Source: Lepidodermella squamata
Lineage: Eukaryota; Animalia; Gastrotricha
Direction of reading: 5' to 3'
Assembly: GCA_047495785.1 (NCBI GenBank)
Contig: JBLDXI010000032.1
Span: 1,178,001 to 1,242,000, forward strand
DNA length: 64,000 nucleotides
The notes beneath the pieces were generated by a model. That model was not told where the DNA came from, made no database searches, and worked only from the letters and a program-made list of their open reading frames with translations. Below are positions 1 through 64,000 of the stretch, one piece after another (within the stretch, counting starts at the first letter, position 1; each line of letters starts with the position of its first letter). The translations under genes were made by a program, and so were the position numbers.

Positions 1-340
1 CGGGAATTTCGCCAAAATTCTTCGTCTTCATCATGTAAAGGATGTAGTACAGCCAGTTTGTTCCTTCGGAAAGAAAACACGTAGAAAAGGATGATGGATA
101 TACACCGAATTGCTTACCACTCTTTGGAAAGGTCACTAGAGTAACGTCATCTTTAACGAATGGAAAATTGTAAAATTCATTCCAGATGTATGGAATGTTA
201 GGAAACAGCCAGTGGCCACGGCATTTGATTAGGCAGGGCCCCTGCTTCTGATTGCCCAAAATATCCATACTCTGAGCATATTGAAGAACGTTCAACTCCT
301 GTGGAGGCTTGTCAGTGATGTACTCCTCTCGCTGTTCCAT
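1..340 (-). CDS. Cytosolic sulfotransferase paralog 1, 5' part (runs off the window start); exons 340-118 and 63-1
   Basis: Hand translation MEQREEYITDKPPQEL...WNEFYNFPFVKDDVTLVTFPKSG|TNWL contains the PAPS-binding loop (T[YF]PKSGT.W); intron 64-117 is GTAAG..AAG; closely parallels the gene at 1757. Confidence 0.85.
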   Translation of the reverse strand, partial: MEQREEYITDKPPQELNVLQYAQSMDILGNQKQGPCLIKCRGHWLFPNIPYIWNEFYNFPFVKDDVTLVTFPKSGKQFGVYPSSFSTCFLSEGTNWLYYILYMMKTKNFGEIP

Positions 341-665
341 TTTGCTGTGGGCCAAACTGTGTCGTGTCCTTAAAAACTCAAACGGAGAAAACGCAGTTTG
401 CGCAGCTGTGCTAGGGCCTTTTTCTTATGTGAAAAGTGGTGATAAGAACGTGCTGCTGTCCGGTCTTTTTACTGATATAGCTCGAGTTTGAAAAAACATT
501 CTTGAAAAAAACAGATTGATGGCAGCGATGAGGTCCCTAGGCAGAGCTCTAATATAAGGCAGATAACATGATACCCGAAACCAGGAAATTTTGAAGATAT
601 GCGGGCAGAATTCATGATAGATAACGTGTCATATATTGTTTATTTCTACCACTTTTGCGTATGTA

Positions 666-1757
666 TTATAACCTGGAAAGAAAGGGAAAGAAATTAGAAC
701 GATCCATAATTACTCGTCTTGTGAAATCAACTCAGCCGGAGCATTTCTTGCGATGTAATCTTCAAACTTAGCAAGCAAATCACGGTCAGTGAAGTAATTC
801 CGCCAATCACCGATTTGGCCCTTGCGAATGAACTCAAACTTCTTACCATCAGGCTTAAATGAAAAGTAATTAGGAAGGCGGAGGTTATGATAGAACCGAA
901 ACTATACTTACCCTCTTCATTAGAAATGAGTTGAAGTCATCATTTTGCTTCATTGATTCGAATTTGCTCCTCTCGATAATTTCGTCGATGATTTCTTCCT
1001 TCAAGTCTTCGCCGAGGAATTCGGCAACGCGTTTTATCGTCGACCGTGTCTCTTTCTTCAGCTCCTCGTACTTGACGAACAAAATAGGTCTGCCTTGTTG
1101 TTTCAGCTCCAATATCTCCCTCAAGTGGTTAGGATAAGGCCCCCAGAAAACTTCCCCCTTCAAAAAATATTCTTCGATAAATTGTTCGAACGAAGCATCG
1201 AAAGGCCATGCTGACATGCCGATGTAGTGATGGTACATTGACACGGCAACATCTTTCGGATTTCGCACCAAATATATCACTTTCCCGTTGAATATATTCC
1301 GCGGGAGTAAACACCCTGGCATATGCGAACAAAAAATTCTTGGCGAATCAAGTTGGGCGTAAAATTTCAGTGAATTAGGCGCATGCCGAGTTTCGAGGAG
1401 TGGAAATTTCATGTGGTCCGGAATGCTGCCGAAATTGCCGGTCTTAATCATGTAGATTATGTAATACAACCAGTTGGTACCTGTCGAAATTGATACATAA
1501 ACTGCCCTAGCTTCGATGATCGATTAAAGCTTACCGCTTTTAGGGAAGGTTAATAGGGTCACATCGTCCTTTGCGAAAGGGAAGTTGTACATTTCATTCC
1601 AAATCAATGGAATATTAGGCCAGAGCCAATGGCCTCGTATCAGAACAAGCGGTGGCCCATGTGATTGGTTGCCTAATAGGGCTAAACTCTTGAGGCACTC
1701 AAAATAAGTCATTTCTCGAGGATTTTTGTCCCTTAAGGAGTCTTCTTCCTTGTCCAT
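666..1757 (-). CDS. Cytosolic sulfotransferase paralog 2; exons 1757-1535, 1480-912, 853-714 (possible final micro-exon 672-666)
   Basis: TFPKSG|TNW, YLVRNPKDVAVS (3'-phosphate-binding motif), RKGQIGDWRNYF C-terminal motif; GT-AG introns of 54 and 58 nt keep the frame. Confidence 0.92.
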
Positions 1758-2055
1758 TATCAGCGCTCGAGAAATATGAGATGAAAATTATGACTTCAGT
1801 AAAACCAACGTGTATTATCGCTTAGACAATAGATAAAGGACTAACATGATAGGACTCAAAAGCATTGATAACTTTGTTGCAGAAATTTCGAGCATTAATT
1901 TTCTGTTTTGTTTGCACCAATAGCCAGCTATTTTCTGGAATTCGGAATAGGAATTGTCGATATAATATTATTTTATTCTCGCTCATACAATAGATTTTCA
2001 ACAGAAGCTCAGACTATTTTATTTTAAATTTATTTTCAAATTTTACAGATTTTTT

Positions 2056-2592
2056 TCAGGCAGTGAATTCGACAACATTAGGCTTAGTCGCTTCGAGGTA
2101 GTCCTTAACTTCCATGTTAATCGAATCAGTCAACGAGCCAGCGTTAAAGAAAATTCGTTCCCTGTCCGTTATCGAGGTATCGACGTACATTTCAAACGGC
2201 AAAATCGGTTTGCCAAAAGGAGGGACACAATTCGGTACGAGGCCAGTCAGCTGCTTCAACTCATCAACCGACGCGAATTTGATCTTCTTAACCGTTGTTA
2301 GATCTGGGCAAATTTTCTCCTTGACCTTCTTCAAATCTATTCTCTTCGTAGCGCTGAGGACAAATAGCCGGTAATCGTTGCCAGTTTTCAGCACCATCGC
2401 CTTAGCCCCATTTGCCATATCAGAGCCGTAGATTGCCATGGACTCTTCGGGCGTGCGAGCTAGCTGATGGTGAAGAGCATTAAATTTGATCTGTTTTTCG
2501 TTGAGGAACGCGCAAATTTTGTCGAAGGTCGCCTTCTGAGCCGCAACATCGGCCTCGCTCAGAGTATTAGCAGCCTCACCCGCCGTCGCCAT
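2056..2592 (-). CDS. Intronless YbaK/ProX-type aminoacyl-tRNA trans-editing domain protein (~178 aa)
   Basis: GAKAMVLK (conserved Lys), FAS..EL..LTGL.P.CVPPFG and FNAGSLTDSINM motifs; likely start MATAGEAAN at 2592. Confidence 0.85.
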   Translation of the reverse strand: MATAGEAANTLSEADVAAQKATFDKICAFLNEKQIKFNALHHQLARTPEESMAIYGSDMANGAKAMVLKTGNDYRLFVLSATKRIDLKKVKEKICPDLTTVKKIKFASVDELKQLTGLVPNCVPPFGKPILPFEMYVDTSITDRERIFFNAGSLTDSINMEVKDYLEATKPNVVEFTA

Positions 2593-3097
2593 TAGTTTAT
2601 GGGTTTTTGATAAAAATCTACCAAACAGAGATAGTCTATAGCTAATAGCAGCGAAAATCGTCGTTATCATGGATAAAAATATGGACTTATCTGGCCTCTG
2701 GCCATTCAGTTTTTTTCGTAGTTGTGAGGAGTGAGCACGTGTTCTGGCACGTGTTGCGGCTTGACCTAGTTTCTGGTCCCACAAGACACATTCAATCATG
2801 CCTATTTTCGTCATTTATCGGTCTTCATGATTTTTTGGCGAGATTTGGATATGAATTGTTAAAAATATTTCTCTTGAAACATTTTCAATATAAATTTAAT
2901 CTCGAATTTTCTATCGCAGAGTCATGAATAGAAATAATTAAAGATTAAATTAGTCATCAATTTTTTCTATAGAATGATGCTGTTTATTTATTTGCTTTCA
3001 TAATAGAGGCGAATTAAAGGAAAATTAAGGTGCCAAGTTTCTAATTTTCGTATAAAAAATGTGAAAAATCCAATCCAGAATTTTGGAAAAAATATTA

Positions 3098-3169
3098 AGG
3101 GGACACCCGGGTTTGAACCGGGGACCTCTCGATCTGCAGTCGAATGCTCTACCACTGAGCTATATCCCC
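3098..3169 (-). tRNA. tRNA-Cys(GCA)
   Basis: Reverse complement GGGGATATAGCTCAGTGGTAGAGCATTCGACTGCAGATCGAGAGGTCCCCGGTTCAAACCCGGGTGTCCCCT folds as a cloverleaf, anticodon GCA, U73 discriminator, downstream T6 Pol III terminator. Confidence 0.97.
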
Positions 3170-3652
3170 TCAGATGTTAAGTAGTAAGTCTTTATAGCAC
3201 ATAAAGGACGTGAGAACCACCAGCGGCTGCGTCATTATTTACGGTGTTAATTAACAGTCTATATGTATACTCATATATAGGAAGTCGTGAAATGTAAATA
3301 TGTGGTTATATACTGTAATTTTTATGCCGGTTTCAATTTATACCTCTACTTTTCTAAGTTTCCTTTGGTTTCAACTTAGTAAAAAAAATTGATAGGTAAG
3401 TAAAGAAATCAAAGCAGAATAAAATTAACGCGCGATTTTATTGAGAAACTTGACGGTGCTGCCTTTTTCATACCAGAATCAGTAGAATATAAGTACTAGA
3501 TGAGTCTCATAAACATTGCTGCAATTTAACACACTCAGTGCTTGGTTCGAAGCAATATAAAATATTATGCTCTATACAAGACATTGCGATCGATTTTTTG
3601 CTACACGTATTTTGAATAAGCCTTATAGGTTTTTCCATCTTCGTTATATCGA

Positions 3653-6600
3653 TCAGGCCGACTCGCCTCCCTGTCCACCTGTGTAGCTGTTTTTGATAGC
3701 CCAAGCGAGTTTATCCTCGAAAATAGCAATAATAAGCATGAGACCAAAGCCGATAAGCATGCCGACGTTTTGCCAGGCGAAATATTTCCAAAAATTATCC
3801 GTCACTCGCGTTAATTCAGGCATCTGTAGAAATTGAACAAATTAATTACAAAAATTATTGAAGAAATATTGTTTACCATTTCGGTCAAGGCAACGTAAAT
3901 AAACATTCCCGCTGTAAGGGCGAAAACCCACTGCCGAGTTGAAACGTCAGTCGCGATTCCAAGGCCGATATACAAGCCGACTACAAAAATCTCAATTTGT
4001 TACAATATTTTTGAAAATATGCGGAATATTACCGAAAGCGAGTAGGGTGTGTATAACATTCCAAATTAAGGCGGCTCGCCAGGTCAAACCGGCGGTTAAC
4101 AGTGCAGCAAAATCGCCGACTTCGTGAGGAATTTCGTGGCAAGCGATAGCAATTGAAGTCGACATTCCAGAGACAAGATCTTCTGAAAAAGCAGCGCCTA
4201 AAAATAATAGAAATTTATCCCTAATTCAGAAGAATATTTCTTCAATACCTATCGCGATTCCATCAATCAAATTGTGAATCGCATCGCCCATGATCACCAT
4301 CCAGCCAAAAGCTTTCTTCGGAACACATTCTAAATTAAGGAAATTTTATCAAAATTTAAGGAGGAATTTTCTAATTTTTTACCATGAGCCAGAGTTTTAC
4401 ACAAGTTCCATAGCCCACCGCTGCATGATAGGACGCGAGCCTGCGCGTCCTTTTGGCTCTTCTCAATGACCCTATTGTCGTAGTCCAGCGTGTTAATTGA
4501 ATCTCGCGGCAGATCGGACGAACTTGAATCACGGGGAATAATCGAGGCGAGAGAATCAGCACTCGGCCTCTGATGCAGGGTGTTATGCTCCGGCTGTGCC
4601 CCGATCATATTCATCGCATTCCCGTCAACAGACGCCATAGCTTTGTCAAACGCCTCGCTAACCGAATCGCGGAACACGTTGTCGTTATCCTGATTGGCCG
4701 GTGGGATCATGAAAGTCGGCGATGTTGGCGAGGTGGGTGACTCCTGGCGTGGGGCAGGCGTTTCTGGTACCATGCCCCAGTTGTCGAAAGCAACGCCGTT
4801 TTCAGCAGCAACTATGCCGTTGGGTGTCTGGAATGAAACTGTTGGCAAATGGCTGTGGTCGTGTCCGTGACCGTGGTTGTCATGGCTATGGCCGTGATTT
4901 TTAGCAGCCGCGATTTCACCGATATCCGGAATGTGTGAATGGCCGTGTCCATCCTTTAAAATTTTCATCAATCCAAGTTCCAAGATCTTAAATTTCTTAC
5001 CCCATGGCCATGACCTTGTTTAGCATGGTGTCGGCCGCTAACTAACATCTCGAACCTAAGAATATACATATAATTTGTTGAGGGAAATTTTAGAGAAAAA
5101 TAATTACAAATAAAAAGCGTAAATTGCTGCTAGGGCGACGAGTTGTTTCAGGACGAAATCTTCGACTTGGACGATATCGATGTCATAATTAGCATCGCCA
5201 CTGTGGTCACCGTGAATGGCTAAGGCTTGCGGCAACAAATGTAACAAGGCATCGCCGAGAAGGGTTGCCGTAGAAAGCGCTCTATAGACGAAAAATTGAT
5301 TAAATTTTTGCAAATTTTTATAAATCTTACATCAGACAGCTCATTATATAACGATAATTTTGCCGTTGGGCGGATGGAATGATAAGAAGGAACACCATTG
5401 AAACAAGACTGATTGCGAACACGGCCAAGGTACCAAAACCGAATTCTTAAACAAAATTATGTTCGGAATAGCTTTCGAAATATACTAAAGCTTACTTTGA
5501 TCAACTGAAGGCTGCAATTTGTCAGCTAGTTTTACAGTCGCTGCACTGCATGCCTTCGAAATTTGCTGTTCAATCATGGCTGGGAACATGAGCGTTAGGT
5601 TTTCGTAAGACAATGTATCGTTCACAGTAAATCCGTAGATTTTTAGGATCTGGTCCGATCTGAAGCAATGCTATAGGTATTTAAAAAACATGATTAATTC
5701 GGAATAAAATATTTTTTTAATTTATTTGAACCTTCTCTAGAGTTTGGCTTCGTGAATCCACGCTTCGTTTTTTCCGCGAATGACTATGCCGATCGTGGGA
5801 ATGGTCTGTATGAGACACGGTCTGCGCAGTGCCGATCCCGAGTGATTTCAATAGAGCTTCGAATTCTGAAAAATCGCAAAATAGTCTTGAAACTGCATGT
5901 ATATAAATTCAATATTTTAGCTGAATATTTCAACCCAATATCTTGATAAAAAATTTCAAATGAGGCCACTTTCAAGTTTGACGTTTCCCTTTGAAAATGG
6001 AGTTTGAAAATTCCGATTTTTTTTAATTTCCGAAAGTTCGCGAATTTTGGACTTAAAATTTGATATAATAAATGTGTCTTGAATATTCATTAAAATAACT
6101 TACTGTCAGCGGCCAGGTAACTGGTTTCATTTAATTGAAGAAGAGCTTTGATATTATCTTCGAAATATTCAGGCCCATGGCTTTCCAGTTCAAGTAACTC
6201 CTCATCGTGGTCGTGGTCATGGTCCTCATCTTCGTGCGAATCACCGTCGTTGTAAAACGATTCATCAGAACTCGGCACCAAGGGACATTTCACATCAGGA
6301 ATGTAACCTGAAAAATGATACAGTTTTTTAGAAATTTCAGAAAATTTCAGGAATTTACCCAAGCTAAGGTACAGCAAAGCGTCGATTGCGGCAGAGTCGA
6401 ACATTTCCGCGTGTCCAACCGTTGATTTATGCCTCGTAGTACCGCGCTTGTAATGCCGATGATGGGCAGTATCGTCGCTGTTGAAACAAGCCGCGGCATC
6501 AACCGGCCAGTTCGGCGCCGTCTCGCTCAATAACCGCCGCTGAGCCCGAGATAAACGCTCGACAATCCCAGCAAAATCATCGCCCTTCAACCCATACTCA

Positions 6601-7340
6601 GCCACAGCTTTTTGATGCCACGGTTTCGTCGATTTTTTCGACGATAGTACAAGTTCGATTAGTCGAGCTTTCGTCGATTCTGAGCTGCATTTGAGTAGGC
6701 TTGATAACGAATCCGTTTGAGTCACCTCGTCTAATAGCAACAACCGAACAGTATTCACCGCAACTCGGGCTAAACATTTCGAATCAGCGAATTGATCCAT
6801 CGCAGCGATTTCGTCGCTTTCGTGCGAAACGCCCATGATTGACGTTGCCAACACTTCAACCCAGGTGTTGTTACGGAAAATCGCGTCACTCAAGCATGTC
6901 GATGAAGTTGTGTGTACCCAAGTTTTCAGAGCTCGAACCAGCACCACCTCGACTTTTTTCATCAAAATCGAGCCGCAATTTTTAACCGGAATTGTTTGTT
7001 TTGTCGTCGAGTCGTCATGTTCGTGCCGAGATGACGTAGTTTGCAGGGTGTTTCTTAACGAGTGAACTCGTTCCTGCCGATTGACTGTCGCGATATCTAT
7101 CGCGTTTTCACGCTCGGTTGATTTTTCGAAGGGCCACCGGTTTTTGGCATCTGACGCCTCGTCGTTGTTACTGTGAAAGACTTCGTTAATTTTCGGAACT
7201 TGAATTTTAGCGAAATGTTGAACTGGTTCTTCTAGACTGGTTTCGTTCGCTACAACGGATTCAGTGGCGCTGGTAAGGCAGAGGCATTGAAGCGTGACGA
7301 CGCAGATTAGCAAGCAGGTTGTGCAAAGGCAGTGCGGCAT
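3653..7340 (-). CDS. LIV-1 subfamily ZIP zinc transporter (SLC39A6/10-like), ~12 exons, long His-rich ectodomain
   Basis: Signal peptide MPHCLCTTCLLICVV; LLGDALLHLLP; His-rich loop; IMGDAIHNLIDG; CHEIPHEVGDFA (LIV-1 HEXPHE motif); ends QNVGMLIGFGLMLIIAIFEDKL...GESA*. Confidence 0.93.
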
Positions 7341-9810
7341 TTTATATCGATATCGGTGTCGATGGCTCCGCTCCGATCTAAACCCGCCTTTACACATAAT
7401 TTAAAATCCTAAATTGACGGAAAAATAGTGTCCTAAATATTGCTAGTTTTTTTTAGGACAATCAAGGAACAAGGAATTTTGAAAAATATTTATCAAACTG
7501 CGTGCTGAATGAGTGCTAAAAGGGCGACTTGGAAAGGTTATGCAGGTGCGCCGGTCACGGAATACACAATTTCTTCTTTCAAGGTAACTTATTAAGGGTG
7601 TGAAAGGTCTTTTATTTCGGCGCGAACGCCTCAGAAAAACTACCCATTCGTTATCGAAAATACGATAAGCTATAATGACCAGGTATGAAACAGGTTCGGA
7701 TAACCTGTGTCTGGCACCCTCTGCCATGAGAAGATTAAGCGTAATTAGCAATTAAACAAGCATAGGTAATTTATCGGTAGTGTGATTTTTTTTAAACGCT
7801 CATACCAAAAAAAACCAGGAAACCCGAAAAATATACACGTTTTCTAGGTTGATATAATGTCAGACCTGACTATATAGCAACGACACTGGCATTCCAGTAA
7901 ATACTAGCAAATACTGCCTGCATATATGATGTTGGTATATAGTAGGATATTCATGCAATAATACCAGTAGGGTCAACGTTATTTTCGCTGCTTGAATTGA
8001 GATTGTGGTGGGTAAAAACACAGGTGAAATGAAGATGTAAGCGCTCAGCCGCGGACATGGCGCTCTTGTCGCGAAACGCGCCGCCGCCACATTTGGCTTG
8101 ACGTTTCTAGTGTCTTCCGTGCAGCTCGGACATGTTGATGTACATGGTGCCGTCTCTTAATACCCAGTGGTAATGATATATTAGGCATCACGGAATGCTA
8201 GCTTTAAACAAACCAAAAATGACAATTACACCAGAGTTTATTCGTAGTATTAAATGGTGCTTTGTTGTCATAACTTGTGGTGCAGCTAAAAGGCGTTTTC
8301 CCAACGGCGAATTTCGACAACTCGAATTAATTTATTTTGCCGTTTATACGCACATCTCACCGCTTATAGAGATAAAACGCTGTTTGATTTCAGTCGAAGA
8401 TATTTTGATCAGCAACCTTCCGACATTTTGCAACTTCCAGACAACTAGATGAACCGCAGGCGATATTGATCCTAAAATAATTAATCATTAAAACTTATAA
8501 GAAGGTGCAGCCGATTACATTGGAACACTATCGTCATTATGATCCCGAAAAAGGGTTATTTCAACGTCGTTCAACGTCATAAAAATGGTGATAGTTGAAC
8601 AGTTTTTGAACGAGGCCGAATCATATAGAATTACAACCGAATAAAATGACGTGAAAATCCAAATTAGAGGGTAGCCTCGTTTATCTTGCTGTCAATCATT
8701 CAAACTCATTCACAGGACTGGGGTGCGGAGTATGCCATACGATGTGCATGCCTTGAATGGTGGATATTTTCGCATCTTTTCGGAGATAGAAAATGACGAG
8801 AATAGCGTATGCAGTTACGCCAGCAAATAGTACCTTTTTCACAAACCAATAATCGTTTGATAATAAAAAGTTTCAGGGAGCGATTTTCCTGGCTTTAGCT
8901 TGACAACAGCTGTGCGCAACACCACAGCTTCGATTCTAAGAAAGGAAAAGGAATGGCCTTGATACGGCCTTGATAAGCCAGATATGGCCTTGATTGATTA
9001 GTTTGGCTTAGCGCTTAATTAACCGTGAGTCATTCGTTGCAAACACCCCACTAGCATGTCACTAATGTCTATGTGTTTTCTGTTCGTCATTTCACGAAAC
9101 AAAATCAACACGCAACACGATTTCCTCGAAAAGCAATGATGGCTTAAAAACAACCATGCTTCATTCTGCTTATTCTACTTATCTTGATAGATCTTGGATG
9201 AGATTCATTTCCTGCGCTGCAGTGGAAGACCTGGAATTCAAAAGTATTTTTCACTTTTGAAGTAATTCTGATCAATGAGTTCACGTAGGATGATCTCCGA
9301 AAAAGTTGGACTGAATGAAATGTTTGACTGGCAAGAAACTTTGCTGAATTCCGAGAGGATTGAGACTCCCGAGAACATTCATGGAGCATTTTATCACAAA
9401 TTGTATCAAACAAACAGGCTTGTTTCACGTATTGATTGATTTTTATCGTTATGGATGGATCTTGGTTGTTTGCAGTCTCGCGGCGTCTTGATCAGCATTC
9501 CAGTTTCTGTTGAGTTTCCTGTTTTAAGCCATCTGAAACAATGACACGTTCCACTGTTACATGGAATTCCCATGTAAACGATGTTCTAGAGAGTCAAAAA
9601 TCAATCTATAACTCCTCGTTGAGAACTGAGAATCAGATATCATGGGGTCCGGACTGCGAGTGACGGCTCGTGGGTTGCGCGCTTCGCGGGCCGGAACATG
9701 TCAGGGTTGAAAAAACCCCTGCGGACAAGGCTATTAATTTTTATTAATTTTATTTGTTTGTAGATTATAATTTTATATTCATGCTGATTTTGAATTAAAA
9801 TATTTAAGCA

Positions 9811-9893
9811 GGTGACGTTTGTGCGCAGCAGCGCGTGGCCTGGAAAATGCATCGTCACAGAGGCACACGTCAGCAGAGCAAGCCGGTATTTAA
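9811..9893 (+). promoter_or_regulatory. Putative PDI promoter with UPRE-like ACGT elements and TATA-like box
   Basis: TGACGT at 9813, CACGTCA (TGACGTG on minus) at 9866-9872 and TATTTAA at 9887, upstream of an ER chaperone gene. Confidence 0.4.
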
Positions 9894-10069
9894 GCCTAGA
9901 TCCTTTTATTCATTAATACTTGATGTTTTGTTTCACTAGCAACTGCAACTTGCGTCTGCGTGAAGAGGGATTTAGAAGATGGTTTCTTTCAAGTTTTGAA
10001 CAATTTGAAGAGTCACTTGAAATCATTGCTATTATGTTTATTCTTTAGGACAATCTTCATTTAATCAGA

Positions 10070-12228
10070 ATGATCCGTTCGTACTTACTCCTCCTGTTGG
10101 TTGGAGCTTCTTTCGTTTTCGCCGAAGAAGCCGCCGAAGATGAAGGTGTCCTCGTTTTGACCAAGGGTAGCTTCGATGATACCCTCGCTAAGCACCCCCT
10201 CACTTTGGTCGAATTCTACGCTCCGTGGTGCGGTCACTGCAAGGTATGATACTTGACTAAATCAGTGATAAGCATTTATTGTTTTTTGTCTTAGGCTCTC
10301 GCCCCCGAGTACGCCAAGGCTGCCCAGACCCTTAAGGAGGAGGGATCTGAGATCAAGTTGGGCAAGGTTGACGCTACCATTGAGTCTGAACTCGCTGAGA
10401 AGTTCGGCGTCCGTGGCTACCCCACCATCCGCTTCCACAAGAACGGTGACTGGAGCGAATACACTGGCGGTCGCCGCGCTGAGGAGATCGTCGCCTGGTT
10501 GAAGAAGAAGACTGGTCCCCCGTGCAAGCCTTTGAACTCCGCTGATGAGGCCAAGGCTTTCGCTGACACCAACGACGTCGTTGTCGTCGGTCTCTTCAAG
10601 GAAGGTTCCAAGGACATTGCTGCCTACGAAGGCGCCGCCTCCAAGTTCGACGATGTTCCATTCGCTCTCACTTCCAACGCTGATGTCTACAAGCACCTTG
10701 GCAAGGAGGGTGACGGCATTGTTCTCCTGAAGAAGTTCGACGAAGGCAAGGTTGTCTACGATGGTGAATACAACGCTGACGAGATCCTCAAGTTCGTCAA
10801 GAAGAACCGTCTCCCGACCGTCGTTGAGTTCAGCCAAGAGACCGCCCAAAAAGTCTTCAGCGGTGAAATCAAGCAACACGTTCTGCTCTTCATCTCAAAG
10901 GCCGCCAGCGACTTCCAAGCCAAGCTTGATGAGCTGACCGCTACCGCCAAGAAGTTCAAGAACGAGGTGAGCCTAGGAATTGAAACTAGAAATTTGCTTG
11001 CCACACAACAGCTGCAGGGAATGCATTCAATCATTCATCTAGCCAGTTCCCAGTTGTGGATAGTCTCCATAGATGACATAATCAAGCAAATAGATTGATG
11101 TATTTATTTCGCCCGCTTGACATCTAATATTTTTTTCTATTACAGTTCATCTTCATCTACGTCAACGTCGATGAGGACGAGAACGAGCGCATCCTCGAGT
11201 TCTTCGGCCTGAAGAAGGAACAGACCCCGACCGTCCGTCTCATCGTTTTGGACGAAGACTTCTCCAAGTACAAGCCTGAAGATTCTACCATCTCGTCCGC
11301 TGTCATTACTCAGTTCGTTGAAGATTTCAAGGCTGGCAAGCTCTCGGTAAGTTAACGCGTTGATTTATCTGACTTGCCACAGCTTAGCTGCGCACTTCCG
11401 AATCAAGTTGAAAATGCGCCTGTTCCCGCTTGTGGATAGTAGTTGAACGATGCCTCTATACGTCCATCTCACTTTCTATTTAGAGATGACCGTACGCTTG
11501 GTGTCGTATATTAATTTTGCTTTTTTCATATTTTTAGCGCCATCGTATGTCCGCTGATGAGCCCGCTGACTGGGATGCTACCGGTGTCAAGGTTTTGACT
11601 GGCAAGTCTTTCTTCGATCGCATCAAGGGCAAGAACGCCTTCGTCGAATTCTACGCCCCGTGGTGCGGCCACTGCAAACAACTCGCCCCGGTCTGGGACC
11701 AACTCGGTGAGAAGTACAAGGACCACGCTGACATCCTCATCGCCAAGATCGACTCCACCGCCAACGAGGTCGAAGGCATCAAGATCCAGAGCTTCCCGAC
11801 CATCAAGTACTTCCCGAAGGACGCTAAGGAGGTGAGTTCACAGGGTCATTCAATGTTCACTTCTTCATAATTGTGTCTGCCTCTCAGCCGGTCGCCTTCA
11901 ATGGTGAGCGCACTTTCGATGCTTTCGTCAAGTTCTTGGAGTCTGGCGGCAAAGAAGAGGTACGTCTTATTTGTTATTGTTGTGCGGCGCGCGGTTGTGA
12001 CCGGTTAATGTCGCGTTGTTACGCCGCATTGTTGGTGCAACGCCGTAACAGCGCTCGTTGACCCGTGCGAGTCTATTTGCCCACGGCGACGCGTTGTTTA
12101 GGAATGCTCGGGTGACACGACGCAGCTAATTAATAATAATTTTCTTTCTGTATATCCAGGCTGCCCCTGCTGAGGATGAACACGACCACGACGGCCATGA
12201 CCACGACCACGACCACGGTGAGCTGTAG
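10070..12228 (+). CDS. P4HB: Protein disulfide isomerase (P4HB/PDIA1-like); exons 10070-10243, 10295-10966, 11146-11346, 11538-11831, 11888-11959, 12160-12228
   Basis: Signal peptide, two [11 protein letters not shown] active sites, a-b-b'-a' layout, C-terminus [15 protein letters not shown] (KDEL-like); strong codon bias; all introns GT-AG and frame-consistent. Confidence 0.96.
10992..11091 (+). ncRNA. Single-hairpin or degenerate H/ACA guide paralog in PDI intron 10967-11145
   Basis: Shares CTTGCCACA..AGCTGC..GTTCCC..TTGTGGATAGT with the element at 11374; pockets CAGCT / GTTCCC; closed by a 9-bp outer stem ATTTGCTTG/CAAGCAAAT. Confidence 0.55.
11374..11513 (+). ncRNA. Intronic box H/ACA snoRNA (two hairpins) in PDI intron 11347-11537
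   Basis: Hairpin - H box ATAGTA (11436-11441) - hairpin - ATA box (11508-11510); both pockets are complementary to conserved 28S rRNA segments with 14-15 nt spacing to the boxes. Confidence 0.82.
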
Positions 12229-14059
12229 AAAGCTCCACCGCTGCTGCCAAATCAACCCGGAATACTGAAGAACGAAAAAAGACTAGAAAACCAAACTCAG
12301 GAGTATTTTGTTGGGGTGACATTTATCTTAAAAAGAATGATGGATTGTTGGATTAAGAGAGATCTGTCCACTTAATGTATTCCTTATTTATTGCTGTAGA
12401 GCAAACAAAAATGAGCATGTTTTCTTCTGTTTCCACGAAACTGGTAGAGTTAACCTAAGCAAAAAATGTGATCACCAAACATTCTGTTTCTGCTAAAAAT
12501 ATCGACTGCGTGTTGTGTATTCAATTTTTTCTCGTTCGGTCTGATGAGACGAAGCACTGACATTCATCTTCGGTAATTACCAAGTAAAATCTGAGTTTTC
12601 TCTCATGAAACGTACGGTTATTTATATCAAGATATTTCGCAATGAATGAGATGCTGCTCAACCCGGCTCTTGTCATATTGCTTACTATTATCATATACCA
12701 TACCGCCTTTGAAAATTACGAAACGGTGTTTGTTGGATGCGAGTCTTCCATTCCTAAAACAGCACTAAACAACATGTTTTCCGTGGTCCTAGCTTTAAGT
12801 TGATTGAATATTATTATATTTGTGAATTCCTGTGACGCGCTGTAATATTATTTTAATATTATATGTGCACTGATGGACATCATTTATCTTATTATTCTTA
12901 TTATACAAAAAATCATTTACCAATTGGTTCAGAAAAAATAAAAGGACTGTGAGAAAAATGTGCGTTTTATGAAAAGCCCTCCTTAATAATTTTTGCGTTA
13001 CGAAATTGGCCCAGCTCAGCAAATTTGAGCTACGCAAATATTTTCGAGGTGAAAAACGTGATATTTTTGGTACTTGTCCGGCCTCAAACTCTCAAACTCA
13101 ACACTCAAAATATTCAACCTGGTTTAATTTTCGACTCGGCTGATTACTGATGCATACACGTGGGTAGAATCGGATAACTCAACATTCAAGCTACGGGTAA
13201 TGCTGATTAGTCAGGCAAAAGTAACTAGATGTTTTGAATTTGTAATGACCCTCAGCAGCTTTAGTCTCACTGGCTATATAAAATCAGAATTTATGCCTCT
13301 TCAATCTGCCATGGTTAGAATTTAGACCCGCTCAGGTCAGAAATAAACATCTCGAGGCAGTTGACCCACTTTCAAACAAGTGAAAAGCTTTGTTTAAGGT
13401 AGCTTTTATTAGCTACTTGCTAATTATAACTAGTTTTGGAGTTTGTCGGCAACAAGGCCTTCAAAGGCCACGTCAGCTATTCTCAGGTGACTTGCGTGGT
13501 CTGTTATTTAATTATCTATGCGGCGATGTTATTGTTTGCTCTTACTACTTTGATAACCGACTTCCCAGCGTAGTATTAATTATTATTATTACTAAGCAGC
13601 GTATAATTTCGACATATTATTGGCAGAAAGAAAACTCCAACAACAGCCTTGTATATGAACAATTGGCGTAAAAATAATGAGACGAAAAAATACACGTGTA
13701 ATAATGATAAAGGCCCCACACGAGCGATAGCGAAGGAAACCCACCTGCGCCAATTTACGCCACAGCAAGGTGGTAGTAGGGCAGATTTTCAAACCTGAGG
13801 AAGAGAATCTACCGTGAAAGGCTGACCTTTGGACTGCTGTTGAATAGCTGACGTGGCGAAACAGGATAACACAGAAAGTTCCATCAATGAAACAAAACAA
13901 CACGAAATTCACAGAGCCATCGTTTTTATTTACAATAACACAGTTCGTTGACCAGAGCGACGCAACTAAAATTTGACATTTTTCAGGTGGATGTATAATC
14001 ACAGAATAAATTGTCAGCAAGAAAAAGTGGGTTTTTTTAAGGTGGATTTGATCCTAGAG

Positions 14060-17000
14060 TTAATTGGCCAGGCTTGAATAGGGCTCGTCGCCATACGTAG
14101 CTTGGCGGGCCTTCAAAAACGCGTCCGGTTTCGGGTCGCGGCCGAGGAATTTTCGCAGCATATCCGCCGCGTCCTGGCTGCCGCCCGGGGCGAGAATAGC
14201 GTTGCGGTACTCGCGGCCGACGTCGCCGTTGAGAATGCCGCCGGGCACGAATCGCGCGTCGAACATGTCGTAGGAGAACACCTCGCTCCACAAATAGCCG
14301 TAGTACTGCGCGTCGTAGCCGCCGAGCAGGTGCCCGAACGACGCCGGCATGCACGTGCCCGGGGTCGACTCGATGCCCGAGTAGCGTTTCGCGATTTCCG
14401 CGTACAAACTCGCCACGTCCTTCGTCAGTTCGGCCTCGGTGCGCGACGCGTGCAGCGCCTGGTCGAACGAGGCGAGCACAACCTGGCGCATCAGGCTGAC
14501 CCCGGCGTTGGCGTGGCGCGCGCGGCCCAGGCACTTGACCATGTCATCGGGCAGGGTCTCGCCGGTTTTGTAGTGTTTCGACAACAGGCGCAGAGATTCA
14601 GGCTGCCAGGCCCAGTGTTCAAGCATCTGGCTAGGGGCTTCGACAAAATCACGCTCGACACGGGTGCCGGAGAAAAAGTCATATTTGACAGTGCTGCACT
14701 AAAAAGAGAAAAAAACGAATTATACATGACGAATCAAAATACCGAAGCCATAAAATAATCTGATTTTTTTAAAAATAATTTCGAGCTGAGTTTCAAGGAT
14801 TAAGGGAAGCTTTTATAAGATCAGAATCAATTTATCAATTCGAAATGATGTAGTTGAAGGAGGGGCGACATGCTGCTATGAAGCCGTCACAGTATTTTGA
14901 ATGAGTCCTAATCGAGGCTCTCAATACGGTTCGAGCTCAGGTTTTAATTCGACTTAATGGCATTGAGGAGATTTGTCACCGATATCGATTCCTGCTACGC
15001 GCGAGCGACCTCGATGTGAACGCACGACGCGAAATCTATCCACGAGATTTCGATGAAGTCTTGGTGTCTGATGTTGAAATATTTTTCAGGTCTACGATGA
15101 CCCAACAAAAACTTGACTGTTTAGCTATTTTGTCAATCGAGCGTGAGTTCACTGCTAAAATTTACGTTGCCGAAGTTTTCGATCGATTTTGCGATAGAAA
15201 AGGGGGCCGAAACTTTGTCCGGAAGTAGCCAAAAGTTAATTCCGAGTCAGTGAGGACCCTTTTAATGCTGTCTTTGTGTTCCTAGGCAAAACCACACTAA
15301 AATTCCACCTAGGCAACCTGCCTTTTGAAAACGGGTTTTTAGTCGTGAAAGAAGCCCAATGATCCTTGGCCTTGATTTTTTAGTGAAAGAAAAATGCCTC
15401 ATCGACTTGGATGAGGGCGTGCTAATCTTCAAAAGGAACTCTGAAATAGGGTGGAGCATTAAATTGCTCAGAGTTGAAGAAAAGAAAATCCTACCCGAGG
15501 ATAATTGGCGAAACGTCCCTGCATAATTGCCAGCCCTGCCCTGTTTGCATTATCATAACGAACTGTGGTTCCAAGATTTCGAGGACGATGATTTGGATGA
15601 TGAAAACACAGAAAATAGATTTCTCCCCGGAATTAGAAAACCCCTGACCGAGGCAGGAACGCACCAAAAGATGAAGGAATACCGTATTTTATCGAATAGT
15701 ATCCTGGGATATTATTTTTTTCCGAACTCGAAAAGTAGTGAAAAAAAATCGGGCTATTATTCGAGGGGGCTTTTATTCAAGGCAGGCTATTACCTTAATC
15801 GTCAAATCATCACTTCAACAGACATTTTTATTCATTTTCAGCTTGAATATATTCCTCTTTGTCGCTGTAATTAAGCTTAAATGCACTGTAGTTATCTTCC
15901 TAGTTGTCGCACTTTCTCTTTTCTACGTCTCAATGGAGCTCCCCCATTCTTACTACGTGAGCTGATCATACTAGACCTATTGTTTTTACTATATGGAATG
16001 TGGCTATTATTCGAGGTGGGCTATTATTAACCTTCGGACCTGATATTTGGATGAATTTTTGTGGCTATTATTCGAGGGGGCTATTGTTTGAGGTTGGATA
16101 CTATTCGATAAAATACGGTACCTTACAGGCGGAGAATTTGCAGCCGGCCGAGCAACAGGGAAGATTGGCAGAATTGGTCAGACAATACGAATTTTAAACT
16201 TCAACGGGCCAACTAATCAACACAGAGACTGCTCGGTAAGTGGCGCCCCTGAACCCTTCGCACCCCCCACGGATTCGACATCTCCGCCACTGATTTGAAC
16301 TGTTGATCAAATTCTGGAATGTCACCGTAAGAATAAAACTGTCAACTTTCTCAGAATTTTCGCAACGGTTTCTAAATCAAGTTTCAGGTAAGCTACTAGT
16401 AGAAAGGAGCGCCCAAATTCTTCATAAAGGCTCGATTAAATCAAGAGATTATCAATCGCACAGGCCTTTTAGCAAAACACAACCGCGAATATGAAATGCC
16501 TTTTCTCTTCACGCATTTCCCAACTACTTTGCAGTCCGACTGATTGTGTTTACAACAGCTCAACACGACGCATGGTTCTTTGGCAGAGGAGACAATATCG
16601 TCATGATTGCACACAACAACGCGATCAGCCATTATTCCTACGCATATTCTACTCAACTCGGTCATCGAAAGCTGACCTCAAACCGCCTCTAAAATCGCCA
16701 TGTCGCGTCCGCCGAAACTTCCCCGCGAATATCAGGCGTTTTTGTCGACCCTGCTGGCTAGCAGCCAACGCCAGCCCGAAAATGGCGGCGGTGTTGCTAT
16801 CCTGATGAAAAAGTCATTTCACAAAGAAAGGCGATTATCCATCACAAATCTGCCGCAGCGACTGTTCTATTGCCGATCTGGAACTTTTCACCGACAAGCT
16901 CACCGAAAAGGCCAATGGAGATCGAATCATTATTGGGGGCGATTTCAACTACGACCTGCGCCAAAGCCCGGTAAAGCTTGCTCTCGAAGCTGTGTTTGAG

Positions 17001-20000
17001 GGTGCGAAGCTCAAGCTTGGTCTGCCTGACTCTCCAGTCACTCGCTATGGGAAAACCAAGCTCAGCTCACGAGAGGCATCGCGCCTACTGAGCGTGTGGG
17101 GCAATTTCGCTGACATTTTTGGGCGGAGAGGTTAACACGGATGCCACGGAACTTCTCATTCAATCTCTTCAATATCTTCAGAGGCTTACAGAAGTGAATT
17201 CGCAACCAAGCTGTACGTACTCGTTGAAAACGCTGCCATTCGCCATTCAATTGGCCGGGCGACACTATAGCGAGACACTAGATATGAGCACCCGCGCATA
17301 GCCGAACTTTGTCAATATTTCGAGCGCAACTGGGTTGGCATTTGGCGCCATAGTCAGCAAATCGATTCGCGTGTGAAACATGGTGAAGCGCGTCGAGACG
17401 TAGTTGCCGAGAATCGACAACTACCACGAGGCGTGGCATTTGCAATTCACATCAAGTAATGCGAAGAATCACCCTCACCTCTGGCGGCTCATCGAAAGCT
17501 TCATCAAGGAGCGAAACCTGATGGATGAGCGGATAGCTGATTTTCGGCTGTGTCGGGACGTTTCTCGGTGTTCGGAGAAAAAATATATGTATTAATTTTA
17601 TTTGATATAACTACTTTGAATCAAATACAGAGAATTTTATGGCGTTTAAGGTTTGAAAAACGACACAGGCACGCCATCCAGGTGAGTAAATGTCCCTTTT
17701 TCAGGCCTGCGCCAGGTGTAGACGAGACTAGGCAATCTCGGTGTCAAAAGATGCGCTCTATCATGGGCAACACGTCAATTTTTTCACGAAAGAGAATGGA
17801 TCAACTGGAACCTCATTAATTTCGAAAAATCGAAATAGCCCAGAAACAGGTCAAAAAATTTTCAATTCAAGTTTTGCCCGTGTGAGATCTACATTACGGC
17901 TATCAAAGAAAATGATTTGGGAGGGGTAACCGAACTCGATGCGCTGAATCCGAATAGGCCGAATAGGTAACAACAAATTTGTCAACAAATTTGGTGGGGT
18001 CGATTTCAGAAATGATCACCCAATTAGTAAAATATCGAAATTTAACTTCTTCAACTTACGATATTGTGAACAGCATGGCCGAATTCGTGCAAGAACGTCT
18101 CAACCTCGTCGTGGTTCAACAGCGCCGGCTTGTTGTTAACCGGATCCGGCTTGGTAAAATTAGCCAGAACGCAAGTTACACCCGGCTGGCGCGAACCAGT
18201 ATCCAACTTATCACAGCTGTGCTGCAACGGGATGCAACACGCATGCGTGTATTTGCCCTGGCGCGGGTACAAATCCAGGTAGATGTACGACAGTAGCCGG
18301 CCATCAGCCGCGTCATACGCCGCAAACGTCTTGACATCATCGTGCCAGCTCGGCAATTCATTACCATCCAACGGCTTGAACTTCAACCCGAACAGGCGCT
18401 CGTAAAGCGACAACGTGCCGCTGATTACAACATCGACCGGGAAGTACTCACGAATTTTCTCGTGGTCAATCTGGAACAGCCGTTCCTCGGCTAGATTCGC
18501 TAAATACCGCCAATCCGCGACGCCCAGCTTGTTATCAAACGGAATTCTCAGCGATTCATGCAGTTCCTTCTTGTATTTCAGGAACAACACGTGGTCGAGA
18601 TGCTGGATGGGCTTCAACTTTTCGGCGAGATCGTTCAAAAACGTCGAAACAGCCTCCGGATTTTTAGCCATGCGAAGCTCCAACGCGTAGTGCGAGTGAG
18701 TTGGGTAGCCTAGAATATGGGCTAGTTCCAGTCGAATTTTGATCGCTTCATGCAAAATCGGCACATTTTCTTCCTTAGCCCGCGAGTTGAAGGCGGTTTC
18801 AAGTCGCAGCCTCGTGTCAGGGTGCTTGGCCTTTTTCATGATCGGGAAGTAGTGCGGGTAGCTGAGTTCGATGTTGTACTTGCCCTCGGCGTTTTTCTCC
18901 AGCGAGGCGAGGAACTCCTCCGGTACGCCGTCGAGTTCTTCGTGCGTGAAATGCAGCGTTTTAATGCTGTTCGAGATGTTCTGCTCGAAATTGATGCTCA
19001 ACTCGCTGAGTCGTTGTTTCAGCTCTTTCACGCGCTGCAATTTGTCGTCCGGCAAGTGAAGACCTAAGGCGATAAATTTAAAATTGCTTAGATACATCGC
19101 GATCAAGGCGGAAAAATAAACATAAAATTATTCCTGAAAATCAAGAAAAAATGAGAGAAACCAGAAATGTGATTGGTACCTAAATTTTTAGCCGCAGTTT
19201 CTAAAAAAAAACTGGAATTTCGCTCAGTCTTAAATGTCCGATTCCCATGATCTCAGAAGAAACAAAAATGCTTTAAAATTTGATGGGGCAAAACCCCATA
19301 AAGCTACAATCAATTTCTAATTCGACTAGATTGTTAGTAATTTCAAGTCAAAGTGGTGTCTCAGTTTAACGAATTTTGAATTAAGATGTTCCACCAAAAT
19401 TTGCCCTCTTAAGTCGTTCGGAATTTTAGTGATCATTAAACCTTCTTTCAGATTGAGAATCTCGTGCCGCCGATATGATGCGCTACTACAAGCACTCGGG
19501 CGAATTGCTGACGCAAATGGACGGCATGCTTGCTTTCAAGCAATGAGTTTCCCCTATTATCGTATTTCAATTATACATTTGATTCTTATTAGACGATGCG
19601 AATTTGCTCAAATCGCTGTCAACTAGAACGAAGCGCGCTGTAGCAGTGAAAGTTCCGGCTCCTTCGTTGGACAGCGATGCGGATCCTATTTGCCGCGATC
19701 GCAGGCATGTTGCCGACGCGAAAGATTTTGTCAATCGGCAGCGGATTATTCACCACCAGTTTGATCCCATCTCGGCTGGCAAAATGGTGGAAGAGTCTCG
19801 GCACGAATTCGTCCTGTACGATGCTCCAACCTCGACCTCGCCTTTTCGATTGGTGTTGATGACAGAATGGCAGCAAGCGCTCATCCGTACTGATGCAATT
19901 CATGACATTCTGTTTGTAGACTCCACTTACAGCAATGTCACCCACCTGGGTTACGGATTCCACACCGTCATGGCGATCTCCTCTCGCCACGACAAAGCTG

Positions 20001-22308
20001 TTCCAATCGCCTTTTTCGCCATTCAAAAGGACGACGCTGAAAATGCTTCGAAGCCTTCAAGATCACGTGTGACCGCGTCTCCGAAACCGGTTCCTTCCGC
20101 GGTAAATGAATTTAATATCTCGCTATTTTTTTATACTTTTTTCCGATTTATAGCTGTTTCATGATTGACAAGGATCGCAAATCAATCGATGCGATTGCAA
20201 CGGTCTATGAAAACCTCTACCAGCCGAGCAATAATGATTTGCTGGTTCCATGTACCCCAAGCGTTTCATCGGTACCTGAGTTCAGAGGAATCAGGGTACC
20301 ATGGTTCGTCTGATGTGTCAACGGCTGTGCGAACCCGCGTGATGGATCTGTGAGGCAGTTGAAGGCGGCTAAAACTGTGAGTTTTCTCGTTTTCCGTACG
20401 TTTAAAACTATATATTTGTATGAATTTTTAGGAAACCGATTTCCAGGCAATCTGGAACAAGAAGAAAGCGCAGTTCATGAAGCCGCTGCATGATTATCTC
20501 TGGACGTACTGGGTAAAACCCGAGATCGCAGTAATGCGGGCTGATTACGACCAGAAAAATTACAGTTTCCGTCAAAGAACAAACAACATTGCTGAAAACA
20601 TTTTTTGGTAATTCCCCCAATTAGGTCAACCCAAGTTGTCGGCTAGCAAACGTGTCTACGGGGAGGGGGAAGACTTATTTGAGAGTTCGCCTTATTTGCC
20701 CGAGCTATTGAGACCTATGGGAGAGTCGTTGTTACTCCAAATAAAACAAACGCCCAGAAAGATTTTCTCAGGTGTTGATTCCGAAGAAAGCGGAAAAGTT
20801 GCTAATTTTGTTAAGAAGCTTTTCAACCAAGAAAGCTTCTTCAAATACAGACAATTACTCTTTCGAGCACTTGCCAACTACTGTCTAACTAGTCCCGTCG
20901 AGTCTGCTGTCGAATCGATCGGAAGCGTTCTCCGAATGAGAACGGATCTGCACCCCAGCAGGGAATTGGCAAAAATTGACTTCTGGTGCCTCTAAATTAT
21001 TTCTGGAAATTTCTGACAAATTTCCAAGAAAATGTCCAGGTTTTCGGAAATTTTCAGGGAACGCCGTTCCCCATTTTTGCATGTTTTGCAGCCGTGGTTC
21101 ACACTATGTGTCTTATTTTTGCAGAGAGATCATTCCAGGAAAAGCTCACTGTATTCAGCCTTTTGAAACCAAACGAGAAATTTGCTTTGCTCAGCTTGTT
21201 GCTGGAAGAAATTTCAATCGAAAATATTGACTCCATTTTCCGTCATATTGGATAAAGGCGAGCGGATTTGAAGTCATACGAATTTTTCATTATTAGGCGA
21301 AGTTCTGGGATGAAGGGAGGGACCTACTTGGCCAAAGGAATCCGATGTTCACCCCGGGCAGAGGAGTTTGTGCGCTATCTTGGCTATACTCATCGCCAGC
21401 CAGTCGGATTATTAATTCCCAGTTAGTGCGGGGGCTTCTTAGATAAATGTTTAGGTTGCAAATTATTTTTTGTCTTGGGAATCGTTCGAAATAGACAAGA
21501 GTATCTTATCACTGACTGGTTGTGCAGATTTCGCAAAGTCCAGGTGATCAAGAAATATTTGAATTTCGCTTTTTTGAGCACTGTTGTCGGGTGATTTTTT
21601 CTAATATTTATGTTAGACGACGTTTATACAAATGAAAAATAAATTGAATTTTTTCAGGTAATAAAAATAGGTTTTCTGGCGGACAAATGTCTTTCTGCTA
21701 GAAAAAAGCATTTCTGATGAAAAAAATATGGTCCGAAGAATTTCAAAATAGAAAAGAGAATTCTATTGAAATTTTCACTAACCAGATCGCTTTCCATTAA
21801 TAACCATTCGTTTAACAAATCGTTGCGTTTCCGCGTCGAAACCAGCCATCAAATCAGAAGCTTCAAGCGCAGCAATCACATTGAACACGTCTTTACGCAA
21901 GCTGTACAAAATAATGCCTATTTAATTTTTAAGCTGTAAATTTCACAGCGTTGCAAAACCTTTGTTCAACATCAAAGTTGGACAGCTCTTTATCAGCAGC
22001 AACCGACGCGTCTCGAAGGTCCGCATTGTCAGATACATAACGCGGCAAATCAACACTGCTACGCCGGGGGCCGTACTCAGCGTCCAAAACAGCCAACATC
22101 TAAAAAAAATCCGCCTTAATTTCTGATTTTCAATTACAAAATTTTCCAAGACCTTGATGACTTTTACAAGTTCTTCCTTGTTATCAGTCGGTACAGCGGC
22201 AACAGCGTCGTACTTCTGCTTGACATCAGTCATGAGGCGCTGCGTTTCCGCCTTGATTTCATCGATGGTGAGGCGAGGCTGGAACAGGACATCGGCTGGC
22301 ATCGGCAT
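14060..22308 (-). CDS. Thimet oligopeptidase/neurolysin (peptidase M3A); exons 22308-22153, 22099-21960, 21901-21783, 19063-18060, 14698-14060
   Basis: YLDLYPRQGKYTHA, LLNHDEVETFLHEFGH (HEXXH), [36 protein letters not shown]; splice junctions keep the frame. Confidence 0.95.
15016..15228 (+). mobile_element. hAT transposase C-terminal dimerisation-domain remnant (THOP intron)
   Basis: RSTMTQQKLDCLAILSIERE resembles the hATC consensus RSTM.Q.RL..LA.LSIE; hAT-like end TCCGCCACTG near 16283-16292. Confidence 0.6.
15682..16118. mobile_element. TA-flanked MITE (Tc1/mariner/pogo-type)
   Basis: Perfect TIRs CCGTATTTTATCGAATAGTATCC / GGATACTATTCGATAAAATACGG, TA on both sides, internal GGCTATTATTCGAGG repeats. 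Confidence 0.9.
16480..17600 (+). mobile_element. Degenerate Mutator (MULE) transposase remnant with an interposed EEP endonuclease fragment
   Basis: LPRIDNYHEAWH..HPHLWRLIESFIKE (MULE C-terminus-like); GGGVAILMK and IIIGGDFNYDL (APE/EEP motifs) at ~16785-16960; multiple stops and frameshifts. Confidence 0.6.
19451..21300 (+). mobile_element. Intron-containing MULE-like transposase relic, antisense within THOP intron 19064-21782
   Basis: LFVDSTY..FHTVMAI..AVPIAFF, FMIDKD, ICWFHV (CxxH) motifs; short GT-AG introns (e.g. ~20102-20153); frameshifts. Confidence 0.7.
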
Positions 22309-22733
22309 TTTGGCTATGCAATGATGTAGTAGTACAGTACTTGATGAAAAACGTCTAACAACAAAATGGTTCGACCTGAAATTGTTGTTGTTCAGCAGGT
22401 GTTTTTTCTTCATTCCCTCGACGCTTTCATCATTTGCACGCAAAATCATACATGACGAAGATGACAACAGCCTCGCCTCAAAGCGTCTACGCAGCAGAAT
22501 TCGCACGGAAGACGCAGTCACGTTACGTAAATGAAACATAAAAACAGCCGGGTTTTTTTCAAATTCAGTAGCAAAACTCAACAAGAAATGAAAGTAAAAA
22601 ATCTACCTTAATTTAAATCATTGGCAAATAATATTATTAAATTAATAAAATCAAGCAATCAACGAAAAAATTTCAAGATCAAATCAAATCAACCGGATTA
22701 AATATCAATGAAATTTGTCATAAAACCGAGTTT

Positions 22734-25116
22734 TTACTGGCGTGGCGTCAACTTGACCCAAATACCATTTTTCGGTGTCATCGTTTGCGCGACGTTGAGT
22801 TCAAGCTTGTCACCTGTCTCCGGCGTTTCGTCCATTCGATATTTGCGAAGAACGTTAACAAGGGCCAACTTGATTTCCAGTAGTGCAAATCGCATTCCGA
22901 TGCAAATTCTCGGCCCGAAACCGAACGTCAAGAAAGCGGCCGGGTCGCGATCCGTCGCGGTCGGGTAATCCTCGCTGAATCGTTCCGGGTGGAAGCGATA
23001 CGGGTCGACAGGGCCCCAGAGCTCAGGGTCGTAGTGAATTGACCACACGTCGACTTGAACCGGCAAACCGTTTGGTATCTGAACACCCTCCAGCACCGTA
23101 TCGTCCATAGCCATGCGATTCAAGACTAAACCAGCAATCGGGTACATTCTGAGGCCTTCGTTGATGACGCATTCGAGGTATTTCAGATCGGAAACTGTAT
23201 CGTAGTTAACCGGGCGGCTATCGTCCGGGAAATACTGCTTGATCTCAGCGAACAATTTTTCTTGCTTATCCGGATTTTTCGCCAAAAGGAAAGTTGTGAA
23301 GGCCAGAGCATTACTTGAGGTCTTCAATTTTACATTCAAATTAGTTGAAATTTCAAAAATTGTGGTTAAACGTACTTCAAAGCCGGCGACCATGAAAAGA
23401 CCAGCTTGCGCCTTGATTTCGTCGTGACTCAAGCCTTTCAGATTGACGTTTGAAATGTCGATTTCAGCATTAGCCTGGGAGGCCTTAATGCTAGCCGCAA
23501 CTACGAAATTAGATGAAATTTTAAAATTAAAACATCAAAATACAATTTTTCATTTAAATGGTTCAAACAGAATTTTTCTGACTGTCAGTATGTGAAAACT
23601 ATTCAGAAATATTCAACTTTTTAATAAAAAAGGGGTCAACATGTTTGCACCACTAAAAATGAGGTTCCAGCACTAAATTTAAGCGTCCTGGCACTAATTT
23701 TTCAAATTCTTTGGGATTTTGGCGTTTTAGTTTTTGATCAATACTGATGACCTCCCTGTACCTGGCTACATGGTGCTCTAAGCTACGTAGACAAATTATC
23801 GATATTGGGTTCCAATACGGCTGATATCAGGAAAATCACTGATTTGTAAAATCGATACTTGGAATCGATATCGGCTCTATAAGATGAATTATAATTCGTA
23901 AACTGACCGCTCATAGTGCGAAATACGCGTAATATGAAGGTCTATCGGTTAGGCATGATAACAAAAAATGTGTGATTCTAGCAAAGGCTGGAAACTCTAA
24001 ACCCATATTTAGGGAAAATCTAGGGCTGGAGTCTCAAATTTAGTGCTGGAACCCTAAATTTAGGGTGCACACTAGGAACACCCTAAAAAATTCTTATTTG
24101 AAAATAACCGTGCTGAGTACCAATATAAAATCCAAACATGGGAAAGGACTTGAAATACGAAAAAAATTATGTAATGAAGTAGCTTGAAAAAAATGAAGCC
24201 AAAAATATTCTCGTAATAGATTTTTCTTACCGGCTTCAGAATCTTCAAGTTCCACCATCATCTGCAACAGATCTTGGCGTCGTTTCTCAGGGTTACTGAT
24301 GCGATCTTTGATAATCGAATCCATGACGCGGTAAAGTCTTTCCATCGGACCCAAATACCCGTCGCCGAAAACTTTCGATTTCAATTGAACATACCACCTC
24401 AAAACAGGCAGAATTTCAGGCATAAACATGGCCAGCTTGACAAAGAACGGAATTTTAAATATCCTGATAAACATATCTGTGACAATGTCCAGAACTGGGT
24501 TACTCTGGCCCTCCGTTTTCGCGCTGTTGAGTTCAACGCCGAAAGCACACTCGGAAATCGTGTCCAACGTCAAAAATTTGTAGCACTCAAAAATATTGAA
24601 AGCCTTGCCAGTTTTCGCCTTCTTCTCCAATAGGGCCATAAAATCAGCCGTACATTTCTGCATCAGCGGGGTCATTGCTCGCATTTTGCTGGCCGAAAAT
24701 GTAGGATTGATGATTGTTCGAAGGCGCTTCCAGCGTGCGCCTCGGGCGAAAAACATGTGCACGGGCTTTGTAGTACTATCAGGCGATGGTTGGAATGCGA
24801 ACATTTTTCTAGCATGGAAATCTGGGAATTGCTTCACGAAAACTTGTTGCACCAAATTGTAATCAGCAATAACCAAGGTTGGGTTAGGGCCTTCGTAGTA
24901 ACCGTAGATTTTACCATATCTCTTCGTCCAGTCAGCGATAGCCAAATGCCGCGTGCCCTCCTGAATCAAATCGGTCAAATTGCCGAGCAGCCAATGAGGG
25001 GGCGGGCCGGATACGCCAAGTTTCTTGAAATAGCGATGGGCAACAAACTTGCGATAGATGTACAGGGCCGCAATTGTGCCAGTCAACCCAATTGCAACCA
25101 CCCCAAGAACACTCAT
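22734..25116 (-). CDS. Cytochrome P450, clan-3-like, copy A; exons 25116-24231, 23500-23376, 23321-22734
   Basis: N-terminal anchor plus PPP hinge, WKRLR, AGFE|TSS (I-helix), EGLR, PERF, FGFGPRICIG heme motif. Confidence 0.95.
23631..24085. mobile_element. MITE in CYP-A intron 1, absent from the CYP-B intron
   Basis: Imperfect ~50-bp TIRs (..GGTTCCAGCACTAAATTT / AAATTTAGTGCTGGAACC..). Confidence 0.7.
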
Positions 25117-25259
25117 TCTCTTCAAGTTATCTCCCTAAGATGAGACAAACATTTACATATTTCAGATTTCATAATTTTTTACTTTGGTCTCTCAATTCAG
25201 CACTTAAATATTTCACTCATATTCTTCATTTATGCAAGTTGCCTTTCGACATTTAACAT

Positions 25260-25611
25260 TTGGTATCAGACATTACCACAAGGCTTATTAGTCAATTATT
25301 CGCATGATTGCTGGTAGAACCATGGTCCCCAGACTTTGCTCGCTGAGTAGCCATATCTTGATTGCCGGTGAATGGCGTCCTACACCGTGAGGGAGAAATC
25401 GCGGTCTTGGGTGGATTTGCTTGGCGGAGTTACCAGCAGGTACGAACTTGTGCCTTTGGCTGCGTAGTTGGCTACACGTCAGCTTGATTTACGGTCCCAG
25501 AAACGCCGCATTCAATGCGTACACGAATTATTGGTGTTGCGGTTCTGGGGATTGAACCCGCGCCTCTTTGCCGCCAGCGAGATGCTTGGACCGCTCGACC
25601 ACTTGCTCCCC
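25260..25611 (-). mobile_element. tRNA-derived SINE-like element
   Basis: Minus-strand head GGGAGCAAGTGGTCGAGCGG (A box)...GGTTCAATCC (B box) without a proper cloverleaf, followed by ~270 nt body; no counterpart upstream of CYP-B; 3' end approximate. Confidence 0.6.
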
Positions 25612-26199
25612 ATATTAAGGTAATATGAAATAATACTATAATAAAAAATCAGAATATATAAACAGTGCAAAGCTGTCTGCTGTGCATTGAGCGTAAAGAT
25701 CGATGGGCAAGAGTTGGATCCCCACCCGGGTCGACCGTGATTTATCAATGACGCTCTACCCCGACGGGGGAAGACCACTTCACCGTGTTACAAAGGTGAA
25801 AATTGGTAGATTGGGAGCGAGACTGCACTAATCGCTACCTAGCTGTCCGACTGAAGAGACCACGCAAGCGACCCTTGAGAGCGCTCTTTCGGAATCCATG
25901 GCATCTACTCTAAGAAGATCTCTCAAACATAACAAGTAATTTTCGATTTTTTTAAACCTAAGAGTAGATGTTATAATAAAAATAATCGAAAATGCTAGGA
26001 TATATTTGCTTAGTTTTGGGCACAACAAATCGATACAATTTTTTCAGAAAGAAATCAGTGACCACCAAAGAGCGCGATTTCGGGGTCCTGAGACATTATT
26101 GTGTTTTCAGCCTATTCAAAACCAAGCCGCCAACTATGAGACCCGAAGCGTCTAACCTCATTTCACGCAGTTCTACATGATGGTACTTCAGCCGAAGTA

Positions 26200-26399
26200 C
26201 TGTATATCTACTAATTTTCGTTTTGATCTTTGAATTCGGTGTTTTTGCAAAAATACCGAAATTAAAACCACCGAATATTAATTCTAATTAAAATAAATCA
26301 ATTTGTTCCTCAGCGGCCAGCCTAAAACCGAATTCAATTCCCTCGAAATGTAATGTACAGGCCCCGATTCTCCAAAACCGAAAATGAGTAGATATACGG
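26200..26399. mobile_element. Short TA-flanked MITE
   Basis: TIRs CTGTATATCTACTAATTTTCGTTTTG / CAAAACCGAAAATGAGTAGATATACGG with flanking TA. Confidence 0.8.
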
Positions 26400-26549
26400 T
26401 ATTTGAAAATGGATTTTTCTATTAAAAAAATCTCATTGATAAGCGACTTTCAGCTTCGAAAAATAAACCCTTTTACATAGATCGATTGCTATGATTTTCA
26501 ATTATGAGATAGACATCCAATCTTGTGAGGTAGGAATAGGGCCTCAGCT

Positions 26550-26930
26550 AGAATCTGCATTTCGGCCATGCTGTAGTAGTGCATTTCTGGATGAAAAACG
26601 TCTATTATTAGCGCCTGTTTTCTGGATGCGCCTGGGAAGGACAATAATAAAAAGGTTATAATTTATGTTTGCGCTAACAACAACATCGTTTGATCTGAAG
26701 TTGTTGTTCAGCAGTTGTTTCTTCTTCATTCCGTCGACGCTTTCATCATTTGCACGCAAATTCACACATGGCGGAGATGACAACAGCCTCGCCTCAAAGC
26801 GTTTACAAAGCAGAATTCGCACGAACTCACGTTATATAGATGAAGCAAAAAACAGCTGGCTTTTCAAAATCAATAGCAAACTCAAATAGAAATGACAGTA
26901 AAAAAAGATATGTTAATTTAAAGCAGTTAG
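26550..26930 (-). pseudogene. Duplicated 5' leader/promoter of the oligopeptidase gene, carried with the CYP tandem duplication
   Basis: High similarity to 22300-22620 (GATGAAAAACGTCTA, TCGACGCTTTCATCATTTGCACGCAAA, GACAACAGCCTCGCCTCAAAGCGT); no downstream THOP exons. Confidence 0.75.
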
Positions 26931-27067
26931 GTATAAAATAACATTATGCAAAAAATAAAGAAGCAGTCGTAGAAAACTATAAAAATTGACAAATCCAACT
27001 AAATATTCATCTATTTTCACCTGGATTAATTATCTTTGGAAAGTTGTCATAAAACCGAGTACACTTT

Positions 27068-28895
27068 TTACTGGCGTGGTGTCAGCTTAACCCAGACACC
27101 ATTTTTCGGTGTCATTGTTTGTGCGACGTTGAGTTCAAGTTTGTCACCCGTTTCCGGCGTTTCGTCGATTCGATACTTGCGAATAATATTAACTAGCGCC
27201 AACTTAATTTCCAGCAGTGCAAATCGCATCCCGATGCAAATTCGCGGTCCGAAACCGAACGTCAAGAAAGCGGCCGGGTCGCGATCGGTCGCGGTTGGGT
27301 AATCTTCGCTGAAGCGTTCCGGGTGGAAGCGATACGGGTCGACAGGGCCCCAGAGCTCTGGGTCGTAGTGAATCGACCATACGTCGACTTGAACCGGCAG
27401 GCCGTTCGGTATTTGAACACCCTCCAGTACCGTATCGTCCATAGCTAAGCGATTTATGACCAAACCAGCAATCGGGTACATACGCAGACCTTCGTTGATG
27501 ACACATGCCAGGTATTTCAGATCGGAAACTGTATCGTAGTTAACCGGGCGGCTATCGTCCGGGAAATACTGCTTAATCTCAGCGAACAATTTTTCTTGCT
27601 TATCCGGATTTTTGGCTAACAGGAAAGTCGTGAAGGCCAGGGCATTGCTTGAGGTCTTTTATCAATTTTATATTAAATTTTCGAATTGATTGTATAATTT
27701 CAAAGATTTTAGCAAAACCTACTTCGAAGCCGGCGATCATGAAAAGACCAGCTTGTGCCTTGATGTCATCTCGACTCAAGCCTTTGAGATTGACGTTTGT
27801 CAGATCGATATCACCACTTGCTTGCGATGCCTTAACGTTAGCAGCAACTAAACAATTCGTTAAAATTTCAAGTTAAAACCTCAAAACCGATTATATTATT
27901 TCTATATTTTTATCATAACAAGTTTTATCGGAGCCTGGCGGCACGAGTGTTGTCACCAGGTTTCTCATTATTTCGCATCGATTTTACAAGGTTTAATTTA
28001 GTTTCTTACCGGCTTCAGAATCTTCGAGTTCTACCATCATCTGCAACAGATCTTGACGACGTTTCTCTGGGTGACTGATCCGGTCGCTGATAATCGAATC
28101 CATCATGTGGTGAAGTTTTTCCGTTGGACCCAAATATCCATCGCTGAAAATTTTCGCCATCATTTCAGTATACCACCTCAAAACCGGCTGAATTTCGGGT
28201 AAAAACATGGCCACCTTGACGACGAGCGGAATGTCAAATAGCCGAAGAAACACATCCCTCATAATGTCCAGAACTGGGTTACTCTGGCCCTCCGTTTTCG
28301 CGCTGTTGAGTTCAACGCCGAAAGCACACTCGGAAATCGTGTCCAACGTCAGAAATTTGTAGCACTCAAAAATATTGAACGCCTTGCCAGTTTTCGCCTT
28401 TTTCTCCAACAGGGCCATTAAATCAGCCGTACATTTCTGCATCAGCGGTGTCATTGCTCGCATTTTGCTGGCCGAAAATGTTGGATTGATGATTGTTCGA
28501 AGGCGCTTCCAGCGTGCGCCTCGAGCAAAAAACATGTGTACGGGCTTTGTAGTGCTATCAGGCGATGGTTGGAATGGAAACATTTTCCCACCATGGAAAT
28601 CTGGAAATTGCTTCACAAAAACTTGCTGCACCAAATTGTAATCAGAAATAACCAAAGTCGGTTTAGGGCCTTCGAAGTAACCGTAGATTTTTCCATATTT
28701 CTTTGTCCAGTTTGCAATAGCCAAATGCAGCGTGCCCTCATGACTCAAATCTGACAAATTGCCGAGCAGCCAATTAGGGGGCGGGCCGGATACGCCAAGT
28801 TTCTTGAAAAATCGATGGGCAACAAACTTGCGATAGATATACAGAGCCGCAATTGTACCAGTTAACCCAATCGCAACCACTCCAATGAGAGACAT
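27068..28895 (-). CDS. Cytochrome P450, clan-3-like, copy B (tandem paralog, same 3-exon structure)
   Basis: Same motifs as copy A; differences concentrated in the B-C and F-G regions (ARKMFAFQ vs GGKMFPFQ; IVTDMFIRIFKIPFFVKLAMF vs IMRDVFLRLFDIPLVVKVAMF). Confidence 0.95.
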
Positions 28896-29024
28896 TTTCT
28901 TCAAATTATATTCCTAAGATGAAACAAATATTCGAATTTTAGATTTCATAACTTTTAACTATGGTCTCTCAAATTTACACTCATATTTTTCACTCATATC
29001 AAGGTAATATAATATATATTTTTA

Positions 29025-30086
29025 CAGGGGTGCAAAATCTGCAAAAATGGCGCAGTGGCTGCGCGGGAAATTTTTACGCGCAGCGGGAAATTTTTGGGGA
29101 ATAAAGATGTAAAAATGCTCAGAAATCGCCAAAAATTAGCGGGAAAAAAGGGAAATCAGCGGGAAATCCAACAAGTAATTAATCTTCCACCGATAATTTA
29201 TTTCAATAATTAAGTGATTGAACTAATTAGCAATTCACGAATGACTTTCCTTTCTAATTCAAATAATAACTTCTGTTCAACTAACGCGAAATCGGTGATA
29301 ATAACGGTTAGGAATTTCAAAAAACAAATTAGATATTCCGATTCAGCGTAAAAAGTTGGATATTCCTGCCAATTTGCGCGCAGCTATGTTTGAAAATGAG
29401 GGAGAAATGCGGACTGAAAGTTTGCTAGTAACTGTGTGCGCGCACAAAACAGCGAGCGCGCGCGCACAACAGCGCACAACTGCGCGATTTCCTCGCGTTG
29501 AAAAGTGAAGGGGAGCGGGCAACTGCGAGTGAGCGAATTTTTGTGGAGCGCACACGCACACACACGCGAGCGCACACGTGCAAAAATTGAAATTTGTTTC
29601 CGCCTATTTCTCAACCAATTTTTACGATAACTGTGCGCAAATTTGCAGAGTGGGGTAATTTTTCGCGCTGAATCCGAATATCTAATTTGTTTTTTGAAAT
29701 TCCAGAAATTGAAGAACTTGGTTTTTCTGCGTAATTAAGAATATTTGGGTAATTACGATATTTAGCCACAAGTTTTTGGTTACCCTAAATATGTGAACTG
29801 TTTTAGTATCAAGCCGTATGAAATGCGAAATATGGCCACCAATTTAGGCCTAAAAATGTCTATTAAAATATAAAAATGTGCCGAATCGAGTATTTTCGGA
29901 CATTTTCTCACTCAAAAATACTGATGTTTCTTAGAAATGTTCCGCTTTGCAGGAAATAACCCACAGAAATATAAGTGATAAGGAAAAGTTACAAAGGCAC
30001 ATTCCGCGAGCGAGCGCAGCGAGCGAGCGGGTTTGTCGGGAAATTAAAATCACTGCGCGGGAAGTTCTGCAGATTTTGCAGCCCTG
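29025..30086. mobile_element. hAT-type non-autonomous element
   Basis: TIRs CAGGGGTGCAAAATCTGCA / TGCAGATTTTGCAGCCCTG, near-perfect 8-bp TSD TATTTTTA/TTTTTTTA, subterminal GCGGGAAA repeats. Confidence 0.8.
29311..29703. mobile_element. Inverted-repeat element nested inside the hAT element
   Basis: ~40-bp inverted repeats GGAATTTCAAAAAACAAATTAGATATTC.GATTCAGCG / CGCTGAATC.GAATATCTAATTTGTTTTTTGAAATTCC. Confidence 0.7.
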
Positions 30087-31390
30087 TTTTTTTACGATCG
30101 AACAAAATGGGCACATTAACGGTCTTTTTTGTTGCAACATTTCAAAAACGGAACGACAGGCACAACAATAACAATTTTCTGAATTTATCGAATGTAAATA
30201 TATTTGTTTTGTTCTCTCGATGGAGCGGAAGCAAAATAGCTGATGATCGAGTTATTGCAAGAAATTTCATGACCACGACGACGAAGCACAAGCAAGAGAG
30301 AGAGAGGAAATATATAAACAGCACCTATTATTCGAGGGTATAACAAAAATAATCGAACATGCTAGGATATTATTTGCTTAGTTTCGCGCGCGAAAAATAG
30401 GCATGACTTTTAATTTGATTGATTCGTGCTCAGGCTACCGAAGCGTTCTATTCAAGGCAAAACAAGTGTACACGGTGAGAAGAGGATTATAACAGTAAAT
30501 AAGGGACTAGGAAATATTGTATCATCATCATCATCATCGTCACCAAGTGAGATAATGTGTTCAATTAGAGAATCGCAGAAGTAATCCACCTTAATATCAT
30601 CAAAAATCAACTCGAGTATACGTGTTCGATATTGCGTTTTGATTACAAGCGGTAGTTTTAAGGCGGTTTATGGACCATCCAATATTAGAATGCGTAGTAT
30701 ATTGCATTATATTTCATTAAATCGAGGAATATTTGATGAGATCCACGTCGTGCTTTTTAACTGCCGAAGTTGTGTGAATTCGAAAATAGCAGGTCTATAA
30801 TAGATATTTTTTCAAGAATGAATGAATGGAAGAACAGTTGAAGACACAACACCAATAGAGAGCTGAATCACGCACGCACATCCATGTTTAGTAGAACCAC
30901 AGCCGATTATATTTATAAAAACACCGCTAGGAATCAAAATTACCGCTCCATTTTAAAAAAATCGACGCGTTTCTTTATCACTGAAAATATTATAGTTTTC
31001 ATACATATCGTAATCACATGCAAGATTATTAATTTTTTACACAACTGCTGTAGTAATTTTCGTGTCATTGTATTTTTTGATAGGACTGGACACAACAAAT
31101 GAGTTTTAAGTTGAGTCAGTTGCCGAAGAGAGAAAAATTAGAGCAAAAAATCGACCACATTGTCATGGATACAACAACCGAATTTCGCGGCTCAACAACA
31201 CAGTGCTCTCTGGAGAAGAAATGACTAAAGACTAGCAGATAACGGGGTCGGTCAATCGCACGATTTTGGCCGTGGTTATACATAATAATTTCTAAATATC
31301 ATTCATTTTAGTTCTCTCATGTCGAGGACACGATAAAATTATAGATATTTACACACTCTTGTCAATTTTTTTCACTCAGTCGATTCAATT

Positions 31391-32984
31391 TTAGTAATTC
31401 GGAGCTTCGAACGGCTGTTGGTAATTCGAGCCGGCCTTTTCGGGTGCGTTGCTGAACGGGGGCTGGTGGTAACCGGCGGCGTCTCCCGGGGCCTGGGGCG
31501 GCGGCAGGGTGTTGCCACTCATGCCACCTGAAGCGCTGCTGCCGGCCTGGAAAGCATCATCGCCGAATCCGCCCTGGAAATCTCCGGTAATACCAGCTCG
31601 GTATCGCATGAAGGCAAGAACGGCGAGGGCAGCCTGGACGTATACGTAGAAAACACACAAATATCACGTGACGTTCCCATTAATGCACTTGCATTTTTTC
31701 ACTCCTCATTTTAAGCCGGATTATTTACGAGTCACAAATTTAGTTTGCAATAAGCCACGCGGCGACGCAGGCCATCGATCGCCGGCGCACTTCGCAACAC
31801 ACAACAGGCCTGTCTATACAAGCGTGTAATGATAATATTAATAAATATATGTCGCGATTCCTGCAGACCGTAAAAAAAAAAATTCTTCAGCTGAAGCGCG
31901 CAAACTCAACACGCCTATTAGCTCGTTCACTTTTGTATTTAGCGCCACTATAAATATATATATATATACGCCGCAGAGATGTTTGCCTTCTTCCTGCCTC
32001 TTCCTCCCTTTTCGCTACAATTGCGCATGTACGCGGCCCGACAAAAGCACATAAATAACGCGCGTAAAACCAATCGAAAGCTAGTAAGTAGGTTTATTTT
32101 TCAGCACTTCAACGGCCGAGTTGTCGCGACGCCATTAGCGGCTGACTGATGTGGCTCAACTTAACATTATAAAAGCAAGCACACAACTTACCCAAGTGCC
32201 AATTGAGAAAAATGAAAACGCGATGGCTGCTTGCATTTGGTTTCGTCCCAAATCGTCAGGATTGACTAGTGGACGCTCAGTTTGCGCCTTGCGCCACTAA
32301 AAAAAAGAGAAAAAATGAAGGAACGAAATGATATTTGAAAATGAAATGATTGAGAATCGGCAATTCTTTAGAAAATTTCAAAATTTTCGAAATCATTTAG
32401 TTTTTCAAGTGATCGAATTTATTTTTCATTTTATTTCTGACTATGGATCCTTAAAAAAAAATCAAAATTAAGGGGAAAATAAATTTAAATTTTCATGATA
32501 AAGGGTGTCAAATTTCAAAGTCGAATTACCATGTCTGTCAAGTAGCAGAATCCGACGAACCACAGGAAGGTCCACAAGGCAGAGAAGGCCATATCGCCCA
32601 TGACGGCGAACCGGCGCGTTTTCACGTTGCTGAAGTTGTCGAACATGGCGTCGATCAGCAAGAAGGTAATGCAGGCGAGGAAGGCAATCACACCGATGGC
32701 CGTGCCGTAATTGCACGCATTCGAGTCACCGTTGTACTGACAGTAGAGCTGGTTGCTGGCTGGTGGCTTAATCCAGCCTTCAGACGAAATACACGCGAAG
32801 ACAATGATCGAGAAAAGCTATCGATTAAAAAAAACATTATTAAGGAGGATTTTTTAAAACAATTACTCACCCAACTGACAAGACGTAATATGACCTGTGG
32901 TTTTTTGATAAAAGCAACCGGGTCAAAAGCGCCCGTCGCCCGCCCAGAGCCATACGCGCCCGCAACAGAACCGCCAAAATCCAT
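31391..32984 (-). CDS. Synaptogyrin (MARVEL domain); exons 32984-32871, 32817-32530, 32296-32192, 31633-31391
   Basis: GAYGSGRATGAFDPVAFIKKPQVILRLVSW|LFSIIVFACI, CQYNGDSNACNYG, LWTFLWFVGFCYL, QAAIAFSFFSI, Tyr/Pro/Gln-rich tail. Confidence 0.93.
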
Positions 32985-33118
32985 TGTTTCGAAACAAAAG
33001 GTGATCAAGTGAAGTGAACAGAAATTATAATAAACAAAGACAAACTAAAAAATAGCAGAAAATTGTTTGAACCAAAATGTATTTCGAGCAGGAAGAAAAA
33101 TAGCAGTAATAAAAGATT

Positions 33119-35989
33119 TCAGCCGGTAACTTTAGAAGCAGATCGCAGTGTATTTCCGCCAGCTGTCATTTGACTAGGCGTTCTTATCAATTGAGCAACT
33201 GTTTTTAGCAATATTGCCGGCGCAGCGTCTTGCCCGCCGCTGTTGCTAACAACCAACCACCGCATACCACTTTCATCAATCGCCTCAACGCCGACTCGAA
33301 TTACGAAAATATCGTTAAATTCTGGCTGGAACGAAAATTCAGTCGTGAAAAAGTCATTCACAACATTTTCAGTTGTTTCAAGAATTTTTATCGTTGTTTC
33401 GGCTGATTTCAGCGAGAAAGTCGCCTTAATTCGAACACTTTTGACAGCGTGGCGGAGAGGAATTCGGTTAGAATTAGTCTTCTGCTCAATAACACCTTCA
33501 ACTTTAAGGATGAAAGCAGTGTCTTGCAGTAGAATCAACGGTTCACCGGCCAAATGAGGCTGAGGGCTCAGTGAAAGTTTGACTACAGTCTGCTGACTAG
33601 CCGAGAAGAACATCGGGGGTAATTTCGCGAAAACCTTACAAGCATCGACAGAAAGACGACCAAACGCCTCCCACAACGGCTTCAGGCCTGTAGTCAGCGA
33701 CTGGATATTCGAAATTATATCACCGAGAGATTTTAAGGTAGACGGCAAAGTCGAAGATTTCTCTCTCAACAGAGGATGCTGACTCACGTCCATTAATCTA
33801 GCCAAAGAAGCGGGTGATGCGAGCAGGCCGTCACTTGCCAGTAATGAAATAACGACTTGAACGGCGAGAAGCGCAGAATGGGATTGGTCCAACTCTTGCA
33901 GCGTTAAATCATCAGCGTCGATTAGGACAGAGCGTAATTTCGCAATATCTTCCGCAACTCGAGAGAATTCTGCAGCAGTTTCTTTGAACATAACTCGCAT
34001 GTATCGATCGTTATTGTTCAGTTTCGGGATCAGTAAATTAAGGCGGCATAATTTCGCATTGAAATTGTTCGCCGCGCTCAGCACGTTGCAGGACGTTCGA
34101 ATCCATGTTGAACGAAAATGAGTTACTAACTGATGGCTATGATTGCGATGATGTGATTCGTGAATAAACAATCCTCGGCAAATAAAATCAATATTGACAA
34201 ATTTCGATTGAATCGATGACAATGCGTCGCAACATACAGATGCTTTTGATAGTGAAAAGTCGAGGGAAAGCAAATTAGTTTGAGCTTCAGTTATCTTGAG
34301 CAGTAATTCCATGAACGAGCTCGAAAGTAGACTCAACGACTCCTTGCAGTTAGTCAAAAGAAACGTCAAAACCTGGGATGCGAAATTTAATCGCTGGCAC
34401 CGGATGCCGAAAATTGCAACGAGATATAGCTGCCAGGGAGAAATCAAAGCATCGTGAGCCGAATTCAACAGAATTGAAGTCAGCTGAGCTTCACTTTCAC
34501 TTGATTGAGCACTGCAGCACAGCGAAAATTTCAGCACTTGCTTGATAAACGGTGGCGGTAAAGCGATCAATGTCTCTCGAGTTAGATAATCGGAAATTGC
34601 GAAATTGATAATAGATGAGCTGACATTTGGCATTGAATCGTTCAACTTTGAAAGGATTGCCGAGGCTAGTTTGTGCTGATCGGTTTTCAAACAGCATTCC
34701 ACCAGTTGTGGTAGTACCATTTGACTGAATTCTGCGACGTCAATCAAAGCTTTAGCACATGCCAAGTCAATAGCTTTCAGCAATTTCGCTATTAAGAATC
34801 TGTGAGTCTGATAGCATCGGTATTCGACGATTTTCGTAATGCAAAACAGGAAATTCATCATCAAATCCAGACGTAGAGTAGGAGACCTTATGGTATCGCT
34901 GACCGATATAGTCGAAAAAATTAGCAACAGTGAGCCATAAATCGACAGAAACGATCCGTTCCTCAAAGACGACAAGGCCAATTCTCTTATCTGAGGAGGC
35001 AAAGAATGGCCATTCGTATTTAGCTCGAGCATATTCAAAAAAATGTGAAAACACCCTGCCTTGATTCCACCAACGGAGCTTTTCGAAGCGAGAGAACAAA
35101 CAGTTTCTAGCACTTCATCTTTCCACAGGTGAGAGTGAGAAGTTAGAGATAGAAGGCACTTCAAAACGACAACTTGCTCTTTCGTGTCAGAAAATACGTT
35201 CAGTGCCCGTGAGAACACGTCGGAAGCTTCGCAAACGTAAACAAAATTGGAAGTCGCAATGCCGCCTAGTGAGCGTAGTAGCAACAGCGATGAATCTCGA
35301 TCAACCGAAACCTGGATCGAACTAGTCACCATTGATGTTACTTTTTCAAACAGAGCACTGTCATATTCTAAGCCAACCAGACACTTGGCAAGCTTTTCTC
35401 TGGTGGCAAAGTCAGTGTTCACTGAGGAAAACTTGGCAGCTAATTTTTCGAATACATCATGAGAAAATTGCAGTGACGACTTAGAGTATTTAGTAGCGGC
35501 ATAAAGAGCCGAGTCGAGCTCTTCGTCGGCTTTCGAATCCAGGGAATTTAGGATTTTGTGGCGGACAATGTCAGCTTTCGATGGAGGAATCACATTACTC
35601 ATATTTCCCAGGAGCCGAAGGGTGATCGCTCGAGCTATGTCATCTGTGTTATAAGCCACTTGAAAAATCTTGTCGAAGAGCATGTTGATTCCCGAAAGCT
35701 TGCTCAAATGACGATGTGATTGTTCGAACACCTTCATTATCTGCAGGCGAATAAAATCATTAGTTTGATCAGCAACGTACAACTCAGCAAGCCGCCCAAA
35801 TAAGGCATTGACAAAAGTTGGAAATGGATACTTATCCAGCAGTGAACTGCATTTGGCGACAGCTTCGGCTTGAATAGGAGTGGAGCTGGAAAATTGTTGA
35901 CCCAATTCATAGATCAATGTCGCTCCACTTTGCTGCAGCTCAGAGACAGAAGAAGACTGCGAAGATGAGGGTGTAAGCAACTGTAACAT
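33119..35989 (-). CDS. INTS7: Integrator complex subunit 7, intronless coding region (956 aa)
   Basis: N-terminal QAEAV...KYPFP.FVN..F.RLA...NDFIRLQI..V..QS..HL.K and D.IARAITLR.LG; C-terminal P..FF...QQT.VKL.LSP.P...EP......LKVEGVI. Confidence 0.88.
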   Translation of the reverse strand: MLQLLTPSSSQSSSVSELQQSGATLIYELGQQFSSSTPIQAEAVAKCSSLLDKYPFPTFVNALFGRLAELYVADQTNDFIRLQIMKVFEQSHRHLSKLSGINMLFDKIFQVAYNTDDIARAITLRLLGNMSNVIPPSKADIVRHKILNSLDSKADEELDSALYAATKYSKSSLQFSHDVFEKLAAKFSSVNTDFATREKLAKCLVGLEYDSALFEKVTSMVTSSIQVSVDRDSSLLLLRSLGGIATSNFVYVCEASDVFSRALNVFSDTKEQVVVLKCLLSLTSHSHLWKDEVLETVCSLASKSSVGGIKAGCFHIFLNMLELNTNGHSLPPQIRELALSSLRNGSFLSIYGSLLLIFSTISVSDTIRSPTLRLDLMMNFLFCITKIVEYRCYQTHRFLIAKLLKAIDLACAKALIDVAEFSQMVLPQLVECCLKTDQHKLASAILSKLNDSMPNVSSSIINFAISDYLTRETLIALPPPFIKQVLKFSLCCSAQSSESEAQLTSILLNSAHDALISPWQLYLVAIFGIRCQRLNFASQVLTFLLTNCKESLSLLSSSFMELLLKITEAQTNLLSLDFSLSKASVCCDALSSIQSKFVNIDFICRGLFIHESHHRNHSHQLVTHFRSTWIRTSCNVLSAANNFNAKLCRLNLLIPKLNNNDRYMRVMFKETAAEFSRVAEDIAKLRSVLIDADDLTLQELDQSHSALLAVQVVISLLASDGLLASPASLARLMDVSQHPLLREKSSTLPSTLKSLGDIISNIQSLTTGLKPLWEAFGRLSVDACKVFAKLPPMFFSASQQTVVKLSLSPQPHLAGEPLILLQDTAFILKVEGVIEQKTNSNRIPLRHAVKSVRIKATFSLKSAETTIKILETTENVVNDFFTTEFSFQPEFNDIFVIRVGVEAIDESGMRWLVVSNSGGQDAAPAILLKTVAQLIRTPSQMTAGGNTLRSASKVTG

Positions 35990-37072
35990 TACTATAGATA
36001 AATATTATTCCAAATTATGCATCAAAACTACACTACTTCCATAAATTCGATACACTGAGCATCAGCTATAGATATGATTCCGATGATAAAACGTTTTAGC
36101 ATTTAGCAATTTGCTGATGGCCTCTCGTCTAATGTAACTCGAAGTTCGAAGCAAAAAGCGCATAATGAATATTCGGTGATGAGTAGTAGTTAACATAAAA
36201 TTGTGACCCCCAAGTTCGGACTATTTTGCTTTTGACGCCATATCCCAGGACATTTCCAGTCTCTTTCTCGCTGTCTTCGCCACTCAATCACACACATACA
36301 CAATACATGGCAAGTTGGCAGCTAATGGCGCAAAATATATACAATACAAAGTTTGTTCAATAAGCAGATTGAAGAAGGTGAATGCAAAAAGCGCTGACGG
36401 CATCTCTCAAGTCTTCGGCATGGAATGATTGTTAACATGAAAAAACGTAAAAAATGTGACCCCTAAACTCGGACTATTTTAGCGCCCAGTTTTCTCGTTC
36501 TAGTTTTCTCCGCACTCTGCAATTTGAAATCGCAAAAGTTGATACCTGTTGACGTAAAATACAACTACAAAACCAACCTCATAACGCAAATCGAACGAAA
36601 AAAAATGATGCAAAGATGCGGATTTGAGAGACAAGCGAGGATGACGATAAGCGACCGAAGACCGGATATCCGCCTGGTCCCTTTTCTATCCAGACTCAAT
36701 GACACCCCTCATTCTCAAAGAAAAATTAGAATTACAGATAGTCAACCAATAGACAAAAGCTACCAATTTGTAGCGTTTTTGAACTCTCTGAATATTTTTA
36801 TAAAATAATTTGTTCAAAAACTATTGAACTTTTGGCGGGTACATCACTTCTTGCCTGAGAATCCGGCCTAAAGAGTTCAGGAATGTTCTTCTGTGAAAGT
36901 TGAACCAGGTGTGAAAAGATCTAATTCGAATGCAATCTGATTGAAATTAACATGATGCCTTGATGCATTGACTCGATTCTATCTCACGATTTTTTGACCA
37001 GTTCCTTGATTGTCTCTACGTCAAATTGATCGCGGTGTATTTTGTCGCTTCGATTTAGGCTTTTTCATCTTG

Positions 37073-38316
37073 ATGTTGGAGCTTTCTGTCATATCTCTTG
37101 ACCGAGACGATGCTCCTATTCCATTTGCAGACTTGATACCGGCTATACCGGCTGCTGTTCAGTATGCAGTAACAGGCGTTTTCACGGCACTCTATTCAAT
37201 CGTTTTCCTTGCTTGCTATGTTCAACTTTGGTTGCTACTCTGCCTTAATTATAGTCGTCGATGGCATCCGTTCGGCCTTCTGTGGTTAGCTTTGGGCTGG
37301 GCTGGCCTTCGCATTGTACTGTTTTCGTTTTACTGGCCTTTCTTTGGCTCTTCTTCAGCTGATAATGCACAGCCTTCAATCGGCAAAGAAACTGATTCGT
37401 CAATATTATCTCCGATATTGGCTTACTTTTTGTACGCCTTTCCGACCTGCATTCAATTTTTCATGCTGTGCCTGGTGGCTTCGTTTGCTGTCGGTATTTC
37501 ATCCAGAAATTTTGAAAATCCCACCAGGACTGTGAAACAGCTGCGCGGAATGTTAATTGCGATGTGCCTTGTCTTTCTTAGTGCCAGTGTCGTTGCTGTC
37601 GCAGTCCAGAGCAGTGTATACAAAAATGCCGATAGCAAAAGCTACCTTTGGCTTACAGCCACGCGCGTTTTAATTCAAGACACCCTGTTCCTTGCTGTTT
37701 CGATTTTCCTCGTTATCATCCTGCGGCGGGTCGCTTCTCTTCCTCATGTTTCCTTGATTTTAGAATCGCTCAACACTGGACGTTGTGGACTATTGTTCAC
37801 GGGCTCTTTTCTGGTCATAACATTTGCAACTCGTGCCTTGTATGATATTGTCGCGCTATTTCTTCGACTCAAGTCCGTGCCAACCTTTGACTTTGGTAAG
37901 CTTTATATTAAAAATACCGTTATCATTTACCTCGATACATTTTTACAGGCTGGATAGATCTTTCAGATCATGCCGACATAGACAAGTTAATGGGACCAAA
38001 TGCAGCCTATGCCGTTTTCGCTGCAGTGCTATGCATCTGGGATTTGCTACCCACGTCCGTTGTGCTCTTCCTATTCCGCCTTAGGCGGCCACAATTTATT
38101 CGTGCGCCCGGTCCGTCAAACGTTGCTCCTCCGTTTTGGGGTGACGATTTCGGTGACACCAATCATGACAATTGGAACTTCCGAATCAACGACAGTCCTG
38201 AGGATAACGAAGCATTACTATCGGCCAACGACGATCTCCCACCTTCATCCCCTGCTTTTACCGCTCCGGCGGGCGAGTCTTATCGTTCTGTTAAATTCGG
38301 CGTCGGTTCCGAATAG
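37073..38316 (+). CDS. GPR137: GPR137/TM7SF1-family lysosomal 7TM protein; intron 37896-37948
   Basis: LIPAIP..VQ..VT.VFT.LY..VFL..YVQLWLLL, W..LRI.LFSFY, LY.FP.C.QFFMLCL, RA.Y, WDLLPTS.VL..FR. Confidence 0.85.
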
Positions 38317-38637
38317 TAATCTGATGTGAAATTTCACCGCTTCGTCCGCCATAATTTCTATGTAAGCGTAGTTGAAGAGACACCTGCTTTCAATGTTACT
38401 CCATCGGTCATCATTTTGAATGATATTAGTATACGATTTGATGTCTACAGTATGATTGAGTTGTTGATTTTTTCGAATATTTATACCGAACTAGTGATGT
38501 CTGCCGCTGTATTCGTCATGAAACGTTTTTCGCCAAGCTTGCTTTTATATTGAAGAGTTTTGAAAGAAAGTCAATTTTATAATTCGCAATTTTTTCGTTT
38601 TGTAGGTTTACAAACAAAGAATGAATAGTACTTGAAA

Positions 38638-41600
38638 ATGAGCAAATTTCAGCTATGGGGCTTCGGTGCTAATCACGCCGGCCAGTTGGGAATCGATGTG
38701 AAAACGTCCGCGATCGATTCTACCCCAACACCGGCGGCGGTTAGCCTTCCGAATGATTTGATACCGAAAAAAGTTGCTTGCGGTAAAGTCTTTTCGGTTT
38801 CATTAAGCGAGAACAGCCCAACGTTGATGCTTTGTGGAATGCAAGATAGCGATCATAAAGGCCAGCTGTTCGGTAAGCTTCATCAGCTATATTTTATAAT
38901 TAAATAGCTGGAGCCTTCTTAATTTAGAGCGACTAAGACTACCGCCTGTTTTGGAATCAGCTGGGCCAATTTCAGACTTGGCAGTTGGCGAAGGTTATGC
39001 CGTAATTTTGTCAAATCGAGGTGAACTTTTCCAATGCGGACGACTTGAACCAAACTCAACTGGGTCAGCTGAAGACCGAGACGTGTTTTTCTGCGTTAGA
39101 CCGGTTGAAATTCTTCTCTGCCATCGTATTATATGCGTTTCAGTCGGAGCTGGCCACGTCTTAGCATCCTCAGCGACCGGAATGTGCTTCGCGTGGGGCA
39201 ACAACGATAAAGGCCAACTCGGGCTAGGATCTACTTCAGGTTTCGTCTCCCAGCCGCAAGAAATAAAATCACTGAGTGGCGTTCCGGTGAAACAAGTTGT
39301 AGCCGGTGGTAAACACAGCTTTGTTCTAACCGTATCTGGTGCCTTATTCGCTTTTGGTGACAATTCATCCGGTCAACTCGGCCTTGGCGATGAAGTTGAC
39401 CGCGAATACCCGACTCTGAACAAATTTCTACGTTCGCAATATGTCATGTTCATGGCGGCCGGTGACGCCCACAGCGCCGCATTAACAGCAGACGGCGGAA
39501 TTTTCACATTTGGCCTTGGAAAATTCGGTCAATTAGGGCATAATTCGACTAGTAACGAAAACATCCCGAGAAAAATTATCGAACTGATGGGCTCTTATGT
39601 AATCCAAATTGCATGTGGAAGAAATCATACGTTAGCTTTAGTTCGAGCCCCTGCACCCCGGTTATACGCGTTTGGTCACGGTACTTTCGGTCAACTTGGC
39701 GCGTCGAGTGAAAGCTACGCCAATGCCGCTGTCCCAGTGCTGTCTCGAGCTGTAATGGACGTGTTTGAAAAATCGTCCCCGAAACAGCGAATTCGGAGCA
39801 TTTTCGCCGGTGGTGATTCGTGTTTTATCGTAACTGAAACTGTGAATGGTGTGACGGAGGTTACGATACCGGACTTCACGCTCAGTACGACCTTGCCCTC
39901 AATTTATCATCTCGATTCTCAGATAATGAAGCCGCTGCTCAACGCCGAAGCGAGCGACCTAGAAATGGTGATGAACGCCATTTTCCGAAGCGCTTCTTGC
40001 TTGAATGCTTCTTTCCTACTGCCAAATCGCGATCACTTTCGCTGCTCATCGACTAATAGCGGTGTTTCAATTGCAGACGCGAGGCGGGGATGGCACGAAA
40101 TTTTGACTTCAGACAAAACTTGCCGATCGAAAAAAGCGAGCGGGGAGCTTCAGTCATTGGCAGATTTCGTTCTCAACCTAATTTCAGACAATTTACTGCC
40201 GTCACTACCGAGAAATCCGCCAGATGTTGAAGCTCTCCGGCTGTATTTGGTTCTACCAAGCAGTGCTAGGTTTGACAATCCAGAATATTTCGCAACACTC
40301 CAATGTCCTTTTGCCGCGGCTGTTAATGCACTCGAACGGCCGGCTGAACGCGTTTTGTGTAAATGGATCGCAAAAATCGGGCGCGACGATTTCCTTCGCA
40401 TGGTCATGGCCTACAAACGATGCTGCCTTCATATCATGGGCATTCTGTCCTCAGCGAAAAGTGCCCCACTTCTCAACCCGATCGCCGCCCATCAAAGCGG
40501 GGCTGAATTTGACCCAGAATGTCGGACAAATGTGAAACGGCTATCTCAGGCGCTCGACATGTTGAAACGGCTTAATTCAATCAACGAAGACCAGAGAAGT
40601 GGAAATGAGCGGTTAGATTGCGAGACTTTTTATATTCCGGAAATTAAAGACCACGCCAATGTTCGGGAGGCGTATATTGCCTGGTGGCATACAAAACGAA
40701 CCCCGCATCACGAGACACTCTTCAACCTGTGCAACTATCCGTTCATTTTCGACGCGCCAGCTAAGGCGATTCTGCTTGAAACTGATGCGAAATTGCAGAT
40801 GCATTACGCGATGGAAAGTGCGCGTAATCGAGCTGTTGTCAATCTGTTCTTGCCTTTCGCAGACCCTGAAACACCGTTTTTAATCGTCGAAGTTCACCGC
40901 AATAACATCGTTCATGACACGATTTACCAACTAGGCCGCGTTTCTCGTCAAACTGACTATAAAAAGCCGCTGAAAGTGTCATTTGTAGGCGAGGAAGGCG
41001 ACGATGCGGGCGGTGTGAAGAAGGAATTTTTCCTCCTGTTGTTCCGGGAAGTCTTCGACCCGAAATACGGCATGTTCCGAAGTGATGAAACATCGCGTTT
41101 AAATTGGTTCAACGACATTTTGGAGGACGATGAAAGCATCAATATGTACCAATTTATCGGGCTAATCTGCGGTCTTGCGATTTACAACTCAATTATCGTC
41201 GATATAGCTTTCCCCACTGCTTTGTTCAAGAAATTACTAAAAAGGCCGTGTACCCTGGAAGATTTGAAAGAATTTTCACCGACTGTCGGCCGATCACTCG
41301 AACAACTGCTTGAATACGAGGGGAATGTCGAGGAAGCATTTTCGTTGAATTTTGAAGTCACACGAACTCGTTTTGATGCGACTGAAAGTGTGGAATTAGT
41401 GTCTGGCGGCAAGTCGAAAGCGGTTACTAACGAAAATCGAGCCGAGTATGTTGAGGCCTATGTCGATTACGTGTTCAACAAATCGGTGCAGCGGCAATTC
41501 ACCGCATTTTTCCGCGGTTTCGACCTTGTTTGCAGTGGCCACGTGTTCAGCCTGTTCCACCCGAGTGAACTTCAGGCGATGGTCATCGGTAACGAAAACT

Positions 41601-42032
41601 ACGATTGGGTGTCGTTTGAAAAGGGTGCCGAGTACAAGGGCGAGTATCACGCGAAACATCCGACGATTCAAATATTCTGGGAGGTGTTTCATGACCTCGA
41701 TTTGGAGGATAAAAAGAAGTTTCTGCTGTTTCTAACCGGTTCAGATCGAATTCCTATTCTTGGTATGCAAGCTGTAAAAATCATCATTCAGCCCGTTAAG
41801 GTGGAAGAGTCCTTTCTCCCCGTTGCTCACACATGTTTCGGATTGTAAGTAATTTTTTGCTTTATTTTATAATGAAAATTTTAACTAGTTTTTCAAGAAT
41901 TATTAAGCTGGATTTTTCATGAATTTCTTTGTTATTTTTAGGCTGGATTTGCCGATGTACAAGGACAAGGAAAATTTGAAGAAAAAACTCTTAGCTGCAA
42001 TTCAGCATACTCAGGGCTTTGGAATAGCATAG
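38638..42032 (+). CDS. Small HERC E3 ubiquitin ligase (HERC3/4-like); introns 38873-38927 and 41845-41941
   Basis: RCC1 repeats (WG.N..GQLG, IACGRNHTL); HECT domain KKPLKV.F.GEEG.DAGGVKKEFF...FLLFLTGSDRIP...LPVAHTCF.LLDLP. Confidence 0.95.
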
Positions 42033-42333
42033 TTGCTCGTCGTCCTGTTTTGGCCGTGTAAGAAAACACAAAAATATAACCCATGTTTTTCCACATGCTT
42101 TTCGTGATATAAGAATATATATTTACCCGAGGAAAACCGTCAAGCCCGGTTCGCATACTATATATTTCATAGCAAAGTTTATCCATCCGGCTGTGATTTT
42201 CCACGATTGATGCGATTGAATTTTGTTGTTATAAAAACAAACTCGAATATTGGCTTCTTAAATTGAAATAAAACTCGAGTTAAATTACGATCGTACTTTT
42301 TTAGATTTATATTTGAATTTTATTCGTGTTGTA

Positions 42334-45300
42334 ATGGCTACTCAAAACGGAAATGGGGTGAATAATCACAGTGAAGATGAAAGCGAGGCTAATGTTCCGA
42401 TTTCCTCGGCGTTGGATGCAGTTTTTGTGAAAAGCGGTCAGCTGCCGATGGCGGAACCTGTTGAAGTAGGCGGGCCTAATTTTAACGACGAGTCACTTTC
42501 GAATACTAAGGCGTTCAATTTTGAAAAATTTATGGTCGGCCTGAAAAACACGGGTTTTCAAGCTAATGCCCTTGCCGAGGCTGTTGCCGAAGTGAATCGT
42601 ATGATTAGCAAGAAAATGCAGCCGGCTGATCCGCCTTTTGAGGAGGAACTTCTTACAGCTAGCGATGCGGATGAGTACAAAGTGAGTCCGGTGCCGTCGA
42701 ATTGTACGATTTTCCTATCGTACACGTCTAACCTCGTATCGTCTGGCCTGCGAGAAGTCATTCGTTATCTCGTACAGCACGCTATGGTTGACTGTATCAT
42801 AACGACAGCGGGTGGGGTCGAAGAAGACATTATCAAATGTTTGGCACCGACTTATCTCGGCTCTTTCTCGCTCAATGGAGCTGAATTGCGTCGCAAAGGT
42901 AGGGTAATTTTTTGTCTCACGGCAATGAATAACTCTTAAGTTAGCTATGATACGCTAAATCTGTCATAAGTTATGTCTGTTCTATGAAAAGCTTTATCTT
43001 TGACTTATCAGGATTTTTCGTATGAGTCCAAAAATTATTCATTTCCAGCCCTTTTTACTATTTTTAGTTACCTACAATTTGAAAAGAGATTGAACTAGCA
43101 AAACCAAAAGAATTGATGAAAAATTAAAAACATGGAAAAAAGTAAAATATCTGTGTATGTTAGCTTGAGTTGATTATAAGCTACATTGAACTTGCTAGCA
43201 AAAGCGAAATTGTGCAAAAGAACTGGGAAATTTCCGAAATAGGAAATGATCACAAATAATTATGAGCAATAGCGATATTCAATGTTGTTCAGCTTGATAT
43301 GTTTGGTCCTTTTTACCAGAGGACTTATGAAATCGCTATGAAATGCATTGAAACCGCATAAAATGAGGTTAAACTGAGGTTAAAATGGGCGCTAAGATTT
43401 AAATTCATCCTTCCTAATCGCTGAACATTTATATTCATAATTCGCTGTAACAAATTAACCACACTGAAATACCTAAAATAAAAAACAGTTAAAAAATGCA
43501 ATATATGCCAAAACTGTTTTAAAGGTCTCTGCTTTGTTACATGTGTTACTTGATTGTTTTATGCCAAACGACAATCGGGCTGTAACTGTAACATGAAAAT
43601 GTCTGTTGATTATAATATTTCTCATTTTCGCATACATAACGGACTTCGCGAAGCAAGGTTAAGGTGTAACGCGATATCGCTGCCGGCCAGACAGTGCGGT
43701 TAATTATCTCACGTGTTTTGACGGAGTGAGGCGACTTGGCACCGCATAGCGATGCTATTTCTATAGTAGATGTGCCAGATTAGCCATACAGAATTTCATT
43801 CCAGAAATTTGTCTTTAGCTGCGACAATTACAGGAAATCTAATGCGAACGTTAACTCGGACAATTATTAATTTCGATGTAACCATGGACAGCTAATTAGA
43901 CACCACATGATAAAAATCAATTCGCAGTTGATGAGCTCCTGCAACTGCCAAACTTCACAATTCATGAAAAATCGCTACTCGATTTAATTCACCATGTTTC
44001 GTTTCGTGGTAATGCTGATGAGTTTGCCGTTGCCACTATCTGCTGGCCAGCAAAATTACTCGGAGCAAGTACCAATGGTTACCCCTATGCCAAGTTATAT
44101 TCGCTCCGATACATGGCAAGAGCTCGATAATGCTACATATGAAATCAATCGGCCGAAAATTCTTCGAATGCTGATGTCGATTAGCTACACGGGTAACACT
44201 CCATTAGGACCCACCTCTGTTATCGCGCTAAGAACCGCGATCCAGAAGCTGAAAGGCCTGCCTAACTGGCTGTCAGGCTATGACATTCAGTTCGACTTGA
44301 TCGACGATCGAAGTGACGACACAGCTGCCATCATCGAGACTGCTCGAAAGTTGCGTTACTACGCCGAAGTCGAAAACGAGGATGTTCTACCATTAGCTGG
44401 AATTATGGAGTTTGCCGCTGAGAGCCAGATGAAGCTGGTCAATCTCATGAAGGGTTTCAACATGATGGGAAGGAATATTTATCTGTACCCTAAAATTGCT
44501 GCCGATAAGAAGCGCTATCCTAACTATCTGCCATTCGGCGAGTCCCAAGACTACTTTGTCCCGGCTGGACTAGAATTTGCTCGTAAATTGGGCTGGAGAC
44601 GCGTTGCAGTCGTTTCAGACTCAAATTCGTACAGTGTTATGGTAAGCATGACATTTTGATACTCACAAGGTGACTATTTCGATGTCTTTCCAGCTTGACT
44701 CAGTTTTTCTCAAGGAGGCTGATATGAACCAAATGCAGATTGTGTACCTGGGGAGATTCCTGGAAGGCACGGAGGATGCTTATGAGTTGGATTCACTGTA
44801 CAGTGAGCTCAAAAGAAGAGAGCCGCGTATAATCTACCAGAATGTCGCCAGGGCTGCTGTAGCTAATGCATGCTACCTACACAAGTATGGCCTGTACGGT
44901 GCTGGAATCGTTATTCTGACATTCTCGTGGGCTATATACGATGAAAGCAGTCCGATTCCTGATTTTGTTGCATCATGGTGCACAAGAAAAATGGTGCTAG
45001 AAGTTCTGCACGGGTCGATTTTCTTCGCCGATGGTCCACTTGCAGACGTTCTCGGCCCGGATGCGAAGGACTCGATGGGCTACACCAAAGATGCGTTTTT
45101 GAATGACATAAAAACAAGCGTTGATGACATAACTATGGCTCCAGCTTATGAGTACTTCACCCCTGTGTACTACGATTGCGCTGTAATCACGGGCTTCATT
45201 TTGAATAGTACAGAGGCGTTCCTTCAAAGGGAGAACTCGACCCTATCAGAATGGACCATGGATTCGCCTAATTACAAAAGAAACCCTCAAAAAATCCTCG

Positions 45301-48300
45301 ACTTGTTCAAACAAAGCGCCGGGGAGATAAACTTGGTGGGGATTAAGGGAGATTGGGTTTATGATACGAAATCTGATTTACCCACTGGTAGTATGCCTGT
45401 CATATTCCTACAGACAAAAGTTGTCAATGGTCGGAGCATACCAACAACTATTGGCTACTATAAGTCTAATAGAAAGCCAGAGAAGCTAGTGATCTATAGG
45501 GAGAAAATCGTCTGGAACACAGCAGATGGAAATATTCCGAAAGACGAGATTCGATCAATGAGAGTCGAAGTCCCGCTACTACCATTTAGCTCTAATGTTG
45601 CTCTCATCAGCATAGGCAGCTTCTTAATCGGTGTATTATTCGTTGTGTTAATTCTTTTGATTAGAAAATGGAAAGTAGAGAAAACGAAGCGGTTGGAAGA
45701 CATGGCAATCATTGTCGGAAATGTAGCTATAATTTGTCACGTATTCCTTATTCCAGTCGGGGTTGGTAAAGATCCTAGCAGTAGTTGCTCTGGCATGACC
45801 GTGCTGATTACCTGCGGACTGTCCATCTTACTATCAGCTTTGGTCGAAAAACTGCTGACAACTTTACAACCATTTCAGGAAAATCCTGAACCCCGTTTTC
45901 GTTTGTTTTCTCGTTCGAAAGGCGTCTTCGTCATCACAATTTCACCACCGATTTTTGTCCTGTCAACAATCTTAAATTCTCGTGTCAAGTCTGAAACGAT
46001 TCCTCTGTACAATCAACTTTCGCCTAGTGACTCGAGTTTGGAATTGCATTTCGAGAGATACGAATGCCAGATGTTCTCAGCTCTTTTCGGCTCATCTACT
46101 TCTGTAGCTTTGATCTCATTTGCCGGCGCAATATTAGGCATCCAACTATTTATCGCCGTGTTCTCGGCGTTCAAAACTCTGGCGCTAATCAAAAAGCAGA
46201 GAATCGACCCGGTGGTCGTCAAAGATCTCAAACTAACAGCCATGGCTGTCTACTGCATTTTAACCTTCATTTTTGCGGGGGCGTTCATCGGACTTTTGCT
46301 AGGTGGCTCGAGTCCAGCAATTACTGTCTTGATTACTACTCTCAGCTTTCTTATCGCTGCAATCAACGCCTGCGTCGTTAGCGCGATGCTTTTCACGACG
46401 AGTGGAGCTCGTCAATCTGCGTTCTTAGCCGAACCTACACGGAGCAGCTTTGCAGCTGGAACTGTCATGCGCAGAGAGTCTACACGCAACTCGTTTACTC
46501 ACATGCATTAAGAAATGACAATAGTGTGCATCAATGATTTCTCATTGTAATCGTGTTATTTTGTTCAAGTGGTAATAATAATAACTAATAATAGTTCAAG
46601 AACAAACACTTTTCAAATCGAGGTTCAGGAATTTGAAGTAAGCTGGCGATGTTTTGCAAGCGTCTTAGATATGGGCGGAAAGGGTTTTTGTTTTTTTTTT
46701 ATTTACCAAGATGTTCGGCCACATCACAGTTTTTAATATTTAAAGACTTAGGCCTAGAGCGTTCATCTTCTGTTTGAAGAAAGGAATGTCGAATTTCGGA
46801 GGGAAGCAGTTAATTTGTGAATTTCGGAGGGAAGCAGTTAATTTGTCCCTGCCATATAATTGTCGTTACCTTGCGCAACGTCGCCGATTGCAGCTGAAAC
46901 GTTGATTGCAGGTTGTTGTTGTTGTGTTGTGTTGTGTTGTTGATTGCAGGTTGAGGAGGGGCTGGAGGCGGCACTTGCGCCTGAGCCTGGGTCGGCTGGT
47001 TTTCAGCGAGCTGCGTCAGCATTTGCTGAACTTGCGCCATTTGCGTGCGTTAGGCTTGACCGGCTTGATGCTGAAATTACTGAAATTGCCATTTGGGGAA
47101 AACGGCGGCAGAACCCGACGATGATTGAGCTTGCCCGGATTGCCCGGATTGGGCGCCCGAGGCTTGCTGCTGCTGAGCCTCAAGCTCCTCGTCGCTCATC
47201 GGCTGTTCATCAGCTACCCGTGATGAGGCGGGAGGGATCAATGTACAGTCTATGCGGATCAACTTTTCCACAATTCGGGAGTTTGAGGTCCGCCACAACG
47301 AGCCGACTTGTAGTACAGCTTTGGAGGTCGAAACACGTAGCGCCACAAGCCGGGAAACTGTCGAACAGCGCGAACTGTAGTGTCTGAGAGAATTGGTTGC
47401 TTAACATTTCTTTCAACTGCCGCGTAGTTTGATTAATTGGCCTTGAAGGATTTGTAATCAATTCTGTCCCCAGCTGAGAGTTGCAGGAACTAAATTGAGT
47501 TTTGGCATTTACCAATTTTCTGAGTAAGCCCACATCGGTCAGCAGCAGAGACTGATGCGCACAATTGACTGAGTCTTATATCTTCAAAGTTATATACTCT
47601 ACCCCCATCGCCACGTCGAACAGCAAAATCGCTCTTTTCGATCAAAATTCCTCGTCTGGCTCGTAGTTCGAAGCGAGTCGCGGCTTTACTTCTGATGGCT
47701 TCCAAATAAGAGACTCACTTACCTTGGCATAGAATTTGGCGGATTGGGGTCATGCCCATAGCAAGTAGGTCAAAAGGTCGCGCGCTTCCTGCGCCGCTGG
47801 TACACGCACACGTGAGAAGCCCATTTTCGCGGTTTTCCATAATAAATCAAGCAAAACAACCGATTGGACTGGTTACGCAAAAGGACGTGATTTTAGTAAT
47901 CAGCGCCAAATGAGTCAAGACGGTTGTTTCATAGTACCTGGCACACAATGGCGTTTGACCCACTTTTTGTTGTGGGTATCCGCCTTATTTCGCTTGATCT
48001 TAAAGGCAGACCTACATATTCGGTCGGAAAATTATGAAGGATAAGGCGCTATCATAATTGGACAATCCGTTATGGTATAGAAGCAGGCATATAAGTTGGA
48101 GTCGCATAGCAAAAAAACCTAACCGACTTCGCAGAATTAGAAGGGATTATTATCCTTTGTGATTGGCATAGTATTTCAGCTCTTGTATAACATATTAAGA
48201 TCTATTACGATATTGTGACTTTGTCGAATTTGTAACTGTTAAATCCTATTATTTAGGTATCAACCGAATCGGAAATCTGTTGATTCCGAATGATAACTAT

Positions 48301-49079
48301 TGCAAGTTTGAAGACTGGCTCATGCCAATTTTGGACAAAATGTTAGCAGAACAGACGGAAAGCGGCACGCCCTGGACGCCGTCTCGCGTCACAGCTCGCC
48401 TCGGTAAAGAAATCAACGACGAACGATCGATTTTGTACTGGGCTTTCAAGAACAAAATTCCGGTTTTCTGCCCGGCGCTGACCGATGGCTCCCTAGGGGA
48501 TATGCTATTTTTCCATTCCTACCGCAATCCGGGTCTTATTGTCGACATTTTGGATGATCTGCGACGTGTTAACAAGTAAGTTTTCCGATTTTCCGAAGTT
48601 TGACCGTAATTTAAGAAAAATTGTTTCATAAAGCGTTTCGCAAAAGTAGCGCAATCATTTTCTAATTTTCAACTTTTTGCATGATAAGGATTTAGCTTTT
48701 AGGATCAATTTTATCGATAAGAAATAAACGCGTAGTATTTGTTCTTAGCCTGGCGATGCGAGCTCGTCACTCCGGAATGGTCATCCTCGGCGGTGGAGTC
48801 GTGAAGCACCACACCTGCAACGCTAATTTGATGCGAAATGGGTCTGATTTCACCGTCTACATCAACACAGCCGCCGAGTACGACGGCAGCGATGCAGGCG
48901 CTAGCCCGGATGAAGCTGTATCGTGGGGAAAAATTCGAGGCGATTCGAAGCCCGTCAAAGTGTTCTGCGACGCGACGATCGCGTTCCCGCTGGTCGTAGC
49001 CGGGTCGTTTGCTCAAAGACAAGCGGAAATCGAAGCTTTCAACGCCAAAAGCCGGCCGGGCTGGAATAAGAAGAACTGA
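42334..49079 (+). CDS. DHPS: Deoxyhypusine synthase; exons 42334-42898, 48257-48575, 48749-49079
   Basis: [35 protein letters not shown]|[46 protein letters not shown]. Confidence 0.97.
43994..46511 (+). CDS. Orphan class C (GABA-B-like) GPCR copy 1, nested in DHPS intron 1; intron 44642-44693
   Basis: Signal peptide; Venus-flytrap-like ectodomain ([38 protein letters not shown]); WNTADG.IP.D linker; no Cys-rich domain; seven hydrophobic helices. Confidence 0.8.
46791..46846. repeat. Perfect 28-bp tandem duplication
   Basis: GAATTTCGGAGGGAAGCAGTTAATTTGT x2. Confidence 0.95.
46810..47750 (-). mobile_element. Degenerate Gln/Pro-rich coding relic, possibly a retroelement gag 5' region
   Basis: Broken low-complexity frames ([12 protein letters not shown].., [22 protein letters not shown]) ending at the 28-bp duplication; no diagnostic motif. 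Confidence 0.35.
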
Positions 49080-50027
49080 GAATTGATTTCTAGCGGTTGT
49101 TGCGGTTGTAGCTAAAATAAATTGAAATATTTTGGATGTATTTTTATGTCATTTGTATGAATTCTCCTCGACCGGATTCGACTTCCGGCTTGAGACCCTA
49201 CATAAATACATGGGTACGTATCGCATGAGGAACCACCTAACAGAGACAAACGGAGCACCAGTACTTCACCGAGTAATGATGGGCGATGTTAGGTTGAAAA
49301 TTATTGAAAAATCCATTTTAACCACTACGCCATTGGCTGTACAAATTATGAGGGCGTATACAGGAATTTCATCGCGAGACCCGGGTATATAAGTTATTCT
49401 TCTTGAGCCTTCGTGCAAGCGGAGAAGCTGGAATCGATCATGAAAAACGAATCCCTTGAACCGAAACTTTGAACCGAATCATCCAAGAAACATCGTATTG
49501 TTCTGAAGAATTTTGACAGCGGTGAATTTCTGAAAACAAAATCAAGAATTTCGTTGGCGACAAACTGACTAAAGATATAGAACTTCGTGACTAAATCCCA
49601 GAAAGACCTTCGGCTGGTCCTTCAGAAATTGTGTTTGATACAAATAAATCACAATGACGTGGGCTTTTGAGCGGTGCTTTTTAATAAAAGGATATGCCCC
49701 ATATTTTAGTTGGCTTTTCGCGATGGATGACCTTAAAAGAATATTAGCGTCATTTCTGCCGACGTCATGCCAAAAAGTGAAATAATTTACTGTCCAACTC
49801 GGATGAACTACGATTGCAAAATAGTGCAATAGGAAATAACATCATCAAAAATCACATTTATGTTGGTTTCGTGAATCGGAATTGAAAGGTATTCAATTTC
49901 GTTGATTAAAATAGCCAAGTTGATGAAAAATCATAGCTGGAATATGGACCAGCAGTTTCCGGCTGGAAATTTTAAGATTTATCAACCAATTTGTAGTATT
50001 TTTGTTTCTGATTAATTATTCAAAGTA

Positions 50028-50956
50028 CCGTCATTTGGGGTAATCTGGGTCATTGGGGCTATTCGGACGAATGTTCATGCAAACAGGAGATTGAGCATGG
50101 CTCAAAAACTACCCGGCCGTTGGCGATGAAATTTTGCACGGAGTTAGGTGGAAAGACGACCCACATGCCGTAAAAATTTCATGACCTGAGAGTAAGTGGT
50201 TGTGAAGACATGGGCTTACCTTTCCGGTGTAAGTTTAACACAGTTTAAGCAATGTTCTGCGTTGAATTACCTGGACCCGAACAGAATTTTGCTGGACCTG
50301 CGCCCAATTTTTCCTGAATCTACAGACGCTAGGGAACCCATGAAAATTAAAAACGCCCCGATCCGACGCATACTTTTGTCTAATTAATTGCGTGCGATTA
50401 GCCCCACGAAAAAATTGGGTTGTGGGGCAATCGGAACAGAGAAATGCGGCAGAATTGGAATATTCTAATGAGCTTTGTTGTTGATAAGTTCCTCAGCAAA
50501 TGAGGCATACTTCGAATTTAAGAGGTTTGTAAAACTTTTGATTTAGGTTTACCGAATGAAAGGCTAGTGCATGTGGCATGAATATAAAATTCGTTAATTT
50601 ACTACTGCTAATTAAAAAACTATCTATAAACTAAAAACCATTGCATACGAATGATTGCATAAACAATTTTGGGGAAAAAAATTGCTCCGCGGCGTGGACT
50701 CGAACCCTTGTTTCGTACTTTGCTATGCTTTCTAGAAGCACATCCAAAGCCACTCGACCACTGAACACAACACATCAGTAATATTTGAATTGAATATTTA
50801 TGTATCATTAATAGCCCCACACCTGTCCGAATAGCCCCATCCGTGGGGCTATTCGGAATCCTGGTTCCATTGGAATCAGGACCTTCTGAAACGTGTAAAA
50901 ATGCAAAAAAATCAGGGGTTAATTTTTTTCGCCGTCCGAATAGCCCCAACTGACGG
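50028..50956. mobile_element. TA-flanked pogo/Tc1-type MITE carrying a tRNA-like sequence
   Basis: Ends TA-CCGTCATTTGGGG / CCCCAACTGACGG-TA; repeated GGGGCTATTCGG motifs. Confidence 0.8.
50683..50769 (-). pseudogene. tRNA-like Pol III unit inside the MITE
   Basis: A box TGGTCGAGTGG, B box GGTTCGAGTCC, stem-loop TGCTTCTAGAAAGCA, T7 run downstream; poor T-stem. Confidence 0.55.
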
Positions 50957-51872
50957 TATCAGTTTTGAAATTTCAAACTGATGCACGTTTTTCTTATTTT
51001 TTTCAATCGAGTAAATCGATATGTTGGGTATTTTCCTGCTCTATCTGACTTCACAGGCGTGTCCGGCAGGGTCCAATCGACTACCTATTTTGATTTTCTG
51101 TTTTTCATGCACAACTGAAAACATGGCTGACAATTTCTATGAATTCATGCGGATGAATCTATATCTTCGATCTCGAAAAAATAGCGGGATTGAAAATTTA
51201 GTAAAATCAGAAACTTGTGGGAAATATGCGCATCAGTCCACAGCATATACGCGATTGTCGATTTTCCGATTCCTTCCTCACTTTGCTGGAAAATTCGAAA
51301 ATTCGATTTTTGCTTGGCTGAAAAGAAATTTCGCCGTGAAAGGGTTAGCTTTGAAAATCGGGTTTTCGGCGGTACTGCTAGCTGCTAGCCGGACGCACCC
51401 ATGTCTCCTTTTGTACTAACTGCTTTCTACCGGTCCTAAAACAGGCCTTCTTGTTGTTTATTTTTCCTATTGAAAAGTAACGCGGTACTTTTGCCACAGC
51501 GAGGCATCATTACATCTTTCCAATCGTTGTCTGCTTATTGACGCAGCTGATTTTTCGGATCGTAGTTTTTTCTGAAACCATTTTTATCTGAACCAAATTG
51601 TGACTCGGGTAGCCTTGGCAAACCACCTCACGCGTTGTCTCACATGTGATGATAAAACTTATCATCGAGTTTTCGCTGCCCAGACGATTCTTACAGATAT
51701 AATTATAATGAGACTGAATGCGGCTCATTTGTACAACTTTGACCTGCGTGTTTTTTCCTATCGGTGCTACATTGTGATAAAATTGGCTACTTTGTTTTTT
51801 CTGCCGTATATGTCGCGAGTACTTGCTTGAATTTGATAAATTGCACATCTCACACCCAATTCAGTTATATAC

Positions 51873-53178
51873 ATGGAGTCTCCGTTATTCTTTTTTGATC
51901 CCGATGTATTCGCGCGCCAGGTTTCGAAAAGTGATTTCGAGGTGTCGAAACGCATCGGAGGTGGAGGTTTCGGCATCGCGTCTCTCGTGCAGGTGAAGCA
52001 GCCCGGCATCGTTCTGAATGGCATGCAGAACTTTGTGCTGAAACAAGTCGACATCCTTGAACACATTCAAGACAGAAGCGACAGCCGCGTGGAGCGGTTG
52101 CAGGAAATGATTTACCAGGAGCCGCTGTTCATGCGAAAACTCCAGGACCACTACAACATTGTCAAGGCCTTTGCTTGGTTCCAGGTTGATCAGACATTCC
52201 ACATTGTGATGGAGCACTGCGAGGGCGGAGACCTTCATCAAGCTGTCCAGGCTCGTAAGAATCGGCAGAAGGATCCTCATTTCTCGTCGCGGGAAATAAG
52301 CCAGTCGCTTGCTCAGCTCGGATCGGCTGTTTGCTGGCTGCACGATAGGAAAATCATGCACCGCGATATCAAGTCCAAAAACATTTTCCTGTATGAGGCA
52401 AACGGCTCGGGCTATTACCCAGCGGACGATTTGCGATCCAAGGTCTTGAAACTCGGCGACTTCGGGCTGTCGCGGGCAATGACAAAGTAAGCCAGCGCGG
52501 AAAAGTTCTGCTTTAGTTGTGTTATACTTTTTCGTTCTTTTTCAACTCTCAATCTGGCGAATCTGATATACCCGTTCTCTTCGTTTCAGCACATCAGCCT
52601 CGTTGAGGTCGAATGCCGGCAGCTTGACGCACTTGGCTCCTGAAACTTTGTTGGAGGAACAGCCATTCTACTCACTCAAATCCGATGTCTGGTCGTTGGG
52701 AGTGGTCGCGTTCGAGCTTGCGGCGCTATTCCTTCCCGTAAGATACTACATTGCCAGATTTACCTTCCTTTACGTTCATAAACTTGGTTAGTATTCGCAT
52801 GTATATCACAAAGATATTACAAGGCCCCAAATCCCTGAGATTCACGCCGAGTTTCGGTCACTTATTGATGGGAAAATGATGGTTGTCGACTTGAAAGATC
52901 GAGCAAATATAGCTGATGTGCTTGCCGACGAGCTGCTGCGAGATCGCGTGAGAAGAGTCGAGGCCGCAGCGATGGACGTCGTTAGGGAAGAAATCAAAGC
53001 CTTGAGGGCGGGTCAACGTCTGCTGGCCTCAGAAATCCAGGAAATTAAAGAAAAGGCTAGGAACGATTTTGATGCCCTAAAAGCAGCGATGCCACGCTTC
53101 GCAGATAGCAATACCTTGAACTTTAATCCTTTACTCAGATTGGCTGCGTTGACTCCAAATGCGAGCGGTAAAAAATAG
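51873..53178 (+). CDS. NEK/NIMA-like Ser/Thr kinase with short coiled-coil tail; introns 52487-52589 and 52738-52791
   Basis: IGGGGFG, VLKQV, HIVMEHCEGGDL, HRDIKSKNIFL, KLGDFGLSR, HLAPE, KSDVWSLG. Confidence 0.88.
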
Positions 53179-53684
53179 AGCTGCAGAATTGAACAATGAA
53201 TGAATTAGATATTCTTATTATAGAATAATAAGTGCATTCCTTCGTTTCGTTGTTTCCGTTTCCATCAAGAACCGGCCCTAATGGCTGAATGGCTGAATGG
53301 CTGAAGTATTGGAGAAAAACAGATTTCTCATTCTTATTGCCCCGGAATGCTACATACACAGATTAACCGAAAGGCTCAAAAGCAGTGCTCAAATTCGCAG
53401 TTAATTGTAGTTTTCCACCCCTGATAATTGATAAGGAAATTGATTCGCGTTATAACGCATGAGAATGGATTTTTGATTGCCTTTATTTCCAGTGGTCGTC
53501 GAAATAATATTTTTGAAAAATATATCAAGTCGGAATTCCACTCGCATCGAAATTCTTCGTCGTCATAAAATAAAATCAATATTGGTCAAGAAAAATGTCT
53601 TTTCCCATTTTTCGATTATCCAATAGGAGATCATAACATTTCGTGAATTTCAAATGTCACGTCCAGACACGTACCGGTAATTCT

Positions 53685-54318
53685 TCATCTTCTGTCGTCG
53701 TCGTAAAATCCGAACAGGGCCTTGGTCTTGCGCCACAGGAACATCATCGTCTCGTAGTCGGTCTTCTGGTTATGCTCCTCGCGAAGTTGCTTTCGGATGG
53801 CAGCGGCTGTCTCCATGATAACGGCGAACATGCCCATGAGGGTGATCATGACAATGAACAGGAACAGCACAAAGCCAAATGGACCGAGAATAGGCGATGC
53901 ATCCTAGGATCGGAAATTAATAACTCATAATTCTAAGAATCGGCAATATTACCCTCATTTTGACGAAATCAAAAACGCCGAGAGAAGCAGCCATAAGGGT
54001 CTCGATGGTCTGGATAATTGACCGATACGCTTCCAACACGGTACCCAGAGCGAAGTAGTAGAGCTGGGCGAAGGCGAAGAAAACACCGAGGAAAACGATG
54101 GCGAACGGCTTCAAGTCCTTCATCGCAATCGACAGGACCATGCCAAGCATAGCGAGACGTCGGTTGAAGTTTAAGATCTTCAAAAAGTTCAACATGGCGA
54201 AGAATGACGCAAAGCCAACGAAAACCATTAGAATTTCGTTCTGAGTAGCCAACGCGCCGTAGTTGACGAAAACCTCAGAACCAGCACCGACCAAGGCCTT
54301 AGCAGCAACTCGAGCCAT
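53685..54318 (-). pseudogene. 5'-truncated polycystin (PKD1L/PKD2-type) channel-domain fragment
   Basis: FLKILNFNRRLAML...KDL..FAIVF...FFAFAQL.Y...G....YRS....IETL....LG.FDF|..PILGP; intron ~53905-53952; begins at a fold-back junction; apparent +1 frameshift near 53694. Confidence 0.75.
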
Positions 54319-55379
54319 GATGAATGGCTCGAGTTGCTGACGGTAACGCCAACTGACGGTAACGCGCCTTACTGTAGTAACTGTACTTGCTCAACTTACT
54401 GTACTTATTAAAGTTGGGTTTTTGGACCTTTTTGCTTTATATATGGGTGGAGAAGTAACAGCTTTATATCGGCGGGAAGAAAGTAATCGCCGTAAATAAC
54501 TTTTAGGAACGAACGCGATGGGAATTGTTTCCCTGAATCCCATTTATAATATATTGCAAAAATTGAGCCATTTTCGCAAGTCTGCGCGAAAATGTTTTCC
54601 TCTCACGCTGGTTTTCATGGTGAGTGTTATCCCGAATGTCATCAGTAAAACGAGGTATTGAGCTGAGAGCTGAGTAAAATAGCAAAGCACCAAATGAAAG
54701 TTGGATTTGAATGAATGTTGTCGTTATGAATTTCATCAGACTAAAAATTATTCAAAAACCGAATTGAGAGATATTTTTTTCATTTTTTCTATTTTCCGTC
54801 TATTTCGACATGCGATACTGAAAACTGAAATAGGTGGGTTGAGTTGGGCTAGATGGTTCAGGGTCCAGCTTGACAACTTGCTCGCGTGTCGTCTGGCTAA
54901 AGTCCAACGCTAAAAATAGCCTGGCTATTTCTTGAACACCCTGTATATACCGCTGAAGGAATCGCATATCCGGCCCTCAATTTGACTCATGTTGTGGGGA
55001 AGCAGTCGGCTTTTAGGTAGTTGAAGTTCGTTTTTAAGGCCAGTGGAATTCACCTCTGTTTATAAAGTCCTCTGGTAATTAACCCCCTCCGCTAAAACCA
55101 ATAGCACTCTTGCGAAAGAACAATGTGCTTGAAGCTAAAAAACCAGCGGCCGATGAAAGAGCATTCCCCATGTTGGGGCGGCTGGAAAGGTTTGCGGAGC
55201 ACTGAAATAGTGTTTATTAAGTTCTATTTTTACTAGCATAATGCACATCAATTGGGTCCTTGGGCCAGAGATGGCAGTCATCGTACGCGTAGAGTCTGTG
55301 TGCTTTCGGCCCCTATCCCATATCGTTACGTCGCGGAAGAACTCGCACTTCGGAAAATTTCCTTACCTACAATAGATAC

Positions 55380-56111
55380 CAGTGCCGGATTAGGCAAACA
55401 AGGCCTTAGGGCCTCGCAATTTTCGGGCTCTTGGAGAAAAATCCAAAGGGGGGGCCCTTATGCCCCAAGGGCCCCCACATTTTCTGACTCCCGTTGGAAA
55501 ATTCCACAGGGGGACCCTTTGATTTGATTTTGATTTGTGAAAACGCCAGTAATGATCAATTTTTCGACCTTCGTTAATGCTTTTGGACCAACATTTCGAA
55601 ACAATTTGCTCGCTTTGCTCGCATTTCTATACTTTTTCGTCACTGCTTAATCTTCTCTGACCGAACTCTGCTGATCTCGGCAATGCAGGCAGCAGGCAGC
55701 ATATGCAGCAAATGTTTCAACCAAATTCTGAACATAAATGAATGTAGGCACACATTAAACGTAGACATATGTATTTTCATGCATGTTTTATCAATTGGAT
55801 ATCGAAATGTTAACGACCAAAATTCAGGGCAAAATGTATTTTAGGTCATTTTTAGAGATTTCTCAACTTTTTTTAGAGGAAAAATTTGAAAATTTGCTCG
55901 CTTCGCTCGAATTAGTTGGTTCAAATCAGCAAATTTTCACCAAAGCGACGTAGAAGTTTTTTTTTAAATAAGCGAACGACATTGGCCTGACTCGGTCCAG
56001 CGGTAAATCGAGCTACTCAACTGTAACAACTAAATATTGGTGATAGGGACCCCCGAAGATGGAGATTGCCCAAGGCCCCGAGAAATATCCAACTGAGAAA
56101 ATCCGGCGCTG
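55380..56111. mobile_element. hAT-type MITE with perfect 8-bp TSD, inserted in an older inverted-repeat element
   Basis: ATAGATAC-CAGTGCCGGATT...AATCCGGCGCTG-ATAGATAC; outer inverted repeats at ~55324-55349 and ~56196-56219. Confidence 0.9.
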
Positions 56112-56345
56112 ATAGATACTGTCGAGACGTGCTGTACAAAAGAATGCAGCCAAGCCGTGCACAACACTTTTATGAGAAAGCAATACTAACGTAGAGTGCG
56201 TTCTTCCGCGACGTGAACGAATTGATTGAAAATTGCATGACTCCGGGAATCATAGAGGCACCTCTTCTAAGTCAGAAATAGCAAATCATAGATGGCTTTC
56301 TTTACACGACCTTTTTCTTTGGGTGCTCGGTATGTGGCCTTACCA

Positions 56346-56539
56346 TAGGGTGTGTTTTTTTATTCAATCCGGACTTTCGGGAAGCTCAGGTGTATGCACC
56401 GGATGACAGATTTTTCGATGTAAACACCAGAGGTTTTCGGGCATTGAAATCTGCTACACAGCTCCAAATTTTTATTTCAAGGTGAGCTTCAGAAGTGGGC
56501 GACTCGAAAATTCGGGGTGAATAAAAAAGTACACCCATA
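56346..56539. mobile_element. Short MITE (possibly PIF/Harbinger-type)
   Basis: TIRs GGGTGTGTTTTTTATTCA / TGAATAAAAAAGTACACCC. Confidence 0.65.
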
Positions 56540-56657
56540 GAGAACAGACGTAACTTCTGTTCTCTACGGGCCTCTACGGGCCACCCTACACGGGCGGAGA
56601 AATCACGCGATTGCAATGATAAATTATCCCTGAAGAAATTATTGGTGCATAATTCTG

Positions 56658-59168
56658 TCATTTGTGAACAAACGAGGAGCGATTAGACTCTCTTAGCATG
56701 GAAGGTCCTGGAACAAAACTGTTCCGCGGAGGTTCAGCTAAGAGCACAGATGGGCGGGCTCCAGTCGGAAAGAGCGTTGCGCCGACAACGCAAGCGCTGA
56801 TTATAGCGATAAGAAAACTTAGAGTGGTAATCAAGACAGTAATTGCTGGACTCGAGCCACCTAGCAAAAGTCCGATGAACGCCCCCGCAAAAATGAAGGT
56901 TAAAATGAAGTAGACAGCCATAGCAGTTAGTTTGAGATCTTTGGCGACCACCGGGTCGATTCTTTGCTTTTTGATTAACGCCAGAGTTTTGAACGCCGAG
57001 AATACGGCGATAAATAGCTGGATCCCTAATATTGCCCCGGCAAACGAAATCAGAGCTACAGAAGTAGACGAGCCGAAAAGAGCTGAGAACATCTGGCATT
57101 CGTATCTCTCGAAATGCAACTCCAAACTGGAGTCACTAGCCGAAAGTTGATTGTAAAGAGGAATCATTTCAGACGTGACCCGAGAATTCAAGAGTGTTGA
57201 CAGGACAAAAATCGGTGGTGAAATTGTGATGACGAAGACGCCTTTCGAACGAGAAAACAAACGAAAGCGGGGCTCAGAATTTTCCTGAAATTGTTGCAAG
57301 CTTTTCATTTGTTTTTCGACCAACGCTGATAGTAAGATGGACAGTCCGCAGGTAATCAGCACGGTCATGCCAGAGCAACTACTGCTAGGATCGTTACCAA
57401 CCCCGACTGGAATAAGGAATACGTGACAAATTATAGCTACATTTCCAGCAATAATTGCCATGTCTTCCAACCGTTTTGTTTTCTCTACTTTCCATTTTCT
57501 GATAAGAAAAATGAACAAAACAAATAATACTCCGATTAAGTAGCTGCCTATGCTGATGAGAGCAAAATTAGAGCTAAATAGTAGTAGCGGGACTTCGACT
57601 CTCATTGATCGGATCTCGTCTTTCGGAATATTTCCATCAGCTGTGTTCCAGACGATTTTCTCCCTATAGATCACTAGCTTCTCCGGCTTTCTGTTCGACT
57701 TATAGTAGCCAATAGTTGTTGGTATGGTCTGACCATGGACGACTTTCGTCTGCAAGAATATGATGGGCATACTACCAGTGGGTAAATCAGAATTCGTATC
57801 ATAAGCCCAATCCCCCTTAATTCCCACCAAGTTTATCTCCCCGGCGCTTTGCTTGAGCAAGTCGAGAATTTTTTGAGGGTTTCTCTTGTAATTGGGCGAA
57901 TCCATGGTCCAGTCTGATAGGGTTGAGTCCTCCCGTTGAAGAATAGCCTCTGTACTATTCAAAATGAAACCCGTGATTACAGCGCAATCGTAGTACACAG
58001 GGGTGAAGTACTCATAAGCTGGAGCCATAGTTATGTCATCAACGCTTGTTTTTATGTCATTCAAAAACGCATCTTTGGTGTAACCCATCGAGTCCTTCGC
58101 ATCAGGGCCGAGAACGTCTGCAAGTGGACCATCGGCGAAGAAAATCGACCCGTGCAGAACGTCTAGCACCATACGTCTCGTGCACCATGATGCAACAAAA
58201 TCAGGAATCGGACTGCTTTCATCGTATATAGCCCACGAGACTGTCAGAATTACGATTCCAGCACCGTACATGCCATACTTGTGTAGATAGCATGCGTTCG
58301 CTACAGCAGCCCTGGCAACATTCTGGTAGATTATACGCGGCTCTCTTCTTTTGAGCTCACTGTACAATGAATCCAGCTCATAAGCATCCTCAGTTCCTTC
58401 AAGGAATCTCCCCAGGTACACAATCTGCATTTGGTTCATATCAGCCTCCTTGAGGAAAACTGAGTCAAGCTGGAAATACATCGAAATATTCACCTTATGT
58501 TGGTATCAAAATTTCATGCTTACCATGACACTGTACGAATTTGAGTCTGAAACCACTGCTAGACGTCTCCAGCCCAGTTTTCGAGCGAATTCTAGTCCGG
58601 CCGGGACAAAGTAGTCTTGAGACTCGCCGAATGGCAGATAGTTAGGGTAGCGCTTCTTATCTGCAGCAATTTTAGGGTACAGATAAATATTCCTTCCCAT
58701 CATGTTGAAACCCTTCATGAGATTGACCAGCTTCATCTGGCTCTCAGCGGCAAACTCCATAATTCCAGCTAATGGTAGAACACCCTCGTTCTCGACTTCG
58801 GCGTAGTAACGCAACTTTCGAGCTGTCTCGATGATGGCAGCTGTGTCGTCACTCCGATCGTCGATCAGGTCGAACTGAATGTCATAGCCTGGTAGCCAGT
58901 TAGGCAGGCCTTTCAGCTTCTGGATCGCTGTTCTTAGCGCGATAACAGAGGTAGGTCCTAATGGAGTGTTACCCGTGTAGCTAATCGACATCAGCATTCG
59001 GAGAGTTTTCGCCCTATTTATTTCAGATGCATTGTTATCAAGCCCTTGCCACATATCGGAGCGAATATAACTTGGCATAGGGGTAATCATTGGTATTTGC
59101 TTCGAGTAATTTTGTTGGCCAGCAGAATGTAATGGGAAAATCATCAGCATGGCCGGGAAAAGAAACAT
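56658..59168 (-). CDS. Orphan class C (GABA-B-like) GPCR copy 2, inverted paralog; intron 58470-58523
   Basis: Near-identical translation and same intron position as 43994-46511; open frames. Confidence 0.8.
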
Positions 59169-60935
59169 TGTAAATGAAATATTACAGCGATTTAGCAAGG
59201 TTTGTGAAGATTTGTCGGCAGGAGGAGTTGTACGTTGTACGGAAACCCAGCGATTTTAGTTCACCGTAGTGAGGTGCCGCTTGCGTGATGGCCCTAAAAT
59301 ATTTACCGCACGTGAGAACCATGACGAGGTGAAATTTTACCGCACGGTAGATAGGACGTCATAAATAGCTTTTGCTTCTTAGTACTCTCTGTGCTGAACG
59401 GTAAATAGGTTACCGTCCTTATGCCCCGATGGCTACGTTGTAACTCAGAGCTTTTACGCATGAAAATCGAGCCGAAAATTCAGGTGCACGTGCAAAGGAA
59501 ACACCGGTCGGAAATGAGGGATAAAATTAGGCATTATTTTGATACAGGAAGAAGACATATTAGATGTCTTTTGGCAGCAGTTTTGTCTGGTGGATATAGG
59601 CTTGAACGTGGATGATGGAAATAGCATCCCTGCTGCAGTGCAAAGACGCCTAACCTCTATTAAGACAAACATTAGCGATGCGTAAAACCGTCGATGGCTT
59701 CATTCATGTGTTGGTCGGCAAGGCTACATAGGCCAGCACTAAGATCGGGGAACAGAGGGATGATATCCTGTTCGTCACTGTCCACAAACATTCTTTGCGA
59801 ACAACGGTGGTCAATAACTTGTTTATCCTTTTTCAAAGCTGCTTCCAATCATTCACGCAACAGTTAGGAGTCGTCATTTAGGAAACCCTCAGTAAAACAT
59901 CGTAAATCGGGGTGACTTTGGCATATGTTTAAAGTGATATGATCATTCCCCAGGTGCAAACGGTACCTATTGACTTCCGGGGCCCTCGCCATGGGCACTT
60001 CTACACCCACGGTACGTCTAGGCATCGCAAACATACTGGGGCATCAGGCTCAGTTGGCCACGCCGGTAGGACGAATCATGCGGGCTTATGCAGCGTCGCA
60101 GATTGGAAAATCAGGCGACAGACTTCGCCATCCGCAACCCAGGTGGGACCCGCTTAATCAATCATCTGCCTCCACCCAGGTGACAACCCGACCCACCATG
60201 ACTATTATTTGTTATCTCGACTATCCGTTCCTTTAGAATCTTTCCCAATTTTTGAATGGTGGCAAACTCGACACTTGACCCGTCTTGAAAGCGATATTTC
60301 CTGAGGCCTATTTATGAGGCCTAACTTATAGCAGAAAGTAGGATGAGTAAGCAACAGCCTACAGAATTTCATTAATTGTTTACGCTGGCGAAGTTGGAGT
60401 ACAATCATTAAAAACAGCACAAAACTAAAACCCTATATGTACTTCGTTCCAGAGCGAATCCGTCGCTTATTTGTGCAGCGGATTTATAGACTGCAACGCG
60501 GCTAGAACTTTGGTAACAAACGCTACCAACGGCACAGCAGAATTTATGGACTACCTTGTTAACCCTCAAAGAATTTTTTGAAATTTGTCGCTCTTTAGAG
60601 AAATAAGGATTCACGATGTTTGTCACTGATAGCAAATGTAACACATCCCTTCGATGCGTCGGATTTTACATCAACCCGAATTTCACGAGTTATTCACGAG
60701 TTGGCGAGCCTCGGAAAAACAAACAGTCGTGAAGCGCAATGTTATAACGAGATTCAAATATGTTCATTATCGACGGACGAGCCCTTGCGAGCAATTAGTA
60801 GTGGTAAGGAAGTGAATCTATTGACAGCGCTTTTCAACTGCGTACAATTAAAAACCTATTTATAATTGCGCTTTGCATCTGGATAAAGCAGCCACACCTT
60901 CTGTTTTTTTCATGCTAAAAAGAACTCCTCGCAGA

Positions 60936-62093
60936 ATGTTCCGAGGGAATTTTTGTATTGCTGTTACCCCTCTCTTCGCTTTGATTTTCGTGTCTAGCGG
61001 GCTTGATCCGCCACAATTTGCTAATTTCGAAGCCAGCGCAGTCTTGCTACCACAATGCCACATTTCTCCAACCGCGAATTCGCCGCAAGAATTCGAGGGT
61101 GTTCCAACCCGCATAAATGTTACCATTTTCTTCGATCGATTCATCGAACTGGACGATGTAGCTGAAGTCTTAAGCCTGAACGCTGTTTTCGTTTTGACAT
61201 GGTTCGTGCCCTGTGTCTACAAAATCTACGCCGATCCTGCATCAGGTTGGCCTCCAAAATTAACTCAGGTGAACAATGAACGACCTGAAAATTACTGGTG
61301 GCCGGATGTCGCCCACAAAAATGCAATCAATAACTTGGCGATGAAGGGAGACAGTTTCACACGATTGCTGAGAATAAGCCCTCCTAAATATGGGCTATTT
61401 TTCGGAGCAATCTATGGAACTTTCAGCTCGTTCTGTTCCCTCAACCTGTACACATTTCCGTTCGACCAGCAACGCTGTGAGATAGAATTCATGTTCCAGC
61501 AAACGGCTGACTACCTAGAGATCAACACCATTACCGCGATTACCGTAGACAAATTCATGCCGGCAAATACAAACTGGAAATTTGTGTCCGTGGGTTATAC
61601 GAAAACTTGGTTCTACTCCCCGTTGAGTGGGAACAACTCGAAGGTCATTTTCGATCTTACTTTTCAACGTTACCCGGACTACGTAATCATGAATTTGTTC
61701 ACGCCAAGTTTTTGCCTGAACCTCTTAGAGCTGGCATCGTTCCTCGTGCCGGCAGATGAGCCTGACAGGCCGACCTTTGCCGTTACTGTAATGCTGTCTG
61801 TAATGGTGTTACAGGCGCAGATTCTTAGCAATTTGCCGAAAACACCGCAGCCAATCATTGCAGCGTATTACGTTCTGGCTCAGACGCTGTATGCAATGTG
61901 CTGTACCATTCATGCCGGGGCTATGCTTACGTACGTTCGAGTTTGGCCGAAACGCGCGCATCGAAGCTTTTGCGGGACGAAGCGGCAATTTTTTCGAGCC
62001 ATCGATTCTATTGCCTTCGTTGTATTCGCGGCTCTGCTGTGTGGCATCAACGGAGCTGCATTCTATTTGTTGAAAGCCAACACATCACAATGA
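60936..62093 (+). CDS. Intronless divergent Cys-loop (pentameric) ligand-gated ion channel subunit
   Basis: Signal peptide, WWPDV, Cys-loop CSLNLYTFPFDQQRC, FQR pre-M1, M2 DRPTFAVTVMLS, LPKT, four TM helices; start codon uncertain (60912 or 60936). Confidence 0.9.
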   Translation: MFRGNFCIAVTPLFALIFVSSGLDPPQFANFEASAVLLPQCHISPTANSPQEFEGVPTRINVTIFFDRFIELDDVAEVLSLNAVFVLTWFVPCVYKIYADPASGWPPKLTQVNNERPENYWWPDVAHKNAINNLAMKGDSFTRLLRISPPKYGLFFGAIYGTFSSFCSLNLYTFPFDQQRCEIEFMFQQTADYLEINTITAITVDKFMPANTNWKFVSVGYTKTWFYSPLSGNNSKVIFDLTFQRYPDYVIMNLFTPSFCLNLLELASFLVPADEPDRPTFAVTVMLSVMVLQAQILSNLPKTPQPIIAAYYVLAQTLYAMCCTIHAGAMLTYVRVWPKRAHRSFCGTKRQFFRAIDSIAFVVFAALLCGINGAAFYLLKANTSQ

Positions 62094-62675
62094 ATAGCTT
62101 CTAGCTGAACCATGAGCTGAACAAGATGAACAAGATCTGATACCTAAAAAATCCTGTAATAATAGTTTGATCAGTAAAGGTATTTCCTATAATGTGGAGC
62201 ATGGAGTAATAGAATTGAGCCCGTTGTGTGATATCACGAACCTTTCAACTCTCGCCTTGCCGATGTCGAAAGTGGAGAATTCAAACATCTTAGACTGATT
62301 GGGGTGAATTACTCCACAGCTTTGCCCTTTCAAGATTCTAGTGTTTCAACGATTGGTAAAACGGTGAAACGAAATGAACCATCCAAGCCACGTGATTATC
62401 GCGGCTTTCCCACCAGCTAATTTTTCAAGGGTCAATAGTGTTGAATGTAGAATGCCGTTTTTGGCGACTTTACACATTTTCAGAAGGCATGGATAAATTT
62501 GTTGTAAGCAGCAACCTCTCACTATTATATAGTACGCGATCAGCAACCTCCGAAATATCTTCTCAGTCTCGCCGAGGGATTAATGCTTCATACTCATAAT
62601 CCACTTTGCATCAGCTGCATTCATCTCATTTCGCAACTAGTCATTGGACGCGGCAGAGGGCAGCTTATATATAAC

Positions 62676-63090
62676 ATGAGGCATTTGATATTACTATTCG
62701 CTTTGGTTGCTTTGCTGGTGGATTCAGCTTTCAGTTGTTTTCGTCCTACAAAACCACCTAGCGACGATAACGGTTGGCCATCACGCAGGTATTGATCAGT
62801 TCTCTCGATGATCATGCACTAATCCTCGAATCGTTTTGCAATAGACCAGTTGATCGTGATAGGTTCAGTGAGCGTTGCGGCTTCCATGATTCTACGAGGT
62901 GCTTAAGAAGCGCATGCAGTAGCGGGCTGAGGCCTTCTACATGTCCTGTAAGAAAATTGGCCCCTAAAATTAGTAATTTTTACCTAGCAACCTCTATACG
63001 TTTCAGGAGCAGGCAGAATGCATTCCCATCTGCAACGGATGTCAAGCAGTTTTCGTTGACCGCGAAACTGGGGAGGAAATTTTTTGCTGA
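62676..63090 (+). CDS. 99-aa secreted cysteine-rich peptide; exons 62676-62788, 62845-62947, 63007-63090
   Basis: Two GT-AG introns (56 and 59 nt) give 300 nt: MRHLILLFALVALLVDSAFSCFRPTKPPSDDNGWPSRRPVDRDRFSERCGFHDSTRCLRSACSSGLRPSTCPEQAECIPICNGCQAVFVDRETGEEIFC*. Confidence 0.8.
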
Positions 63091-63280
63091 ACAATAGAGT
63101 ATTGCGAGGCGATTTTTCGCCAAAATAACCTTCAAACATCTTGTTATGAAGATATCCATCAACTTTATTACAGCAGTGGTTTGACTAACAATATTTCTCG
63201 AATTAAATAACCGGGCGGACGATTATATATGTCCCAGAAATGGTTCCTGAATAGCAATTCACAATTAAGCGAAAATACGT

Positions 63281-64000
63281 TTATTTAACGTCAGGCGGAG
63301 GTTGGCATTTGTTGCAGTCATCCATCGCCTGAGTATGCTGTTCGACTTGCAGCGTCAAATCCGCAATGCCGTACTTTGTTTGCAAAATCCTACGACAACG
63401 TTGCAAAACTTCATCGTAAGTGAGCTGTTCCTCAGGTCTATCTGGTGCAAAACCAATGTGAGCTGAAGCCGCAACTTTCGAAACAGTCAACGCCCAGATT
63501 CGAAGGTTATGCACCGATTTGACCCCACGAACTTGAAGCAAATCCTTGGTCATCTTTTCATAATCAACGCCTTTGGGAGCGCCTGAAAAATATAAATTTT
63601 AGGAACAGGATAGAAAATGACTCTATACCAGCTCACCTTCCATTAGAATGTGGAACACGTCTCGCATGATGGTAATTGTCGTGAATAGGACAACAATAGA
63701 GAAAATGAAAGTGCAAATCGGGTCGGCTATCTTGAAATCCGGTTCGAAGTAGATAATCAGAGCCGCAATCATAACACCAATTGATTGACCCAAATCGCCA
63801 AGAATGTGAATCACAGCAGCTCTGACGTTCATGTCCGCCTCGCCCAAACCGCCTTCTTCATGTTCCTCCTCTTCGTGATCGTCATGGTGGCCCTGTTCAA
63901 CGTCTCCGTTCGGCCGGGGAGTCACGCTAAGGGAGAAAGTCTTCAAATGGCCTACAGTCTCAGGTTCTGCTGGGATTATCAAGTTATCTCCCTCAGTAAC
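63281..64000 (-). CDS. ZnT/CDF zinc transporter (SLC30A2/3/8-like), 3' part
   Basis: His-rich loop, [33 protein letters not shown]|[17 protein letters not shown]. Confidence 0.93.

Follow-up and report, generated by a model that had tools for sequence, protein, structure and literature searches.

A probable SNORA63-type box H/ACA snoRNA in a protein disulfide isomerase intron of the gastrotrich Lepidodermella squamata

The PDI gene and its introns

The window is the whole stretch of L. squamata DNA that was analysed (64,000 nt; contig JBLDXI010000032.1, positions 1,178,001 to 1,242,000 of the forward strand), and all coordinates below refer to it unless another contig is named. On its plus strand lies a gene for a protein disulfide isomerase (PDI). 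An exon-by-exon search of the protein against Pfam identified thioredoxin and Thioredoxin_6 domains in the flanking exons, which defines the product as a PDI; homologues carry the source name protein disulfide-isomerase A1. The introns were delimited by spliced contigs with GT..AG joints from the transcriptome runs X1, X2 and X16. The gene is laid out as follows.

10070–12228, plus strand: coding region of the PDI gene (PDIA1/P4HB-like), six exons
10244–10294, plus strand: PDI intron, 51 nt
10967–11145, plus strand: PDI intron that holds the paralogue, termed A
10998–11132, plus strand: paralogue A, located with a covariance model
11347–11537, plus strand: PDI intron, 191 nt, host of the candidate snoRNA, termed B
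11832–11887, plus strand: PDI intron, 56 nt
11960–12159, plus strand: third long PDI intron, 200 nt, GC-rich

The joint of the host intron was mapped to 11345/11537 (cut +1) in X1, X2 and X16. The candidate nearly fills this intron, with 27 nt left upstream and 24 nt downstream, while the two PDI introns of 51 and 56 nt hold no RNA. Expression of the PDI gene is very high, which is the usual trait of snoRNA host genes. Just past the 5′ splice site of the host intron, the motif UUAACG(C)GUUGAUU is conserved in the window (11352–11366) and in a close relative described below (L006:2799–2811). Apart from this motif and the snoRNA, the flanks of the host intron are unalignable between the two species.

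The third long intron was also considered as the source of an RNA. Run X1 yielded a contig of 125 nt at low depth that spans 11962–12086 within it and is probably a pre-mRNA remnant. The fold of the intron is no better than that of shuffled sequences (z = −1.1), Rfam returned noise only, neither H/ACA nor C/D boxes were found, and the counterpart intron of the relative could not be aligned. Given the lack of conservation and a fold not above that of shuffles, there is no detectable RNA in this intron. Elsewhere in the window, the sole Rfam match at the gathering threshold is a tRNA gene (3098–3169, minus strand, 70 bits) whose anticodon reads GCA (Cys) by eye. An 18-bit match to Afu_182 on the minus strand was dismissed as chance.

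Architecture of the candidate and its conservation

The candidate box H/ACA snoRNA B is about 137–140 nt long and was delimited by its fold, its orthologue and covariation. It is made up of the following parts.

11374–11513, plus strand: candidate box H/ACA snoRNA B
11377–11435, plus strand: 5′ hairpin, with pocket strands UUAGCU (11384–89) and C-UGUUCCC (11420–27)
11436–11441, plus strand: H box AUAGUA, fitting ANANNA
11447–11507, plus strand: 3′ hairpin, with pocket strands CUAU (11456–59) and ACGCUU (11494–99, extendable into GG at 11500–01)
11508–11513, plus strand: AUA box (11508–10), directly past the 3′ hairpin, and 3-nt tail UUA; predicted 3′ end

The lower stem of the 5′ hairpin is formed by CCACAGC (11377–83) and GCUUGUGG (11428–35), giving 7 bp with one bulged U, and the upper stem by GCGCA (11390–94) and UGCGC (11415–19). 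In the 3′ hairpin, ACGAUGCC (11447–54) pairs with GGUGUCGU (11500–07) in the lower stem, and CAUCUC (11465–70) with GAGAUG (11483–88) in the upper. The H box follows its pocket at a distance of 15–16 nt, and AUA at one of 14 nt. An earlier note on this DNA had proposed the succession of hairpin, H box, hairpin and AUA at 11374–11513 (plus strand), and all of these elements are present there. Likewise, its assignment to the intronic box H/ACA snoRNAs agrees with class features predicted at canonical spacing within a GT..AG-spliced PDI intron. Unconstrained RNAfold returns the two-hairpin shape at −38.9 kcal/mol, an energy equalled in 2 of 200 dinucleotide shuffles (z = −2.7). In an independent DNA run no variants fall inside B, and three fall in the preceding 235 nt (11139–11373).

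The query to the protein collection was the ORF of the exon that follows the intron; full-length PDIs were thereby filtered out on length. The best match, with 88 % identity in the adjacent exon, lies on genomic contigs (L006–L008) from ENA metagenome assemblies and represents a close relative. Third codon positions of the two PDI genes are only 58–65 % identical, and unconstrained sequence is therefore expected to have diverged heavily. All three long introns are shared. The relative's gene (L006:1546–3563) is without the two short introns (51 and 56 nt) of the window gene; short introns have thus been gained or lost between close relatives.

In the orthologous intron of the relative (L006:2785–2991) an orthologue of B was found at L006:2826–2965, scoring 78.7 bits with an E-value of about 9e-19. 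Its 5′ hairpin is the same as that of B but for the apical loop and one bulged nucleotide, and no strand of either pocket has changed. The lower stem of the 3′ hairpin has been rebuilt by four double compensatory changes, with the distance from pocket to box still at 14 nt, and the sequence folds alone into the two-hairpin shape of B. Conservation and covariation in a related PDI intron, whose absence the earlier note had named as refuting its proposal, are thus both apparent. The last A of ANANNA is lost from the orthologue's H box, which reads AUAGUG, and a canonical ACA stands in the alignment column of the window's AUA.

The covariance model built from B alone detected only one further match in the window, paralogue A, which lies one intron further upstream and scores 32.9 bits with an E-value of about 2e-6. 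A keeps the lower stem, the AGCU/GUUCCC pocket, AUAGU and the AUA box, and the 5′ strand of its 3′ pocket is altered. Blocks identical in A and B are CUUGCCACA, AGCUGC, GUUCCC, UUGUGGAUAGU, CGCUUG and AUAU; identity between the apical parts is about 30 %. The alignment of A and B has 93 % of its cells paired, with both sides changed in 11 pairs, against 0–3 in slid controls. The H box of A is AUAGUC, off ANANNA at the last position. The relative has a corresponding copy, A′, in its own preceding intron (L006:2426–2563), with the H box AUAUUA, which fits ANANNA, a ACGCUUGG strand and an ACA box that stands, as in the orthologue of B, in the column of AUA and at a spacing of 14 nt. AUAGU is thus kept in three of the four copies (B, A and the orthologue of B), with AUAUU in A′.

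The two species differ in parallel at the second position of the 3′ box, with AUA in both window copies (11508–10 and 11127–29) and ACA in both copies of the relative (L006:2960–62 and L006:2558–60). This parallel difference possibly stems from gene conversion or from tolerance of the variant in one lineage.

In an alignment of six distinct copies, which was fitted to the structure derived from candidate B itself, the share of paired cells is 86 %, and both sides have changed in 15 pairs, against 1–7 in slid controls. Unfitted MAFFT alignment of four copies followed by RNAalifold recovered the 5′ hairpin only, as MAFFT misaligns the 3′ hairpins when no model guides it.

These comparisons bear on whether B might be a decaying or silent copy that makes no stable particle, its sites being left to a guide encoded at some other locus. 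Depth in the Logan contigs of the transcriptome runs is zero over 11418–11493, which would agree with silence; the libraries are probably of the poly(A) type, from which a snoRNA would be lost in any case, and the contigs are therefore silent on the expression of B. AUA in place of ACA and the H boxes of paralogue A and of the relative's orthologue, both deviating from ANANNA, point the same way, and dead members are frequent among tandem duplicates. However, guides, stems and spacing have been kept despite a difference of 35–42 % at silent positions, the stems through compensatory changes, which would be unexpected of a dead copy. The AUA box, put forward in the earlier note as a variant out of the ordinary, is moreover a recognised form of ACA (PMC6984369, introduction; PMC7991803), and the relative has ACA itself at the same position. 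A silent copy is therefore regarded as very unlikely.

More distant PDI loci (L009–L013, 59–68 % identity) were scanned with the four-copy model, filters off, and no snoRNA copy was found in them; hosting by PDI is thus seen only in the window species and its close relative. On one of these contigs two PDI-like genes are inverted relative to one another, with some 3 kb between them (L012:3088–4369 and 7019–8294), and neither has a snoRNA copy. A metagenome scan with the b′ exon returned spliced PDI transcripts only (L001–L005), which contain no introns.

Pairing with 28S rRNA

The strings used for pairing were short stretches of human 28S printed in PMC12477938, compared by a local script. The human segment holds GGGAACG-U-G-AGCUGG and AAGCGU-U-C-AUAG, 101 nt apart (PMC12477938). 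The second U of GCGUUC is U4390 in the old numbering (PMC4092089), and 4420 and 4390 are the two numbers of this position (PMC9941101). With U4390/4420 fixed, the other site is 4491/4521. The earlier note had named both sites as targets of the two pockets, and both strings are indeed present in human 28S.

The 5′ pocket of B is antisense to GGGAACG-U-G-AGCUGG at human 28S 4521 (old 4491) over 7 + 6 bp; opening of the lower stem would allow up to 8 bp 3′ of the target. A guide C adjoining the upper stem is unpaired and a G-U pair stands beside the target uridine; the geometry is slightly non-canonical. The 3′ pocket is antisense to CCAAGCGU-U-C-AUAG at human 28S 4420 (old 4390) over 9 + 4 canonical bp. 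Here the geometry is canonical, with two unpaired target nucleotides and 14 nt to AUA. The target assignment rests on the human segment together with the invariance of the guides; a scan of viral contigs with the 28S stretch containing both target sites gave no matches. B is very probably a working H/ACA snoRNA for pseudouridylation of the uridines that correspond to human 28S 4420 and 4521.

The frequency of such pairing by chance was estimated with strict motifs, in which both antisense strands are Watson–Crick only, the apical part spans 22–60 nt and the box lies at the right distance. The strict bipartite motif for each of the two 28S sites occurs once in the 64-kb window (both strands), and both occurrences are in B, in tandem. 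In 200 dinucleotide shuffles the mean number of strict single motifs per window was 0.33 and 0.53, and none of the shuffles contained the strict tandem pair. When G-U wobbles are allowed, single motifs number about 17 and 28 per shuffled window. Wobble-tolerant single motifs being so common, the strength of the case lies in exact pairing, tandem arrangement and stems. Chance origin of the motif pair is excluded.

The same figures bear on the reading of B as a functionless pair of hairpins that arose by chance in an AT-rich intron. The abundance of loose single motifs would speak for it. Against it stand the absence of the strict tandem from all shuffles, the fold z-score of −2.7, and an orthologue with covariation at an E-value of about 9e-19. 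This explanation is refuted in practice by the conservation and has a negligible probability.

In yeast, the equivalent of the 5′ pocket target (human 4521) is position 2944 of 25S, where the pseudouridine is guided by snR37. The gene for snR37 is independently transcribed and not intronic. The yeast equivalent of the second site, U2843, is m3U and is not known to be a pseudouridine.

The 3′ pocket of paralogue A, AUAAUC/CCGCUU, does not fit the 4390 site, while A′ of the relative still does. The string CCAAGCGUU occurs twice in 28S, and against its second occurrence the 3′ pocket of A forms 6 + 6 pairs with three unpaired target nucleotides, which is a non-canonical arrangement. A may have been retargeted, with CGCUUG kept and AUAAUC pairing with GAUUGU past the second CCAAGCGUU (old 4462/4463, next to the A-loop). 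This is considered rather unlikely; if it were so, a lineage-specific pseudouridine would have arisen through duplication and a change in one strand. A literature search for old position 4463 as a known pseudouridine yielded nothing usable.

Relation to SNORA63 and predicted function

At Rfam gathering thresholds no snoRNA family matches anywhere in the window. In a permissive scan of the intron with 4227 families, SNORA63 (RF00092) was the sole H/ACA match on the strand, at 19.3 bits, with an E-value of 0.56 over all families and about 1.3e-4 for SNORA63 alone. Since SNORA63 had been named before the search, the per-family value is the fair figure, and it is still far from membership, the gathering threshold being 90 bits. 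No match between the relative's orthologue of B and Rfam SNORA63 was found at E-values up to 10. In the alignment of B with the Rfam SNORA63 consensus, where ACA is aligned to AUA, both have GUUCCC at the same place in the 5′ hairpin; the 3′ hairpins agree in CUAUAC, in ACGCUUGGU and over some of the apical loop (UUUC.UAU.UAG). SNORA10 gave no Rfam match in the candidate.

Deryusheva, Talross and Gall (2019; PMC6984369) showed that SNORA63 of vertebrates, human included, has in its formerly orphan pocket an antisense element for 28S-4491 that is highly conserved, besides the one for 28S-4390, and that SNORA63 maintains modification of 28S-4491 where SNORA10 has been lost. The earlier note had held that two functions carried by separate human RNAs are combined in B; this is wrong, since SNORA63 already pairs both guides and the layout is a known one (PMC6984369). 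SNORA63 (E3) is, like B, intronic and of two hairpins, with the 5′ pocket directed at 28S-4491 (4521) and the 3′ pocket at 28S-4390 (4420) (PMC6984369, PMC9941101). Human SNORA10 resembles B in guiding the 28S-4491/4521 uridine (PMC6984369), the target of the 5′ pocket of B, but its other pocket is directed at 18S-210 and not at 28S-4390. Several vertebrates have lost SNORA10 or changed its target. Unlike SNORA63, B has AUA and not ACA in the window species, resides in PDI and has a tandem paralogue in the adjacent intron. The host gene of human SNORA63 is EIF4A2.

B is very probably an intron-borne H/ACA snoRNA, and since its two targets and the order of its hairpins are as in vertebrate SNORA63, it would be the functional equivalent of that RNA, and probably its orthologue at some distance, residing in another host gene. 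A genuine guide for both sites could also have arisen without descent from SNORA63, by independent convergence or by shuffling of antisense elements between families. The 19.3 bits against a threshold of 90, the relative's orthologue without a match and a host gene different from that of vertebrates are compatible with such an origin, and antisense elements are documented to move between non-homologous snoRNAs (PMC6984369). Yet the targets are the same two, in the same hairpin order, the match reaches beyond the guide strands into the 3′ apical loop, and SNORA63 is the only H/ACA family that matched. Separate origin thus keeps a small but appreciable probability. With a score below threshold and an orthologue that has no match, descent of B from SNORA63 is no more than suggested. 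B stands as a conserved H/ACA snoRNA, probably unannotated until now, with the target pair known from SNORA63.

By analogy with known intronic H/ACA snoRNAs, splicing of the PDI pre-mRNA would release the 191-nt intron as a lariat that is then debranched. Exonucleases would trim the intron back to the RNA protected by dyskerin, Nhp2, Nop10 and Gar1, leaving a predicted product of about 140 nt that ends three nucleotides past AUA. The resulting snoRNP is predicted to isomerise two 28S uridines near the peptidyl-transferase centre, each at 14–16 nt from its box (H or AUA). That the RNA accumulates, is bound by proteins and brings about both modifications is inferred. That modification of rRNA might be coupled to PDI or UPR transcription, as the earlier note proposed, is speculation, the data showing only that expression of the host is very high.

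B reveals no new mechanism; it is a further example of a snoRNA in a different, highly expressed host gene. To our knowledge no snoRNAs have been described from gastrotrichs, and B is a snoRNA annotation with good support from an animal lineage that has hardly been studied. With it, the combination of two guides known from SNORA63 and aimed near the peptidyl-transferase centre reaches a protostome, and its presence there fits the view that the SNORA63-type combination is old and conserved.
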